Positions 1-64,000 of a stretch of DNA of 64,000 bases are shown piece by piece. Source of the DNA: a virus (lineage: Duplodnaviria; Caudoviricetes); IMG/VR virus record IMGVR_UViG_3300049859_000309, positions 4,257 through 68,256 of that record. The stretch is one strand, 5' to 3'. The notes beneath the pieces were generated by a model. The model saw only the letters and a program-made list of their open reading frames with translations. It had not been told where the DNA came from and did no database searches. A program made the position numbers and the translations under genes. The first letter of the stretch is position 1. Each line of letters opens with the position of its first letter.

Positions 1-123
1 AGATTCTAATCGTATCCGAAAGCTCAATGTTTGGAGTTGTTGCTACGGACACAAAGCATACACCAAAAACAAGTAGGGCTCCAACAATCAATTTCATCGC
101 ATGCAATTTTACCATAACTTCCT

Positions 124-540
124 TTAAAACGGAATTTCTTCATCGTTTGAGTAGTCTGAATAGCCCATAGCAAGCTCGTTTTCCTGCTCTTCTGTCATTG
201 GACCGCCTTCTTTTTTCTTCGGACTCAAGATTTGAATCGTCTCAACTACGATCTCGGTTATGAACTTAGTAAGACCGTCTTGATCATAAGATCTTGTTCT
301 TAAAGAACCCTCAACATAAAGAAGACTTCCTTTTTTTACATATTTTTCAGCAATTTCCGCCGCCTTACCATATGAAACTATTTTATGCCAATCAGTAACG
401 GACTGCTTTTGGCCCGCCTTATCCCAGTAAGACCTGTTAGTAGCTAACGAAAAACTAGCCGAAGCTCCACTGCTTAGCAGCCTTGTTTTTATTTCAGTTC
501 CAGCCCTACCCACCAAGATAACTTTGTTTATTCCGTTCAT
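124..540 (-). CDS. ssb: Single-stranded DNA-binding protein, bacterial SSB type
   Basis: N-terminal INKVILVGRAG, OB-fold motifs WHKIVSYG and YVEGSLRTRSY, acidic C-terminal tail ending EEIPF. Confidence 0.95.
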   Translation of the reverse strand: MNGINKVILVGRAGTEIKTRLLSSGASASFSLATNRSYWDKAGQKQSVTDWHKIVSYGKAAEIAEKYVKKGSLLYVEGSLRTRSYDQDGLTKFITEIVVETIQILSPKKKEGGPMTEEQENELAMGYSDYSNDEEIPF

Positions 541-863
541 CCGACCCTCTTTGTTTTATATTGACTAAAACATGTCTTATCCCACTTATTTAAAAGCGAT
601 AGCGCGACTCTTAGCAGGTTCGCATTGTTAAGATCCATTTTCTTTTTTAGGTCAATTCCCTTGATTTCTATCTCAAAATTCTTATCGCTCTGGATTTTAA
701 TTAGAGTTTTGTCAGCACTGTCTATATCACCAGCGTTTGAAAACTGCTTGATAGATACTTTGTAGTGGCTTGGAGTCTCTGAAAGAATTGCATAATATTC
801 TGGAGATTCCAACCCAAAGTCTAAATTGTATAAGTATTTGATTTGTTTATGCTTTTTTGCCAT
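537..863 (-). CDS. Hypothetical protein
   Basis: 108-aa ORF, 4-bp overlap with ssb, same orientation as neighbours. Confidence 0.75.
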   Translation of the reverse strand: MAKKHKQIKYLYNLDFGLESPEYYAILSETPSHYKVSIKQFSNAGDIDSADKTLIKIQSDKNFEIEIKGIDLKKKMDLNNANLLRVALSLLNKWDKTCFSQYKTKRVG

Positions 864-1002
864 ATATTGCCTTATATCCTATGATTACAGGTTTTTCTTT
901 TTGCTGCGGCTTTTCAATCTTTTCCTTGATCTTTAGAAGATCTTGTAGACTATCGGTCTTGTCGCATGGCTGCAGGTTAACTATTAATATTAAAGCTATC
1001 AT
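847..1002 (-). CDS. Small hypothetical protein (51 aa) with hydrophobic N-terminus
   Basis: Hand translation MIALILIVNLQPCDKTDSLQDLLKIKEKIEKPQQKEKPVIIGYKAIYGKKA; fills the gap and follows a sigma70-like promoter; below the ORF-track length cutoff. Confidence 0.5.
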   Translation of the reverse strand: MIALILIVNLQPCDKTDSLQDLLKIKEKIEKPQQKEKPVIIGYKAIYGKKA

Positions 1003-1008
1003 GTAACC

Positions 1009-1037
1009 ATCCTAGCGTATTAAATACAAAAAGTCAA
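1009..1037 (-). promoter_or_regulatory. Sigma70-like promoter TTGACT-N17-TAGGAT
   Basis: Near-consensus -35 and -10 with 17-bp spacer in an intergenic gap, oriented with downstream genes. Confidence 0.6.
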
Positions 1038-1042
1038 ACCAC

Positions 1043-1327
1043 TCACATCTCACACACGTATTGCATCATTTTGAAACACTTTGACGGGTCTTTGTAGCTT
1101 TTGCATAAATCGTGTATGGCCGTTGCGCAGCCTCTAGCTCTTTGTTCCTGAGCTTCAAACATTCTTATGTATCCAGCGGTATCGACCTCAACAGAGCATT
1201 CTTTTAACTCTTTTACGAGTCTCTCGTTTGTTGTCGACAGTTCCTTGTTTTGTCTAAATTGTTTTAACGCGAACTCGCCCATCAAAACAAATAACGTAAG
1301 CATTATGAACATTGCGACAGCTTCCAT
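1043..1327 (-). CDS. Hypothetical membrane-anchored protein
   Basis: N-terminal TM segment (VAMFIMLTLFVLMG), coiled coil, Cys-rich C-terminus. Confidence 0.7.
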   Translation of the reverse strand: MEAVAMFIMLTLFVLMGEFALKQFRQNKELSTTNERLVKELKECSVEVDTAGYIRMFEAQEQRARGCATAIHDLCKSYKDPSKCFKMMQYVCEM

Positions 1328-1333
1328 TTTTTT

Positions 1334-1546
1334 TCATTTAATGACCTTAACTGGATTGGCGCACCGATCAATAATGTCTAAGCTTTTTTCTTCGCCCTGA
1401 TAAGTTCCGCCAGTTAAATGCTGAAAGCACGTTCTTGCTGCTAGTTTATGGTTTACAGCCTTAACCGAAAACTCTCTACCAGCAAGATCTTTAAAAACAA
1501 AGGTCTGTGCGTTTAAAATCAAAGATAGTGTTAATAATTTAATCAT
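1334..1546 (-). CDS. Hypothetical small secreted protein
   Basis: Likely start MIKLLTLSLILNAQ at 1546 after AGGGG RBS, overlapping the upstream stop; signal-peptide-like N-terminus. Confidence 0.6.
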   Translation of the reverse strand: MIKLLTLSLILNAQTFVFKDLAGREFSVKAVNHKLAARTCFQHLTGGTYQGEEKSLDIIDRCANPVKVIK

Positions 1547-2633
1547 CGGCAATCCCCTTAAAACTTGCAGGAGGCACTGCGGCTTGTGCAAAAAATTCCG
1601 ACATTGTGTTGCTTTTAAGTACTTCAATTCTATTGATTTTTAAAGCACTGCTATTTGTAAGATCGCGCCCAATCTCTCCGTCCTCTTTCATGAGGATACC
1701 CAGCTCTGGATTAGAAAATTTATCAGATTTTTGCTCTGATACCTCAGAAGCAAACGAACCTGAATAAAATCCGTAAAAAAACATAGCATAGGAGTTTGAG
1801 CTTTTTCCAATCGTATCGTCTAACCTCAACAGCTGGACATCAGATAATTTTGCCACCAAGCTGTTTTGATTTTTATTGATAAAGCTACTTAGTTGAGCGC
1901 CAGCTAGTGCTAACGTATCGTCTGAACATTTTATAGCCATAAGTGAGTATCGCGTGATAGATCTGTGTACGCCGTTCCTTGCCTCTAAATCATCTGTAGT
2001 AAATGACAAATGCTTATCGGCCTTTGCCAGCAACATGTTAAATTTTCTAAAGACGGACGATTTTATACTGTTTAATAAAGATAGTGCGCGATCCAATAAA
2101 GAAGGCTTGGGTTCTTCTAAATCAATCTCTTCATCAACGCTGTCAAATATGGCGTCAAAATCTGACTCAACTCCATATCTTTTTTCCATAGCGTCTTTAG
2201 CCAGTAAGGCCGCGATGACGCTAAATGGTATTATTTTTCTAATAATCCTGCGTAGCTGCGAAGCCAATAAATATTTTACATAAACGATCTTTTCAGACAG
2301 CGACTCGCCCTCAGGCCAGATTGGAAGATTTTCGTATCTTTCTAAAATAGGAACTTTAGCCGTGGCTGTATTTCTAAGGATAACTCTAGCATTTGGCGTC
2401 AAATATTTTGAGGCGTCCAGTAATCCTTGACTTGCTTGAGCAAACTGTATTTCTACTGGCTCTCCCAATTGTTTTTCCATAGTCTCTTTTAGAAACTTTT
2501 CATATTGGCGACCATCTAAAACCAAAAGATCTGGAATCGAAAAGACGTAATGATTATACTCTACGTCAGGGACAACCTCTTCGGATATCACCGTCTCTAG
2601 ACTTTTATACGGAAGTCTTTTAAGTTTTCTCAC
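1539..2633 (-). CDS. Hypothetical protein (364 aa)
   Basis: Long ORF coupled to neighbours; no recognisable motif. Confidence 0.75.
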   Translation of the reverse strand: MRKLKRLPYKSLETVISEEVVPDVEYNHYVFSIPDLLVLDGRQYEKFLKETMEKQLGEPVEIQFAQASQGLLDASKYLTPNARVILRNTATAKVPILERYENLPIWPEGESLSEKIVYVKYLLASQLRRIIRKIIPFSVIAALLAKDAMEKRYGVESDFDAIFDSVDEEIDLEEPKPSLLDRALSLLNSIKSSVFRKFNMLLAKADKHLSFTTDDLEARNGVHRSITRYSLMAIKCSDDTLALAGAQLSSFINKNQNSLVAKLSDVQLLRLDDTIGKSSNSYAMFFYGFYSGSFASEVSEQKSDKFSNPELGILMKEDGEIGRDLTNSSALKINRIEVLKSNTMSEFFAQAAVPPASFKGIADD

Positions 2634-2856
2634 TAGAGTTTCCCATCAGCCCGTACATGTGAAGCTTGTTATACATTGTTTTATTACTTATACCCAGAGC
2701 TTTAGCCGCCGCCGACTTATTTCCCTGAAACGCTTGCAAAACATCCAAAATATGTTTTTTTACCACGCCTTCAAGATCATAAGGAGGCATCTTATGATCC
2801 ACTAAACTGCCAAGCATTTGGTGGCAGCCTTGCGGTAGTTTTGTTTCGTTTTCCAT
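2620..2856 (-). CDS. Fis-family helix-turn-helix protein
   Basis: LEGVVKKHILDVLQAFQGNKSAAAKALGISNKTMYNKL matches the Fis/NtrC C-terminal HTH; start 2856 after AAGGAG RBS. Confidence 0.85.
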   Translation of the reverse strand: MENETKLPQGCHQMLGSLVDHKMPPYDLEGVVKKHILDVLQAFQGNKSAAAKALGISNKTMYNKLHMYGLMGNSSEKT

Positions 2857-2867
2857 TTCATTCTCCT

Positions 2868-3143
2868 TTAGTTTTTCCATGAATCAAAAAAATCTTCTTC
2901 AGCTATTTCAAAACTAGAGTTTGGCGAACTATCAGGATGTGCCTGAAAACCTTCCCATACCCTATAATGGATCTTTAGCGTCTCTTCACCAGTACTGTCA
3001 AACACCATAGACGTTCTCATTACAGCCGCCACAACCCTCTGATCTGCCGACCTCACAGTACCAGTATTTGCATCATAATAACAGGCTGGCCAGTCTATCT
3101 GGACCCGATCTGCAATTTTTATTTGCGAGTATTTATCAAACAT
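2868..3143 (-). CDS. Hypothetical protein
   Basis: 91-aa ORF with GAGG RBS, in operon. Confidence 0.7.
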   Translation of the reverse strand: MFDKYSQIKIADRVQIDWPACYYDANTGTVRSADQRVVAAVMRTSMVFDSTGEETLKIHYRVWEGFQAHPDSSPNSSFEIAEEDFFDSWKN

Positions 3144-3151
3144 AAGCGCCT

Positions 3152-3352
3152 CTATATCATTCTGTCTATAGGGTATTTTATCACGAAGCTATAGGCCATT
3201 TCAACATCTTTTCTCTCTTCTTCTTTTTTCAAAGAAAGAATTTCGTCTTCATTGAATCTCCAGCCAACAAAAAACTCTAATCCAGTTTTAAGGCTTTTGC
3301 CGTAAAGTTCGTAAATCTGATCTGAGCTAAGCATATCAAACCCTTTCTCCAT
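3152..3352 (-). CDS. Hypothetical protein
   Basis: 66-aa ORF in operon; start may be 3334. Confidence 0.6.
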   Translation of the reverse strand: MEKGFDMLSSDQIYELYGKSLKTGLEFFVGWRFNEDEILSLKKEEERKDVEMAYSFVIKYPIDRMI

Positions 3353-3551
3353 CGCCCTGATTGGGCAGTTTTGAGCATTTACTACACACTATATAGTCGA
3401 CACCCTCTTGATTCATATACACCCATTTGTGCGGAGGGCATCCATCGATATCTGAGGATTCCTGTTCTGGTTTTGAAAAGCTAAACGCCATGTATATCAC
3501 AAACCCAAAACCTAATAAGAAAAAAAATATTTCAAACAATCCCTCAAACAT
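3336..3551 (-). CDS. Small membrane protein with putative Zn-binding motif
   Basis: N-terminal TM segment, then CPPHKW...CSKC. Confidence 0.65.
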   Translation of the reverse strand: MFEGLFEIFFFLLGFGFVIYMAFSFSKPEQESSDIDGCPPHKWVYMNQEGVDYIVCSKCSKLPNQGDGERV

Positions 3552-4086
3552 TTCTATTCCTTTTTCTTGGCTTATATATCTGATTTAAAAAGAACTTTTC
3601 TTCGGGCTTTCCCGTATCGGCAATACTCGCGATATGCCTAGGCATTACTTTAACGTAATTCTTAAAACTTTCGTAACTTACGTTAGCTATTTTAGCGCTT
3701 TCTATCTGATTTTTGCCATTAATCAGCTGCTCGATAACAAGAACCTGCTTTTTCGTCATGGTTTTTTTAAGATTTCTCTCTACTTCTCTGATTATGCAAA
3801 TCTGTTCTTGATTTAAACCTTTAGGGGTGTCGTTATCGACAGTTGATCGCTTGATCTTTTCGACTAGACGGCCTCTTCTTTTTATTCTTCCCAAGTAAGT
3901 AAAGCAAGAATTCCTCACACATTCAAACACAAAAGGCTTATACCAGTTGTTGTTTCTGTGGCAGTTTAGCATTGCGTCCTGAACTGCCTCTAAAGCGTTT
4001 TCTTCGTTTTTCATGATTTTCATCGCAAACTTTAAAGCTCTTTTGTACAAAACACTATCGATCATTTTTGCCCAAAGCCTTTTCAA
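3544..4086 (-). CDS. ECF-like (sigma70 family) RNA polymerase sigma factor
   Basis: Region 2-like LYKRALKFAMKIMKNEENALEAVQDAML...FVFECVRNSCFTYL; region 4-like MTKKQVLVIEQLINGKNQIESAKIANVSYESFKNYV. Confidence 0.7.
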   Translation of the reverse strand: MKRLWAKMIDSVLYKRALKFAMKIMKNEENALEAVQDAMLNCHRNNNWYKPFVFECVRNSCFTYLGRIKRRGRLVEKIKRSTVDNDTPKGLNQEQICIIREVERNLKKTMTKKQVLVIEQLINGKNQIESAKIANVSYESFKNYVKVMPRHIASIADTGKPEEKFFLNQIYKPRKRNRNV

Positions 4087-4237
4087 AAAGCGCTAAAATA
4101 GCCACTCCGTGCGACAAAGCAAGGGCTAGTATAAGCATCGGATCATTTGGCGTAGCAAATAGACCAGAGGTCACCATGATTCCAGAACTTAACAATAAAA
4201 TTATTGCAGCCGCGCTCAGTTTATGAACTTTTCTCAT
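4055..4237 (-). CDS. Small two-TM membrane protein
   Basis: Two hydrophobic segments in 60 aa. Confidence 0.55.
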   Translation of the reverse strand: MRKVHKLSAAAIILLLSSGIMVTSGLFATPNDPMLILALALSHGVAILALFEKALGKNDR

Positions 4238-4466
4238 CTTTTTTTCCTTTTCCTGAAGCGGTCAGTACAGCTTCGTAGTATTCGTTAGCATCTTTAAATG
4301 TTAAAAATCCAAAGTCTTTTCCGTCGTAACTTACGACGTATTGACTTTTACTTTCAGTGACCCCCATTTTAAGAGAAAAATCACCACTCTCAACGGATTT
4401 TACCGTATTTAGGCCATTTGTTAAGAATATTTTCACAATATCTCCTTTTTTATTTAAAAATTCCAA
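4221..4466 (-). CDS. Hypothetical protein
   Basis: 81-aa ORF overlapping neighbours. Confidence 0.65.
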   Translation of the reverse strand: MEFLNKKGDIVKIFLTNGLNTVKSVESGDFSLKMGVTESKSQYVVSYDGKDFGFLTFKDANEYYEAVLTASGKGKKDEKSS

Positions 4467-4720
4467 GTCAATTCTAATCCCAATGCGCTTTTGTCTACTT
4501 TAACTAAAACTGAATCGATTGATCTAGTTTTGGTTACGTAAGACACTCGACCACGAGCTATTATGTCTACGCTACCAGCCGCCACAACGATCGCTTTTTC
4601 TCCTAAATAAGGAACTAAGTACACGTTAGCAAAATCCTCGGCAGCTAGCTTCACTTCTTTTTCGCCTCGACTGGCCGACTCCTCAACTCCCGAAACCCTG
4701 ATGGCTTGGGACGTACCCAC
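4454..4720 (-). CDS. Hypothetical protein, start uncertain
   Basis: ORF from GTG at 4720, but the frame is open upstream to about 4834 and contains a lipobox-like ILISVGC. Confidence 0.6.
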   Translation of the reverse strand: MGTSQAIRVSGVEESASRGEKEVKLAAEDFANVYLVPYLGEKAIVVAAGSVDIIARGRVSYVTKTRSIDSVLVKVDKSALGLELTWNF

Positions 4721-4806
4721 TCTGCAGGCCTCTCTATATGAAAGATCAGAGTTTTGGCATCCTACAGATATTAAAATCTTAGCCAGTAAGGCTAGTGATT
4801 CCGAGC

Positions 4807-5097
4807 TTATAAATAACCGCCCTGTCGCTTCATTTCAGCAATAAATACGTCCATAAACAAAGAGTCTATTTTTTCGTATTCTCCCTGAGCGGTAAGATCT
4901 TGCGATCTTAACAAATCGTCAGTTTCTTTCTTTGAGAGTTCTGGCACAACTAAATTTTTGTATTTATTGCCAATATACGACCTATGATGAGCAATTACTC
5001 TTTCAATTGTTTCAAAGGATGTGCTTGTTTTTTCTTCATGCCTATAAAACAGGCCCAAGTTTATTTCAAATCTTCTCACTACTTGATCGAACGTCAT
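4807..5097 (-). CDS. Hypothetical protein
   Basis: 96-aa ORF with GGAG RBS. Confidence 0.7.
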   Translation of the reverse strand: MTFDQVVRRFEINLGLFYRHEEKTSTSFETIERVIAHHRSYIGNKYKNLVVPELSKKETDDLLRSQDLTAQGEYEKIDSLFMDVFIAEMKRQGGYL

Positions 5098-5110
5098 AAC
5101 ATCTCCTTAA

Positions 5111-5341
5111 TTAAACATATCTTCTAAGTATAATTTTTACAAGCTTTTTCTTTTTGACCACGTAAACCAAAAAATCCTTACTGAGTATGTTGTACCTCTG
5201 AGTATCGGCATCAACTAGTCTGTAGCCTTTTTTTATTAGAACCCTAATAGACTTGTTTTCGTAAACTATCGAGTGAACTGGAATTATTTCGCCAGTCTCT
5301 TTGTCAAGAAGCTCAGCGGGCCAATTGGTATTACTATTCAA
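5111..5341 (-). CDS. Hypothetical protein
   Basis: 76-aa ORF in operon. Confidence 0.65.
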   Translation of the reverse strand: MNSNTNWPAELLDKETGEIIPVHSIVYENKSIRVLIKKGYRLVDADTQRYNILSKDFLVYVVKKKKLVKIILRRYV

Positions 5342-5582
5342 AATGAGCCTCCACTGTTTTTTTAATGCGCTTAAACATGGCGTCTAGCTCTACTGGACAG
5401 CATTCGGTATCAAAAGACCCGCCAATTTCAATCCCTTGTCGCAGAGAACCGATTCTTGGCTTGTAGGCAGGAACATCTATTTTTATTCTAGGGTTGTAAT
5501 TTTTAAAAATGTCGTGCTCGATCTTAAATGAAAGATTGTATTTTTTACACAAGAGGACAACATCTCTTAGAAAATTACCCAT
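5334..5582 (-). CDS. Hypothetical protein
   Basis: 82-aa ORF overlapping neighbours. Confidence 0.65.
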   Translation of the reverse strand: MGNFLRDVVLLCKKYNLSFKIEHDIFKNYNPRIKIDVPAYKPRIGSLRQGIEIGGSFDTECCPVELDAMFKRIKKTVEAHFE

Positions 5583-5898
5583 GAGCTTCCCACATGATTT
5601 TTTCTTTCATATATTCATCGCACTCATACGCCTCTTTCAAAGCCTCGGCCACAAGACCCTGTAATTCAAAGATGGACATCATCTCAAGCTCTTTAGCGTC
5701 TCCCTCGACAGTATCTTTGTTCAGATACTTTAAACAAAGAGCTTGGAACACTTGATCGTTATTAAAAAACCGACTGTGCCAAAATGGAGAAAGCTGCCTG
5801 CTTATGATTTTTAATTGCATTGGTCTCATCGACTGAGCCAAGTCCATAATTTGGGCCTTGGCTTTTTCACTTACGTGTTTTGATAATGAGGTGTACAT
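5575..5898 (-). CDS. Hypothetical protein
   Basis: 107-aa ORF with TAATG stop/start coupling. Confidence 0.7.
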   Translation of the reverse strand: MYTSLSKHVSEKAKAQIMDLAQSMRPMQLKIISRQLSPFWHSRFFNNDQVFQALCLKYLNKDTVEGDAKELEMMSIFELQGLVAEALKEAYECDEYMKEKIMWEAHG

Positions 5899-6095
5899 TA
5901 CGCCACCTGTTTTCTAGTAAACAAATCTATAACTGGAGCTAAATTTTCTTGCTCTACAGAAGGCTTGCGACCAAATATTGGAATATATAAGGTACAGCCT
6001 TCTGACTGAAGAACCTGAGTTCCGTCACGACGAACGCCTAATGATTTAAAACCAGCTTTTTTAGATGGACTATTTTTTACTTTTACCGCTCCCAT
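5898..6095 (-). CDS. Hypothetical protein, first gene of operon
   Basis: Strong GGAGG RBS, directly downstream of promoter. Confidence 0.7.
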   Translation of the reverse strand: MGAVKVKNSPSKKAGFKSLGVRRDGTQVLQSEGCTLYIPIFGRKPSVEQENLAPVIDLFTRKQVA

Positions 6096-6117
6096 AAAAC
6101 CTCCGTTTGTTGAATAC

Positions 6118-6146
6118 AGAATAACAAACGGTTAACGATAAGTAAA
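6118..6146 (-). promoter_or_regulatory. Sigma70-like promoter TTTACT-N17-TATTCT with A-rich UP-like element, overlapped by a 9-bp inverted repeat (6103-6131)
   Basis: Hexamers and spacing read directly; CCGTTTGTT-N11-AACAAACGG spans the spacer, -10 and RBS. Confidence 0.55.
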
Positions 6147-6209
6147 ATATTTTTTTGTGTATGTTTGTTTTTTATTAAAAAGCTAATAAAAACAATAGTT
6201 TAAGCTGTC

Positions 6210-7046
6210 TCAAATTGAGACCTTTGCTTTAATTTCAGGCCAAGGATTGTAGTTAGTTAGCTTAAAATCTTCGTAATTAAGTAATGATGGGTCTTGCACA
6301 TCTTTGGTTATTTCTAGACTAGGAAGCGCGAACGTAGGCCTATTAAGCTGCTCTCTTACTTGCTCTATGTGATTTAAGTAAATATGAGCATCGCCAAAAG
6401 TGTGTATAAATTGATGAGGTACTAAATTTGTCATTTTGGCTACGATCATAAGAAGGGCCGCATACGAAGCGATATTAAAAGGAACTCCCAAAAACATATC
6501 AGCGGATCTCTGATAAAGCTGCAAGCTTAATTTATTGCCATAGACCTTAAATTGAAAAAAACAGTGACATGGAGGAAGCTTCATGTCTTCAATATCGGCA
6601 GGATTCCACGCTGACACTATCAGACGACGGCAATTAGGCTTTTCCTTTATTCTCTGAATTACGTTTTTAATTTGATCTATAGTTATTGCGTCACGCTGAT
6701 CTGAATAATTAGGGTCGTGTTGCACAGTCCACTTGCGCCACTGTTTTCCGTAGACTGGACCAAGTTCGCCATTTTGATCGGCCCACTGATCCCAAATATG
6801 AATTTTTTTATCTACTAGCGATTTAATGTTGGTTTCTCCACGAAGCATCCACAAAAGCTCCTCAATAACACCACGAAAGAAAACCTTTTTGGTTGTCAGT
6901 AAAGGAAAACCTTCCGACATATCGTGCTTAATTTGGGCACCGAATATAGATTTAGTTCCTGTTCCTGTTCGATCATCGGTAACTTCACCGCTATCGTGTA
7001 TTTCTTGCAAAAGTTCTAGGTATTCGTGCTCAATATTGTGTTTCAA
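6210..7046 (-). CDS. thyA: Thymidylate synthase
   Basis: [20 protein letters not shown] catalytic Cys, [18 protein letters not shown]; likely TTG start at 7046 after AAGGGA, overlapping upstream TGA. Confidence 0.97.
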
Positions 7047-7267
7047 AATTCGATCCCTTTCTTTTTCCAGTTTTTGATCGCCGAAATGCCTATGATCAAA
7101 AGAACAACTGATTGAATAGCTAAGGCCCACTGCTTTGTGAATAAGGAGTACGCCAGCCAAGTAATATCAGCTGAAACGATTAAATACTGACCTCTTAGTT
7201 TAGGCTTTGAAATATAGTACACCGCAGACAAGACCAGAGCTGTTGCTAAATAACTTAAATTTTCCAT
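7043..7267 (-). CDS. Small three-TM membrane protein, PnuC/SemiSWEET-like half transporter
   Basis: Three hydrophobic helices with pattern [30 protein letters not shown]...IKNWKK reminiscent of PnuC-like halves. Confidence 0.5.
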
Positions 7268-7497
7268 TACTCACACTGCCTTTCGATTTCTTTTTCTAAT
7301 TCGTCCGACTTGGTGTATTCCGACATATAACTATTTTCCTTAGTTGTGATGCCCACATACATATAACCGTCTTTTGAGTTTATAGAAACAATTTCTTTGC
7401 AGATCAAATTTGTTTTTTGGGTTACTAGAGTTTCTGGCCACATATCCCCACTTAATCGCATCAGCATTATTGTTAATATTCCTATACTATTCATCAC
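7267..7497 (-). CDS. Hypothetical protein
   Basis: 76-aa ORF, coupled to neighbours. Confidence 0.65.
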   Translation of the reverse strand: MMNSIGILTIMLMRLSGDMWPETLVTQKTNLICKEIVSINSKDGYMYVGITTKENSYMSEYTKSDELEKEIERQCE

Positions 7498-7744
7498 TAC
7501 CTATCCATTTTCTTAGGTTTTCCCAATTATTTATTTTTTCGTCTACGGGAGCCCACGTTGCTTTGTAAGTAAGCCACCCCACCTCAAAACTATAGACTTT
7601 CATAAGAATACCTTTAATCACTCTGGTGTCGCCAATCTCAAGATGTCTTGGCTCTTTTGATTTGGCCCAACGTCCAAGCCCTCCATCTAGCTCATAATCT
7701 ATCGAACCTTGAGTATAAATAACTTTTTGTTTTTTCCCTAACAT
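7487..7744 (-). CDS. Hypothetical protein
   Basis: 85-aa ORF with GGAG RBS. Confidence 0.7.
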   Translation of the reverse strand: MLGKKQKVIYTQGSIDYELDGGLGRWAKSKEPRHLEIGDTRVIKGILMKVYSFEVGWLTYKATWAPVDEKINNWENLRKWIGSDE

Positions 7745-7758
7745 GCTTTCTCCTATTC

Positions 7759-7998
7759 TTATGACATGTTCACTTTATCTGGATCGATAAAGGTGATCAC
7801 TACGTTGTTTTCTTTATATCTGATTGACGGAACGCATCCGTGAGGAGCATCTATTTCAAAACTACTCTCTTCGTTTGGCTGAAGACATGCTTTTTGGTTC
7901 ATCTTGAATTTGAAACTTCCGTACTCATTTGCCATTGGCTTACTAACAACCTCTACGTTCATAGGTGTTAAATTTTCATTTTTTAAGTGAACTATCAT
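7759..7998 (-). CDS. Hypothetical protein
   Basis: 79-aa ORF in operon. Confidence 0.65.
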   Translation of the reverse strand: MIVHLKNENLTPMNVEVVSKPMANEYGSFKFKMNQKACLQPNEESSFEIDAPHGCVPSIRYKENNVVITFIDPDKVNMS

Positions 7999-8203
7999 TT
8001 ATTTTCTCCATCGTTTTTTCCGTATCGGAAGCAAATTCCAAAAACATCATAGGGTATCTTATTTCGGATTTATCTACCTGTAATATAGCGTGTGGCTCAA
8101 CTCTTCCGTTGTAGTAATGATCGTACTCTATTCTGACTAAGGCCACTACCATTCCTTTTAAAAGTTTTTTCTTTCGATCGCCTTTTTTAACTACCACTTT
8201 CAT
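7976..8203 (-). CDS. Hypothetical protein
   Basis: 75-aa ORF in operon. Confidence 0.65.
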   Translation of the reverse strand: MKVVVKKGDRKKKLLKGMVVALVRIEYDHYYNGRVEPHAILQVDKSEIRYPMMFLEFASDTEKTMEKINDSSLKK

Positions 8204-8522
8204 TTACTATGACCTTTACTTGTTTTCCAGATCTTTTTTTGGCATCTCTGAAAATTTCAAAATAGTCAACCATATCCTCATCTATATATCCAGCTAAATG
8301 GATTTCGTCAAAATCCAACACTCGTGCATGATACAAAGCTGTTAGACTCTGATGGTTTCCCCAATGAAAAATCACATTGGTGTCGCCTAAAAACATCGCC
8401 TTCAAAGGACTCATGACTCTTGAGTTCTGCTTCAGTCCTCTTCGAGCCGATTCGTATATTGAGTGCGCAGCAAAGTTTGAATATTTATCAGCTATGACCA
8501 GTATGTGAATTTCTTTACTCAT
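8187..8522 (-). CDS. Hypothetical protein
   Basis: 111-aa ORF whose ATG lies 7 nt after a TACTAT -10. Confidence 0.7.
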   Translation of the reverse strand: MSKEIHILVIADKYSNFAAHSIYESARRGLKQNSRVMSPLKAMFLGDTNVIFHWGNHQSLTALYHARVLDFDEIHLAGYIDEDMVDYFEIFRDAKKRSGKQVKVIVNESGS

Positions 8523-8529
8523 TAAGTAG

Positions 8530-8558
8530 ATAGTATCTCACAAAAAGCAAAAAGCCAA
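8530..8558 (-). promoter_or_regulatory. Promoter TTGGCT-N17-TACTAT (GATACTAT motif)
   Basis: Hexamers and 17-bp spacer read directly. Confidence 0.5.
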
Positions 8559-8587
8559 GAGCTGTTTCCTATTGCCCTTGGCTTTTT
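8549..8587 (-). terminator. Intrinsic terminator-like hairpin
   Basis: AAAAAGCCAAG-N17-CTTGGCTTTTT inverted repeat followed by GCTTTTTG on the minus strand; probably bidirectional. Confidence 0.6.
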
Positions 8588-8612
8588 CCCACAACGACGC
8601 ATGTGGCTCGAT

Positions 8613-8760
8613 AGCTATTGGCCAATATCTCAATTGGCTGAGTTAATTGTCTTAGCGACTCCTAGTTATGGACTTGCGTAAACTCTTAAGCAAGCACTTA
8701 ACCCTCTGCGCACTGGCAGAAGTAGTCCTAGGGTCCGATGCACATCCATCCGCAATAGCC
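8613..8760 (-). ncRNA. Candidate structured non-coding RNA of unknown class
   Basis: Terminal helix GGCUAUUG/CAAUAGCU; long helix GAC-CCUAG-GACU/AGUC-(CAUAA)-CUAGG-(A)-GUC; hairpins CUUCUGC/GCAGAGG, UUAAG/CUUAA and GCCAAU/AUUGGC; upstream AATCTTAA motif and downstream terminator. Confidence 0.55.
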
Positions 8761-8766
8761 TTTATA

Positions 8767-8774
8767 TTAAGATT
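8767..8774 (-). promoter_or_regulatory. Putative phage late promoter AATCTTAA driving the ncRNA
   Basis: Same 8-mer precedes structural genes; it ends 6 nt before the first G of the terminal helix. Confidence 0.5.
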
Positions 8775-8835
8775 GAGTGAAAAAATGGTCCGTTTTGGAG
8801 GGGCTAGGTGGACCAAGCCTAGTTTTATTTATCAA

Positions 8836-9795
8836 TTAAGAGGCAGACATAACAAGAGCTACATCTAACGCTTTTTTGTTTAGCTGTGCGCCTTGTCCAA
8901 ACCATAAGTTATCCAGCCTAACTTGATCATCGTTCCCACGATTGTACTGGAGGTGTTCAGAGATGGCGTTGTAAGCTGCCCACATAGTACCTTTTATTTC
9001 TGGCAAATCGTTTCCTCGACCTTTTTCAAACAATGGCTGGATCTCTTCTATGATTTTTTTATTGTTAATAGAGTCGAGATTTCCCTCAGCTTCTAAAATT
9101 CTAGACTGTGAATTGAAAACTAGTTTTACATATTTTTCAAGATCCTTCTGATTAATCTGTGTGTTTGCTAGCAGTCTGTACTGCTCAGCTGTCGCCTCGA
9201 ATTCAGAATTCGCCACGTCCATAATCTCGCGAATATTTTCTAGATTTTGAACTACATTTTTTGTGTGCTTAACTCTAATTAGCTTTGAGGCTTCACTGTT
9301 ATGAGCAGCAGCTAGCGTGTTTGCGCAAATTACACGAACGCTTGTAAATCCTACTCGGACAGCTAAGGTTCCGTCATGGCTATTCGATACAAGAACGTAT
9401 TTTTCTACAATATCGTTTCCTTTAATCGACATCGGATCTCGATTGATTTTCGCCAAAACCCAAACGCGCCTACCCTTTCGCAGACTGCCTGCTGCTTCTA
9501 TAGAGACTTCTTTAGAGTCAATAAAAGGTTCAAAAAATTTAAAAGCCTCTTGGTTTTGCAATGGGACGTATTTAGCCCCTACAACTCCCAAGACTGAGCT
9601 GTCCATATCTCGACGAGTTAATAGGGCCTCTAACTTTTCTCCTGACGAAGAAAACACTGGCTCTGTAGTAACTTTCCAATCAAGCCCTGAAGCAACAAGA
9701 GCATCTTCTAAAGAAGGAGCTTGTTCAAAGCTGTGACCTAGTTTATGCCAAGGTGCCTGACCTACGTACATCATTTTTTCTATTTCGTGACTCAT
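8836..9795 (-). CDS. DUF932 family (TIGR03299-like phage/plasmid) protein
   Basis: MSHEIEKMMYVGQAPWHKLG N-terminus, GSLRKGRRVWVLA, SNSHDGT, RVICANTL, GTMWAAYNAISEH motifs; start 9795 after GGAGGG. Confidence 0.85.
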   Translation of the reverse strand: MSHEIEKMMYVGQAPWHKLGHSFEQAPSLEDALVASGLDWKVTTEPVFSSSGEKLEALLTRRDMDSSVLGVVGAKYVPLQNQEAFKFFEPFIDSKEVSIEAAGSLRKGRRVWVLAKINRDPMSIKGNDIVEKYVLVSNSHDGTLAVRVGFTSVRVICANTLAAAHNSEASKLIRVKHTKNVVQNLENIREIMDVANSEFEATAEQYRLLANTQINQKDLEKYVKLVFNSQSRILEAEGNLDSINNKKIIEEIQPLFEKGRGNDLPEIKGTMWAAYNAISEHLQYNRGNDDQVRLDNLWFGQGAQLNKKALDVALVMSAS

Positions 9796-9823
9796 TTTAC
9801 CCTCCAAGGTATGTGTTTAATTA

Positions 9824-9852
9824 AAATTACTACACCTCTATTTAAAAGTCAA
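9824..9852 (-). promoter_or_regulatory. Sigma70-like promoter TTGACT-N17-TAATTT
   Basis: Near-consensus -35 with 17-bp spacer upstream of the DUF932 gene. Confidence 0.6.
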
Positions 9853-9882
9853 CAGTGTTTTTGCATATTTTATAAAAAGGGT

Positions 9883-9890
9883 AATCTTAA
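9883..9890 (+). promoter_or_regulatory. Putative phage late promoter AATCTTAA
   Basis: Recurrent motif, directly upstream of AGGAG RBS and the ATG at 9907. Confidence 0.55.
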
Positions 9891-9906
9891 TTATATAGGA
9901 GATACA

Positions 9907-10506
9907 ATGGATAGTTTAATATGCTGCGACTGCAAAAACCCTAAAGAAATCAATAGCTTTTATAAAAATCAAAAAAGATGCAAAGATTGTACCAAAATAA
10001 GAAACAAAAAATTCAAACAAAAAAACCCAGAATATTACGCCGTAGGAGGCAAGGGCGATGCCTATTCTAAAATAGAAAATCTAGAGGAGTACAACAAGTC
10101 TAGATATTCAAAATACAAAAGCCGCTACAAAGACTACAACCTTAATTTCCGACAATCGCCGAGAGGTGCCCTTTATAGTGTACTTGAGGCGGTCAGAGGT
10201 CGAGCGAGAAAAGCAGGCTACAGTCTTGATTTCGATTTGGATTACCTAATCACCCTTTTCGATAATCAAAAAGGGAAGTGCGCAGCCACTGGAATTTGTT
10301 TTGATTTTTCCAACGAGAGCAGATCCAAAAGATTCAGACCTTTTTCCGTTTCCGTAGACAGAATTAACTCTTTTGATGTTTACAAAAAAGAAAACATAAG
10401 ACTGGTTTGCGTTGCTTTTAATTTGGCGGTAAATTCATTCGGTGATCAAGTTTTCGAAACCATAGCTAAAGGGTATTTAAAATGTTTATCTAAATCTACA
10501 GAGTGA
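9907..10506 (+). CDS. Free-standing HNH-type endonuclease with N-terminal Zn finger
   Basis: CCDC...RCKDC; C-terminal GKCAATG...SVDRINSFDVYKKENIRLVCVAFN typical of phage HNH nucleases; start 9907 after AGGAG. Confidence 0.75.
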   Translation: MDSLICCDCKNPKEINSFYKNQKRCKDCTKIRNKKFKQKNPEYYAVGGKGDAYSKIENLEEYNKSRYSKYKSRYKDYNLNFRQSPRGALYSVLEAVRGRARKAGYSLDFDLDYLITLFDNQKGKCAATGICFDFSNESRSKRFRPFSVSVDRINSFDVYKKENIRLVCVAFNLAVNSFGDQVFETIAKGYLKCLSKSTE

Positions 10507-11415
10507 TCAAAACTGTCTTTGCGAGCCTTCTTTATAAAGGTCTTGCAATTCTTTAATAGAAGCGCAAGCGCTCATATCTAAAACAACCTCAAGTGCTTGA
10601 TTATACTCGTTAAATATGTTTTGAGCCGAGCCCGTCTTGCGTATCAAATCAATATTGTCGTCCGTATCATTGTGAGAGTATATTTTATACTGATTGTTAT
10701 CTACTTCGATTAGATCTCCAATCGCTTCATCGGTCCCCGCCAATGCGTCTGACAAAACAACCTTATCGGCTCCAACCATCAAAGCTTTCACCGCGTCAAT
10801 AGGTTTAAATATTTCATCATAAACCCATATTTTTTTGTTAGTAAAACTTTTTATTGCTACTATGTCGCTCAGACCGATAGAGTAAAAAAGTTTTGCGGCT
10901 GTGGGCATTTTTAAAATCACTCCGTCAGAGTTTTCAAAAAAACGACCTCGACCAGATATCGTCACCATAATAATAAGCGAATCGCGTGTTGAGTGTTTTT
11001 TTTCATAACTTAATTTAATTTGATCTACCCATAGGTACGTAAGTTTCATATCGCTTTGTTTCACAGAGTCTATCTCTACTATGAACTTACGAAACCCCAG
11101 GTCGACAGCAAAATCTATTTGATGTTTTATTCTTGATGTAGCTACCTCTGGCTCAATCGAATCTTGTCTAAATTTAAGAGTAAAGAACGATTCGGGATCT
11201 TTGGGCACCGTGCCAACTCTTATACAAGACTCAATTTTGTTTTTATGAGCCAGCGAAATCAGCTCGTCAGATGTTATCGACCTATTCCAAGTCGTTACGA
11301 AGGCCTCTTGCGTTTCCTGATTCGTTTTTTCTTCACGACCTAGTATGGGCATCGGAAGCTTAATTTTATCAAAAACACTTGTATCAGATAGCGTAATAAG
11401 ATTTAAGTTTTTCAT
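10507..11415 (-). CDS. IMP dehydrogenase/GMP reductase-like TIM-barrel protein, catalytic motifs degenerate
   Basis: DAVKALMVGADKVVLSDALAGTDEAIGDLIEVDNNQYKIY and GSAQNIFNEYNQALEVVLDMSACASIKELQ align with IMPDH/GuaC C-terminal half; no GIGPGSIC loop. Confidence 0.65.
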   Translation of the reverse strand: MKNLNLITLSDTSVFDKIKLPMPILGREEKTNQETQEAFVTTWNRSITSDELISLAHKNKIESCIRVGTVPKDPESFFTLKFRQDSIEPEVATSRIKHQIDFAVDLGFRKFIVEIDSVKQSDMKLTYLWVDQIKLSYEKKHSTRDSLIIMVTISGRGRFFENSDGVILKMPTAAKLFYSIGLSDIVAIKSFTNKKIWVYDEIFKPIDAVKALMVGADKVVLSDALAGTDEAIGDLIEVDNNQYKIYSHNDTDDNIDLIRKTGSAQNIFNEYNQALEVVLDMSACASIKELQDLYKEGSQRQF

Positions 11416-12017
11416 TAGTCGATCCCTAAAAATCTCGGAGTGCCGTCCGAGTAGAATCTTAAAGTGTCTTCTGATGGGTTATCGAAATTCACACTAGCTT
11501 GGGATTTTGCAACAGCTAACAGGGTTCCATTGCAAGCCTCGTAACCCTTTTTGATATATTTTTGCATTCTTTCAAGGGTCGACAAAGGAAAGGTAATTTT
11601 GTTAATTCTTAAATGTTTGGCTAAAGTGTCCTGAAAAAAAGTAGGAAGCGAGAAAAACTTATCATCAACGAGCATGGCCCCACAAATAGTAAAATCAAAA
11701 GAGTCTATTACCTCTGTTGTTTGCATGTTATAGTACTTAGATTTTATAATTTGAATCCAACGGTTTTTGAATTTGAAATTAGCTAGTTGAGTATTCTCGT
11801 TCATCTTTTCGCCTTCTTTTTCTAAAAAGGCTATTAATTTATCCTCAGCTTCTTTAGTTTGACAGAATACGTCGATATCCTTAACTTCTTCATCTGAAAG
11901 ATAGTCTCTTATAGCTCCGCCCGCAATAGCGTACTCTGTAGGAATAAGACCGCCTTCTTTTATAGGCTCAAAGAATATTTTACGATAATAGAATATCATT
12001 TTATCGACGTTTTTCAT
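11415..12017 (-). CDS. Pol-beta-superfamily nucleotidyltransferase, tRNA nucleotidyltransferase/poly(A) polymerase head-like
   Basis: YAIAGGAIRDYLSDEEVKDIDVF (GG-x-RD...DxD) and FDFTIC motifs. Confidence 0.8.
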   Translation of the reverse strand: MKNVDKMIFYYRKIFFEPIKEGGLIPTEYAIAGGAIRDYLSDEEVKDIDVFCQTKEAEDKLIAFLEKEGEKMNENTQLANFKFKNRWIQIIKSKYYNMQTTEVIDSFDFTICGAMLVDDKFFSLPTFFQDTLAKHLRINKITFPLSTLERMQKYIKKGYEACNGTLLAVAKSQASVNFDNPSEDTLRFYSDGTPRFLGID

Positions 12018-12448
12018 TATACTCCCGTACTTCCAAACCCGCTAGTTCCGCGATCAGTATCTTTTGTAAATCCATCCATTAGCTCTGGCTCCAAAATCAC
12101 CACAGGAGCTAAAACTGCTTGAGCAATACGATCTCCGCGCTTTACTAAATAATCTTCTTGGCTCGTATTCCAAATAAGAGCCGAACAGTCGCCCTGATAG
12201 TCTTTGTCCACAGTTCCAACAGAATTAGCCAACCGCAATCCAGTTTTTAGCGACAGGCCAGATCTCGGTCGAACCTGAATTTCAAATCCTGCAGGTATAT
12301 CAAAAGCAATTCCAGTTTTTACCTGTAGGGTTTTTCCTGCAGGAATCAACACGTCCTCAACCGCCGACAGATCTAAACCGCTGGCGTCTTTTGAGCCTCT
12401 TGTCGGAACAATAGCATCTTCTCTTAATTTAACAACTCCAAGTTTCAT
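12017..12448 (-). CDS. dut: Trimeric dUTPase
   Basis: All five motifs: GLDLSA, RPRSGL, GTVDKDYQG, GDRIAQAV, RGTSGFGSTG. Confidence 0.97.
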   Translation of the reverse strand: MKLGVVKLREDAIVPTRGSKDASGLDLSAVEDVLIPAGKTLQVKTGIAFDIPAGFEIQVRPRSGLSLKTGLRLANSVGTVDKDYQGDCSALIWNTSQEDYLVKRGDRIAQAVLAPVVILEPELMDGFTKDTDRGTSGFGSTGV

Positions 12449-12456
12449 ATTTTCTC

Positions 12457-12564
12457 CTATGGGATTAAGTTCGTTACTACGTAAATGCCAAAGTTATATC
12501 CTATTGCAAAAATAACAGCAAATAGAACATAGCTACACAATCTAAGCTTGGTTTCTTCATTCAT
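12457..12564 (-). CDS. Small membrane protein (35 aa)
   Basis: Likely start MNEETK at 12564; single TM helix. Confidence 0.5.
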   Translation of the reverse strand: MNEETKLRLCSYVLFAVIFAIGYNFGIYVVTNLIP

Positions 12565-12844
12565 ATTTTGGACACCAGTGACTATGGCCATACACGCCAG
12601 CTTTTTCAGAACCGCATTCGCATTTTTTCTCAACCATCGAAGGGATTCCTCTAAAATCGTCAAAAGTAAGAGGATACCTACTTTCTTCTAAATCTATTGC
12701 CCATTTACTCATGCCATCATCCCACACATGCTTATCGCCCTTGTAGTCGGTAAAAACATAACCGTGATCTGGCCTTTGTATAAGCTGGCCATTAGGGGCG
12801 TAAATATAACTACTTCTTCCGTTTGGTAGTTTTTGATTTGACAT
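12557..12844 (-). CDS. Hypothetical protein with C-terminal CxC...HxxxC motif
   Basis: Likely start MSNQKL at 12844; KCECGSEKAGVYGHSHWCPKY. Confidence 0.6.
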   Translation of the reverse strand: MSNQKLPNGRSSYIYAPNGQLIQRPDHGYVFTDYKGDKHVWDDGMSKWAIDLEESRYPLTFDDFRGIPSMVEKKCECGSEKAGVYGHSHWCPKYE

Positions 12845-13244
12845 TTTTATTTCTCTTTTTTGGTTTTGTGGCTTTTGTGGTAATTTTGTAATTATGATAA
12901 AAGATATCAGGGGCTCCAAAACTTCTAGCGGCTTGCAATGCAGCCTTTTCTACCTGTTCTGCGGGAGGCCAAAAAGAATCAATAGATTTTTCCAGACCGT
13001 CGTTTATTTTAAAAACCGTGTCCGAAACGAGCTTGTCCGTTTCTGTTTTAAAATCTTCGGCTTCCTTACTTGTGTGGGAGCATCCTCGCCGCTCTTCTGC
13101 GATCTGATTCATCAGCTCTTTAATTTTTTTGTCTTTTTCAGCCAAAGCCTCTTCGGTCTCACCATCATACTTAAATAAAAAATACTCTCCGCCAAATACC
13201 CATCCAGAAACAAACCCAATAAACACAAATAATAAGATTTCCAT
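12810..13244 (-). CDS. Membrane-anchored coiled-coil protein
   Basis: N-terminal TM segment, coiled coil, basic C-terminus. Confidence 0.65.
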   Translation of the reverse strand: MEILLFVFIGFVSGWVFGGEYFLFKYDGETEEALAEKDKKIKELMNQIAEERRGCSHTSKEAEDFKTETDKLVSDTVFKINDGLEKSIDSFWPPAEQVEKAALQAARSFGAPDIFYHNYKITTKATKPKKRNKNVKSKTTKRKK

Positions 13245-13447
13245 TATTTTTTCCTTTTTGCCATCTTCTTCGATTTTTTAGAAACTGTCAACTTTTTTTC
13301 TTTAGGGAGCAAAAGATCAAACTCATCTTGGGCCGATTTCAGTCTAAATAGTTGATTTTCAAGGACTTTATGGCCCTGATCGACTCTTTTTTGAGTAATA
13401 TCTAGTAAAAGTTTATTAAACGCTATCTGTTTTTTTAATTTTTCCAT
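13244..13447 (-). CDS. Hypothetical protein
   Basis: 67-aa ORF with GAGG RBS below a consensus promoter. Confidence 0.7.
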   Translation of the reverse strand: MEKLKKQIAFNKLLLDITQKRVDQGHKVLENQLFRLKSAQDEFDLLLPKEKKLTVSKKSKKMAKRKK

Positions 13448-13461
13448 ATAACCTCTAGCTC

Positions 13462-13490
13462 ATATTAGTGTAAAAAATGCAAGATGTCAA
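13462..13490 (-). promoter_or_regulatory. Sigma70 promoter TTGACA-N17-TAATAT
   Basis: Perfect -35, near-consensus -10, 17-bp spacer. Confidence 0.75.
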
Positions 13491-13494
13491 TACC

Positions 13495-13525
13495 GATACT
13501 ATAGATAAAAACAGGTAATCTTTAA
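13495..13525 (+). promoter_or_regulatory. GATACTATA motif plus AATCTTTAA variant upstream of the tail module
   Basis: Both recurrent motifs lie in the divergent intergenic gap before the tape measure gene. Confidence 0.45.
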
Positions 13526-13570
13526 GGTATGGGACGGTTTCTTTCACCCTAAAAAGGCAAGTGATTTCAA

Positions 13571-15784
13571 ATGCTTAAAAAAGAGATTCGCATAGCTGCA
13601 AAACTAGATACGGGTGAATTCGACAAAACTGTCGGCGACATGCAGCGTAAGATGAAAGAGATCTATTCAACGCCCTCGGCCAGAGGCGATGTCAACCTGC
13701 AGGACCGTCTAGCCAAGGCTGGATATGGCTCAGCGGCCACAGATCAACAACGTCGTCAAGCCGACATACAGGACACTCAAAAAAGAAGAAGCGAAGAAGA
13801 GCATTTTAAAAAAATGCTTAAAAGCTATCAAGATATCAATAAAGAATTAGACGCTAGAAAAAAGATCATGGACGATCTTGAAAAAACCAATCAAAAAATG
13901 TTTACCGCTGAAAAACAGCAGTACGACAGCCTACTATCTACAAAAAAAAGACTACAAGACTCTTTAGGCGCTAGCCTAGATAGAAAAGAAAGGCCCTCTT
14001 TTTTAAACATTGCTCAAAGTTTTCAGCGCGGAGGTATTAGCGGCGGCTTAGGCGCTATGGGCATAGGAGCCTCTGCTTTAGGGTATCTAGGCCTAGCTGG
14101 AGCGGCTGGCGCTATGGGAATGAACATGTATAACACAAACATGGTCGCTCCCCAAATTGCGCTATCAAATAACGCACAGGCTACCCAAATAGCAAGTTCT
14201 CGGTTAGTCAGAGCGGCTCAAGGAGCAGGTGCTTTTGAAGACGTGTATTCTGGAAACCGAATCGAAGCAGAGTCTTTAGCAAAGGAAAAATACTCCAAAT
14301 CTCCCCTTAGTGATATTTTTTCTTCAAAACCAGGCTCTATTCTGGGAAATCCATTAATCGTTGGAGCCTTGACACGAAAGGCTGGTCTTAAGTATTCCGA
14401 TATTTATGAATCTGGTCGGACATCTGAATATGCCCAAAACATTCAGTCTAATTTTGAAAACTTAAAACAAAAAGACCCTCTTCTTAAAATTGGCGTGGAT
14501 TATTTTGCTCAAAATGGACAAAGAGACCTTGGAGTCCAGAGATCTCTAGGCATGAATCAAGGCGACCTGATGTCTTTTTACAATCAAGGGAATAGGGCTG
14601 GATTTACAAGAGATCAGCTTGGCGGAGCAGCTGCTGGAGTTCTTGGAGCTGGCGGGTCTACTCGAATGGCTCAGGGCGCAGCTTTTACAAATAGAATGCA
14701 ATCGGTCTATAACATGACAAACGCAGCGCAGGACCTCGGCTCTATTTCGGGAACTTTGGGAGACGCTGGAGCGTCGCAAAATACATATTTAAGAATTATG
14801 TCGGAAGCTGTTCGACTAGGTTTTGATAAATCTCAGTACGCAGAAGAAAACAGAAAATTTACAAGCATTGTTGCTCAGACAATTGGCTCTATGGGCGTTA
14901 GATCTGAGGGAAAAGCTAGTGAAATAGCATCCCAAATATCTAGCTTTGTTACTGGAAACACAATGAGAGATATTGGTATTGGGCAGTCCAACTTCGATGT
15001 ATTTCAGAGCCGTCAAATAGAAGGCGGATCACGAGAATATTTAAGACTTTCATCTCTTTCTTCTAAATTTAAAGGCTTGAATTCTCAAACCGCAAATTCT
15101 TTAGCCAGTATGCCAGAAGGAAGTATTGATACATCCAATCCTGAATTTCAATATCTTTACGAACAAGTAAAAAAAACAAATCCAGACATTGGTTCTATAT
15201 CAGAGTTTAAAACAGAGGTAGACAGGTCTAGAAGATACGGTCAAAGCGGCTTAGCTGGAGCAAATCTGGATAAGCAAATTTCAAAACTAAGATCTATGAG
15301 GGCCTACTATTCTTCTGGCGAAGAGGCTATGAAAGATCCAGAGTTTCAATCAACTCTAAACGAAGCGATGATGGCTCAGCGCTTTATTGATGAAAAATAT
15401 AAAAACGCACCTACCGACGTTCTTCGTTCGTCTATTTTAGGACAGGCTGACTTTGGATCTGGTGGGACGGAATCCCAACTAGACCCAACACTTAAAGGCG
15501 CTACAGTACAAGATCAGATTAATAAATACAACGCAGCCCAAGAAACAAGATTTAATGAATCTATTTCTAGAGCTGGCGAACAGCTCTCTCGTTTAGGAAA
15601 TGCTGCAGAACCTTTAATTGATGCTATTATTAGATTAACAGGAGCATTTACTTCTGCTTACGCAAAGGCTGGGACCGACGTCGAAAGATCTAGCTTATCT
15701 CGACAGTTTAATGAAAAATTAAACCAGCTCACTCCAGAATCAGTATCTCCAAGAAGATCTGGCTCTTCAACTAGGGAGCCTTAA
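13571..15784 (+). CDS. Tail tape measure protein (putative)
   Basis: 737 aa; N-terminal EIRIAAKLDTGEF, coiled coil, Gly/Ala-rich hydrophobic stretch; first gene of tail module. Confidence 0.7.
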   Translation: MLKKEIRIAAKLDTGEFDKTVGDMQRKMKEIYSTPSARGDVNLQDRLAKAGYGSAATDQQRRQADIQDTQKRRSEEEHFKKMLKSYQDINKELDARKKIMDDLEKTNQKMFTAEKQQYDSLLSTKKRLQDSLGASLDRKERPSFLNIAQSFQRGGISGGLGAMGIGASALGYLGLAGAAGAMGMNMYNTNMVAPQIALSNNAQATQIASSRLVRAAQGAGAFEDVYSGNRIEAESLAKEKYSKSPLSDIFSSKPGSILGNPLIVGALTRKAGLKYSDIYESGRTSEYAQNIQSNFENLKQKDPLLKIGVDYFAQNGQRDLGVQRSLGMNQGDLMSFYNQGNRAGFTRDQLGGAAAGVLGAGGSTRMAQGAAFTNRMQSVYNMTNAAQDLGSISGTLGDAGASQNTYLRIMSEAVRLGFDKSQYAEENRKFTSIVAQTIGSMGVRSEGKASEIASQISSFVTGNTMRDIGIGQSNFDVFQSRQIEGGSREYLRLSSLSSKFKGLNSQTANSLASMPEGSIDTSNPEFQYLYEQVKKTNPDIGSISEFKTEVDRSRRYGQSGLAGANLDKQISKLRSMRAYYSSGEEAMKDPEFQSTLNEAMMAQRFIDEKYKNAPTDVLRSSILGQADFGSGGTESQLDPTLKGATVQDQINKYNAAQETRFNESISRAGEQLSRLGNAAEPLIDAIIRLTGAFTSAYAKAGTDVERSSLSRQFNEKLNQLTPESVSPRRSGSSTREP

Positions 15785-17541
15785 TGCCTAAGGCCTATAC
15801 TTACGATCTTAAAAGTAAATCTGTAGATCACTACCAGTCTAGCCCGACTTGGCTTTGCACTTTTATCAGATGGACAAACAGAGACACTTTGAATTTTGCT
15901 TCAGCATCTGGACCCGAAACAAAGCTATCGACACGTGACGTGATGTGCGTCAAAAATGATTGCATTGCTTTTTCTATATCTGGGAACAAATCATCTCCAA
16001 GCCAGCAAATTCAGCTAACTTTAAAATCTCCGACAATTGACTATTCTGCCGCCATAGGTACGGGGGATTTTTTGTGTTTTAATATTTTGGGCTCAGAAAA
16101 AGAAATAGATGAGGTTGAAAAGCTCGCCAAACAACTAAAGCCAATCAATGATTTTAAGCAAGGATTTAAAGGGCTTTACAAGGTTCACTCAGTTACTAAA
16201 AAAATAAGCATACAGCCCGAATCAGGAACTAAGTTCGTAGTCTATCAAATATCTGCTTTTAGTTTCACAGAGTTAAACAATAAGCTATATTTTCAACCGC
16301 TCCTTACTCAGCTAGATGCCAACAATCAAGGTCTTTACTTGGCCCGACTAGGCACTGAAGCCGCTCGTCTTAATTTTACAAAAAATGGAAGAAATGCGCA
16401 AGATATTATCAAAACTTTTATAGATTCCACTTTAGGAAATAAGTCATTTTCTACTAATTATTCTGGGGATAAGGACGATATTTCTCCCAATACTCAATTT
16501 TATATCCCCTCTTCTGTTGGAAACCTGTTAGGAATAGAGCCCAAAGGCTCCAACTTTACAGTTAAAGACATTATGTCATATATATATGGCATTCAAAAAT
16601 ACGATTCTCAGACTTTTTTGCCTACACCAAATTTAGAACCAATTCAGGGAACTTTTTTGGTTCAGGTAGACTATTTTAATCAAACCCCCCTGTGGTCTGT
16701 GTTAAATCAGTACCTAAATTCTCCCATTAACGAAATGTATACTTGCTTTCGAACAAACGCAGACAATCAGGTTGTTCCACATGTCATTGTCAGACAGACC
16801 CCATATTCTTCGCCAAAGTATACGGGCAAGCTTGCTACTCAGTTCCTGACTCTTCCACGATGGAGAATATCGGCAGATCGATTACTAGATCTTTCCGTTG
16901 CAAAAGACGAGGCGCTAAGAACTAATTTTGTGCAAATTTTTGGTCAAATACCAGGCATCAGTGGAATCGCTCAACAACAAGCTCAGGGTAACTACCAATT
17001 AGACATTGAGGATATAAAAAAGCATGGTCTAAGACCTCTTGTTTTTACCACTAACGGAGATTCTTTGGTTGGCGAAAATAAAGGAATTTTTCAATCTATA
17101 GAATGGACAAAGCTTATTGCTGATATCCTAATTGGCGGCCACATGAGACTAAGTGGCCAAATTACCGCAACGGGAATTTACGAACCCATTACCCACGGCG
17201 ACAATTTTCAATTAGAAAACACAGTTTTTCACATAGAGGGCGTAACACATGCGGGAGGAATTGACAACTCTGGAGACAAAAGTTTCTATACAACTCTGAT
17301 TTTATCTCACGGCGTTATCGATACCTCAGAAACCGATGCTATCGAATATCCAAACAACAATAATAAATCTCTTAACGATTTAGAACGAGACAGCTATCAA
17401 GAATCAAGACTCCTTCCTTCTAGTTCTGGAGATGGTAGCCTAGACAGCTCGCCTCAGTTCGATTTTAATTTGCCTAACGAAAAACAAAGATTTAACAAAA
17501 CAGAAAACAGAAAACCAAAAAACAAGGATAAGAAAAAATGA
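15784..17541 (+). CDS. Baseplate hub-like tail protein (putative)
   Basis: 585 aa, lies between tape measure and spike; C-terminal GHMRLSGQITATGIYEPITHGDNF..FHIEGVTH..FYTTLILSHG resembles hub OB-fold ends. Confidence 0.6.
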   Translation: MPKAYTYDLKSKSVDHYQSSPTWLCTFIRWTNRDTLNFASASGPETKLSTRDVMCVKNDCIAFSISGNKSSPSQQIQLTLKSPTIDYSAAIGTGDFLCFNILGSEKEIDEVEKLAKQLKPINDFKQGFKGLYKVHSVTKKISIQPESGTKFVVYQISAFSFTELNNKLYFQPLLTQLDANNQGLYLARLGTEAARLNFTKNGRNAQDIIKTFIDSTLGNKSFSTNYSGDKDDISPNTQFYIPSSVGNLLGIEPKGSNFTVKDIMSYIYGIQKYDSQTFLPTPNLEPIQGTFLVQVDYFNQTPLWSVLNQYLNSPINEMYTCFRTNADNQVVPHVIVRQTPYSSPKYTGKLATQFLTLPRWRISADRLLDLSVAKDEALRTNFVQIFGQIPGISGIAQQQAQGNYQLDIEDIKKHGLRPLVFTTNGDSLVGENKGIFQSIEWTKLIADILIGGHMRLSGQITATGIYEPITHGDNFQLENTVFHIEGVTHAGGIDNSGDKSFYTTLILSHGVIDTSETDAIEYPNNNNKSLNDLERDSYQESRLLPSSSGDGSLDSSPQFDFNLPNEKQRFNKTENRKPKNKDKKK

Positions 17542-18602
17542 TGAGATCTGGCGCAGTTCCTCCGCATTTTCTTTCTTATGACGATGGCTCTCTTTCTGGC
17601 TTCAATAAACGTTTTAAAAACTTTTCTTTAAAGCTGGGAATTGTTATAAAAAAACACAACCCTAAAGCAAAAACCAATTTAAGCAAAAACTCGATAGAGT
17701 ATGATATCTTGGTTTCTGAAAACAATGCAAATGCAGATTCTAGTTTTATCACGTACAGAAACTGCCAAGTAATGGAATTGTTAGGAGGAATCGGAGATTT
17801 TTCCGAAAAAACATTTAGGGTTCAGTCAAAGAAAAAGACCAAGCTTGACGGATACGACGCCAATAATCAGGACGGTTCTCAAGTGCTGCTTCTTTGTCTA
17901 AACGGCTCAAGCGAAAGAGCTATTATTATTGGAGCGCTTAAACATCCAGATAGAAAAACGAAGCTTACTGGTGACGGAAATCAGTATTTTTCCTCTTTTA
18001 ATGGAGTTGACTTTAAAATTGAAGACGACGGCTCTTGTAAACTTACTTTTAATGGCGCTACCGATTCTGAAGGTGTAGCTAAAGACAAAACCCAAGGGGT
18101 TACTTTTTTAGAAATAGAAAAAGACGGAAGCCTTCAGATTACTGGAAACAATTTCTCAATGCGTCTTCAAAAAGACGGAAAATCTTTCGTCGAGCTTCAA
18201 GATCTTTTTAGCCTAAAAAGTAAAAAATCTGTAAGTTTTACATCCGAGGACAAAGATTCTGGAAATAAAGCCAGTCTGTCACTAGACAATGGAAAAATTT
18301 TGGGATCTGGCACTGGATTTGATTTGAGCATATCTGGCTCAGCCAGCATGAGCTTTGGGGAACTAAAAGCTTCCATCCAAGGCAGCGCTACAATAAAAAC
18401 CCAATCTTTAAATGTTGACGCCGCCAGCATTATTAAGATAAAGTCATCCAATATGACATTAGATTCAAATGTTTCTATCGGCGGCGCTGGCGGCGCTCCA
18501 GCAGTAATACGATCTACTGAATTTTTCGGTACTGACGGAGAAGGCGCTCCAGTTCGCTCTCTTGCTATCGGTCCATTTTCTAGAAAAGTGAGGATCGTAT
18601 GA
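17538..18602 (+). CDS. Baseplate spike/puncturing protein (gp5/gpV-like, putative)
   Basis: N-terminal OB-like GSQVLLLCLNGSSERAIIIGAL, beta-helix-like repeats, C-terminal VSIGGAGGAPAV. Confidence 0.65.
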   Translation: MMRSGAVPPHFLSYDDGSLSGFNKRFKNFSLKLGIVIKKHNPKAKTNLSKNSIEYDILVSENNANADSSFITYRNCQVMELLGGIGDFSEKTFRVQSKKKTKLDGYDANNQDGSQVLLLCLNGSSERAIIIGALKHPDRKTKLTGDGNQYFSSFNGVDFKIEDDGSCKLTFNGATDSEGVAKDKTQGVTFLEIEKDGSLQITGNNFSMRLQKDGKSFVELQDLFSLKSKKSVSFTSEDKDSGNKASLSLDNGKILGSGTGFDLSISGSASMSFGELKASIQGSATIKTQSLNVDAASIIKIKSSNMTLDSNVSIGGAGGAPAVIRSTEFFGTDGEGAPVRSLAIGPFSRKVRIV

Positions 18603-19081
18603 AACTTGTCGTTATCTATTTTGCTATATTTATTATTATGTACGCGAGCATGATCAGTCCAAAACTTGTTCGCGTAGAATTAAAAGCTGTATGGACCTTT
18701 ATCAAAATCATGCTAGCTTTAACGGCATTCAGGATTGCGGGATACCTAATTGACGGGACCCTTCCTGAATTAGAAACCCAACTACCTTATAACTATTTTT
18801 TAGTTTGGTGGGAAGATGCGATATTTACCCTACCTTTATTAATTTTAAAATACAAAAACGTATCCAATAAAATTCTAATTCCTTTAATGGTGATGTCGTC
18901 AGTCGCTTTTGCTTCTGCTCATATTTATATTGATCCTTGGTGGGCTGCTTTTTTGCTATGCTACGTGTATTATTTTTCCTATAGAAATGGCTTAAAATAT
19001 GGATTGGGGACGGTTATGGTATGCCACGTATTGTATGATTTAACTATTGTGTACGGAACTAACCTAATGTTGTGGTTTTAA
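18599..19081 (+). CDS. CPBP family (CAAX protease/Abi-like) intramembrane metalloprotease
   Basis: Multiple TM helices with WEDAIF, FASAH and CHVLYD motifs corresponding to EExxxR, FxxxH and HxxxD/N. Confidence 0.7.
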   Translation: MKLVVIYFAIFIIMYASMISPKLVRVELKAVWTFIKIMLALTAFRIAGYLIDGTLPELETQLPYNYFLVWWEDAIFTLPLLILKYKNVSNKILIPLMVMSSVAFASAHIYIDPWWAAFLLCYVYYFSYRNGLKYGLGTVMVCHVLYDLTIVYGTNLMLWF

Positions 19082-19082
19082 C

Positions 19083-19352
19083 ATGGAAAAAAGAAACAAC
19101 TCAGATTTAGAATGGTGGGAGGATCTATTGAGACAAGAAGACGGACTGTTTTATGTATGTAGTGATTTAGAACTTCTAACGACACCAACAGGTCGATTTG
19201 GATTCTCTAAAGAAAACGCTGAAAAGATTTTTGATAAAGCCATTACTGGGTTTCAGGCCATGACAGAAGACCCTTCCGTAGCCGAAAACGAAAGAAAAGC
19301 AGCGTTAATGTCTATACATCATTTAAAAATAGTTCCATTAAGGTATCATTAA
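19083..19352 (+). CDS. Hypothetical protein
   Basis: 89-aa ORF in operon. Confidence 0.65.
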   Translation: MEKRNNSDLEWWEDLLRQEDGLFYVCSDLELLTTPTGRFGFSKENAEKIFDKAITGFQAMTEDPSVAENERKAALMSIHHLKIVPLRYH

Positions 19353-20732
19353 ATGCCGCTAACCAAAACAGACCGTATCAATTTTAGTGAAAAAATAGCC
19401 TCTTCCGTAGAGGAGATCGCTCTTGCTGAACAAGATAAGCAAGACGTCGCACTAACTCAGCAAAAAGATATCTCACTAGATAACGGACACAGAACTCTGT
19501 TTTTAAACAAAAACATACTGGTGACTGGATATCAAACCGAATTGACCATGCTTGACGGCAATAGCAGGACCGTAATTTCTGAGCAAGATATGGTAGATTC
19601 TGCCAATTTTGTTTTAAATAATTTTTTCTATCCTAGAAGCGCCAGCAATCCTCCCCCATCACTAGCTCCTTCAGTGTGGACAAAAACCAAGCCGTATGCA
19701 AGAAATAAAGCTGTTGGAAAACTTTTTAACGAAACTTTTGGACCCGCAGTTACAAAAGAAAGCGATTTAATTGGAGCTATAAATTCAACACTGTCCACTA
19801 TCAACTCTTACTCTCAAATAGAAAAAACTACAGGACAGTCCTGCGATGGAAATAACGGAGTCTGTTCCAATCCTAGTTATACCACACAAATACAGTGCGT
19901 ATTAAATGGAGAGACTTGGACTCCGCTACCAGACGTGATAGCCAACGATCCAACACTTCAAGGGCTGATGACTACTTTAATATCTCAAGTTAATTCATGG
20001 AGAAGTTTTTTAGTTACTCAACAATCGAATGTACTGACAATAGATAGCGACCCTACCAGATCAGCGCAGAATGTTACAGCTGTTGGGCAGATAGTGGCTA
20101 CAATATCCAACATAGATACTTGGCTAGCTTTTCCTAATTTTGACACAGCTCACGGACAAACCACCTGTGTTGGATTTAATTCATACAATCCATTACTACT
20201 AGACCCTACCAAGCTACAGGCTACGCAGCTTTTTGTTTTAACGACAAACATATCCATCAGGAGCGCCTTTTTGCCTACTAGACAAGGACAGCTTCTTACG
20301 AATCTTGGATCTGTAACTCAATCACTGGTTGACGGAACTTACACAGGCACGGGTCTTTATTTTCAACGAATGCAATTTATCAGTCTTCGGCTTGATATGC
20401 TTGGCGGATCTTTAATTAACGTAAAAGGTTTAGAAAAATCAATTACGGCGATTGACGAAAAGATTGCCAATATTCAAAACTCTACGGCCATATATAATAC
20501 TCTTCTTGTCTGTACCAATTTAGTAGCTCCAAGCAATAACACAAAAATAATTCACGTAAAAAACTCTCAAGGTTTTAGTGTTGGAGATCAGGTATTTATC
20601 AAATCAACAAACCAAGAAGAAATCGTCGTTCAGATAGAATCTATTAACAGTAATTCAATTACGCTTAGTAAAAAGATACCAGCCAAGTATCGCGAGACCG
20701 AATTAGCAAGAATGTATAAAGATATTTCCTAA
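19353..20732 (+). CDS. Putative virion structural protein (459 aa)
   Basis: Within tail module; Thr/Ser/Asn-rich; C-terminal beta domain IIHVKNSQGFSVGDQVFI resembles domains in neighbouring baseplate proteins. Confidence 0.55.
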   Translation: MPLTKTDRINFSEKIASSVEEIALAEQDKQDVALTQQKDISLDNGHRTLFLNKNILVTGYQTELTMLDGNSRTVISEQDMVDSANFVLNNFFYPRSASNPPPSLAPSVWTKTKPYARNKAVGKLFNETFGPAVTKESDLIGAINSTLSTINSYSQIEKTTGQSCDGNNGVCSNPSYTTQIQCVLNGETWTPLPDVIANDPTLQGLMTTLISQVNSWRSFLVTQQSNVLTIDSDPTRSAQNVTAVGQIVATISNIDTWLAFPNFDTAHGQTTCVGFNSYNPLLLDPTKLQATQLFVLTTNISIRSAFLPTRQGQLLTNLGSVTQSLVDGTYTGTGLYFQRMQFISLRLDMLGGSLINVKGLEKSITAIDEKIANIQNSTAIYNTLLVCTNLVAPSNNTKIIHVKNSQGFSVGDQVFIKSTNQEEIVVQIESINSNSITLSKKIPAKYRETELARMYKDIS

Positions 20733-21025
20733 ACAGTGTGGCAAAAAACTATAAAATGCTCAATTAAGTATCTTTCTTCTGGTAGCATTTTTTTATTTAA
20801 GCACATGTACAGCACATCACAAACTAAATCGTAATGAACGATTACTTCGTATTTTTCTTTTAAGGAAAGTCTTTTTGCGATTTCAAACAGCTCCGCATCG
20901 CTAAACCCTCTCAAATAGTCTAGCTTACTGTCCATCTCGGTCCATTGAGGATGGACACAATTTTTATCAATTTCTTTTATTGTAGATATGACCTGATCTA
21001 GATATGGAGATCTGTCTCTATTCAT
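20729..21025 (-). CDS. Hypothetical protein
   Basis: 98-aa ORF coupled to the upstream peptidase. Confidence 0.65.
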   Translation of the reverse strand: MNRDRSPYLDQVISTIKEIDKNCVHPQWTEMDSKLDYLRGFSDAELFEIAKRLSLKEKYEVIVHYDLVCDVLYMCLNKKMLPEERYLIEHFIVFCHTV

Positions 21026-21557
21026 ATGGACTGCACCGACTAAACATTTCTTCTATGTAATAGCTCCATCTTTTTTCTAAGCATTGAGTAGATGTTAGCT
21101 CTGGGGACATTATAGATCGAGAGCACCCATCTTCAAAATACAACAACTCTCGATTGCTTTTGTTTGGCTCAATAATTGGCTCGTAGTCAATACCGTTGTG
21201 GTCATGACTTCTGTTGCATATACAATGGACGAGTTCGTGGAAAACCAAAGCCTGTTTTCTTAGTTGACTTTCGGAATTAAAAAAGTCACCATCAATTGCA
21301 ATCTCGCTGGTCCCGTCAACAAATCTGTAGCAAACGCCTATTCTGTTTCCTGCCTGTGGCTCGATTCCTATGGATGTTTTTGAATAGCTTAAATCATTTA
21401 ATTTGTTTTTTGATAAGTTAATAAAATCTTCAACATAGGGCTTAATTTCAGGATCGATACCACTGAATCTTTGCGCTATCCTAAATTCTTTATGAACACA
21501 GCTAGGACTTAACATAAACGCCAAAAAAAACAGTATCGTGTGCAAAATCTTTCTCAT
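21018..21557 (-). CDS. Putative lipoprotein zincin-like metallopeptidase
   Basis: Signal peptide with lipobox-like LSPSC; FHELVHCICNRSH (HExxH plus a third His). Confidence 0.7.
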   Translation of the reverse strand: MRKILHTILFFLAFMLSPSCVHKEFRIAQRFSGIDPEIKPYVEDFINLSKNKLNDLSYSKTSIGIEPQAGNRIGVCYRFVDGTSEIAIDGDFFNSESQLRKQALVFHELVHCICNRSHDHNGIDYEPIIEPNKSNRELLYFEDGCSRSIMSPELTSTQCLEKRWSYYIEEMFSRCSPYE

Positions 21558-21562
21558 AACTA

Positions 21563-21595
21563 TATAGTATCTATAACAAATCCGTTCAATCTTAA
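21563..21595. promoter_or_regulatory. Divergent promoter pair: GATACTATA (minus) and AATCTTAA (plus)
   Basis: TATAGTATC at 21563-21571 and AATCTTAA at 21588-21595, each a few nt from an ATG. Confidence 0.55.
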
Positions 21596-21599
21596 GAGT

Positions 21600-24191
21600 A
21601 TGGCTAAAACCTTTGGACAGATACCAACCCCAGACATAGATTCAAGTCTAGACTCCTTAAAAGCTAAGGCGGGTTTGCCCACGGCATCATCCCAAGATGC
21701 TAAAAATCCAATAATTTCAACAGCTTGGGATTCCATTGATGCAAAAAATAGCATGTTTAAGCCTATTACGATCGACGGCGCTCGATGGAATAAAATGTTT
21801 CCGTATCGATTTCTTGTCGTGGCCGAAAACGAAACTGGCGGTTTTTCTATAGTTACCGCTGAAGGCGCTAAGGTTTTTGATAAAGTGTCCGTTGTAAAAA
21901 ATACAGCAAAGGGCCAAACCAGACTGTCTTTTTCAGCCCCTATCGCTAATTGGGAATACTGGCTTCCGATAACTCCTCAACAGCTATCGGTTTCAACCCC
22001 ATACGCTATTTCCAATACAGCCTTGTTGCGCGGAATCATGGAAGAGCACAATGGCGTTAAATATAAAATTATCTCAATGGCGGGAACTTTCGGGGTATGG
22101 CCTAATCGACCTACCGTAAACGCAAAAACTCCTTCTGGAGTAGCTTCTTTTTTTACAGGAACTATAGCCGCTGCTGGAAATTTAGCCAATCAGGTCTCGG
22201 CTCTTTCAGGCAAGATCTCAGCTTCTGATGACATATCAAATAATGAAGGCGGTTTTGCTGGAACTGGATACGCCCATGCTTTATTGTTAGATCAGTTTCT
22301 TGAACAATACGCCGAAGCTAAAAAAAATCCAGAAAATGCAAGATGGAGACTTGTTTTAGATATACCTAAACAAAACCAGTCTTTTTTGGTCACTCCCATT
22401 CAATTTGTATATAATCAATCAGCAGAATCTCCAAATGAAATCAAGTATAGCTTGCAATTAAAAGCATATAAAAGAATAGATCTAAATGCGAGCGCGTTTG
22501 AAAACAACACTCTCCAAGATCTTTCCCCTTCTTCTTTGCAAAGAGTTGTTTTTGCTGTGGCTCAGTCTAGAAGAATTGTATCCGCAGCTTTAAATTTAAT
22601 CAAAGCTGTTCGATCTGATTTTCAAGCACCCCTTAACACGCTAAGACAGGTTTCTTTATTTTGTAAAGATCTTGCTGGGATACCAGCTGCGCTAATTGAC
22701 CTCCCTAACCAACTACTGTTTGATTTGCGGTCTGCTATGACTGACACAATAAGTAATTTAGAGGACAGTGCTCAGATTTTACAAAAAGCACAAAATAGAG
22801 ATAAGCTTCAAATATTTAAAGAACAGAAAAGATCTACAGAGGGGCTTTCCGTTAGTGCTGTCGAAGGCGGCCAATTAGGCCAAACAGCAATAAACAATCT
22901 CAAGACTTCCGAAATTAATAAATTTTTTAAATCTCCTGAAGAATCTTTTGACATATTTAACGCTGTTGACGTTTCTTCTTTAAGTCTTACTCCAGAGCAG
23001 CAAGACGCTGTAGATAAAGAAGTAGAGGCTGTTCGTAATTTTACAGTAGACGACTTAAGAGAAAAAAGAGCCGAAATTTTAGACCTTGCTGTAAGAATTG
23101 CTAATAATTTTGGAGCAAGTACTGAGCTTGTTAGTAAGATTTATAACAAGCCCGCTCCTTATGAGCGCGTACAAGCAATGACAATTGACGAGTACGTTAT
23201 ATTAAAAAGTCTTTACGATGTCATTCAGTCTATTGATGTGATTACAGCTTCTAGTCAGCTAGACGATCTCAGAATCCAAAACGCTTATGATTTTGTAAAC
23301 GACCTTGCCGATCTAAATGATATTCCATTTAATACCGCTACAGCTAAAATATTGGTGCCCGTACCATACGGCTTAAATATGGAACAAATAGCATACAGAT
23401 ATCTTGGCGATGCCGATCGATGGCTTGAAATAGCCACCCTCAATGCTTTAAAAGAGCCCTATATTGATGAAGTTGGATTCAAAAGATCTTTTTTATCAAA
23501 CGCCGATGGAAGGCAGTTTAATATAGAGTCAAAAGAAAATCTTAATATTGGTCAAAAAATTACAATAAAAAGTATTGCTCAGCCGCCCACTCAGCGCCGC
23601 ATTACAAACATTGAAAAAATTACAGATAATAACTATTTAATAAGCGTGGACGGAGAGGCTGATCTTGACGTATACACCACAACAGACTCATCTTATTTAC
23701 AGGCTTATTTATCAGGAACCGTAAACAGCCAATCTCAGATTTTCATACCTTCTGGCGAAACCGCTCCCGACGATATAAGATCTAAGGTTGTCCCCATAGC
23801 TTCTCAAGACGCTCTTGTTGGCATGTCTAAAATAGACTGGCTACAGACCGAAGATGGCGACATAGCTTTAGATGCTTTTGCCGAACCAAGACTTGCATAC
23901 GGCCTAAACAATCTAATCCAAGCCCTAAAAATGAAGTTTTCCGTTGCGGCAGGTCAGCTGATCAAAAACCCTAAATTTGGAGCTGGCGTATCTGTCGGCG
24001 AAAGCACAGCTGACATAGAGTTAAGAAATCTTTACTCCCAAGTCAGAGAGACTATTATATCCGACCCTAGATTTAGCGATATCAATAAATTAGAGATATT
24101 CCTAGATGGCCCAACACTTACGTTTAACGTATTGGTTACCATAGCCCAAAACAGAGGGATTTTGCCGATTTCATTTAGCGTAAGCTCCTAA
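21600..24191 (+). CDS. Baseplate protein: tube-initiator-like N-terminus, LysM-like domain, C-terminal gp25-like wedge domain
   Basis: VPYGLNMEQIAYRYLGDADRWLEIATLNAL (LysM/tail-X-like); NNLIQALKMKF...NPKFG...IISDPRF (gp25-like); likely start MAKTFG at 21600. Confidence 0.7.
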   Translation: MAKTFGQIPTPDIDSSLDSLKAKAGLPTASSQDAKNPIISTAWDSIDAKNSMFKPITIDGARWNKMFPYRFLVVAENETGGFSIVTAEGAKVFDKVSVVKNTAKGQTRLSFSAPIANWEYWLPITPQQLSVSTPYAISNTALLRGIMEEHNGVKYKIISMAGTFGVWPNRPTVNAKTPSGVASFFTGTIAAAGNLANQVSALSGKISASDDISNNEGGFAGTGYAHALLLDQFLEQYAEAKKNPENARWRLVLDIPKQNQSFLVTPIQFVYNQSAESPNEIKYSLQLKAYKRIDLNASAFENNTLQDLSPSSLQRVVFAVAQSRRIVSAALNLIKAVRSDFQAPLNTLRQVSLFCKDLAGIPAALIDLPNQLLFDLRSAMTDTISNLEDSAQILQKAQNRDKLQIFKEQKRSTEGLSVSAVEGGQLGQTAINNLKTSEINKFFKSPEESFDIFNAVDVSSLSLTPEQQDAVDKEVEAVRNFTVDDLREKRAEILDLAVRIANNFGASTELVSKIYNKPAPYERVQAMTIDEYVILKSLYDVIQSIDVITASSQLDDLRIQNAYDFVNDLADLNDIPFNTATAKILVPVPYGLNMEQIAYRYLGDADRWLEIATLNALKEPYIDEVGFKRSFLSNADGRQFNIESKENLNIGQKITIKSIAQPPTQRRITNIEKITDNNYLISVDGEADLDVYTTTDSSYLQAYLSGTVNSQSQIFIPSGETAPDDIRSKVVPIASQDALVGMSKIDWLQTEDGDIALDAFAEPRLAYGLNNLIQALKMKFSVAAGQLIKNPKFGAGVSVGESTADIELRNLYSQVRETIISDPRFSDINKLEIFLDGPTLTFNVLVTIAQNRGILPISFSVSS

Positions 24192-24192
24192 T

Positions 24193-24229
24193 GATACTAT
24201 AGATTTGGGTGAAAACCGATCAATCTTAA
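24193..24229 (+). promoter_or_regulatory. GATACTATA plus AATCTTAA motifs
   Basis: Both motifs in the 57-bp gap before the giant baseplate gene, followed by GAGGT RBS. Confidence 0.55.
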
Positions 24230-24248
24230 TGGTATCAAGAGGTATTGA

Positions 24249-27200
24249 ATGGCTGACAAGACTAACGTACAGAGTTACGACCAATTTTTAACCGATCTTT
24301 TAAGTGCGTATCAGGCAAAAACTGGCGTTAACGATAACTCTCAAGCCTCTTTAATAGTTTCTTTTTTCGAAGTCGTCGCTTTGACTGGCGGTCGAATATC
24401 TGGTGATATCTTTCAAATCTTGAGAGATCGATCTGTAGACCGAGCCGAAGGCGACGAACTAAGACGAATTGCTGCCGATGAAAAAGTTCGCGAAATACCA
24501 GCCCGAGTAGCCACGGGAACTGTAAAAATCACAGATACCTCTTTTAATAAAATCGCAACAAAGGTTTACGCTGGAACAAAAGCTCCTAATATCGGATCTA
24601 CTCAAATACCAATTTCTAACGCTACTAATTTTCCAGCAAGTGGATCTATTTATATAGGTCGCGGAACCGCTAACGTTGAAGGACCTCTTTCTTACACATC
24701 AATAACTCCAAGCGGCAGCTATTCAATTATTAATTTATCAGTTCCTACAAATAAATTTCACAACATAAATGAATCTGTAATTTTAGCTCAAGGCGGCGTC
24801 AGAACAATCCCTATCGGAACAGTCGTTAAGGCCCCTGCCTCTGGAGCAACCGAAGATATATCTTTTACAGTAAATCAATCTGCTGTTATTTTAGATGGCG
24901 AAGTTTCAGTATCTAACGTCTCTGTTGCTGCTCAAAAAGCTGGCATTTCAGGAAACGTTCCTTCTGGAGCGATTAAGGAAGTAAATGGGCTTTCTTTTGC
25001 AGCCGCCGTAACAAACGAAATAAAATTCTTTTCAGGGCGAGATATTGAAACTGACGAAGAGCTTAGAATTAGAATCAAGCGAGCAAGACTTTCAAAAGGA
25101 CTTGGTACTGATTTAGCTATTAAAAATTCAGTTATCGGAGCTACTCCGTCCGACGAGCAAACATCTATCGTAAGTTCTGAAATAGTTAGATCCGACAACC
25201 AAACCTTTTTGTACGTAGACGATAACACTGGATACGAACAAAAAACAGCTGGAGTAGGCTTAGAGTATTTAGTAGACTCTGCCCTTGGTGGAGAAAAAGT
25301 TTTTCAATTAGAAACTGGCGGAAGACAGTCTAGCGTCGTAAAAGCGTTTATTGCTTCTAATTTACTAAGCCCTTTTGACGTAAAAGGCTCTGATGCTTTG
25401 GCCATAACTGTAGGCGGAGTAACCACTGAACATGTTTTCAGTTCTTCTGATTTTACAGCCGAGGGAGCCGCGACGTCTTATGAAATCGTAGCATCTATTA
25501 ACGGAAACCCTGCTTTAGATTTTCAGGCCGCTACTACAGAAAATGGAACAAAATACAGAGTTTTTGCAAAATCGGAATCTAACGAAAATATACAAATTGC
25601 CTCTCCATCTACATCTGGAAGAGATGTTGCTGTTTTAACTGGAATGCCATCAAACGAATTTCAGACCATTAGGTTATTTAAAAACAAGCAGCCTCTTTCT
25701 AAAGACGGACAACTAGCTCAGTTGTTTTCAGAAAATCAAACCAATTGGTCAAACCTTATAGCTAACGGCGATACTATTACTGTGGCTGTGGATAACACGG
25801 CCCCAATCACATATACAATTCTTGATGCCGACTTTATTAACGAAGGAACCTATCCAAGCGTATCGGCAAATAACTCTTTAGAAAGCTGGATTAATGTATT
25901 AAACGCCAAAGTAACTGGAGCCACATTTTCCATTATTGGAGATCAAATAGCCGTATCTTCAAATCTTGATAGATCAAGCAGAGCTAAAATTGAAATCGAT
26001 CCATCATCAAGCCTAGTCACTAAAGGAATGTTTACAGCATCTCAAGGCCTTTTGATTTCTGGCAAAGATTCTGATTTTACTTTTTCCGTAAACACGGCTC
26101 AGATAACTCTTACGGAACCCTTGTCTGTCGGCGATGAATTGACAGTGGGATCTTTTGAAACCGAAGCCCGTCTTGAATCTGTTCAAATCTTAGGAGGAAG
26201 TCTTACTTTTTCTTCAGATGCTTATTTATGGTTTGTTATTGACGATCTTCTATCGGAAGCGATCAACACTGGACTAGCGACTAATTCTATTTTAAATGTT
26301 TCAAAGCCTTCTGCTAATATATTACGTTTTGATACTACCACAGCAAACGCTTTCAGTACTCTTCAGGTTGGCGACTATGTAATTGTTTGGAGTCCTCAGG
26401 TAAATGCAAGCAATAGACTAGAAGCTCGCGTAAACGCTGTAACAGCAACATCTTTTGATATCAAAATAACTCCTGCTGAATTTGCCTCTGCTGTGGCGGA
26501 AGCTGGTTTAGTTTATCAAGAAGGTATCAGCTTTTCTAGAACATCTTCAGTTCCGTTAAAATTAAAAATCGCATCTGGAACCAAAACATTAAGTGAAATT
26601 TCTACGGAGCTTACAGCTCAAACGAAAGCCCTTAGCTTTTCGGTCCTTTTAGATGAAAAATTAGTAATCAAAACTTCTACGCGAAGCGTCGGCGGATCTT
26701 TACAGTTTATCACAGCAAACCAATCAGCATCCGTTTTGGGTTTTTTGGCTGGATCTAAGGACGTATCAAAAGATTCTCTTGTAAGTTTTTATGAAACTGA
26801 TTTTACAGAAGGCTCGTTCCCACTATTTGCTCACTCGTCATACTCAGCAGGAACTTCGGCCAATCCTCCAGATTCTTTTATTTCTAGTGCCTCGTCGGTA
26901 TTAAATCTTAGCATTGCAGGCTTTGACCCTAATTTATCTATCGGTCAGCTTCAACCATTCGGTTCTATCTTGGACACCCTATCACCTAAAAGAATAACAA
27001 TAGCTAACTCTGTTGCTGGTTCTAACATAGGCTTAAAACAAGACTCGTTCATTAAACGATTAAGAGCTAGCGATCGATATTATGTGGCCAGTAATTTAGA
27101 TTTTGGTCACGGCGACAACCTTGTTATAGTTCTTGATGACGACACGACAAACAAAACGTTTGATGTTCCGTTGTTTAGAGAAGCTGTCACAAATACAACG

Positions 27201-30200
27201 TTAGCTGTTAACCCTACATCGTTTAATGCCTACGATGTTGACGGAGGGCCTACAAATCCTTTCAGCACTTTTTTTGGTACGGCTTTTAAGTTTGATAATT
27301 TCAAGGTTTTAATGCAGGCAAAAAATGTAATGGAGCAAAATTCATTGCAGGACGCCCTTTTGTTTAGAGCTGTTTCTTGGGGTCGCTCTGGAGAAAGAAT
27401 AAATGTTGGATACATATACCCAACAGTGCCAAACGCTAGCATCCAACACACCGCTGTAGCGGAAAAAGACTTATCTGTTAGACTTTCTTTGAAAAGCGGT
27501 GCCTCTGTTATTACAAACATAGACGGAACCACCGAATGGAACGTAACCATTACTCCAAACACTCCCGTTGCTGGAGTAGATCAGGTAACTTACACTTGGT
27601 CTGGAGTTGGCTCTAATCCAAACCTAGTTTCTTTAGTCGGCGGAGAGTATGTAAATATTAATGATCAGTCAGAGCTTTCTCTAGAAAACACTGGTGTTTT
27701 TAGAGTAAGTACTGAAATTGGTTTTTTGCCGACAGGTACAAGCTTTACGGTTGTTAGAAAAAACGGAGAAGCTTTAGCTGAAACTAATAAAGCCACCTTA
27801 TCCGCCTCTGCTCTTTCTTTCTATTTGGCTAGTGCTACCACTGTATCTGAAATTAACTCATACGTAAATTCTACAGCTGGATTAAATGGCGTAATTAGCT
27901 CGTCAATACTTAATGACGGCGGCATCTCTGGATCTGGAGTTATATCAAAAAGTACTCTTGAATATACTAATTTTTTAAACGATTCTATCTATTTGTTAGA
28001 CGGTATCAACTGGATATCTACTACAAACTTAGGAGCATCTCCACAATTTGTTTTAAAATCTCCACTATCTTTTCCCACAGCTACTGGATATGCTTTTAAT
28101 CAAGGAGAAGTCCTAAGATTAGTACCTACCAGTATCGAACAGGTGGCCAGATTTACAAACATTCTTTCCGTTACTGGACTTACCACTTTAGGCGAGATAT
28201 CGCTAGTCTCTAAAGACTCTAAATTAGAGATATCTACCAACACTGTTGGCGGTAGCGGTTCAGTTCAAATAGTTGGGGGTCAGGCAAACTCTGCGTCTGC
28301 AGTAGTTTCTGGAGCTTCGAACCTGTTTGAAAACCAGTACGTAAAAACAGAAATATCTTCCGCTGGTATTTTAGGTTTTCATAGTGATCAATATGTTAAA
28401 TTAACCGCTGCTAATAAGCAAAAGAAAAATTTAGGAATATCGTCGTCTTCCGTTATTAAATTAACCGCCAATTCTCCGTCTGCTGGAAAAAGCTTTGTTG
28501 AATTATTCAATAAGCAGTCCAATGAACGATTTTTTGGTAACCCTAGGCACCATGTCAGATCAGAAGGCCGAACATTTCGAGTAGAAAAACAAGGAAATCT
28601 TGTATGTATCTCTTGGGACGGAACAGCTTCAAGCCCAGCTTTTGCAAAAACAGCTCAATTTAATTCTTTGCTTGGCGGAACCTATAATATTGAAAAAATA
28701 TCAAACACTTCAAACGCAAGACTTAAGGTATTGACTGGAGACGCCAACTTTGCCGATCTTTCTATTGGAGATATTGTAACGTTTTCAAATATGGACGAGT
28801 CTGAAAACAATGGTGACTTTATTGTATTAGGAATATCTTCCGACGCTAAAGAAATTACATACATAAATCCTAATGCTATAAACGAATTGTCTTCTGGGGC
28901 GTATTTTTTAAATGATAATATTGAAATTCTTGGAGATACTTTTACTGTAGGCGGAATTTCCCTTGTAGAAGGCGTTGACTTTGTTGCTGGCTTTACCCTA
29001 AACGATACTGCTCAAAACTTATCGGCTGCAATATCAGCCCTTCCAAACGTTTCTTCTGAAGCGATTGGATCAATTGTTTTTGTATACGCAGATAATTTTG
29101 ACGCATCGATTGCTATCTCCTACACTCCGTCTGGATTGCCAGCTGCGACAGTCTCTTCTGCATCTTTGGTTGGAAATTCTTTTGTTGATGGAGACTTTTC
29201 TTCGGTCCTACAAGTTTCTGAAGGCGATACAGTAACGCTGTCGTCTCCCTTTAATGTGTTAAATCGTGGACAGTTTAAAGTTATTCGCAGATTTAACGAT
29301 TCGATATACATCGATAACGTAAATGCAGTAGAAGAAGACGTTTTATTACCAGCAAATACATTAAGCGGAATATACACTCTTGCAAGCTCTCGTTTCGACG
29401 TTACCAATAACGGTCGTTTTATGAAAGTTTCTTGGAACGGCGTTGGAGCTGAGCCATTTTTTGGAAACATAAAAGCTGGCACTGAAGTAACCATGAGTAC
29501 GGATTTTTCTTTTTTAAATTCTGGCACTTTCATGATTGCTAAAGCCGAAGCTAAAAAACAGCAGATAACAAAGCTTACGGCATCTCTTGCCGCTGACATA
29601 ACAACTGGTCAGTACTTTTTAATATATTCCGCAAACAATGCTTCTCAATACTACGTATGGTTTAACAAAGCAGGCGGCGGCGGAGATCCTATGGTTGTAG
29701 GATTTACTCCTATCCAAGTCAATATTGGATTAACCGACACAAAGCAGCAAGTAGCTGACGCAATGGCTGTAGCGATCGATGCTGTTTTAGACCTAGAGGC
29801 GGTTTCCGACAATGGCTTAGTTACTGTAACCACTACAGATTTTGGACCAGCGACTGACGCTGCCGATGTGAACGTTGGTGGAGATTTTTCTGCTGAAACA
29901 GTTCAATCTGGACAGCTAACTTTCTTTGAAGCCGTAAACCCATTATCAGCAAACGAATCAAACATAATCATAACAACAGCTACTAATTTTAGATTTCACC
30001 AACCTCAGATTTTGTTTTCTGAGTACGAAGCCACTGTTGCTGGCGACTTACTGCGAATATCCACTGACGTTTTGGGTACAGAAAACATAGGCTCTTTTGT
30101 GATCGAAGAAGTTTTGAGCGAAAACACTGCCGTTTTGTCATCTTTAGCTTCTACTACTGAAAAAATATCATTAGCGGCTAACGAGGCTTCGGTATTCGTT

Positions 30201-30809
30201 GAAGAAAAAAATCCATACGTCGGTTATAAAAAAATCAGATCTTCTAACCTAGACCCAGCCAATCCAGACAAGGCAAATTTAGTTTTTGACTCAAGATTTC
30301 AGTTTGAAAAAATAAATGAGTCTGCGAATATCTCTGTTTCTGGAATGTCTAAGCTAGGCTTTAGCACTTTAATTAAAAAGGGACTCGATAGCTACAGATA
30401 CCATACAGGGTTAATTGGAGAAGCAAACAGAATTGTCTATGGCGAACCTAGAGATTCAATTACTTATGCTGGGGTAGCCGCCTCAGGATCTGAAATCTAC
30501 ATCAGAGAGTCTTTAATCAGACGAGTTAAGGTATCTATCAGTGTCAGACTTGAAACTGGAATACCATACTCTCAAATCGTTGAGCAGGTTAGAACCAATG
30601 TATCTGCCCTTATTAATGGAAATCCACTAGGACAGTCAATTGCAATTAGCGATATCGTTTCTGCAGTAAATTCTATACAAGGAGTTAACGCCGTATCGAT
30701 AGCTTCTCCGCTTTACAATACTCTAAATGATACAATTAGAATTGGGCCTGAAGAAAAATCAAGAGTTTTAGATCTTGTTTCTGACATCCAAGTGAGTCAG
30801 GTAGGATAA
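24249..30809 (+). CDS. Giant baseplate-J (gp6-like) wedge protein, 2186 aa
   Basis: N-terminal J-like RAEGDELRRIA...ARVATGTVKI...GRDIETDEELRIRI; C-terminal J-like ALINGNPLGQSIAISDIVSAVNSIQGV; long beta-rich interior. Confidence 0.8.
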   Translation: MADKTNVQSYDQFLTDLLSAYQAKTGVNDNSQASLIVSFFEVVALTGGRISGDIFQILRDRSVDRAEGDELRRIAADEKVREIPARVATGTVKITDTSFNKIATKVYAGTKAPNIGSTQIPISNATNFPASGSIYIGRGTANVEGPLSYTSITPSGSYSIINLSVPTNKFHNINESVILAQGGVRTIPIGTVVKAPASGATEDISFTVNQSAVILDGEVSVSNVSVAAQKAGISGNVPSGAIKEVNGLSFAAAVTNEIKFFSGRDIETDEELRIRIKRARLSKGLGTDLAIKNSVIGATPSDEQTSIVSSEIVRSDNQTFLYVDDNTGYEQKTAGVGLEYLVDSALGGEKVFQLETGGRQSSVVKAFIASNLLSPFDVKGSDALAITVGGVTTEHVFSSSDFTAEGAATSYEIVASINGNPALDFQAATTENGTKYRVFAKSESNENIQIASPSTSGRDVAVLTGMPSNEFQTIRLFKNKQPLSKDGQLAQLFSENQTNWSNLIANGDTITVAVDNTAPITYTILDADFINEGTYPSVSANNSLESWINVLNAKVTGATFSIIGDQIAVSSNLDRSSRAKIEIDPSSSLVTKGMFTASQGLLISGKDSDFTFSVNTAQITLTEPLSVGDELTVGSFETEARLESVQILGGSLTFSSDAYLWFVIDDLLSEAINTGLATNSILNVSKPSANILRFDTTTANAFSTLQVGDYVIVWSPQVNASNRLEARVNAVTATSFDIKITPAEFASAVAEAGLVYQEGISFSRTSSVPLKLKIASGTKTLSEISTELTAQTKALSFSVLLDEKLVIKTSTRSVGGSLQFITANQSASVLGFLAGSKDVSKDSLVSFYETDFTEGSFPLFAHSSYSAGTSANPPDSFISSASSVLNLSIAGFDPNLSIGQLQPFGSILDTLSPKRITIANSVAGSNIGLKQDSFIKRLRASDRYYVASNLDFGHGDNLVIVLDDDTTNKTFDVPLFREAVTNTTLAVNPTSFNAYDVDGGPTNPFSTFFGTAFKFDNFKVLMQAKNVMEQNSLQDALLFRAVSWGRSGERINVGYIYPTVPNASIQHTAVAEKDLSVRLSLKSGASVITNIDGTTEWNVTITPNTPVAGVDQVTYTWSGVGSNPNLVSLVGGEYVNINDQSELSLENTGVFRVSTEIGFLPTGTSFTVVRKNGEALAETNKATLSASALSFYLASATTVSEINSYVNSTAGLNGVISSSILNDGGISGSGVISKSTLEYTNFLNDSIYLLDGINWISTTNLGASPQFVLKSPLSFPTATGYAFNQGEVLRLVPTSIEQVARFTNILSVTGLTTLGEISLVSKDSKLEISTNTVGGSGSVQIVGGQANSASAVVSGASNLFENQYVKTEISSAGILGFHSDQYVKLTAANKQKKNLGISSSSVIKLTANSPSAGKSFVELFNKQSNERFFGNPRHHVRSEGRTFRVEKQGNLVCISWDGTASSPAFAKTAQFNSLLGGTYNIEKISNTSNARLKVLTGDANFADLSIGDIVTFSNMDESENNGDFIVLGISSDAKEITYINPNAINELSSGAYFLNDNIEILGDTFTVGGISLVEGVDFVAGFTLNDTAQNLSAAISALPNVSSEAIGSIVFVYADNFDASIAISYTPSGLPAATVSSASLVGNSFVDGDFSSVLQVSEGDTVTLSSPFNVLNRGQFKVIRRFNDSIYIDNVNAVEEDVLLPANTLSGIYTLASSRFDVTNNGRFMKVSWNGVGAEPFFGNIKAGTEVTMSTDFSFLNSGTFMIAKAEAKKQQITKLTASLAADITTGQYFLIYSANNASQYYVWFNKAGGGGDPMVVGFTPIQVNIGLTDTKQQVADAMAVAIDAVLDLEAVSDNGLVTVTTTDFGPATDAADVNVGGDFSAETVQSGQLTFFEAVNPLSANESNIIITTATNFRFHQPQILFSEYEATVAGDLLRISTDVLGTENIGSFVIEEVLSENTAVLSSLASTTEKISLAANEASVFVEEKNPYVGYKKIRSSNLDPANPDKANLVFDSRFQFEKINESANISVSGMSKLGFSTLIKKGLDSYRYHTGLIGEANRIVYGEPRDSITYAGVAASGSEIYIRESLIRRVKVSISVRLETGIPYSQIVEQVRTNVSALINGNPLGQSIAISDIVSAVNSIQGVNAVSIASPLYNTLNDTIRIGPEEKSRVLDLVSDIQVSQVG

Positions 30810-30810
30810 T

Positions 30811-32418
30811 ATGGCTCGCAAAACAACGGTAGAATCAGAAATTAAAAGACTAAGATCTCTTTTGAATCCAGCAATTCGTGGTAAAAACACTAATATTATA
30901 TTGGAGACGTTGGCTTCTGGGTACAGCTCTACTCTTATAAATCAAGCTGAATTTATTCACGATCAAATGTATATCATCACGGCAACGGATCGATATCTTG
31001 AGCAAAGACTTTCTGATTACGGATTATCAAAACCAGAAAACGTTGGTCTTGACGATGAAATTTTTCGACAGGTTGGTATCTCTGTCATAAACACTAAACA
31101 GATTAGAGATTTGCTTCATGAAATTTTAGCAATCATGTTTGGAGATGAAGCCACAAAAGCTTTTGCGGTTAGTACTGAGTTTCAGCCTTTTTCGCTAGAA
31201 GATGGCGACGATCTTCAAGTTAAGTTTGACGGACAGGCCCCTGTAACTATAGTCTTGTCGGCTGATTCTTTTACTAATATCAATACCGCGTCGGCACAAG
31301 AAGTGGCTGACGCAATTACCAAAGAATTGAGAAAACAAGGGAACTCGGCAACAGCCGTTATTAGAGATGACGGAACGAATGTATATGTTGCGCTTATGAG
31401 TGGAACCGATGGCCCGTCTTCTACAGTATCTGTTGTCGGAGGCAAGGCTCAAAATATTTTAAAATTCCCTAAGTCTAGAAATACTACTCAAAACGCATCC
31501 ACTCAATGGACCATAGTTCAAGAAAATGGATTTTTGAAATTCACATGGTCTGGCGGAAGCGACCCTTCGGTTGGAAAAATAGCTGTTGGCGATTACGCTA
31601 ATATTTACGGAGCTAGTTTTTCTGATCCAAATAAAGGAGCTTTTGAAATAACTGAAGTCTTGGGCGGTGCTGTTAACAATGCTTATTTTAAAGTAAGCAA
31701 TCCTAACGGGGTCGATGAAATAGTTGTTCAGGGAACTGACGACGCTATTTTATTTTTCTATCCTGAGAAATTTAATTTAGCTAAAAAAACCAGATATGCG
31801 GCTGTTTTTCAAAGCGAAAAAAACCTATTACAGATTTTTTTACCAGCTACGACAAAAGTGGTTCGAAGAGAAAGGGCTGGAGCGGCTTATCTTAACGATA
31901 ACTATATCTCTGGAACTCCTGATACTCTTGGCCCTTATATTTACGACCCATCACAACCGTTTGCGATTACGGATGTTGGGACCACCTCGACTGGATCTAT
32001 CACTCCTTTGACTGACAGGGTAATAGAAGTAGCCGATTCGTCCTCGTTTCCAGATGAGTCTGGCTTATTAATTTTAGGTTACGGAACTTCTCATCAAGAA
32101 GGCCCAATCCCTTACATAGCAAGACCTTCGAACAATACGCTTCTTATAAGTCCCGCGTATACTGTACAAAAAAATCACCCAGCAGGAACGGATATCGCAC
32201 TAGTCAATAACGGTCCTGTGGTAATATCCCAAGATGGATCTGATTATCCTTTTTATATTACAGACGTTGTTTCTGGAAGAATTTATGCTCAAGAATTAAT
32301 TGAAATAGTAAAAGCGTCTGGAATTAATGTTGTGTATACGATTTTATATCCAAACGACATCGGGCTCGGAAAATACGGTACTGAAAATTCAGACAAAGTG
32401 ATTGTGTGGGGTGAATGA
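30811..32418 (+). CDS. Baseplate wedge protein (gpI/gp7-like, putative)
   Basis: Follows J-like gene; ATDRYLEQRLSDYGLSKP..DDEIFR N-terminus; LIEIVKASGINV C-terminus. Confidence 0.65.
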   Translation: MARKTTVESEIKRLRSLLNPAIRGKNTNIILETLASGYSSTLINQAEFIHDQMYIITATDRYLEQRLSDYGLSKPENVGLDDEIFRQVGISVINTKQIRDLLHEILAIMFGDEATKAFAVSTEFQPFSLEDGDDLQVKFDGQAPVTIVLSADSFTNINTASAQEVADAITKELRKQGNSATAVIRDDGTNVYVALMSGTDGPSSTVSVVGGKAQNILKFPKSRNTTQNASTQWTIVQENGFLKFTWSGGSDPSVGKIAVGDYANIYGASFSDPNKGAFEITEVLGGAVNNAYFKVSNPNGVDEIVVQGTDDAILFFYPEKFNLAKKTRYAAVFQSEKNLLQIFLPATTKVVRRERAGAAYLNDNYISGTPDTLGPYIYDPSQPFAITDVGTTSTGSITPLTDRVIEVADSSSFPDESGLLILGYGTSHQEGPIPYIARPSNNTLLISPAYTVQKNHPAGTDIALVNNGPVVISQDGSDYPFYITDVVSGRIYAQELIEIVKASGINVVYTILYPNDIGLGKYGTENSDKVIVWGE

Positions 32419-32831
32419 TGGTACTTAATGGCGCACTAGTAAGAATTTACATCAACGATCGCGAATACGGAACTGCTCAGCAAATTCAATACACAATTGA
32501 GTATGGAGAAAGCTCTATCTACGGAATAGACTCTGGATGGCCTCAAGAAATATCCTCATCTCGATGCGCTGTAGCTGGCTCGATATCAGGACTTAGAATG
32601 CAGGGATCTTTAGGCCCTCAAGGTTTTCAAGCCACTTCACTTTACCGAGACATTCAATCTGCGCCCTACATTAGCATAAGAATATCCGATAGAGTGTCTG
32701 GCGAAGACATTCTTACAATACCTTATGCTAAAATCAAAGCTGAGTCGACGACTATAGGTATTAAAAATACCGTAAAGACGAGTCTGTCTTTTGAGGGCTT
32801 AATGCCTATCCAGCCATTAGATAAAGCCTAG
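32415..32831 (+). CDS. Tail tube-like protein (putative)
   Basis: 138 aa; VRIYINDREYGTAQQIQYTIEYG..IYGID..PQEI...VAGSISGLR pattern typical of contractile tube folds. Confidence 0.6.
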   Translation: MMVLNGALVRIYINDREYGTAQQIQYTIEYGESSIYGIDSGWPQEISSSRCAVAGSISGLRMQGSLGPQGFQATSLYRDIQSAPYISIRISDRVSGEDILTIPYAKIKAESTTIGIKNTVKTSLSFEGLMPIQPLDKA

Positions 32832-32847
32832 TGTAAAAAATACACTA
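32829..32847. terminator. Hairpin between convergent genes
   Basis: TAGTGTA-AAAAA-TACACTA perfect 7-bp inverted repeat; AT-rich so weak. Confidence 0.4.
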
Positions 32848-33195
32848 CTCTTGAACATCTGGAGTTAGTCTTTTTCCTCTAGTTCTGTGATCGCAGGAAT
32901 CGCTATTGCACTCCCTGTAATACCAGTCCTCGCCAGCTTTAAAATATTTAACAAGTTTTAAGAAACCTGTACCACATTTGTGGCAGAGACGAGCCTTTGT
33001 TTTTGGCTTAGGAGCCTCTACAATTTTTAGGTCTTCTTCTCTAGGCCCCATATTGAGGATGCCTTCAAGCTTGTCGATCTGACGCCTAAGCTTGGCGACC
33101 TCTTTTTGAAGCATCTTGTTCTCATGAGCAAGCTCCCTAACTCTACTAAATTCTTTATCTTTTCGGTCAATGCGGCCTTTTTTACCCACTGTCAC
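32845..33195 (-). CDS. Coiled-coil protein with C-terminal Zn ribbon
   Basis: CHKCGTG...RECNSDSCDHR; has its own promoter. Confidence 0.7.
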   Translation of the reverse strand: MTVGKKGRIDRKDKEFSRVRELAHENKMLQKEVAKLRRQIDKLEGILNMGPREEDLKIVEAPKPKTKARLCHKCGTGFLKLVKYFKAGEDWYYRECNSDSCDHRTRGKRLTPDVQE

Positions 33196-33224
33196 CTCAT
33201 GTTGTATAATATCGATACTATACC

Positions 33225-33253
33225 AGTATAGACCTTATTTTGATAGGCGTCAA
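33225..33253 (-). promoter_or_regulatory. Sigma70 promoter TTGACG-N17-TATACT
   Basis: Near-consensus hexamers; an 18/20 palindrome (33204-33223) lies just downstream. Confidence 0.7.
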
Positions 33254-33258
33254 CACAC

Positions 33259-33266
33259 AATCTTAA
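33259..33266 (+). promoter_or_regulatory. Putative phage late promoter AATCTTAA
   Basis: Recurrent motif upstream of GAGGT RBS and ATG 33300. Confidence 0.55.
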
Positions 33267-33299
33267 TGATAGAACCATGAGTCATTTAAAGAGGTTAGA

Positions 33300-36041
33300 A
33301 TGAGCGTACTCCGTCAAGCCAACTGGTTAAGTCAACAGCGAGTTGATGTAAGCCACATGAGATCGATCGAATCTGCTGTATCTAGCGATTTTGATGATTT
33401 GTTAAAGGGTTTTTTAACTGGAAACCAAAAAAGCCTTATAATCCGAGGCTTTAAGATCAACTGGACCAACGCAATAGGCTCGGCCTCTAACGGTCTTCAG
33501 GTTTTGGTCGCGGATTCAGCAGTTCTTCACTCCAATTCAAATCAGTCGGGTACTTTTTTTACAGTGCCTTCTACAGCTACTCCAGAAATATTAAACTCAA
33601 CAATTAATACAAAAGTTTCAGGAGCGTTTGCTCCTAATTCTATTAACTACGTTGGTTTGGAATACGATCGAATCGTTGACGACTCAACAGCGGATCTTGT
33701 TTACTTTTTTAGCCCTACGAATAAAAACGAAATTTCAAAAACGACCCCACTTGCCAAAGTTTTAAAATATAAATTTGTAATCACGACTAGCATCTGGGCA
33801 TCAAATGTATTACCAATTGCCAAAGTTACTACCGATTCTTCAAACAATGTAACAAATGTTGAAGACGAAAGAAATATCTTAGGTCGTTTAGGCAAACCTT
33901 CTAGTGCAACATCAAGCCCATCTTACGTTTATCCTTGGATAGACGGTCGCCAAGAAAACGCATCGTCTAGTAACAGTCCTGCAGTAAATCCTTTTGCTGG
34001 CGGAGATAAGCAGATTAGCTCACTTAAGGAATGGATGGATGCTATCATGTCATCTATCCTTGAAATCAAGGGAACTGTTTACTGGTACTCTCCAAATGTT
34101 GGAGGATCTGCTGTAAACTTAAGAGCTGATTTAGGGAATACTGTATTTACTGGACGCGGAAGCATCTCTCATAGCGCAATAACTGCGGGCCTATTAAACT
34201 GGTCTGAAGACGTCTATGCTAGAATTATTTCTAGTCGACTTAGCTATAAAATATTAGCTAATCCATCGTCTTCAGATTTAACGTTACAAGACGACGAAGC
34301 AGCGTATATAAATTTAGTACGTGGCGTACAAATTGTTCCAAATCTTATTTTCGTAAACAATGGAGCAGGCGTAACGTCTGTTGGTAACGTAGCTTGGACA
34401 TCTGGATTGCAAGCTGGAGACTGGGTAAAATCCGCTAGCGAAGACGATACGAAATATTACGAAATATTGACTGTTGACTCAGCGTCTCAAGTAACCCTAA
34501 CAACTACATATCAAGGACTTGATACTGCTCCATTGGGAGTAAAAGCTAAATACGCTTGGGGCGTTTACGAAACAAGCCCGACCCCAACCACCAATCGTCA
34601 TATTAAAATAGCGTCTAGAAAAGACGTTCCTTTTAATGAAGATATTTACTGGTTATTTTTAAGAAACGATAACGGCGGTATCTTACCAAGAGTTTACGCC
34701 AGATTCACAGGTTCTGAATTAGAACAGGGCGAATCTCGTGACATGAATGACAATACGTCCGATCAGCTTTTACAGTACATGGGCTCGACATCAGAGACTG
34801 ACTCATCTCCTAGTTTTTCTACTCAGTTAGGAATACTTGAATCAGAGCAAACAAGAGTCACGTTCCCATCCGCAGCCTCAATATCTTCTAGTCAGTATTT
34901 TTTATTAAACTCGGCTGGCGACATCAACCAGTATTTTGTTTGGTATCGAAAAGACGGTGTGGGAAGCTCTCCTACAGTAGCTGGTCGAATTGCTATTTTA
35001 GTAGACATCCTAACGGGAGATTCTAGCGATGACGTAGCTTTAAAAACAGCTACGGCTATTTCTGGCTTTCCTCTTGATTTCACATCTTATAATATAAACA
35101 ACGATTGTTGGATAGAAAACACTCAAGCTGGAGTTACAACTGACGCAGCTAACGTGAATGTAAACTTGGCCAGCATTTCGGTTATTGTTCAAGGTTCTGG
35201 GAGACCTAACTACGTAGTAATAGACGGAGACGATTTAACTCTTTCTATTAAAAGGCTAGATCAAGCAATTGCAGGATTATATGATTCACTTGAGAAAAAA
35301 GATTACGAAGAAACATTATTTATCGGCAGCCCTCTTCCGTCTAACACTATTATTACTATTCCTACTGATAGCAGAAACTCTAATGTTTTTAGATCTTATG
35401 TTGTTGGCGACGGCGAACTAGAGGTTTTCTTAAATGGTCTAAAACAAATTGAAGGCGACGACTATTTAGAAGTCGGAAGTCTTGGAGACCAAAGCAATCA
35501 AATTGAAATGCTTTTTGCTTTGGTTGCTGGAGATCAATTTCAGTTTAGAATAGACCCAACAAGAGCGCACGCATTAGCTGTTAATTCAGGAGAAGCAAAC
35601 ACTGGATCGAATCTTGGCTCTGGATCTAGCGTGTTCAAAACTAAAGTTGGTGTTAATTTTCAATTTAGAAAAATAAACGCTGGTGTCGGCGTAACCGTAA
35701 CAGAAAACACGAACGATATAACAATATCTTCGACTCCTACTGCTGCTTTATTAAATATCACATCTATCAGTGGAGTAAATTACTCAGCTACCTCAGCAAA
35801 CGACTTCATTAAAGCCGCCAATAGCGGAGTAAACATCACAGTAACCCTTCCTTCGGCTGTCGGTATTGCAGGTAAAGTTCTACATATTAAAAAAACAGAT
35901 ATTGGAAATACTTTATTTGTCGCATCAACTCTTAGCCAGACTATTGATGGCGTCGATGCTACCGCTACTCCAATTGCGATAACGGTTCAAAACGAAACCC
36001 TAAGTATTGTTAGCGATGGCGCAAACTGGATGGTGATCTAA
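33300..36041 (+). CDS. Baseplate/tail-fibre attachment structural protein (913 aa)
   Basis: Beta-rich, modules shared with the giant J protein and the tail fibre; C-terminal ITVTLPSAVGIAGKVLHIKKTD...SDGANWMVI typical of fibre tips. Confidence 0.65.
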   Translation: MSVLRQANWLSQQRVDVSHMRSIESAVSSDFDDLLKGFLTGNQKSLIIRGFKINWTNAIGSASNGLQVLVADSAVLHSNSNQSGTFFTVPSTATPEILNSTINTKVSGAFAPNSINYVGLEYDRIVDDSTADLVYFFSPTNKNEISKTTPLAKVLKYKFVITTSIWASNVLPIAKVTTDSSNNVTNVEDERNILGRLGKPSSATSSPSYVYPWIDGRQENASSSNSPAVNPFAGGDKQISSLKEWMDAIMSSILEIKGTVYWYSPNVGGSAVNLRADLGNTVFTGRGSISHSAITAGLLNWSEDVYARIISSRLSYKILANPSSSDLTLQDDEAAYINLVRGVQIVPNLIFVNNGAGVTSVGNVAWTSGLQAGDWVKSASEDDTKYYEILTVDSASQVTLTTTYQGLDTAPLGVKAKYAWGVYETSPTPTTNRHIKIASRKDVPFNEDIYWLFLRNDNGGILPRVYARFTGSELEQGESRDMNDNTSDQLLQYMGSTSETDSSPSFSTQLGILESEQTRVTFPSAASISSSQYFLLNSAGDINQYFVWYRKDGVGSSPTVAGRIAILVDILTGDSSDDVALKTATAISGFPLDFTSYNINNDCWIENTQAGVTTDAANVNVNLASISVIVQGSGRPNYVVIDGDDLTLSIKRLDQAIAGLYDSLEKKDYEETLFIGSPLPSNTIITIPTDSRNSNVFRSYVVGDGELEVFLNGLKQIEGDDYLEVGSLGDQSNQIEMLFALVAGDQFQFRIDPTRAHALAVNSGEANTGSNLGSGSSVFKTKVGVNFQFRKINAGVGVTVTENTNDITISSTPTAALLNITSISGVNYSATSANDFIKAANSGVNITVTLPSAVGIAGKVLHIKKTDIGNTLFVASTLSQTIDGVDATATPIAITVQNETLSIVSDGANWMVI

Positions 36042-36493
36042 TGACGTACAGACCATATGATAAAATTATAGAACAGGCCGTTGTTGAGGTTGGTGTTATT
36101 CGAAGAACTAACGCTGAAAATCAATCAGGTCAAACAATTCCAATACTTTCAGTAGTTTCGATTGACGCGACTGGCCGAATCAAGCAAACTGATGTGTCGG
36201 TTGAAGCCGAAGCTAAATCTTTGTGTGGTATAACGCTACAGTCTATCGCAGATAACTCGACTGGTGAAATTGCTACAGATGGAATAGTGGAAAATATTAC
36301 AACCTCTTTGACTTTTGGTGATCTGGTATATTTATCAAAAACTGGGACACTAACAAATATAATTCCTGAAATTGGAATTGGTGGTTTTGTTGCTGGAGAT
36401 GCTGTTATCAGGGTTGGAGTGATTGCTAGAAACGCAGCAAATCCTTCAAACAAAGATCTTGTATTAAGAATTGAACTTAAAAATATTTTATAG
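36041..36493 (+). CDS. Small virion protein (fibre/cement-like beta fold)
   Basis: VVSIDATG...CGITLQSIADNSTGEIATDG...FGDLVYLSKTGTLT...IRVGV pattern. Confidence 0.55.
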   Translation: MTYRPYDKIIEQAVVEVGVIRRTNAENQSGQTIPILSVVSIDATGRIKQTDVSVEAEAKSLCGITLQSIADNSTGEIATDGIVENITTSLTFGDLVYLSKTGTLTNIIPEIGIGGFVAGDAVIRVGVIARNAANPSNKDLVLRIELKNIL

Positions 36494-36502
36494 AGGTAAT
36501 CG

Positions 36503-39496
36503 GTGGATATTACAAAATTAGCTACAACTGAAAACGGCGAAACCAGAGGCGTTGCGATTGATCAAAACACTCTAGTCGTTGATAATCTAAAAGCCTATCT
36601 TGGCGGATCTGCTACTTTTACTTTTTTAGGAACTCTTACAGTTAATAGAACTATTACGATTCCTGACACTGATGTTGATTTAGGTTTAATAGCGACTGCA
36701 ATTCAAAGCTCTGAAAAAGGCGCTGCTAGCGGAGTAGCTACTCTTGGCGTTGACGGTCGTCTTCCTGTTGGTCAATTGCCTTTCATTGCAATGACTTATG
36801 ATGGGGTATGGAACGCATCTACAAATTCTCCCACTTTAGCTGACGGAGTCGGCGACACTGGCCAGTTTTATCGAGTAGGCGTAGCTGGCACTCAAGATCT
36901 TGGATCTGGCAATATTACTTACGCTGCTGGCGATTATGTTATATACAACGGAACGACTTGGGAAAAAGCAGCTACTAGCGATACCGCTACTGGCGCAAAT
37001 ACAGCATTATCAAATTTAACAACTACTTCTATAAATCAAAGCTTGATTCCAGCAGACAATTCTAGAAATCTTGGAGACCCATCTCTGTTCCAGAGATGGC
37101 AGACGGTTTTTTTAAACAGCTTATATATAGATGCTTCTGGGGTTGTTTTTAATGCTAGTGGAACTCAACAACTTATGGATTTCCCGAATCGAACATTGAA
37201 TGTTGGTTCTTCTGCCGTATTGCGATGGTCAGCTTCGGCCATTGATATTGTTTCAGAAACAATTCCGTTAAGATGGCAAGATTCAAACAGTCCCTTTTAT
37301 TATACTACACTGCAGCCAAATTTAACTCCAACAGATAACGTATTGTTTAGATTGCCTCCAGATAATGGAGTTTCTGGTCAAGTTCTTCAAACTGATGGAG
37401 CAGGTGTAACATCTTGGACCACTCCAGCAACAGGAGCCAATGACACTTTATCAAATTTAGCAAGTCCTACAAACGTAAACCAGACATTAAGACCGTCAGT
37501 CAACGAAACTTTTGATCTCGGCACGTCAACGAGACGATACCGATATGTAGATGCTATTCAAATGAATTATGGTGGAATAGAATCAGTTAACGCTAGAGAT
37601 AGATTATTAAGAGATGCTAATGCTTTTCCATCTATTCAATGGGGCGATACCTCAGATCCTAACCGCATAACAATTTATAATGATAACGGCGGCGGAAAAA
37701 GGATTATTAGAATTTTTGGTAGCGCAAATAGTAACTATACCAGTTTTTCTGCCGCAACAACAATTCCGTCAAATAACACTTTTGTCTTGCCTCCAACAAA
37801 TGGAACGTTAGGACAGTTTTTAACAACTGACGGAAATGGTGTTACGTCTTGGGCTACCGTCAGTGGTAGCGGAGCAAATACAACTCTATCAAATTTAGGA
37901 GTTACTGCTGTCAATGCCGACGTGAATCCTTCGGTTACTGGAACCTACGCCCTAGGAACTCCATCATTAAGATGGGCGGCTGGAGCTTTTTCAGCGCTAG
38001 ACGTTGGGTTTTTAGATTGGACAGGTACTGGTCGTGTTATAGATGTAGCAAATAAAGCCTTAACGTGGAATGGTGTGGGAGCTTTTACTCCTGGTTCTTC
38101 GGCAATTCGCTGGACAACAGCGGGTGAAATTAGATTCCCTAGACTTCAGGGTGGTTTTTCGTCAAACATAGTTATTGAATCTGGTGATGCTCAAGACTTA
38201 ACCCTGAAGGCTCCCGCTACTATGGGAGGAGCTGTCACTTTTGTTTTGCCTGGTACAAACGGAACGCTAGGACAGTTTTTAACTACTGATGGGTCTGGAG
38301 TAACTTCATGGGCCACTGTTTCTGGATCAGGCGCTAATACTACGCTTTCTAATTTAACAGCTCCTACAGCTATCAATCAGCACTTGCTTCAAAGCGGTGG
38401 AAAAAGTCTAGGCGCTGTAGCTCAGCCTTGGTTTGAAGTTTTTGCAAACACTGCTTATTTTACATCAATTAGAAACTCTACGGATACAAAAACGGTAATT
38501 GATATAGATAATTCTGTTTTAAACGCTGGTGGAGCACCTTCAAGCAAAAACGGTCCAGTTGTAGATTGGGCAGATGGAAATGTAAACGTACCATCAAAAC
38601 CAAACGATAGCGATCTTCCGCGTGATTTGCGTTTATATAAATCAACTTTTTACTCAGCTATAAAAGCAAGTCCATCACTCGCTTCTAATACTTTATTTCA
38701 ACTACCAATTTCAAACGGCACGTCAGGGCAAGTTTTACAAACTGATGGCGCAGGCGTAACATCTTGGGCTACCGTTGCTGGCGGCGGTGAAACAAACACT
38801 GCCTCTAATGTTGGCGGCGGAAACGAAGTTTTTAAACAAAAAACTGGTGTAGATTTAGAGTTTAGAACTTTAATTGCAGGTACAGGAATAGCGATTACGC
38901 AAAACGCTAGCGATATTACTATTGAGTCTACCATTACAGCAGGAGCTGCTACAAACTTAAATAATTTAGTAGCAACAAGCATCAATCAAAATTTAAGACC
39001 AAACTCTGTTGTTAGAACTATTGGTGAGTCTGGCGGCTTTTCTTGGGGCAGGGCTTACGTTAATGCTATTTATGACAACGCCAACAACATTGCTTTTGAT
39101 ACATTAGGACGAACAATTTATGATGGCATTTATGGCGCTTCAGTTATTTTTGGAACAGACACCGTATTTATTCAACCCAAAGATGGCGCTGAATCTAGAG
39201 CTATTAAATGGCAGCCACCCCTAGGCATTGGATCTTTAAGCTTAAAAGCTCCAAATAATATTGCAGCAAACATTACGTTGACTTTACCGACTAACGCGCA
39301 GACTTCTGGGAATCGCTTAATTACAAATGGCTCTGGTATTATGACTTGGTCCGATAGAACGGTAATTGAATCTGGCACTACCGCAGCTCGACCAGCTTCG
39401 CCTAGAACTGGCGAGACGTATTTGGATCTAGACATCAATAAACCAATTTGGTATAATGGCACTAATTGGATCGACGCTACAGGCACGACAGTATAA
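36503..39496 (+). CDS. Modular tail fibre protein (997 aa, GTG start)
   Basis: Repeated NGxxGQxLxTDGxGVTSW...GANxTLSNL units; C-terminal GTTAARPASPRTGETYLDLDINKPIWYNGTNW. Confidence 0.8.
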   Translation: MDITKLATTENGETRGVAIDQNTLVVDNLKAYLGGSATFTFLGTLTVNRTITIPDTDVDLGLIATAIQSSEKGAASGVATLGVDGRLPVGQLPFIAMTYDGVWNASTNSPTLADGVGDTGQFYRVGVAGTQDLGSGNITYAAGDYVIYNGTTWEKAATSDTATGANTALSNLTTTSINQSLIPADNSRNLGDPSLFQRWQTVFLNSLYIDASGVVFNASGTQQLMDFPNRTLNVGSSAVLRWSASAIDIVSETIPLRWQDSNSPFYYTTLQPNLTPTDNVLFRLPPDNGVSGQVLQTDGAGVTSWTTPATGANDTLSNLASPTNVNQTLRPSVNETFDLGTSTRRYRYVDAIQMNYGGIESVNARDRLLRDANAFPSIQWGDTSDPNRITIYNDNGGGKRIIRIFGSANSNYTSFSAATTIPSNNTFVLPPTNGTLGQFLTTDGNGVTSWATVSGSGANTTLSNLGVTAVNADVNPSVTGTYALGTPSLRWAAGAFSALDVGFLDWTGTGRVIDVANKALTWNGVGAFTPGSSAIRWTTAGEIRFPRLQGGFSSNIVIESGDAQDLTLKAPATMGGAVTFVLPGTNGTLGQFLTTDGSGVTSWATVSGSGANTTLSNLTAPTAINQHLLQSGGKSLGAVAQPWFEVFANTAYFTSIRNSTDTKTVIDIDNSVLNAGGAPSSKNGPVVDWADGNVNVPSKPNDSDLPRDLRLYKSTFYSAIKASPSLASNTLFQLPISNGTSGQVLQTDGAGVTSWATVAGGGETNTASNVGGGNEVFKQKTGVDLEFRTLIAGTGIAITQNASDITIESTITAGAATNLNNLVATSINQNLRPNSVVRTIGESGGFSWGRAYVNAIYDNANNIAFDTLGRTIYDGIYGASVIFGTDTVFIQPKDGAESRAIKWQPPLGIGSLSLKAPNNIAANITLTLPTNAQTSGNRLITNGSGIMTWSDRTVIESGTTAARPASPRTGETYLDLDINKPIWYNGTNWIDATGTTV
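37361..38788 (+). repeat. Four ~100-bp repeats within the tail fibre gene (37361-37459, 37796-37897, 38255-38356, 38711-38788)
   Basis: Near-identical peptides spaced about 435-460 bp apart with synonymous DNA divergence. Confidence 0.85.
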
Positions 39497-39505
39497 GGAT
39501 AAGAC

Positions 39506-40771
39506 ATGACTAAATTAGACGCAAGACAAGTTATTTCAAGACAGATTTTGGATAAAGTTTTAGGATTAGCAACATCATCTTTAGATTTTTTGCTATCTCA
39601 GTTCAACAAAGAAATAGATACCCCAATAAGAATGGCAGCTTCAAATCCAGTTGATGCAAAAATTAATTTTTCACCAAGCTCGGTGGAATCTGCGGATTTG
39701 GCTGCTAAAGTAGCCTCTCCAGTCGATCTTTTAATCAATTCTTTTCCAGCCTCTACCGTAGACTTTCAAACTGGAGCTACGACTGGCGGTACTTTTTCGA
39801 TAACTTTCCCAGCCTCAACTGTTGGGCGTTTTCGAAGAGTTGGTTTTAGTTTGAACAACTTAGGTGTTATGGTCGGGACATTTACTGCAGAATCGGTTAC
39901 CGAAGGAGCTTTAGCGAACGCTGGAACTCTTTTTCCTGTGGGCAATATTCCAGTTGGCTGGATTGATTTGGTTTGTACGAACGCATCTGGACAATTTAAA
40001 ACAATAGGTTCAGCATCAAATGTTATCGAGCACAAAACCTCTGGAATTAACAGAGTTCATCGATTTATTAATCAAGCACCTATTCCAGCATCTTCTACCT
40101 ATACCCCTACAAACGTGATAAGAATCACAGCTACTGGCGCAGGAATCTATACGCCAACAGCTGGAGTTAAGCGCATAAGAGTTAAAATATTAGGTGCTGG
40201 CGGAGCTGGTGGTCTAAACAGCACTACTGGCGCGGCTGGAGGAGCAAGTTCTTTCAGTGATGCTATAGGCCCTAGAAGCGTAACGTGTAACGGCGGCGGC
40301 GGAGGAACTGTAGCTATAAGCACTAGAGGTGTTAGATTCGGCGGAACTGGCGGCGGTTTTGTTACTGCTGGATTAGTTTCGGATTGGGAGTTTGACCATC
40401 TTGTAAAGGGTGGGGACGGGCAAAACGGAAGTCCAAATAACACGTTTAATGCTTTTGATGGAGTCAGTGGTTCTGGAGGCTCCTCTTTCTTTGGCGGCGC
40501 TGGTCGCGGAGGAACTGCAGATCCATTAACAGCGGCTTTATCTGGCGGAGCAAATACTGGATCTGGCGGCGGAGGACTGTCAGGAAACGTTCTTAGCGTC
40601 AACTCTTACGCTGGAGCAGGCGGCGGCGGAGCTGGAGCTTACGCTGAATTTGTTATCAATCAAGCTTTTATTGCCACTAGTTATAATTATTCTATTGGTG
40701 CGGGTGGAGTTGGTGCAGCTGGAGTGGGTAGTGGCGGCTCTGGAGTTTTAATCATAGAGGAAGAATTTTAA
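39506..40771 (+). CDS. Tail fibre protein with glycine-rich C-terminal domain
   Basis: YTPTAGVKRIRVKILGAGGAGG...GGGGAGAYAE...YSIGAGG...GSGGSGVLIIEE. Confidence 0.75.
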   Translation: MTKLDARQVISRQILDKVLGLATSSLDFLLSQFNKEIDTPIRMAASNPVDAKINFSPSSVESADLAAKVASPVDLLINSFPASTVDFQTGATTGGTFSITFPASTVGRFRRVGFSLNNLGVMVGTFTAESVTEGALANAGTLFPVGNIPVGWIDLVCTNASGQFKTIGSASNVIEHKTSGINRVHRFINQAPIPASSTYTPTNVIRITATGAGIYTPTAGVKRIRVKILGAGGAGGLNSTTGAAGGASSFSDAIGPRSVTCNGGGGGTVAISTRGVRFGGTGGGFVTAGLVSDWEFDHLVKGGDGQNGSPNNTFNAFDGVSGSGGSSFFGGAGRGGTADPLTAALSGGANTGSGGGGLSGNVLSVNSYAGAGGGGAGAYAEFVINQAFIATSYNYSIGAGGVGAAGVGSGGSGVLIIEEEF

Positions 40772-40775
40772 TAAA

Positions 40776-40818
40776 CCCACCTAGAGTGGGATTTGTAAAG
40801 GGGCTGTTACGCAGCCCT
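40776..40818. terminator. Two hairpins separating the convergent structural and replication modules
   Basis: CCCAC-CTAGA-GTGGG-ATTTGT (plus) and AGGGCTG-TTACG-CAGCCCT (T-rich run follows on minus). Confidence 0.6.
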
Positions 40819-40822
40819 AGCC

Positions 40823-41824
40823 TTACTTACCGTCAACTTTTAAAATGGCTTTTACCATATCACGAGTTTCTTCGCGAGTATTAGCTAAATTAATTCTGTA
40901 AGAAAATTCACTATCACCTAAATCAAATCCAGAGCTAAATTCAACACAGGCTTCTTGTAAAATATTAGCTATTTTTCCATCTGCTTTGCTAAAAGCGAAC
41001 ATTCCATGATCTGGGATAAAATCTGGCTCAAACATGTATTGAAGTTTCTGAACTTCGGTTCGATTGTCATCAAGAAGATTTTTTCCAGCTTTCCAAAAAG
41101 CTTCTAAATCAACAGTCTTTAAAAATTTACTTATAAGCTCTTGGCCTATAGAGTTTACCGTACAGGCATCTCCTTTAACATAGTCTAAAGCTAAAGAATA
41201 TAAAACAGGATCGTTGGTAGCCAGCCATCCAACGCGAATTCCATTAATTGAACTAAACTTGCTATAGCTGCCAACCATAGCCTCGTGCTCTGGAAATGTT
41301 TTTAAAAAAGAACTATCTTTTAAATAGGTAGGGCTGTGGTAGGCTGCATCCCATACAACCCCTTGGGCTACAGCAGTTTTATTTAGTTTGCCTTCAGGGT
41401 TTGAAGGCGAGTCGATTATTGCCAAGTCAGTGCTATGGTCAAATTGATGAGTATCGTGCTTTAAGTGAATCATGTTTTGATTTTCAATAATCTGAGGATA
41501 CATCCTGTAGTAAAGCTTGTTCGTGAATACGCACAGGTCGTCAATCGTGGGTGATGTGGTTTTTTTTGCGTAAAGATAGGCATTTAAAGCGTTAGTGGCT
41601 CCAGCTGTTATGAGAACATGCTTGTATTCTCTACCCGTTAGCGTTTTGATTAATTTGTGAGTTTCTAGTAAAAGCTCTGGTTTTCCTTCATGGGGCGCAT
41701 AGCCTCCATGCAGGTCCCAATCTATTACAGAGGACTGTAGAGCAAAGTTAAAGAATTTGTCCAAGGTCATTTTTCGAAGACCTTTAGTGTCGCCCCAGCT
41801 AAAAAAATATTTAATTTCTGACAT
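40823..41824 (-). CDS. PLP-dependent class I/II aminotransferase-fold enzyme
   Basis: ITAGATNAL, IDSPSNPEG, WDAAYH, GSYSKFSSINGIRVGW (PLP Lys), YRINL; likely start MSEIKY at 41824. Confidence 0.85.
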   Translation of the reverse strand: MSEIKYFFSWGDTKGLRKMTLDKFFNFALQSSVIDWDLHGGYAPHEGKPELLLETHKLIKTLTGREYKHVLITAGATNALNAYLYAKKTTSPTIDDLCVFTNKLYYRMYPQIIENQNMIHLKHDTHQFDHSTDLAIIDSPSNPEGKLNKTAVAQGVVWDAAYHSPTYLKDSSFLKTFPEHEAMVGSYSKFSSINGIRVGWLATNDPVLYSLALDYVKGDACTVNSIGQELISKFLKTVDLEAFWKAGKNLLDDNRTEVQKLQYMFEPDFIPDHGMFAFSKADGKIANILQEACVEFSSGFDLGDSEFSYRINLANTREETRDMVKAILKVDGK

Positions 41825-42404
41825 ACATTTCAAATAGCGAACGTTTAAGTCGCTTGTTTTTAGCGATACCCAGAGGAGCAAGAAGTGTTTCGTATTTGTT
41901 GATCACCTCTTTAGCTTCGTCCTCGCTCATATGTTTTATTTTTTCTTCAGATACCTCTACTTCAACAAAATGATCGCCTACACTGGTCTTAGATGGGTCG
42001 GTAACATCAACTACTGTATAGAAGACTACCGTAGCGTCATCAAAAAAGTATATATCGCAGTATTTTATTATTTTGAAATTCATGTCAAATCCCAAAGCCT
42101 TGACCATTTTGTGTATGGTATCTTCAGGAGTCTGATCAACCCTTAGGTTGTATTCAGTTCTTACTATATTATTTTTAGTATCTTCCTTTTTAAATTTCAT
42201 CGTAAGCTCTGCGCGAGCATTAGGGCCTTTAAAAGATTCTTTACGATATCTTATAAAGTTTCCATCTTTGTTTGTAAAGTATGTGTCTGGGCCGACTGCG
42301 TGTACGTAGTCTACAAGATCAGCAAAAGAGGATACCAAGACGTTAAATTCTGTCCGTAGCGCTCCATTGATTCTATGCTTTACTTCCCACTCGATATGAT
42401 CCAT
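41811..42404 (-). CDS. CYTH (triphosphate tunnel metalloenzyme) protein
   Basis: EWEVK (ExExK), DTYF, IRYR, LTMK, EYNL, FVEVEV motifs; likely start MDHIEW at 42404. Confidence 0.85.
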   Translation of the reverse strand: MDHIEWEVKHRINGALRTEFNVLVSSFADLVDYVHAVGPDTYFTNKDGNFIRYRKESFKGPNARAELTMKFKKEDTKNNIVRTEYNLRVDQTPEDTIHKMVKALGFDMNFKIIKYCDIYFFDDATVVFYTVVDVTDPSKTSVGDHFVEVEVSEEKIKHMSEDEAKEVINKYETLLAPLGIAKNKRLKRSLFEMYVRN

Positions 42405-42405
42405 A

Positions 42406-43026
42406 TTACTTGGCTGAATCTCCTGCACTTTTACCCTCTATTTCATCAATTAGACCTAGATCTAAAGCTTCGCTTGCCGATAAGTACGTGTCCAGCAATA
42501 ACATTTTTTTAAGATCTTTTAGTTTAAACTCTGGATTTTTTGCTTTAATATGCTCAAGCAAGATCTCTTCCATTTCTGAATCAGTCCGTTCGTATTCCTT
42601 AGCAATTCTTTGAAAGTTTTTAGATACGCTAGACGCTCCAGCGTCGCCGTAATGAATCATCATTCTAGATCTCTCGGTCATAACTCTGTGATCCGCTGCC
42701 TGAGCTATTATCGATCCCATCGACATAGCCTGACCGTATATTTTAATAGTGACATGGCATTTTGACTGTTTTATTTTTTCGTATATCCCAATACCGTGAT
42801 ACCAGTCGCCGCCCAAATTATCCATAATGATTGTAATAGGTTCCGAACTTATATGTTCTAGTATTAACATGTTTTTAATTAATCTTTCGGCCATAGCGTA
42901 GTCCGTACCAGACTCTTCTTGAGTGTTTTCGTTTTCTGATTCGGAACCCATGTAAATAATTCGCGCAGGAGTATATATACTATAATCGTGTAGCTTATCG
43001 ATGTCGTCTTTGGTGTGTTTTCCCAT
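42406..43026 (-). CDS. clpP: ClpP-family serine protease
   Basis: NLGGDWYHGIGIYE, GQAMSMGSII (Ser), RMMIH (His), DTYLSASEALDLGLIDEI (Asp). Confidence 0.9.
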   Translation of the reverse strand: MGKHTKDDIDKLHDYSIYTPARIIYMGSESENENTQEESGTDYAMAERLIKNMLILEHISSEPITIIMDNLGGDWYHGIGIYEKIKQSKCHVTIKIYGQAMSMGSIIAQAADHRVMTERSRMMIHYGDAGASSVSKNFQRIAKEYERTDSEMEEILLEHIKAKNPEFKLKDLKKMLLLDTYLSASEALDLGLIDEIEGKSAGDSAK

Positions 43027-43031
43027 ACTAA

Positions 43032-43040
43032 TATAGTATC
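43032..43040 (-). promoter_or_regulatory. GATACTATA motif immediately upstream of clpP ATG
   Basis: TACTAT ends 6 nt before the ATG; no RBS. Confidence 0.45.
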
Positions 43041-43051
43041 CTATTCTGAGA

Positions 43052-43903
43052 CTAAGATCTAGCTTTTTTTACGCCAGATTTGACAGAAGCTTCCCACTCA
43101 TGTCGTTTAAAATCGTACTCTTCTTCAAAATAGGGCTCAAGTATAGCTAAAGCCATATCCTCGTCACAGCCACTATTGCCCAGACCCAAGCCAAATTTAA
43201 ACCATGTATTATTTCTACCCTTGGTAAAATCGATGCCTTTAATAAGCTGTTTTTTTAACCATCTCGGGACGTGATTAAAATCGTAAAAATCTTTTGCAGC
43301 GACCTTTTGCCGCATTTTGGGCATTGACTCAGGATATCTTGAAAGCCAGTTTTTTAAATGATCTAGACTTATTCTCTGCCTAACAGATAGTAATTTCTGC
43401 TTGACGCCGTCTCGGTAATTGTTAGGGAATCGAATACTTCTAGATGGGTTTTTTGTTTGCTGGTCTGCCTCAGATAAAACCGCAAGCATCCAAGATGCGT
43501 AAAAATTATACACATCAAGGCTTGGAAGGCTTTCCTCTAAGCATACCGCAAAATGTATGGACTTGGAGCCTGAAAATACGGCAGCTGAGTAGGGTATTTC
43601 CATGCTTTTAATATAAGATAGCTGATCATTCATATCGCCATTATCCATTTCGATTAAGAAATTTCGCATAGCGGTAACATTCTGATCGTTTCTTTGACCC
43701 TTGATCGGATTAATTGCAATCATTTTGATTTCATCCGTTGGGACCTCGACAATAGCACTTTCTAAAGAAGTCAGCTGAACCACGTCCTTATCTAATACCT
43801 CTTGAAGAGATACGCTAGAGTACCCATACTTATTGGTACTGACGCAGACTTCCTCATCTGCATCAAAAAGAACGCTTAAAAAGTCAACGACTTCTTTTTC
43901 CAT
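43052..43903 (-). CDS. DNA primase, AEP/PrimPol-like, with C-terminal PriCT-like domain
   Basis: NFLIEMD, FSGSKSIHF, DQQTKNPSRSIRFP; C-terminal GRNNTWFKFG. Confidence 0.7.
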   Translation of the reverse strand: MEKEVVDFLSVLFDADEEVCVSTNKYGYSSVSLQEVLDKDVVQLTSLESAIVEVPTDEIKMIAINPIKGQRNDQNVTAMRNFLIEMDNGDMNDQLSYIKSMEIPYSAAVFSGSKSIHFAVCLEESLPSLDVYNFYASWMLAVLSEADQQTKNPSRSIRFPNNYRDGVKQKLLSVRQRISLDHLKNWLSRYPESMPKMRQKVAAKDFYDFNHVPRWLKKQLIKGIDFTKGRNNTWFKFGLGLGNSGCDEDMALAILEPYFEEEYDFKRHEWEASVKSGVKKARS

Positions 43904-44271
43904 TACTTGGCAGTGCCAGATACGCTTTCTTTAACAGCTTCAGCAGCTTCTTTTTTAGCTTTTTCTTCAGCAAGTCGTTTAATATTGTCTTCACGAGCTT
44001 GTAGCAATGTCTTAAGCATTCCCAAAATAGCAAGATCTGTCATCTGTACTTCTTTGCGAACAACCTTGTTGCCTAAACGAACAGATTCTTCCGTTACGGT
44101 TCCGTCTTCCAATGTAACTGATCGAGTAATAGGCAATTTTTGATTTCGTAGCTTTTGCCATCTAGAGCTTGAGCCAAAAAGCTCTAGACTTAGCGCTTTT
44201 AATTCATTTCTAAGCTCTAAATTTGTTTGAGCTGACGAGTCTTGAGTTTCTACAACTTCTTGATTTTCCAT
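43903..44271 (-). CDS. Hypothetical protein
   Basis: 122-aa ORF between primase and helicase. Confidence 0.7.
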   Translation of the reverse strand: MENQEVVETQDSSAQTNLELRNELKALSLELFGSSSRWQKLRNQKLPITRSVTLEDGTVTEESVRLGNKVVRKEVQMTDLAILGMLKTLLQAREDNIKRLAEEKAKKEAAEAVKESVSGTAK

Positions 44272-44279
44272 TTTATCTC

Positions 44280-45365
44280 CTATGGCTTTATGCCAAGTTT
44301 GTTCATTTTTTCTTTTTCTACGGATTCAATAAACTCTATATTGTGTTCAACATAAAGCCCTTTGTCCCAGCCAGTAACTATTCGCTGCTGTGCCAGATCT
44401 GATTGCCATCGATGCTTTCTTATAAGCCACTCGGTCATTCGATCGGTCTTGTGAGATTTCATTTCAATAGCACATGTAGCTGCGTTATATATTTCCTTCG
44501 TGCCTTCTATGCGCTCTTTAAATTCAATAACGTTTCCGTTCTTATCTTCTTTTTCCGCTCGTACCTGAGCAAGTACGACAAAGCTTGCTGGGTATTTCTT
44601 TTTGAATTGATTGATGTGATTATAAAATAATTTTTGTACCTGAAACTCGGTCAGCGATGGGTTTTCGTTTGATGATTTAATGTTTTGGTAATAGTCAAAA
44701 ATAACCGTATCGTAATATATACCAGTTTTTAAATAAGCATCTAGCATCTGTCCAGTAATTCCGCAAATACCCTCAATCGTAGTAGTGATACCGTTTCCGT
44801 TACCATAGTTTTCATGAATAACTTTCATTTGCTTGCTTAGTACGGGCATGTTTTCAAAGAAAATCTTTTTTTGTTCATCAGTGTAATTAGCGCCTTTGGA
44901 AAAAGGCCACCCATTCTGAAGAGCTGTTACTCGATTATAGGAGTCGTAAGGCGTCTCTTCGTTAGTGATCAAAAGAACTTTTTTGCCATCTTTGATGGTT
45001 CCTAGAGCTAGATTGGCCGCAGTTGTAGACTTACCTTCACCCGATCTAGCTCCTACCAAAATAAGCTGGTATGGGCCGTGAGGGACGTCTTTAAACTCGG
45101 GCCGAATAAAGGTACGTCTGACCTTACCAAGATCCTCTTCTCTTAAATAATCTTCCTGTATAGAAGATATGTCTAAATCATTAGGGGCTATAAAATCGAT
45201 AGATTTAATTTTTTCAGTAGTCTCGATACCATGAATAACCTGTTTATACTGGTTTTCAATGCGTGTTTTTTTGATTAAAGCTTCTTTGCTTAGAAGCTCG
45301 CTTTCTTCAAGCATTTTTTTCTGAAACTCTTCAGAGACTGGAGAAGATAGTTTATAGTCGCTCAT
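44280..45365 (-). CDS. DnaB-like (SF4) replicative helicase
   Basis: Walker A GARSGEGKS, ITNEE, VIFDYYQ, VLAQ, IRKHR. Confidence 0.85.
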   Translation of the reverse strand: MSDYKLSSPVSEEFQKKMLEESELLSKEALIKKTRIENQYKQVIHGIETTEKIKSIDFIAPNDLDISSIQEDYLREEDLGKVRRTFIRPEFKDVPHGPYQLILVGARSGEGKSTTAANLALGTIKDGKKVLLITNEETPYDSYNRVTALQNGWPFSKGANYTDEQKKIFFENMPVLSKQMKVIHENYGNGNGITTTIEGICGITGQMLDAYLKTGIYYDTVIFDYYQNIKSSNENPSLTEFQVQKLFYNHINQFKKKYPASFVVLAQVRAEKEDKNGNVIEFKERIEGTKEIYNAATCAIEMKSHKTDRMTEWLIRKHRWQSDLAQQRIVTGWDKGLYVEHNIEFIESVEKEKMNKLGIKP

Positions 45366-45952
45366 TCTTCCCCTTCTTTCGATTTAGGAGGAGGGGCAAA
45401 CTCAGGATAGTCTTTGACCATTTCCTTAAGGCCATACCTAGCATTGATGTTAATGATAGGTCTTCCTTCGTAGCTGTCCTTGTCCAATTTTTTAAGGTAT
45501 CTCGCATATCTCTCTTCTTTAGAAAGATTCTGATCAAATATCTCAAAGTTAATAGTATCATTGATTATCTTTTCTTCAAAGTTTTCTTTTGAGCCAAAAG
45601 TAGGGGCTTGTGTAGGAGTCGTTAAAAGACCTTCAGCGCTAGGGTACAAATCGTCTAAAAAAAGACTGATGATGTTTTTTGTTTCCTCTATCTTTTCAGA
45701 TCTGTTAAACTTCTTAAGCTTGTTTTTTGGGTGAGGAACACACCTGTCTATAATAACGCGCATAGCAGAAGATAGCTCAATATCCTCTCTGGTATAGTTT
45801 CGAGCTTTCAGCTCCTGAAGGATTGAGAATAAAAAATCTCTAGTATGCGTATGGTGCGGATAAGGAATGCCCTTAAAAAGACCGCCCTGCCAATCAGGAA
45901 AGTCTTTTAGGATTCGCTTGTAAATTACATCCGCAACGGACAGTTCAACCAC
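45362..45952 (-). CDS. Hypothetical protein
   Basis: 196-aa ORF coupled to helicase. Confidence 0.7.
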   Translation of the reverse strand: MVELSVADVIYKRILKDFPDWQGGLFKGIPYPHHTHTRDFLFSILQELKARNYTREDIELSSAMRVIIDRCVPHPKNKLKKFNRSEKIEETKNIISLFLDDLYPSAEGLLTTPTQAPTFGSKENFEEKIINDTINFEIFDQNLSKEERYARYLKKLDKDSYEGRPIININARYGLKEMVKDYPEFAPPPKSKEGEE

Positions 45953-46859
45953 CGCTTAGCTCCACTATCTTTTGATTTATAATAGACTTTAGCTTTTTTT
46001 CGCTGCTAGGTAAAGCTTTTTTTCGTTGTTTAAGAACTTTTATCTTATCTTCAGATCTCAAGCTCTTAAATTCAGAGACCATCATTGTAATTTTTTCAGA
46101 TTGAGCTAGCTCGTCCTCAAATTCTGAAAACTGGTCAGGCCTTAAATAGAACATATTTGTGTGAGGGCCGTGAAAAAGATCTACCGCATCGTCCTTGGAG
46201 AGAAAATTCTTATACGATATGTACTTGTATTTTTTACTCTTATGGCTAAAATCTTCGTACCTAAAGTCTTTTTTCATTTCCTTTTTAAGGGCGACTACCT
46301 CAGTGTTTGAAAGCTCTCTGTAGCCATATTTTTTAGGATCTCTAGCTATTTCTAAGACCAGCTCTGTATCAAGATTTGGATTTATTTGCTCAAAAAAACT
46401 GGAAATTTCCTTAGTTCCTCTGATATTTCTTATCTTGGCTTTTGATATACGGACCAAATCGCTAAGTCTTTGGTTTAGGAAAAAAATAAAATTGGACTTA
46501 TCTTTTTTCGTAATCTCTTCCGCTGTTGGAGGGTAGTCTCGATCTGAATACTTTTCAGCTCTTTTTCTTAAAAAAGACCTCATGGCTGAATCATTGGCCA
46601 CGATACTGAAATTTTCTATAAATGACCAAGCCTGTATATTACAGAAATTGTAAATATCTTTAGGTTCGAAACCTACGGTTTTAAAGAAAGACGTATTTCT
46701 TCTGTAGTATCGAAGGGCTAAAATATCTATTGTGTTTTTATACTCGTGATGAAACTGAGAAAATAAGCCAGTTTGCTCTGGCTTAATTCTTTCTAGGTAG
46801 GAAGATCTTAGGTAGACATCCTCGAAGTGCTCATGAGCATTTTTTCTAGTTTTGCCCAT
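45945..46859 (-). CDS. Hypothetical protein with sigma70 region-2-like segment
   Basis: YKNTIDILALRYY...GFEPKDIYNFCNIQAWSFIENF...FIFFLNQRLSDLVR resembles sigma region 2. Confidence 0.45.
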   Translation of the reverse strand: MGKTRKNAHEHFEDVYLRSSYLERIKPEQTGLFSQFHHEYKNTIDILALRYYRRNTSFFKTVGFEPKDIYNFCNIQAWSFIENFSIVANDSAMRSFLRKRAEKYSDRDYPPTAEEITKKDKSNFIFFLNQRLSDLVRISKAKIRNIRGTKEISSFFEQINPNLDTELVLEIARDPKKYGYRELSNTEVVALKKEMKKDFRYEDFSHKSKKYKYISYKNFLSKDDAVDLFHGPHTNMFYLRPDQFSEFEDELAQSEKITMMVSEFKSLRSEDKIKVLKQRKKALPSSEKKLKSIINQKIVELSGG

Positions 46860-47914
46860 TAGTCTTTTTTCTCCATAGCCTTGATATCTGCGATGATTTT
46901 ATCAAAAAGCTCTTTACTCTCTTTGATTCTTTTAGCCACCTCAGCTTTGCCTCTGATTTTTTCGCCGTAGACCTCGTAACCGCCAGCGCCTAAAGTTTTG
47001 ATAAGGCCGTGATTTTTTCCAAGATCAAAAACCTCTTCGTGCTGGTTAATGATTCCTTCTTTGTAGTCTAAGGTGATAATTCCAGATCTGCCAGCTGTGC
47101 CTATAGAGCTTTGCTCCATTTTAAAATAAATCTTATGACCTGTTTGGTCCTTGTTTCCACGAGCATCTTTTACCGTATCGTCCTCAAACTTATTTCCTTC
47201 GATATCCGCCTTGTCGTCAGCAGATCCAGCTCTTCTGATGTTTACAAAGTATTCAAAAGCGTGACGCTCAGCATAGGACGCGGCCATTTTTTCTTTAGGT
47301 CCGTACTGGCCTCCGTCAATATTTGCTCGAACTTGGGACGACGCCAATAGAGTTATATTATTAGCTTTTAAAAAAGGAACCATTTTTTGAAGACCTTTTT
47401 GAATAGTCAGGGCTCTATCTCCAATTAAATGATCGTTAACAGAGCGATCTCCAGTCATGCTTTTTGTTCCGCCGATTGAAGTTAGCGAGTCGATAACGAC
47501 TGCAGCCAAAGGCATTCCGTCTTGGACCATCGGAATAATATCTCGCTCAAATCTATCAAACACATCTTCTGGCTTGTTTGAGTCGTACATCACAAGACGA
47601 TCGGTGTCTATTGATTTGAACATTCCGTTTTGAAACTTACCGCGCATTTCTGTATTAAAATAAACGACTATTCCGTCTTTTTGATCTTGATGAACCTGAC
47701 CAGATATAGCGTTCATTATTAATGTTTTGCCTGATTTTGGCTCTGAAAAAAATAAAACAGATGAGCCTTTGGGAATTCCGTGCGATTTATTTGCAAAAAT
47801 CCAATTAATATACGGGCTTGGGGTATATATACAGTTTTCTGGAGCAAAAGCGTCGTAATCGTATTTTACAACATCTTCATATTGAGATAACATCTTTGTC
47901 CACTTATTGGCCAT
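46859..47914 (-). CDS. RecA/UvsX-like recombinase
   Basis: Walker A SEPKSGKT, FNTE, VVIDSL, SSQVR, HKIYFKMEQS. Confidence 0.85.
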   Translation of the reverse strand: MANKWTKMLSQYEDVVKYDYDAFAPENCIYTPSPYINWIFANKSHGIPKGSSVLFFSEPKSGKTLIMNAISGQVHQDQKDGIVVYFNTEMRGKFQNGMFKSIDTDRLVMYDSNKPEDVFDRFERDIIPMVQDGMPLAAVVIDSLTSIGGTKSMTGDRSVNDHLIGDRALTIQKGLQKMVPFLKANNITLLASSQVRANIDGGQYGPKEKMAASYAERHAFEYFVNIRRAGSADDKADIEGNKFEDDTVKDARGNKDQTGHKIYFKMEQSSIGTAGRSGIITLDYKEGIINQHEEVFDLGKNHGLIKTLGAGGYEVYGEKIRGKAEVAKRIKESKELFDKIIADIKAMEKKD

Positions 47915-47920
47915 TTTTTC

Positions 47921-48436
47921 CTACCTTTGGTAAATATTCGAATTCATTCCACTTCTAATCATCAAATCCATTTGCTTTTTCATGTAAGCTGAAACTCTTT
48001 CCATGACCTTAATTCTTCCGTCAATTAAGGATTGGGCCGCTTTAAGCTCGTCGACCCTATCTTTAGCTGTCTGTACATCGGCATCTAACGCCATGAAAGC
48101 TTTTCGACCGTCTGCATTATCAAAAGACTTAGGCTTATCTTTCATAAACTCTATGTATTTTTCAAGCAACGCCGTAGCCTTAGCTTTTTCTAGCGCGTCC
48201 TCTGTTTTAGCCAGCTGAAAGTCTACAAGAGAGCCTGCTTTTTTCAATTCCCTGTAGGCGTCATTGACCATAAACTCAAGATCGTTGTACGTAGCTATGT
48301 TGACGTTCTTTGTTTCGAGAAGTCGCATTTCAGCTATCTTGGTCTTGGTCAGGTCTATTTGAATAGCAGGTAAATTGTTTAGAGCTGGCAGCTCCATTAC
48401 GAAACTGCCGTCTAGTAAACTTTTTTTGTTTTCCAT
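47921..48436 (-). CDS. UvsY-like recombination mediator (putative)
   Basis: All-helical; KAFMALDADVQTAKDRVDELKAAQSLIDGRIKVME resembles UvsY; lies between UvsX-like and gp32-like genes. Confidence 0.45.
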   Translation of the reverse strand: MENKKSLLDGSFVMELPALNNLPAIQIDLTKTKIAEMRLLETKNVNIATYNDLEFMVNDAYRELKKAGSLVDFQLAKTEDALEKAKATALLEKYIEFMKDKPKSFDNADGRKAFMALDADVQTAKDRVDELKAAQSLIDGRIKVMERVSAYMKKQMDLMIRSGMNSNIYQR

Positions 48437-48437
48437 A

Positions 48438-49442
48438 TTACTGATTGATCATTTTCATAAATTCTTCATCAGACATGGCATTTACGTTTTTACCAGCAGC
48501 GACCGCCGTATTTGATACGGTAGTTGTCGTGGTAGCGTTTTGAGATGTCTGTGTCTGAGTAACTGGTGTGCTCTGTGCGGCTTTTTCAACCACTGGAGCA
48601 GCAGTTAATTTGTTTTCTGGAATGTCGTCAGCTTCTTCAACCTCTTCCGCAGTTTCCGCCACAGCAGAAGATGCAGAATTGCTATTTAAAATAGCATCTA
48701 ATGTTTTAACGTCTCCTGCAATATCAGCCTTAACAACAGCTTCAATTTCTTCTGGAGTCAACACCTTAAACATTTTAGTAAGATTTAAAGAAACTTCATC
48801 CTCAAGACGATTTAAAGTGGCCTCGTCAAGCTTGGCTACTTTTTCTTTTTCTACCTTACCCACTCCTGCGATTTCCATTGATTCTTTGTATGTAAAAACC
48901 TGATGAGCCGTGTCTAAAGCATTTCCAGATCTACGGAAAACTATAAAGCGACCGTTTTCAACATCCATAATATCGACACCAGCAGCTTTTTGACGATCGA
49001 TCTCTAATCGCAAAACTTCCATTGATTTGTAAGGAATTTTTAAAATCCCTAACTTTCCATCTAAAGTCATAGCGTTCATGTAGAATTTCTTGTCAAGATT
49101 ATATCGCTCTTTTAGAGATTTGTACATTTTGGCTTTTTCTACATCGCGAACCTCTAAGGCCTGCTTGTATAAAGCTTCAATCTGATCAATTCGATCGCAA
49201 GCCAAATCAGGCACTTCAACCATTTTGGTTTTACGGTTAACTACCTTGGTTGATAAAAATGGCTTCATGCGGCCAGTAGAGTCTTTGTAACCAAAATGAG
49301 TAGCTAGGTAAGCATTCCATTTACCTTCATCTGCTAACTCGCCTAGAGGCGGCAAGATCATAAAAACTGAATCGCCATCCTTTAATTTAAAGATTTCTCT
49401 ATTGCCTTTTCCTGTTTTTGGTTTACCGATTTTTACTGCCAT
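48438..49442 (-). CDS. Phage gp32-like ssDNA-binding protein (putative)
   Basis: FKLKDGDSVFMILPP...HFGY...KKFYMNA...GRFIVFRRSG; low-complexity acidic C-terminus. Confidence 0.6.
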   Translation of the reverse strand: MAVKIGKPKTGKGNREIFKLKDGDSVFMILPPLGELADEGKWNAYLATHFGYKDSTGRMKPFLSTKVVNRKTKMVEVPDLACDRIDQIEALYKQALEVRDVEKAKMYKSLKERYNLDKKFYMNAMTLDGKLGILKIPYKSMEVLRLEIDRQKAAGVDIMDVENGRFIVFRRSGNALDTAHQVFTYKESMEIAGVGKVEKEKVAKLDEATLNRLEDEVSLNLTKMFKVLTPEEIEAVVKADIAGDVKTLDAILNSNSASSAVAETAEEVEEADDIPENKLTAAPVVEKAAQSTPVTQTQTSQNATTTTTVSNTAVAAGKNVNAMSDEEFMKMINQ

Positions 49443-49443
49443 T

Positions 49444-50478
49444 TTACACGTCCTTTTCTTGTTTTTTCTTTCGAATTGTTTCGATTGATTTTTTAATGTT
49501 TTCTGGGCTTATTTCTTTAATTTGAGCTGTTGCCAATTCTTTAACGGACTTGCTTACCGAACCCACAGCCAATACATGGAATGACTTAGATATGCTTTTA
49601 AGGCCTCTGGCTACATCGCTGACCGTATCAAGATCAGAGTAGGTAATAGCTACAGCAAGACTTTGTCCAGCGAAATCTTCATTAGCTGCTACTTTTGCGG
49701 CGGCTTCTAGTGCGGCCATTCCGACCATTTCAGAGCCAACTTCTTTATTGATCATTGTCTTAAGCAATGACATCGCGCCTTTTCTGTCGGAGATTTTTGA
49801 GTTGTAAGACTGTTTAAAAATAGGAGATGGGTAGCTGTTGACATCTATTTCGATAGCCTTATCCTCAATAAACCGACCAATAACATCAAACAAGGCCGAT
49901 GTGTTGGCGTGACCATCGTACATCCGAGGAGGGACTCTGTTTAGGATATCTTCATAAAAAGAATCGGCGTCATAAACAAACATACCTTCTTCTTGAAGGG
50001 CCGCTCCAGCACCTTCCAAGTCTTTACCTGCGACAAGCACTACAACAAGTCTTTTTGAGATCTCTGCCTTGTATTGAAGGTAAAGGTTTTCTAAAATAGA
50101 AACGGCGGATCGCTGTCTATTTAGGCGAGACTGTAGGGTTGAAGGGTTTGATTTTTCCCTATCTATAACCTCTGTAGCAATTTGTCTCTGGGATTTTATC
50201 TGTTCTACTATTTTTTCTAGGCTCACTTTTAGGCCTCCTTTTATATTAAAATATTTTTCGACATCTTTATCATTTTTAAAACTTGCGATAAAGTCTTCTA
50301 GCTGTTTTCGACCTAATACCGTATTATCAGCCGTTTTCTCACAAGTCAAGCGGCCACCCATATAGGATATCCTAGCGTGTAATTTTTTCTCATCATACGA
50401 TAGGTAGATGTACGTTTTGGTGTTTAAGTCAACTCTTTTTTCTTCTAAAATATTCAGTTCTACGTAGCTTTCTATCAT
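49444..50478 (-). CDS. Hypothetical protein, possible degenerate NMP-kinase-like C-terminal domain
   Basis: VVVLVAGKDLEG...FVYDADSFYEDI resembles dephospho-CoA/dNMP kinase start but lacks GK[ST]. Confidence 0.5.
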   Translation of the reverse strand: MIESYVELNILEEKRVDLNTKTYIYLSYDEKKLHARISYMGGRLTCEKTADNTVLGRKQLEDFIASFKNDKDVEKYFNIKGGLKVSLEKIVEQIKSQRQIATEVIDREKSNPSTLQSRLNRQRSAVSILENLYLQYKAEISKRLVVVLVAGKDLEGAGAALQEEGMFVYDADSFYEDILNRVPPRMYDGHANTSALFDVIGRFIEDKAIEIDVNSYPSPIFKQSYNSKISDRKGAMSLLKTMINKEVGSEMVGMAALEAAAKVAANEDFAGQSLAVAITYSDLDTVSDVARGLKSISKSFHVLAVGSVSKSVKELATAQIKEISPENIKKSIETIRKKKQEKDV

Positions 50479-50508
50479 TACCTATCCTATCTCATTTAGA
50501 TACAGCTG

Positions 50509-53500
50509 TCAAACGCTTTCTACTATTATTTCTACTATTGATGATGGCGAGCTTTCTTTTGCTGGTTTACCATACATTGCTTTTTTGGCAGCTCTTTTCT
50601 GCATTAAAAACAAACACACCGAACCCTTTTTAATATCCTTGGGCGCTCCTAGCTTACCAGTATCGTAGTCAGGCCACATCACTTTTTCTATGATGTGGCC
50701 GTCACAGTCAATCACAACCTTTAATGCTTTTTTAGTATTTTCAGAATACGTGAATTCTTTACAATCTATGACGTACCCGACTATTAAAAAGTTTATATTT
50801 TTAGGTCCTATATCTTTCATGATATCCAAACGCTGCATCCAGTCGCCGTTTCGTAAAAAATACATTTCACCTCGCGGTGTTGAGATGAGCGGGCTCTCTG
50901 GACTTCCTTCGTTTTTTCGAGACCCGTGCTGCAGATACAGCTCTGTAAGATTGCTGGATATTGTGGGAAAGATAGCTTTTTTTAGCTGAAAGTCTTTAAG
51001 GGGACTCAGAGTTAAATAGGTAGGATCTATCTCTCCTTTTTTCAGCACAGGTTTTTTCTTGCCCGTTTCTACATTTTTATCGTACTTGGCCTGCATGACA
51101 GCATCTTCATAGTCTTGCATTTTTTGCAACAACGAATGGCTCGCTGGAAACAAGCTGTCCATAGCTCCGACATGAATCAGTCGTCTTGTAAGAGTGGGTC
51201 CTGCTGGATCTTTTTTAACATAATCCAGTATGTCTTTATAAGGTCGATTCTCAACAATTGGAGCAATTGATTTTTCTCCAACGCCTTTTAAGACCCCAAG
51301 CTTTGCTCTGATCTTGTTTTTATCATAATCTATGGTCATTTGAGAGCCAGAGTAGTTAATATCTGGAGCAATTACCAAGTCTTTTACATACTTGAACAGC
51401 TCCGTAGATATTTCGCCTTCGTCAGCATTAGATAAAACTGCGGCCCACCACTCCAAAGGATAGTGATACTTCAGGTACATGGATTGATAGGATAGGACGG
51501 CGTAAGAAACGGCGTGAGATTTATTAAAACCATAGCGCGAAAAAGTTTCCATTTGTGCCCAGATGGTTTCAGCTTTTTCAAGACCCAGTTTTTTGACTGC
51601 GTTTTCCATAAACACGGGCTTCATTTTAAGAGCTTTTTCTTTTTCTTTCTTTGAGAGAATTCTTCTCAGTTCTTCCGCGTCATCAGGATGCATTCCGCCA
51701 AGCTCGGTAGATACTTTAGAAACCTGCTCTTGATATGTGATAACTCCTGAAGTTTCTGGAAGTAACTCGGCTAGCTCTGGGATGTCTGGCTGGCTACGAC
51801 CAAAGCGTCTTTCGACGTATTCATCGGCCATGTTTCGACCTGTTTTTGGGTCGATGAAGTCCAATGGACCTGGTCGATACAGGGCCAGAATCAAAGCTAC
51901 TTCTAGTATGGATTTAGGTTTTAATTTTTTAGTAAAAGATGCCATGCCAGACGTATTTAACTGAAATATAGTCGAGGTTTCTCCGTCCCACACTGTTTTA
52001 AAAACCTCTTCCTCCTCAGGAAGATCGTGAAGATTTAAAAAATTGTCGTTATGCCATATGTGGTATGGCGGGATATCAAGCTTACCACTTTTTTTGTTAA
52101 TAAGCTCCATGCACAGCTGAACATCTTCAAGCTGCTTGACTACTAAGAAATCATATTTTATAAGACCTGCTTTTTCAACCTCTTTAGCCTCATACTGGAT
52201 AAACTTATCATCAAATAAAGGCACTACATCTCTGATAGGTCTGTCTGCTATTATAAACGCAGATGCGTGTACGGAAGTCTGTCTAGAGATGCCCAAGCAT
52301 TTTTGAACAATCTCCCATTCTTGGGGTTTGCGTCTCACATATTCTTTAAAGTCTTCATTGCCTTCGATCAATCCATCAGTATGGACTCCGTCCTCATCCT
52401 CGTACCCAAACACAAACTTTAAATCCGATATTCCTTGCGGGGCCACGGGAAGAGATTTTGAAAGAGACTGAACATAAGGCTCAACCTTACCTTTATTAAA
52501 AAAACGATTTACGTCAAGTATTGAAGATTTAAGTCTTAAAAGAGTCCTCGTAGAAACCTGAGACGCTCGATCTCCCCACGTTTCATATAAAAAACCACTG
52601 TGTTTATCTTTTCCAGTCAATAAAGTACGGCTTTGAAAGTCGCAGTCAACGTCTGGATAGTTACCCATTTTTATACGAATCAGGTTAATAAAACGCTCAA
52701 ATGAAAGATCGTACTTGATAGGGTCGATTTGCGTAATACCGATTAGATATAACAACAAGCTTCCTGCAGCAGAGCCACGGCCAGCGCCTACCATCTCATT
52801 ATGTTTTCTATACTCATCGTAAACTCTCAGCAAAGGAAAAAAATAAGGTAAAAGATCAGTAGTTCCGTTTTTATGAAGCGTCTCTATTTCTTTTTTTAAA
52901 CGAGCTACGTGAGCGGGGCTGTCCCACCTCATACGACCAAGCTCCTTGATAGCTCTCATCGTTCTTTCTAATGGAGTCTCTTCGGTTTCTGGCTTGGGTA
53001 AGCTTATTTGATATTTTAAAGCAAAGCTGTCAAACTGACTTAGCCATTTAGACTGATTGTTCGATATATTAGCTATTTGATCATCAGAAAGCCCAAGAGT
53101 GTTTTTCAAATAGTCAAAAGCCTCTTCCGAGGTTTGCATATGTCTTTGAACATATTCTTTTTTATCTTCAGAAAAAAGTTTAACGTCTTGAACCATTTTA
53201 TCGTCAGCTTCAGCATAGTACGCATAGTCAGAATATAATAATTTAATATCCAGCTCGGACAGCTGTACGAAAAATTTGTTTATCTTTAGCTGTAAATCCC
53301 CGTCCTTAATAGGAACGTTACCGCTAATAAGAGACACGTCTTTTATTTTTTTATTATAGCTAAAATAAATACCGTTTTTGGTTCCGCCGATCAGATCTGT
53401 ATGTCGATCAGGGTTTTCTAAAAGCTCAGAAGCTTTGATTTTTTTAGCTTTATTTGTGTGTAAGTAATCGCTAGACATAAACCACACTTTAGATTTGTCT

Positions 53501-54093
53501 TCTAGGGTTATGTTTATAGCGTTTACGGCGTATTTGTCGAATTTATTACCTACTATGGTCAGACTGTATCTTTCGCCAAACATTGACTTTAGTTTTCGAA
53601 AGTATTCAAGAGCTACTTTTGGAGAATTTAACAGAATGTTTTTGCCTACAATATCATTAACTTCCGAGGAGACAGCTAGGCATCCGATTTCAGAGGCTTT
53701 TTGGACGTCATCCCAGTTCCACAATCCGTACTCTTCGCCGTTTAGCTGTATCTTATCCGCCCTGTTTTGAGACGATAGGGACGATAGCTTTTGGTACACT
53801 TCTTGCGTAGGGGCGTATAGCGTTAATTTAAAATATTTAGCCGAGGCGGCTTCGCTGGTTTGGATAATTGGACAGTTTCTGTCTTTAAAATATATTTCCA
53901 TACCAGCAACAAATTTTAGTTTATTTTTGGTAGCCAGCCCGTAAGCCTTATAAAGTCCAGACATGTAATTATGATCGGTATAGCTAAAATAGCTTCGGCC
54001 AAGCTTAACAGCTCGCTTCATGAATGTATCTATGGTAGAGCCAGATAAAGGCGTCTCTACGTGAGTGTGAGGGCTTCCGTTAAACTGAAACAA
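50509..54093 (-). CDS. dnaE: DNA polymerase III alpha subunit (family C)
   Basis: PHP HTH and YTDH; GAGRGSAAGSLLLYLIGITQIDP; FERF; PDVDCD; SVHASAFII; KYDFL; GFNKSHAVSY. Confidence 0.97.
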   Translation of the reverse strand: MFQFNGSPHTHVETPLSGSTIDTFMKRAVKLGRSYFSYTDHNYMSGLYKAYGLATKNKLKFVAGMEIYFKDRNCPIIQTSEAASAKYFKLTLYAPTQEVYQKLSSLSSQNRADKIQLNGEEYGLWNWDDVQKASEIGCLAVSSEVNDIVGKNILLNSPKVALEYFRKLKSMFGERYSLTIVGNKFDKYAVNAINITLEDKSKVWFMSSDYLHTNKAKKIKASELLENPDRHTDLIGGTKNGIYFSYNKKIKDVSLISGNVPIKDGDLQLKINKFFVQLSELDIKLLYSDYAYYAEADDKMVQDVKLFSEDKKEYVQRHMQTSEEAFDYLKNTLGLSDDQIANISNNQSKWLSQFDSFALKYQISLPKPETEETPLERTMRAIKELGRMRWDSPAHVARLKKEIETLHKNGTTDLLPYFFPLLRVYDEYRKHNEMVGAGRGSAAGSLLLYLIGITQIDPIKYDLSFERFINLIRIKMGNYPDVDCDFQSRTLLTGKDKHSGFLYETWGDRASQVSTRTLLRLKSSILDVNRFFNKGKVEPYVQSLSKSLPVAPQGISDLKFVFGYEDEDGVHTDGLIEGNEDFKEYVRRKPQEWEIVQKCLGISRQTSVHASAFIIADRPIRDVVPLFDDKFIQYEAKEVEKAGLIKYDFLVVKQLEDVQLCMELINKKSGKLDIPPYHIWHNDNFLNLHDLPEEEEVFKTVWDGETSTIFQLNTSGMASFTKKLKPKSILEVALILALYRPGPLDFIDPKTGRNMADEYVERRFGRSQPDIPELAELLPETSGVITYQEQVSKVSTELGGMHPDDAEELRRILSKKEKEKALKMKPVFMENAVKKLGLEKAETIWAQMETFSRYGFNKSHAVSYAVLSYQSMYLKYHYPLEWWAAVLSNADEGEISTELFKYVKDLVIAPDINYSGSQMTIDYDKNKIRAKLGVLKGVGEKSIAPIVENRPYKDILDYVKKDPAGPTLTRRLIHVGAMDSLFPASHSLLQKMQDYEDAVMQAKYDKNVETGKKKPVLKKGEIDPTYLTLSPLKDFQLKKAIFPTISSNLTELYLQHGSRKNEGSPESPLISTPRGEMYFLRNGDWMQRLDIMKDIGPKNINFLIVGYVIDCKEFTYSENTKKALKVVIDCDGHIIEKVMWPDYDTGKLGAPKDIKKGSVCLFLMQKRAAKKAMYGKPAKESSPSSIVEIIVESV

Positions 54094-54100
54094 TTATCAC

Positions 54101-54736
54101 CTACTGTTCGATCAATTCTAGAATACTTTTTGAAGAAACGCCAGCATTATCTTTTAAGTTTTTGACTAGTTCGATCATGGCTTTATATACCTTGATGCAC
54201 AGCAACACATCGACTTTGGCGTCATGCGTTCCGCTAACATCAAACCCGAAATGCTTGCCAATCGAAGTAAGGTTTCCTACTTCTTTGGGCATTAGTCCAA
54301 CAAGCTTTAAAAAATTGGTGACTGGAAGCGTATCTACTATGCGATAGTGAAACAAAAGCTCTGCCTCGGCCCTAGGCATGATTTGAAAATTTAACATGTC
54401 TTTGTCAAAATAAACGTTATGGCCTAGTAGTTGAGGTCTAGCGTCTTTTCTTTTAGAGGCTGTATTCTTTACAACAAAGTCTTTAATTTTTTGGGAAGCC
54501 TCGGCTCGACTAATAAGATCTGGACGAGCTAGGTGTTTTTGCATATCGATTCCATTGACAGCAAGAGCCTCTTCTTCAAGAACGTCAAAAGGAGCTTCTG
54601 GCCTAATTGCCAGATCTAAAGAATCTAAGGGACTAAGATCCTCATCTAAAGCCAGCATATACATGGTAAGTATTGGGTTTTTTTCAGGATTTGTTCCGCC
54701 AGTTTCTGTATCGAATCCAATATACTTACAGCTCAT
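54101..54736 (-). CDS. DEDDh 3'-5' exonuclease (DnaQ/epsilon-like)
   Basis: FDTETGG, GHNVYFD, HDAKVD motifs; adjacent to dnaE. Confidence 0.9.
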   Translation of the reverse strand: MSCKYIGFDTETGGTNPEKNPILTMYMLALDEDLSPLDSLDLAIRPEAPFDVLEEEALAVNGIDMQKHLARPDLISRAEASQKIKDFVVKNTASKRKDARPQLLGHNVYFDKDMLNFQIMPRAEAELLFHYRIVDTLPVTNFLKLVGLMPKEVGNLTSIGKHFGFDVSGTHDAKVDVLLCIKVYKAMIELVKNLKDNAGVSSKSILELIEQ

Positions 54737-54960
54737 ATATCCTCAATCTTTAATTTATCTCTTACGTTTTCTAGTATAGTATCAAATTTTTGTTTTAGTT
54801 CGTTTTCGCTCATCATCAGAGCTTTAGCTATGACCCCATCATCTTTAGCGCCGTCTGGATGTTTTTTTTGAAAAACTTCTATAGAGTTTTCATATTTTGG
54901 CATATTGATAAAGTCTTCATCTTCGTTTACTTTTTTAACAAGGTCTTCTTGTTTAATCAT
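54733..54960 (-). CDS. Small protein with possible C-terminal HTH
   Basis: DGVIAKALMMSENELKQKFDTILENVRDKL resembles sigma region-4-type HTH. Confidence 0.6.
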   Translation of the reverse strand: MIKQEDLVKKVNEDEDFINMPKYENSIEVFQKKHPDGAKDDGVIAKALMMSENELKQKFDTILENVRDKLKIEDI

Positions 54961-55340
54961 TTTTTCTCTCCGAACACCAGTAGTTTCCCAGTATTGTTTT
55001 TTTCGCTTAATATCGCCTGATGCTTACTTTGTAAAATTTTTATATCTTTATCTATTTTTTTTAAAGCCTCGGTCACCGTTTTTAAATCCAGATCTAATGA
55101 GTCTAGCTGCGCCTCTGACTTCAAAAGCCCATTTTTTATGATTGAGAACTCTGTAAAGGAGGATATGACCCCATCTTTTTTAAGATGTTTAATATTGCTA
55201 TTAAGCAGATCGCGCCTTAGAGAAACTTCCGTTTTTAAATTTTTTAACTTATCGGCCCAGAACAGCGCCTTGTCTTGTTCGGATTTAAGCTTAGCTAGTT
55301 CAAATTGAATCATTTCTTCTTGCTCTTCTATTGTTGCCAT
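54957..55340 (-). CDS. Coiled-coil hypothetical protein
   Basis: Heptad-rich 127 aa. Confidence 0.7.
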   Translation of the reverse strand: MATIEEQEEMIQFELAKLKSEQDKALFWADKLKNLKTEVSLRRDLLNSNIKHLKKDGVISSFTEFSIIKNGLLKSEAQLDSLDLDLKTVTEALKKIDKDIKILQSKHQAILSEKNNTGKLLVFGEKK

Positions 55341-57073
55341 TATTTTTTAGGCTTAAAAGCGCTACCTTTAATAATCATATACAGTTGTTTTTGGCCACCT
55401 TTATATACGGCTCCAGAACATAATATCCAAGTTTGTGGTCCAGAGTTGTATCCGTGTCGCTCATGAGTAGTGTGTCCTACAGTAAACGTGTCGTGATATA
55501 TACTCGGCGTGTGAGAGTGAGCTATCATTGCGTTACCATAAGCTAGCTCGTGACCAATTTTGCTTCCCTTTGCTCCACCCAAACCCAAATGTCCGTGAGC
55601 GCCCATCTGGACACCCTCGACAAAAAAATCATCATTTTCATCAGTCCACTTCATTTTATTTTCTGGATCTAAGTATTCTTTTAATGGATTTTTTCCATCT
55701 AAGGACATCACGACCATTCGGTGCCCTATATCGTAATTTTCACGACAGTCGTTTACATATCTAGCTTCTTCAAGATAACGCATAACGTGCTCTGGGTGAT
55801 TTGATGCTGTAGCTATTATCTCAGCATCCGCAGGAGCTTTTTTGAAAACAGACTCAAGAATTTGCCTAGCTTCTCGTATTTCCGTAGGAAGGTCTTTAAA
55901 GAAAGGAATAAGCTTAGCTTTTGTGACCCTCTTGTTTTGCAAATGATGTGAGATACTGCTCCCATCAAAGAAATCTTCTAGAAATATTTTTTTAGGTTTG
56001 ATTATTTTCCATAGCTTGTATAGGGCTTCGAGGGCCATGTCGTTATGGTGACCCGGGTGCAGATCGCCCATCTTAAAAGCTTCCGCTCTTTCTTCCGTAA
56101 CCCTACCATCAGCGTGATACCTAGTGCCAAGATCAACGAAGCTGCCGTTCTTAACATCAAACTGAACCTGTCTAATCCAGAACACATCTCCTCTGATCTC
56201 AACAATTAATCCACCAAGTTTATGATCTTCATTTGCGATCATGCCGATTCGATTTCGCAAATAGCTTGGCTTGGTAATCGTTCCTGTTGAGTGAATAATT
56301 CTTGGATGGCTAGCGTTTCCAGTAGGAACAACTTCAAGCATTTGTTTAGAATGCGCTACAATTACAGAGGTCTTAAGACGTTTAATCTCAGCTCCCTTAC
56401 CATTAGTTTCCGTATACTTATGAACGCGCAATCGTTTAAGGCCAGTCAAAGGGTTGATTTGTTGAGGGTTTATGTAGGCCTCAATTGCCTTTAGGTGTGA
56501 GTTAAATGTGTACTCGGTAGCAAAATTTTTCTTATAATCTTTTAGCTTGGGATCATAATGGTTGGGTTGGGATTGCAAAGGTTTTACGTGGGCTGGCATA
56601 GGCAAAATAACCAGCTCAGCCTTTTGTCTTTTTAAAAAGTTTTGAACAGACGCAAATCCCTGATCAAAAAGGTTTCTAGCCAATACGTCTTCTCCATTTT
56701 TTGCCCTAACTTTATCTTCTTCCGTCCAATCCAAATGATTGGTTGGAGACACAGCTGTAATAAAAAACGTTCCCTCTTGATGATTATTTTCTTTGATGAT
56801 CGAGCCAAGCGTCTCTTTTGTAAAATCTTCAAGGGAATGTGGTTTTTTCTTAGTTTTTGCTGCGGGTGGCCAAAAAGAATCACGAACATGACTCAGTCCA
56901 CCAGAAGATCTAAGAGTCCAGTCCGTAAGACCAGCGGCAAAAAGATCGTACTTACCTACACTTCTAGGTTCGATTTTTTTGTCTTTAGCTATGTTTAATA
57001 TAAGCTTCTTAACTTTAAGCATCTGCTCTTGGCGAGATGCTTTTTCGTTGCTGTCTTTTTTGGACTTGGACAT
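55340..57073 (-). CDS. Calcineurin-like metallophosphoesterase with large N-terminal extension
   Basis: GDLH, EDFFDG, SNH, HGH, AHSH motifs in the C-terminal half. Confidence 0.75.
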   Translation of the reverse strand: MSKSKKDSNEKASRQEQMLKVKKLILNIAKDKKIEPRSVGKYDLFAAGLTDWTLRSSGGLSHVRDSFWPPAAKTKKKPHSLEDFTKETLGSIIKENNHQEGTFFITAVSPTNHLDWTEEDKVRAKNGEDVLARNLFDQGFASVQNFLKRQKAELVILPMPAHVKPLQSQPNHYDPKLKDYKKNFATEYTFNSHLKAIEAYINPQQINPLTGLKRLRVHKYTETNGKGAEIKRLKTSVIVAHSKQMLEVVPTGNASHPRIIHSTGTITKPSYLRNRIGMIANEDHKLGGLIVEIRGDVFWIRQVQFDVKNGSFVDLGTRYHADGRVTEERAEAFKMGDLHPGHHNDMALEALYKLWKIIKPKKIFLEDFFDGSSISHHLQNKRVTKAKLIPFFKDLPTEIREARQILESVFKKAPADAEIIATASNHPEHVMRYLEEARYVNDCRENYDIGHRMVVMSLDGKNPLKEYLDPENKMKWTDENDDFFVEGVQMGAHGHLGLGGAKGSKIGHELAYGNAMIAHSHTPSIYHDTFTVGHTTHERHGYNSGPQTWILCSGAVYKGGQKQLYMIIKGSAFKPKK

Positions 57074-57081
57074 AGTAACCT

Positions 57082-57621
57082 CTACTGTTGAGCTTCAGCG
57101 CTAGGGGCCTGTTCTTGACTAGGAACTGTAATTTCGTAAATTTCTTCGATTTCTAATGCAATTTTATTGTCATTAAAAGAAACTACGTCCATTACTCGCT
57201 TACCTTTTAAGGTCTCTTGAGCTTCTTTCTTTAATTCAGATAAAGCAATTTGAATTCTTGGGTTTAAAACTTTTTTAGTATCGGCTTCAATTTCTCGACC
57301 GACAATAAAAGAACTTTCCGTAACTTCTTCAGAGGATGTAAGGAATCCAGCCTGTACACTATAGTCCAGTTTTTGTTTTAATTCTTGAACGTTGTTGTCG
57401 ACCATGAATTCGCTAATTTCGGAATCGGTCAGTTCGACGCCTTTTTTTCTGGCTAATTTTACGGTAGCATCAAGCTTGTTAGCTAGCATTTTAAGAGCGC
57501 TTTGTGTCATCTCTTGTGTCTGAATTAAATTTCGCAAAGTACCGTCTACGGCGTACATCGCTTTTTCCAATCCTTCTAGGCGCTGAGAGGCCGATAGGTT
57601 TTTCGTTTTCATCTGTTCCAT
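57082..57621 (-). CDS. Hypothetical protein
   Basis: 179-aa ORF, N-terminal coiled coil. Confidence 0.7.
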   Translation of the reverse strand: MEQMKTKNLSASQRLEGLEKAMYAVDGTLRNLIQTQEMTQSALKMLANKLDATVKLARKKGVELTDSEISEFMVDNNVQELKQKLDYSVQAGFLTSSEEVTESSFIVGREIEADTKKVLNPRIQIALSELKKEAQETLKGKRVMDVVSFNDNKIALEIEEIYEITVPSQEQAPSAEAQQ

Positions 57622-58545
57622 TTATTCTCCTGTTTGTTTCTTGTTTTGTTGAACTGCTCTAACTATAGTCTGTATCGAGGCAAGACTAGGATTTCTAGCT
57701 TGTTGATTCATATACATATACTCTTGCTGCTCCGCTGAGGGCATTGGAGCTGCTTTTTTACTGCCGACTCTTAAAGATGCCTGTCGAGCAGCAGCTCTCT
57801 GATTTCTTTCAGCCATTTCTTGAGGTGTCATTAAATGCAATGGTTTTTCAATAGGTCTATCATCAATAACCTTTTCTTTAACGATTTGTTTTTTTTGCGC
57901 AGGCTGAGGCTGTCTAACTTGTTGCTGTACTGGTTTAGACTGGACCTGCTTTGGCTGCCCTATAGATTTAATAGTGTTTGAGGGAGCTGCTGGCTGATTA
58001 ATCTTAGCTATTGTGTTTGAGACAGGTTTTACTTGCTTAGGAACATCTTTAACTTTTTCCGTTACTCCGCCACTAGCCTTAGCTAAAAACTTTTTAAGCA
58101 AGTCCACTTCCATTTCCGTCAATCCTGACATGGAGCTGGTCTGTCGAGTGCTAATAGGGACAAGTTTAGGGTCAGGCTTAAGACCTAATAAGACCTCAAG
58201 CCTTTCTTTTGCAAAATTCCTAATCTCTCTCTGAACATTCTTGATAGCTTTAGGGTTAGCGTCAACATCGGCAAAAAAATCATGAGCAATTACCATTTCG
58301 TATAGACGACCTTGATCTAGCCTTAATCTAGCGCTAGTAACAAGCTCCGTATCGTGCTCAAGCTCTTCGTCTTCACTTAAGAAGTCCTGAGCTTGTTCAA
58401 ACTGAACTTCCTCTTCGGGAAGACTTTCTTGAGCTTCTTGGTATTGGCCACGCTCTAGCTGATCGAATTCTTCTTCAGACAAGACTTCGTCCGAAGGCGA
58501 AGCCATGTCAAATCCGTCAAAAAGATTGCCGTTAAGTTTTTTCAT
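57622..58545 (-). CDS. Hypothetical protein, acidic N-terminus and Q/P/K-rich linker
   Basis: 307-aa ORF with GAGG RBS, GATACTATA motif upstream (58562-58570). Confidence 0.7.
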   Translation of the reverse strand: MKKLNGNLFDGFDMASPSDEVLSEEEFDQLERGQYQEAQESLPEEEVQFEQAQDFLSEDEELEHDTELVTSARLRLDQGRLYEMVIAHDFFADVDANPKAIKNVQREIRNFAKERLEVLLGLKPDPKLVPISTRQTSSMSGLTEMEVDLLKKFLAKASGGVTEKVKDVPKQVKPVSNTIAKINQPAAPSNTIKSIGQPKQVQSKPVQQQVRQPQPAQKKQIVKEKVIDDRPIEKPLHLMTPQEMAERNQRAAARQASLRVGSKKAAPMPSAEQQEYMYMNQQARNPSLASIQTIVRAVQQNKKQTGE

Positions 58546-58575
58546 ATCATACCTCTGTCAGTATAGTATCGTTAA

Positions 58576-60480
58576 TTACTTGACTGGGCATACACCACCC
58601 ACGCACTCAAAGCTGTCCATGATATCTTCTTCATTTACATCTCCAGAAACAATAGGCTGAACTAAAGCAGAGTATTCCTCATACTGCTCTTTTGTTATTT
58701 CTTCTAAAGGAGCCTGTTTAAAACCGTGCTCGCTATGAAGCAAAAAGCTTACAGATTTTACCCCATCGTTATAGTTTTCTTTTAGCCATTTTTTAATAGA
58801 CTCAAGCTCTTCTTTTTTATAATAAACTGTACAGCTTACAGAATTATCAGACCACTCTGTCTGAAGACGTTTTACGTACTCTAATTGTTGAACCGCTGTC
58901 GTATTTTCGGCTAAGATAGTTCCCTCTGGAACCTTAACAGGAAAAGATACCACTACGGTGTTTTTATCTTCTGTCCCATCAAAGTTTTTTTGATATTCAG
59001 AATGATATCCATGCTTTCGGCACAGATTTGCTAACGGACTGCTAGACGATATGCGTATTCTTCTGATCATGTATTGAGAATAGGCGGGATGAACTCCAGA
59101 CGTAACACCAGCCAATAAGCTTAAAGTCCCGCTCGGCTTGACGGTTGTTATTTTTACTGAGGTTGGCCATTTCATTTTAGCAGAGTACTCGACATCAAAA
59201 GATCTTAATTCTTTATAGGTATCGGAAAGCCAAGATCTTTGCTCTTCCGTTGCTTGAAGATATCCAGTAACGCCTATGCCCATTCTCATATTTTTATGAA
59301 CTATTTCTTCAGTTTCTTTTAAATGACAGGGAAGAGATAGTGAGTGTTTGTTTATCCTGTAAAGATATTTAGCCGTTTTAATAAGATCTTCTTTTGATTC
59401 TATGTTTGGTAAAAAAATCTCAGCCAAACAGCACGTCTCGTAAGGTGCTAGCGATTGCTCAGCACAAGGATTATATCCAGCAACGTCTGGGTCAGGATAT
59501 TGAGTCTCGCCCAATCTACCAACTTTTCTTGACAAGGCTAGGTTTATTAGACCAAACGGCTCTCCATTACCGTCATAGCCTTCCCAGAACTGCTCAGGGA
59601 GCTTTTCAATATCATTACAAACAACGGAGTTATTTGACATAGCTCTGTAATTCGGAATATTTCCAAGATCCCATCTTTTTGATGCTAGGTACTGCAAATC
59701 ATCTGCGTCACCAATAGCTATTTCTGCCGACCTTCTTACATTGCCAGCTACAACAATAGAGCCTATAACATTCATCACATCTAGAGCATCTATTGGTCTG
59801 ATTTTTTTACCAGCTCTGTTGTTTAAAATCTTGTTTATCTCAGCAATCCCGACACAAAGCTCTTCTGGGCCAGAAGCCGTTCCTCCAAAGCCTTTGATAG
59901 GAGTTCCTTTTCCTCTAACTAAAACAGTTGAGTATGTAAAATCTTCCCCGTTTTCAAAATGGGCTTTTAGGGTCATTTCCAATAGCTTGATCCAGCCCTC
60001 TCTTTTGTCGGGAACTATAAAATCAGCATCGTTTGTTTCCTGTCTGACAATTTTAACTTTTTTAATTTTAGGAAGCTGGTATACGTACTCTCTTTGGATA
60101 TTGAATCCCACTCCACACCCAAGCATCAAAGCATCCATAGTCCAAATAAAAGAATTGATACTGTCGACAGTAGTAAAAGCACAGTTCTGTAAAGAAAGAA
60201 GGCCTAGACGAGAAACTGTTTTTGTCCCTAACTGCCACCAAAAACGCCCCGCAACAGAACCTTTCAGATTTAAAAAAATATCCTTAAGTTCCGCCTCTTC
60301 TTCTGCAGAAAAATTGCAACGCAATTGGCTTCTGCACGCCTTAATAATTCTGTCGATCGTTTCTTCATATTCTTCTGTTTTTGAATTTATATCGTTTTCT
60401 GAAGTCCTTCTGGAGTAGGTTCTTTTAAATGTAATATAACCAAGAGGTCCCCACTTAATAGCTCTAGTAACTTTATTCAT
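58576..60480 (-). CDS. nrdJ: Class II (adenosylcobalamin-dependent) monomeric ribonucleotide reductase
   Basis: AGRFWWQLG, LQNC, NVRRSAEI, NPCAEQSL..YETCCLAE, TTVKPSGTLS, C-terminal CVGGVCPVK; likely start MNKVTR at 60480. Confidence 0.93.
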   Translation of the reverse strand: MNKVTRAIKWGPLGYITFKRTYSRRTSENDINSKTEEYEETIDRIIKACRSQLRCNFSAEEEAELKDIFLNLKGSVAGRFWWQLGTKTVSRLGLLSLQNCAFTTVDSINSFIWTMDALMLGCGVGFNIQREYVYQLPKIKKVKIVRQETNDADFIVPDKREGWIKLLEMTLKAHFENGEDFTYSTVLVRGKGTPIKGFGGTASGPEELCVGIAEINKILNNRAGKKIRPIDALDVMNVIGSIVVAGNVRRSAEIAIGDADDLQYLASKRWDLGNIPNYRAMSNNSVVCNDIEKLPEQFWEGYDGNGEPFGLINLALSRKVGRLGETQYPDPDVAGYNPCAEQSLAPYETCCLAEIFLPNIESKEDLIKTAKYLYRINKHSLSLPCHLKETEEIVHKNMRMGIGVTGYLQATEEQRSWLSDTYKELRSFDVEYSAKMKWPTSVKITTVKPSGTLSLLAGVTSGVHPAYSQYMIRRIRISSSSPLANLCRKHGYHSEYQKNFDGTEDKNTVVVSFPVKVPEGTILAENTTAVQQLEYVKRLQTEWSDNSVSCTVYYKKEELESIKKWLKENYNDGVKSVSFLLHSEHGFKQAPLEEITKEQYEEYSALVQPIVSGDVNEEDIMDSFECVGGVCPVK

Positions 60481-61093
60481 CTTTGCTGTTTTTCCTTTTG
60501 AAGTTTTTAAAAGTGTATTGATAGTATGCGTACCCAAGTAAGATACCGTCACACGTATCATTATCTTTAAGTTTAAAGTCTAAATTAAATATTTCTTTTA
60601 CTCGTCTTACGTTGACGTGTTTTTTGGTAATCTTTCCAAGAACTTTACCGTTTTCGTCTTTGGCAATCTTTTTGCCAGTCTTATCTTTTATTTTTTTCGA
60701 TAGCTTGTTTTGTTTTGATTCGGCACCAGTCTGCCTTGCTCCGACAGCTTCCCTCCATTCGCCTACCATAAAATAGCGAGATTTTAGTCCGTTCTGAATA
60801 ATATACTCGGCTACCAAATAGTGTGTAAATTCTAATATTTTTTGCGAAAAGTTGTTTTGAGATTTTGTAGTCTCTTCTATTACGATAACATCGGCTCTCT
60901 CGATTCTTATCTTGTCAATAATAGGCTTAGCAATCTGGACTGCCCACGAAACATAGTCGTGGGGATAGTCCAGCTTAGGCTTTTCGACTTTTGGAATCTG
61001 CCCATAAGATTGGAGTTCGTACTTATCTTCATAAGCGATGCCTACACTCCAGCCAGTTTTTGAGCTGATGTCCAAACTTAGAATCTTGACCAT
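60473..61093 (-). CDS. RuvC-like Holliday junction resolvase
   Basis: ILSLDISSKTGWSV, IVIEE, DNDTCDGILLG. Confidence 0.8.
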   Translation of the reverse strand: MVKILSLDISSKTGWSVGIAYEDKYELQSYGQIPKVEKPKLDYPHDYVSWAVQIAKPIIDKIRIERADVIVIEETTKSQNNFSQKILEFTHYLVAEYIIQNGLKSRYFMVGEWREAVGARQTGAESKQNKLSKKIKDKTGKKIAKDENGKVLGKITKKHVNVRRVKEIFNLDFKLKDNDTCDGILLGYAYYQYTFKNFKRKNSKDE

Positions 61094-61381
61094 TTAAGTC
61101 TTGCCACCTTTTTCGCCAATTAAATGAAGAACATACTGCATTTTAACCTTAAGAGCTTTTTGAACGTCTGTGTATGGACCCGTCATCTCTTTTAGCTCGT
61201 CTCTTTTTTGAATAATTTCTTTTTTATTTTTAAGCTCGTCCTCTACCTTTTGGCGTTCTTTTGTATAGTCAAGCAAACGTTTGTCTAGTTCCTCGACGGA
61301 TAAGCGATCAACAGTTTCGCAAAAATCAGGATAATCTTTCTGCGCCTTAAATTTTGGCGATGCATCTTTTTCTTTTTTCAT
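61094..61381 (-). CDS. Hypothetical coiled-coil protein
   Basis: 95-aa ORF with GGAG RBS. Confidence 0.7.
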   Translation of the reverse strand: MKKEKDASPKFKAQKDYPDFCETVDRLSVEELDKRLLDYTKERQKVEDELKNKKEIIQKRDELKEMTGPYTDVQKALKVKMQYVLHLIGEKGGKT

Positions 61382-61383
61382 AC

Positions 61384-61719
61384 CTACTCCTTGTTAAATT
61401 TGGGCATTCTTTTAAATGCGTTTTTTGAATCTAATAATTGAATAAAATTTTCTAATAGAAGCAGGTGGACAGCTTCGGCCTCAGATAGATCTTTTTTATC
61501 CATTCTTAGGTTAAGCCTATTACCGACATATGAAGATATAGTATCTCCTCGAATCTTAGAAAGATCAAAATAACTTAGATTTATTTCAGATCCGTTCATT
61601 AAAAGATGTTTTTGTAGAATGGCATTCAATAAAGCCCTTCTGTCTTGGCGGCCAAGCTCGTCCTCTTTAGAAAAATAAAAATTTAATTCCATTTCTAGCT
61701 CTTCCGATATCTTACTCAT
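61384..61719 (-). CDS. Hypothetical protein
   Basis: 111-aa ORF coupled to the SbcC-like gene. Confidence 0.7.
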   Translation of the reverse strand: MSKISEELEMELNFYFSKEDELGRQDRRALLNAILQKHLLMNGSEINLSYFDLSKIRGDTISSYVGNRLNLRMDKKDLSEAEAVHLLLLENFIQLLDSKNAFKRMPKFNKE

Positions 61720-63736
61720 AAATAATTCTGCTTTCTTGGCCTTCTCGAACCGCCACTATTTTACTGGTTATCATTTCTTTTGTTTCTTGGTTATGGTCCA
61801 TAATACCTATCTTTTTGTCTAGGCCGTGGCTAGAAAGAGCGTGGAGGCACGGAAGCCTGCAGGCTGCGTCAAGCCCGTTAAAAGGCTCGTCTAAAATAAA
61901 AAGATCAATTCCGCTTCCAGTCTTTTCTTGTATCAGACTTATAGTGGCTAAGTCAATAGCAAGATCAACGGAGCGTCTTTCTCCACCACTGATAGTATCT
62001 ATAGGGACCGAATCCTCTTCGCCTACAGACAGCATTGGGTTGACCTCTTCTTTTATTGTACCGTTCTTCGATTCCTTAAAAGACTCAAAATGAATAGAGG
62101 CGTTTTCCATATTAGGAATCTGTATTAATATCTTAGAAGCTCTGTCGGCTATATCGGCTAGAGTGTCTGTAAATAGTTGATTTATATAGCTTTTTAAAAA
62201 ACGTATAGAATTTTCCGCAATTTTTAATTTTGCGTTCTTGTCCAATAGTTTTGCCTCTTGCTCTGACAAGGTGGCCAAGTTTAATGTTTTTTTATCAACA
62301 AGCCGTTTTAGGTTTTCCTTGTACGACTCCAAGTCTTTTTCAAAATAAGAAATTTCTGTATGTATTTTGTTATAGACTTGTTTTTCCATGTCAAGCTGTC
62401 CAGCTAACTGATTAAGCGTTGGGCTAAATTCCAGATCTATAGAATGCAAATCTGACTGATTTTTAGCTAAGCTGTTTGAATATTCTTCATCGATTAAAGA
62501 TTTGGCGTTTGCGTACTGGGAGGATAGGCGCTTACTTTCCTCATAGAGTGAGGTCGTTGACTGGCTATAGGCCATCTCCTCTTCAAGAAGCTTAAGATTT
62601 GCAATTTCACTATCGCATTCAGCAAGCTTGCTTTTGATAGCTTCAACCTTGGACAGCGCATCTAGGATCGATTTTTTTTCTTCAAAAAGAGACTTTCCTT
62701 TAGCTATTATTTTTTGAGACTCGGCCTTACTGTTATCGTCCTGCCAGTGCTGCTCGCACGTAGGGCAAGAGCTGTTGTTTATTTTTTCAACATTTTTTTT
62801 AATCTCGGCAAGGTCTTGATCTATTCTGGGGATCTTTTTTTGTAAAAAATCTATTTCGCTTAACTCTTTGTTAAGATTTTTTTGAAAGGTTTGGATCAGA
62901 TCTTTCTTTTTCGAAATCTCGGAAAGCTTAGATGTTTTCTCTTGGTTGATTTTTTTAATTTCTAAATCTATTTCAATCAGTCTGACTGGCTGATCTGGGT
63001 ATGGTCTTTTTAAGACGTCTTTTTCGATCGCGGATAGGTCTTGCGACGCTTTTTCCAGCTTAGCTTCTTGTCTTCTTAAGATCTCGGCATCTACAGAGCG
63101 CTTAGGCTCTTTTAGTCCAGAAAGAGCATCTTCGTATGAATCTAAAGAAGCCCTTGTTATGGCGATCTCATTGGAAATCTTAGACACTTCTAGCTGTAAT
63201 GATGATTGCAGTGCAGATGCTTTTTCTAGTTTTTCTGAAAGAGTGTCCAGTCCTAGGCATTTTAAAAAAAACTCTCTAATCTCTTTAGGTGTTTTTGATA
63301 AAAGGAGACCGTCCTCATCTTGACGCCTATGAAAAGTAGGTCGAAACACATCTCTCGGCATTCCGATAAACTTGTCTAACCACTCTTCAGCTATTTTGTT
63401 GTTTCCTGAGATTTCTATATCGTGACCAGCAACAGAAAGACCTTCGGATTTTCCGCGAGATATTTCATAAACGTGCGGCCCATCTTGTATTTTGGCAGAA
63501 ACTAATATGCCGTCCTTAGTGAGACGGCTTTGTAGTTTGGTTGCTGGGGTAGAGTTGACTCCAAAAAGATATTCCAAAGCCTTCGGTATGGTACTTTTAG
63601 CGGCTCCGCTAGATCCACCCGTGTTTTTGTTTTGACCACCTATTTGAAAAAAATTAGGCATACTATTAAAATCAATAGTGTGCTCGCCTACGAATCGGCC
63701 AAAATTTTTAACAGTTAGGCTCAATACCTTTTTCAT
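61712..63736 (-). CDS. SbcC/Rad50/gp46-like ATPase
   Basis: Walker A GGSSGAAKST, long coiled coil with CPTC zinc hook, ISGGE signature, LDEPFNGLD, IMDH. Confidence 0.92.
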   Translation of the reverse strand: MKKVLSLTVKNFGRFVGEHTIDFNSMPNFFQIGGQNKNTGGSSGAAKSTIPKALEYLFGVNSTPATKLQSRLTKDGILVSAKIQDGPHVYEISRGKSEGLSVAGHDIEISGNNKIAEEWLDKFIGMPRDVFRPTFHRRQDEDGLLLSKTPKEIREFFLKCLGLDTLSEKLEKASALQSSLQLEVSKISNEIAITRASLDSYEDALSGLKEPKRSVDAEILRRQEAKLEKASQDLSAIEKDVLKRPYPDQPVRLIEIDLEIKKINQEKTSKLSEISKKKDLIQTFQKNLNKELSEIDFLQKKIPRIDQDLAEIKKNVEKINNSSCPTCEQHWQDDNSKAESQKIIAKGKSLFEEKKSILDALSKVEAIKSKLAECDSEIANLKLLEEEMAYSQSTTSLYEESKRLSSQYANAKSLIDEEYSNSLAKNQSDLHSIDLEFSPTLNQLAGQLDMEKQVYNKIHTEISYFEKDLESYKENLKRLVDKKTLNLATLSEQEAKLLDKNAKLKIAENSIRFLKSYINQLFTDTLADIADRASKILIQIPNMENASIHFESFKESKNGTIKEEVNPMLSVGEEDSVPIDTISGGERRSVDLAIDLATISLIQEKTGSGIDLFILDEPFNGLDAACRLPCLHALSSHGLDKKIGIMDHNQETKEMITSKIVAVREGQESRIIYE

Positions 63737-63996
63737 CAGTCTCCTCTGTTTTCGCCTTTTCTCGATCTTTCATGATTAAGCTCGACAACGTCTGGGTATA
63801 TTTCTACTTGGCGTGCCTGAGTTTCTCTTCCTACTACGATCTTAGACGAAGAGCTTGGAGAAGACAAGGTTCTTTTTGATAAAGAGCCGCATTCCTTGCA
63901 GGCGTGACTGGGCTGTATTTCTTTCACGTCTTTGATCAGGAGATTAAAAAAGGCTCCACAATCGGGAGCCTGACACTTATACCTTATCATGGGCAT
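63736..63996 (-). CDS. FmdB-like zinc-ribbon protein
   Basis: MPMIRYKCQAPDCG...CKECGS...RTLS. Confidence 0.75.
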   Translation of the reverse strand: MPMIRYKCQAPDCGAFFNLLIKDVKEIQPSHACKECGSLSKRTLSSPSSSSKIVVGRETQARQVEIYPDVVELNHERSRKGENRGD

Positions 63997-64000
63997 AATA

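Follow-up and report, generated by a model that had tools for sequence, protein, structure and literature searches.

What does a large phage keep in 313 nucleotides that no ORF claims, and could the answer be an RNA? The question is raised by positions 8523-8835 of the window, by which we mean the whole 64,000-nt stretch of DNA analysed here (bases 4257-68256 of an IMG/VR viral contig that is 68,256 bp long and has an estimated completeness of 43%). As the first-pass annotation of this DNA had observed, these positions form the window's largest ORF-free gap; the other gaps are of 211 nt or less. That annotation went on to propose a self-contained unit for a new structured RNA, dense in helices and furnished with its own late promoter and its own terminator. 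Our answer is a tentative one: we put at about 40% the chance that the gap is an orphan, independently transcribed gene for a small noncoding phage RNA of about 215-220 nt, encoded on the minus strand.

The gap and its neighbours

The phage is large and tailed, with a genome of about 150 kb and a baseplate. Its window has a G+C content of 39%; the plus strand from 13.5 to 40.8 kb carries the tail and baseplate block, and the minus strand carries genes of replication and nucleotide metabolism, along with many small ORFs. No cultured phage close to it was found when the gap and 20 kb around it were compared, by megablast and blastn, with 50,697 INPHARED phage records. Where cultured phages were sought, the best protein-level relatives of the DUF932 protein encoded beside the gap were less than 46% identical, and the phage's DNA polymerase brought out no kin in the related-locus search. 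One patch of up to 60% G+C (40084-40844) spans the 3′ half of a 421-aa tail-fibre-assembly-like gene (39506-40771).

Read along the minus strand, the gap passes from the end of the DUF932 gene through a weak hairpin with its U6, the motif AATCTTAA, a core, a small hairpin, a terminator and the box GATACTAT to an orphan, apparently leaderless ORF (Table 1).

Table 1. Features in and around the gap, numbered from the first base of the window
Feature	Positions	Strand	Basis or remark
Sigma70-like promoter of the DUF932 gene	divergent intergenic region 9808-9908	minus	TTGACT-N17-TAATTT, just upstream of the gene
DUF932 / TIGR03299 "phage/plasmid-like protein" gene, upstream of the gap	8836-9807	minus	PF06067, phrog_1221
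Weak terminator-like hairpin	8780-8815	minus	UGGUCC/GGACCA, 18-nt loop, then U6
Promoter-like motif CAATCTTAA	8767-8775	minus	same 9-mer before genes starting at 21600, 24249 and 33300
Core of 148 nt, closed by P1	8613-8760	minus	fold and pair probabilities
P1	8753-8760 with 8613-8620	minus	GGCUAUUG pairs with CAAUAGCU
P2 hairpin	8747-8750 with 8737-8740	minus	core fold
P3	8728-8735 with 8657-8665	minus	core fold
P4 hairpin	8716-8722 with 8703-8709	minus	core fold
P5	8690-8695 with 8672-8677	minus	core fold
Single-stranded stretch, 18 nt	8639-8656	minus	core fold
P6 hairpin	8633-8638 with 8621-8626	minus	core fold
Small hairpin CCACA/UGUGG, between core and terminator	8589-8606	minus	fold
Intrinsic terminator	8542-8587	minus	arms 8574-8587 and 8549-8562, 11-nt loop, U5GCU5 tail
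GATACTAT box	8530-8537	minus	7 nt before the ATG of the 111-aa orphan ORF
Orphan ORF, 111 aa, downstream of the gap	8187-8522	minus	no family
GATACTAT 6-7 nt before the ATG of two further genes	21564-21571 (start 21557); 43033-43040 (start 43026)	minus	

The 111-aa ORF earns the word "orphan": its sole match among 5.8 billion proteins is itself, in the form of a fragment. That fragment (75 aa, exact) and an exact 198-aa fragment of the DUF932 protein sit on separate short contigs, of 2229 and 1396 bp, which may come from another assembly of the phage that breaks at or near the gap. On the far side of the DUF932 gene, a free-standing HNH (endonuclease VII-like) gene at 9909-10506 lies on the plus strand between two minus-strand genes, a placement typical of the insertion of a mobile homing endonuclease; its start is likely the ATG at 9909, which follows GGAG, rather than 9745.

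Where transcription might begin and end

If an RNA is made here, what would start it and what would stop it? The stop is readily pointed to. The terminator at 8549-8587 is a G+C-rich hairpin followed by a U run, its stem made of 14 pairs (nine in a G+C-rich helix, extended by A-U pairs) with arms that are 93% complementary, and the 3′ 90 nt of the unit that include it fold at -27.5 kcal/mol (z = -2.85). An A-run lies upstream of it, so that it could act bidirectionally. Both this terminator and the small hairpin that precedes it are found where the first-pass annotation had put them. The hairpin that comes first after the DUF932 gene is, by contrast with this strong one, a poor terminator, and may be a decayed or leaky remnant of that gene's own.

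The start is a matter of motifs. There are 10 copies of AATCTTAA in the window, and four of the nine outside the gap are followed, within 70 nt and on the same strand, by a start codon, where 4% would be expected (binomial P = 5e-4); the motif precedes the HNH gene, the baseplate gene at 21600, a 2186-aa gene at 24249 and a 913-aa gene at 33300. The longer 9-mer CAATCTTAA occurs four times in the window, all four times between genes, and the gene at 13571 has a near-copy, AATCTTTAA, ahead of it. The idea that AATCTTAA is a putative promoter of the unit gains from this recurrence, in sense orientation, ahead of start codons. Three structural genes have a further box, GATACTATA, upstream of AATCTTAA, and for that reason AATCTTAA could be a second promoter or an element of the 5′ UTR. 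The label "late" is a tentative one, taken from the sharing of AATCTTAA with tail, baseplate and HNH genes. We note too that the divergent intergenic region at 13448-13570 holds, like the one at 9808-9908, a near-consensus sigma70 promoter for its minus-strand gene (here TTGACA-N17-TAATAT), and that the plus-strand genes across these two regions bear AATCTTAA or AATCTTTAA.

A second motif, GATACTAT, is present in 12 copies, and six stand a short way ahead of starts (P = 4e-6). In three genes, including the 111-aa ORF, it stands so near the ATG as to leave no room for a ribosome-binding site, which suggests that a TACTAT-type -10 box gives rise to leaderless mRNAs. At the gap it combines with TTGGCT, 17 nt upstream, into a sigma70-type promoter, a weak one, overlapping the 3′ arm of the terminator. 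Neither AATCTTAA nor GATACTAT is shared by the related contigs; the promoter box of relatives, CGATACAAT, is one base different from GATACTAT.

It matters that the orphan ORF has a box of its own, because an RNA made from the gap then need not be that ORF's leader. One could still imagine a leader acting in cis, with AATCTTAA driving an mRNA of the 111-aa ORF and the small genes that follow, and with core and terminator forming an attenuator, a riboswitch-like sensor or an antitermination RNA of the put/EAR kind. The order of elements (promoter, 150 structured nt, terminator and ORF, all on one strand) is the classical order of an attenuator, and the terminator ends just 25 nt ahead of the ATG. 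HK022 put, the EAR RNAs and riboswitch leaders also place a structured RNA between a promoter and a terminator with downstream genes. The gap differs from these in several ways: the 3′ strand of P1 and the terminator do not overlap, being set apart by a separate hairpin and about 25 nt, which leaves no obvious pairing for an antiterminator; the next gene has its GATACTAT box, in the leaderless layout of two other genes; and no riboswitch, T-box or leader family was matched in sequence or model, even at E ≤ 10. We think a leader distinctly unlikely. If the gap instead encodes a free-standing RNA, its transcription would start about 6 nt past AATCTTAA, near 8761, and would end at the strong terminator, at about 8542.

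The predicted fold

What would such an RNA look like? From AATCTTAA (8767-8774) it is 6 nt to GGCUAUUG, which pairs with CAAUAGCU and encloses 148 nt, just as had been noted at first, and because P1 begins at this short distance, the 5′ and 3′ ends of the core would pair together. With the core folded alone, the helices GAUG/CAUC, CUUCUGC/GCAGAGG, GCCAAU/AUUGGC and CCUAG/CUAGG, all of them seen in the first-pass annotation, have pair probabilities of 0.8-1.0, and this range holds for P1 to P6 throughout. The junction that it favoured, with GACU/AGUC and UUAAG/CUUAA, fares poorly: its pairs have probabilities of 0.01-0.02 and it is 4 kcal/mol costlier, and GCUUGC/GCAAGU, then mentioned as an alternative, is the preferred pairing (0.9-0.98). 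The first 148 nt of the transcript would, in this fold, be shut by P1 into a four-arm domain with one single-stranded stretch of 18 nt. The core's loops contain no recognisable GNRA, UNCG or T-loop tertiary motif.

Helices, of course, can be found in almost any RNA if one looks for them, and the question is whether these are better than chance would supply. They are, barely. The core folds with a minimum free energy (MFE) of -46.0 kcal/mol (z = -1.8 to -1.9), and 6-14 of 150-300 shuffled sequences fold equally well; the helices exist, in other words, and the density attributed to them is hardly above that of shuffled sequence. The plus strand of the core gives the same value (about -1.9), with no preference for either strand. 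The whole unit of 221-230 nt reaches z = -2.3 to -2.5, in part because of its terminator, and -2.4 to -2.7 on the opposite strand. For the 230-nt fold the centroid and the MFE structure are not the same, the CCACA/UGUGG hairpin being able to pair instead with the P2 loop. The ensemble diversity of the core falls in the lowest 9% of shuffles. When every 148-nt window of the 64 kb was scored with normalisation for G+C, dozens, nearly all of them coding, beat the core; the minimum z was -4.3, and the exact frame of the core would score about -2.1. The most stable of these windows lie inside coding regions, at 43753-43900 (minus, -4.3), 48469-48616 (plus, -3.8) and 21613-21760 (minus, -3.6). How much should be made of such numbers? 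We calibrated them on two known stable RNAs, and T4 rnaC scored -4.6 and T4 rnaD -0.8, a spread that means a z-score neither proves nor rules out a stable RNA.

These statistics bring us to the main rival of the small-RNA reading, which is that the gap does nothing. The DUF932 mRNA would run past a decayed first terminator to the strong one at 8549-8587, and what lies between would be a long 3′ tail or spacer, perhaps foreign DNA left over from recombination in a hypervariable region, its helices a matter of chance in DNA of 47% G+C. Much is consistent with this: a core z of -1.9 that shows no strand preference and is unexceptional in the genome-wide scan, the poor quality of the first hairpin as a terminator, the absence of conservation in the collections searched, and a hypervariable neighbourhood whose small ORFs the relatives lack. 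Other things fit it badly. A recurrent motif stands exactly 6 nt before the closing helix, and the fold is well defined when the core is taken alone. Phage spacers are usually A+T-rich; the core, at 47% G+C in a genome of 39%, stands at the 96th percentile of all windows, an unusual value for DNA between genes. Compact phage genomes rarely retain 215 nt of inert DNA, and in this one the other gaps are shorter than that. On balance we regard a functionless tail or spacer as a serious possibility, though not a probable one.

Relatives, other readings and likenesses

Is the RNA one that we should have recognised? The claim that it belongs to no known family has held up. A check of the whole window against the 4227 models of Rfam 15 (which include tRNA, tmRNA, 6S, SRP, RNase P, Y RNA, pRNA, C4, riboswitches, small ribozymes and group I/II introns) gave no match at gathering score, and at E ≤ 10 the region 8450-8900 drew only miRNA-hairpin matches to the terminator and a 19-bit match to SSRC38, whose threshold is 80 bits. 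ARAGORN, likewise, reported no tRNA or tmRNA at its default setting, with introns allowed or with lowered thresholds, and placed no tRNA gene anywhere in the window. The spacing of the core's arms resembles that of a cloverleaf (2 nt, 1 nt, variable, 0 nt), which we treat merely as a curiosity because there is no T-loop (the P6 loop is UGAGAU). A two-piece tmRNA and glutamine riboswitches occur in Melnitz-like marine phages (PMC9004378), with which this phage shares a distant DUF932 gene; we considered both RNAs for the gap and dropped them, there being no ARAGORN or Rfam signal for either.

Could the gap be coding after all? Two ORFs might hide a small protein, one of 66 aa on the plus strand (8668-8868) and one of 54 aa on the minus strand (8652-8816). 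The first has seven matches in a library of 1.84 billion proteins, the best at E = 9.5e-18, a chance result inflated by tandem PG_binding_1 repeats, since the matches are of one 23-residue stretch (11 of 23 identical) to 5-11 such repeats in cell-wall hydrolases. This ORF has no Pfam or PHROG family and no ribosome-binding site, and it runs antisense into the DUF932 gene; the 54-aa ORF begins with TTG and also lacks a ribosome-binding site. We give a hidden protein almost no credence. The related notion of a pseudogene was set aside as well: no frame of the gap matches Pfam or PHROGs, and tblastx finds no similarity to the relatives.

The search for homologues of the candidate RNA itself relied in part on a covariance model built from the core (R1), which, on the phage's own record, matches the core alone. 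Neither R1 nor blastn found a homologue in the full records of four related contigs, nor did R1 find one in 80 further DUF932 loci (755 kb in total); blastn of the gap gave nothing in the 50,697 INPHARED records or in plasmids. Exact and degenerate patterns run against viral, metagenome and genome contigs brought up chance matches only, of which one metagenome match (L012) and four genome-contig matches were all rejected by R1; L030 and L031 are chance matches that fall within coding sequence. With no homologue in the collections searched, there is no covariation to weigh.

More can be learned from what surrounds the gap in other phages. In contigs whose DUF932 protein is 63-79% identical, a canonical terminator lies directly 3′ of the gene and is followed by a spacer of 60-85 nt. 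Since the relatives' terminator abuts the gene, the extra 215 nt or so found here looks like an added unit; and since no flanking small ORFs are shared with these relatives, the region appears to be a hypervariable accessory one, and the unit specific to its lineage.

More distant loci, with DUF932 proteins 44-49% identical (L039-L067), present another picture. There a conserved stretch of 250-480 nt, poor in ORFs, comes after the gene (L039:5951-6300, L059:5948-6365, for example) and is composed of a terminator, two palindromic units of the form ACGTAAGT...ACTTACGT, a sigma70-like promoter (TGGACA-N17-CGATA[TC]AAT), one more palindromic unit of that kind and a conserved block, CCTAATCC..GGATTTGC..GATAGTCAGC. 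It has no Rfam match, and because its units fold weakly it looks more like an operator and promoter than like an RNA. Homology of our gap to it was considered and rejected, all that the two have in common being an 11-mer and 33 nt at 82% identity (E 0.14), on the opposite strand. These loci also have 7-10 tRNA genes beside the DUF932 gene, 1-2.5 kb upstream and 2-4 kb downstream of it, and they contain matches to the Pistol ribozyme (52 bits) and one to abiF RNA (38 bits), at L051:998-1060, L059:756-818 and L039:8113-8149.

Might our gap, like that stretch, work as DNA? It could be a scar of recombination or homing, a regulatory region bound by protein, or a replication or packaging signal with inverted repeats. 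That both strands fold equally well would suit such an element, as would the HNH endonuclease gene 1 kb away on the other strand and the conserved, regulatory-looking stretch, with its palindromic boxes and promoter, of the distant relatives. Against it, an nhmmer profile of the relatives' region fails to match the gap, which holds no iterons or repeated operator boxes, every helix in it differing in sequence from the others. Direct repeats 314 nt apart came to nothing (33 of 91 positions identical, within the range at other offsets), and so did the template repeat of a diversity-generating retroelement or any internal repeat, there being no second copy in the genome. We consider a DNA-level element improbable.

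What, then, might a small RNA from this gap resemble? T4 rnaC and rnaD (species 1 and 2 RNA) are stable phage-encoded RNAs of 119-139 nt whose function is unknown, and the likeness extends to their setting, with early or accessory genes around them and a homing endonuclease gene alongside, and to the tRNA cluster in which the DUF932 gene sits in the phage's more distant relatives. T4 rnaC, however, has a canonical tRNA T-arm and is cut from a tRNA precursor, whereas the core here has no T-loop; R1, run without filters on T4 69000-76000, found at best 7.7 bits (E 0.45) on the wrong strand, which is chance level. The phi29 pRNA (RF00044) is also a structured RNA encoded by a phage, of about 120-174 nt and with paired 5′ and 3′ ends, but it is made from an early promoter in small phi29-like podoviruses, and no Rfam match to it appears here even at E ≤ 10. 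Packaging was one of the roles that the first-pass annotation had suggested, along with a decoy and a new ribozyme. DicF, IpeX, lambda OOP, the C4 RNA of P1/P7 (RF01695) and the CI RNA of P4 share with the candidate a plan in which 50-200 nt run from a dedicated promoter to a Rho-independent, U-tailed terminator, and they too are encoded in accessory or immunity regions; they differ in that most are short with an open seed, whereas the candidate is a closed multi-arm domain of 148 nt with no family match.

Where does this leave the proposal of a self-contained unit? Its layout stands, with a recurrent promoter-like motif at one end and a strong terminator at the other; its folding is marginal, and it has no homologue in the collections searched. 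That layout, the enrichment of the motif ahead of genes, the terminator and the lack of any coding or known-family signal are observations; promoter activity of AATCTTAA, the build-up of a discrete RNA and a functional role for its fold are what we infer. Such an RNA would probably act in trans, as a stable structured molecule that binds a host or phage protein or pairs with a host transcript; among the phage's own translation start regions, no base-pairing target stood out beyond shuffled controls. Because the nearest relatives lack it and its surroundings are a hypervariable run of small accessory genes, the unit looks like something that this lineage has acquired. One may go further and imagine a late RNA of a wholly new class, specific to its lineage, a stable four-arm domain of 148 nt expressed from a promoter that has no -35 element, acting on a protein (as a decoy, for instance, for a host defence or RNA-polymerase factor, or as a component of the virion or of packaging) and acquired as a mobile "RNA moron" among the accessory genes; that reading, taken whole, we find doubtful.

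For the present there is a single sequence on one metagenomic contig, with marginal folding statistics, and its value is that of a well-delimited candidate for transcript mapping rather than that of an established system. Stand-alone genes for noncoding RNAs in lytic phages are few, and their roles are mostly unknown. Should this one prove real, their number would grow by an orphan that runs cleanly from promoter to terminator, and this orphan would also offer a handle on the promoter classes of its lineage, AATCTTAA and GATACTAT(A), the latter of which apparently gives rise to leaderless mRNAs.
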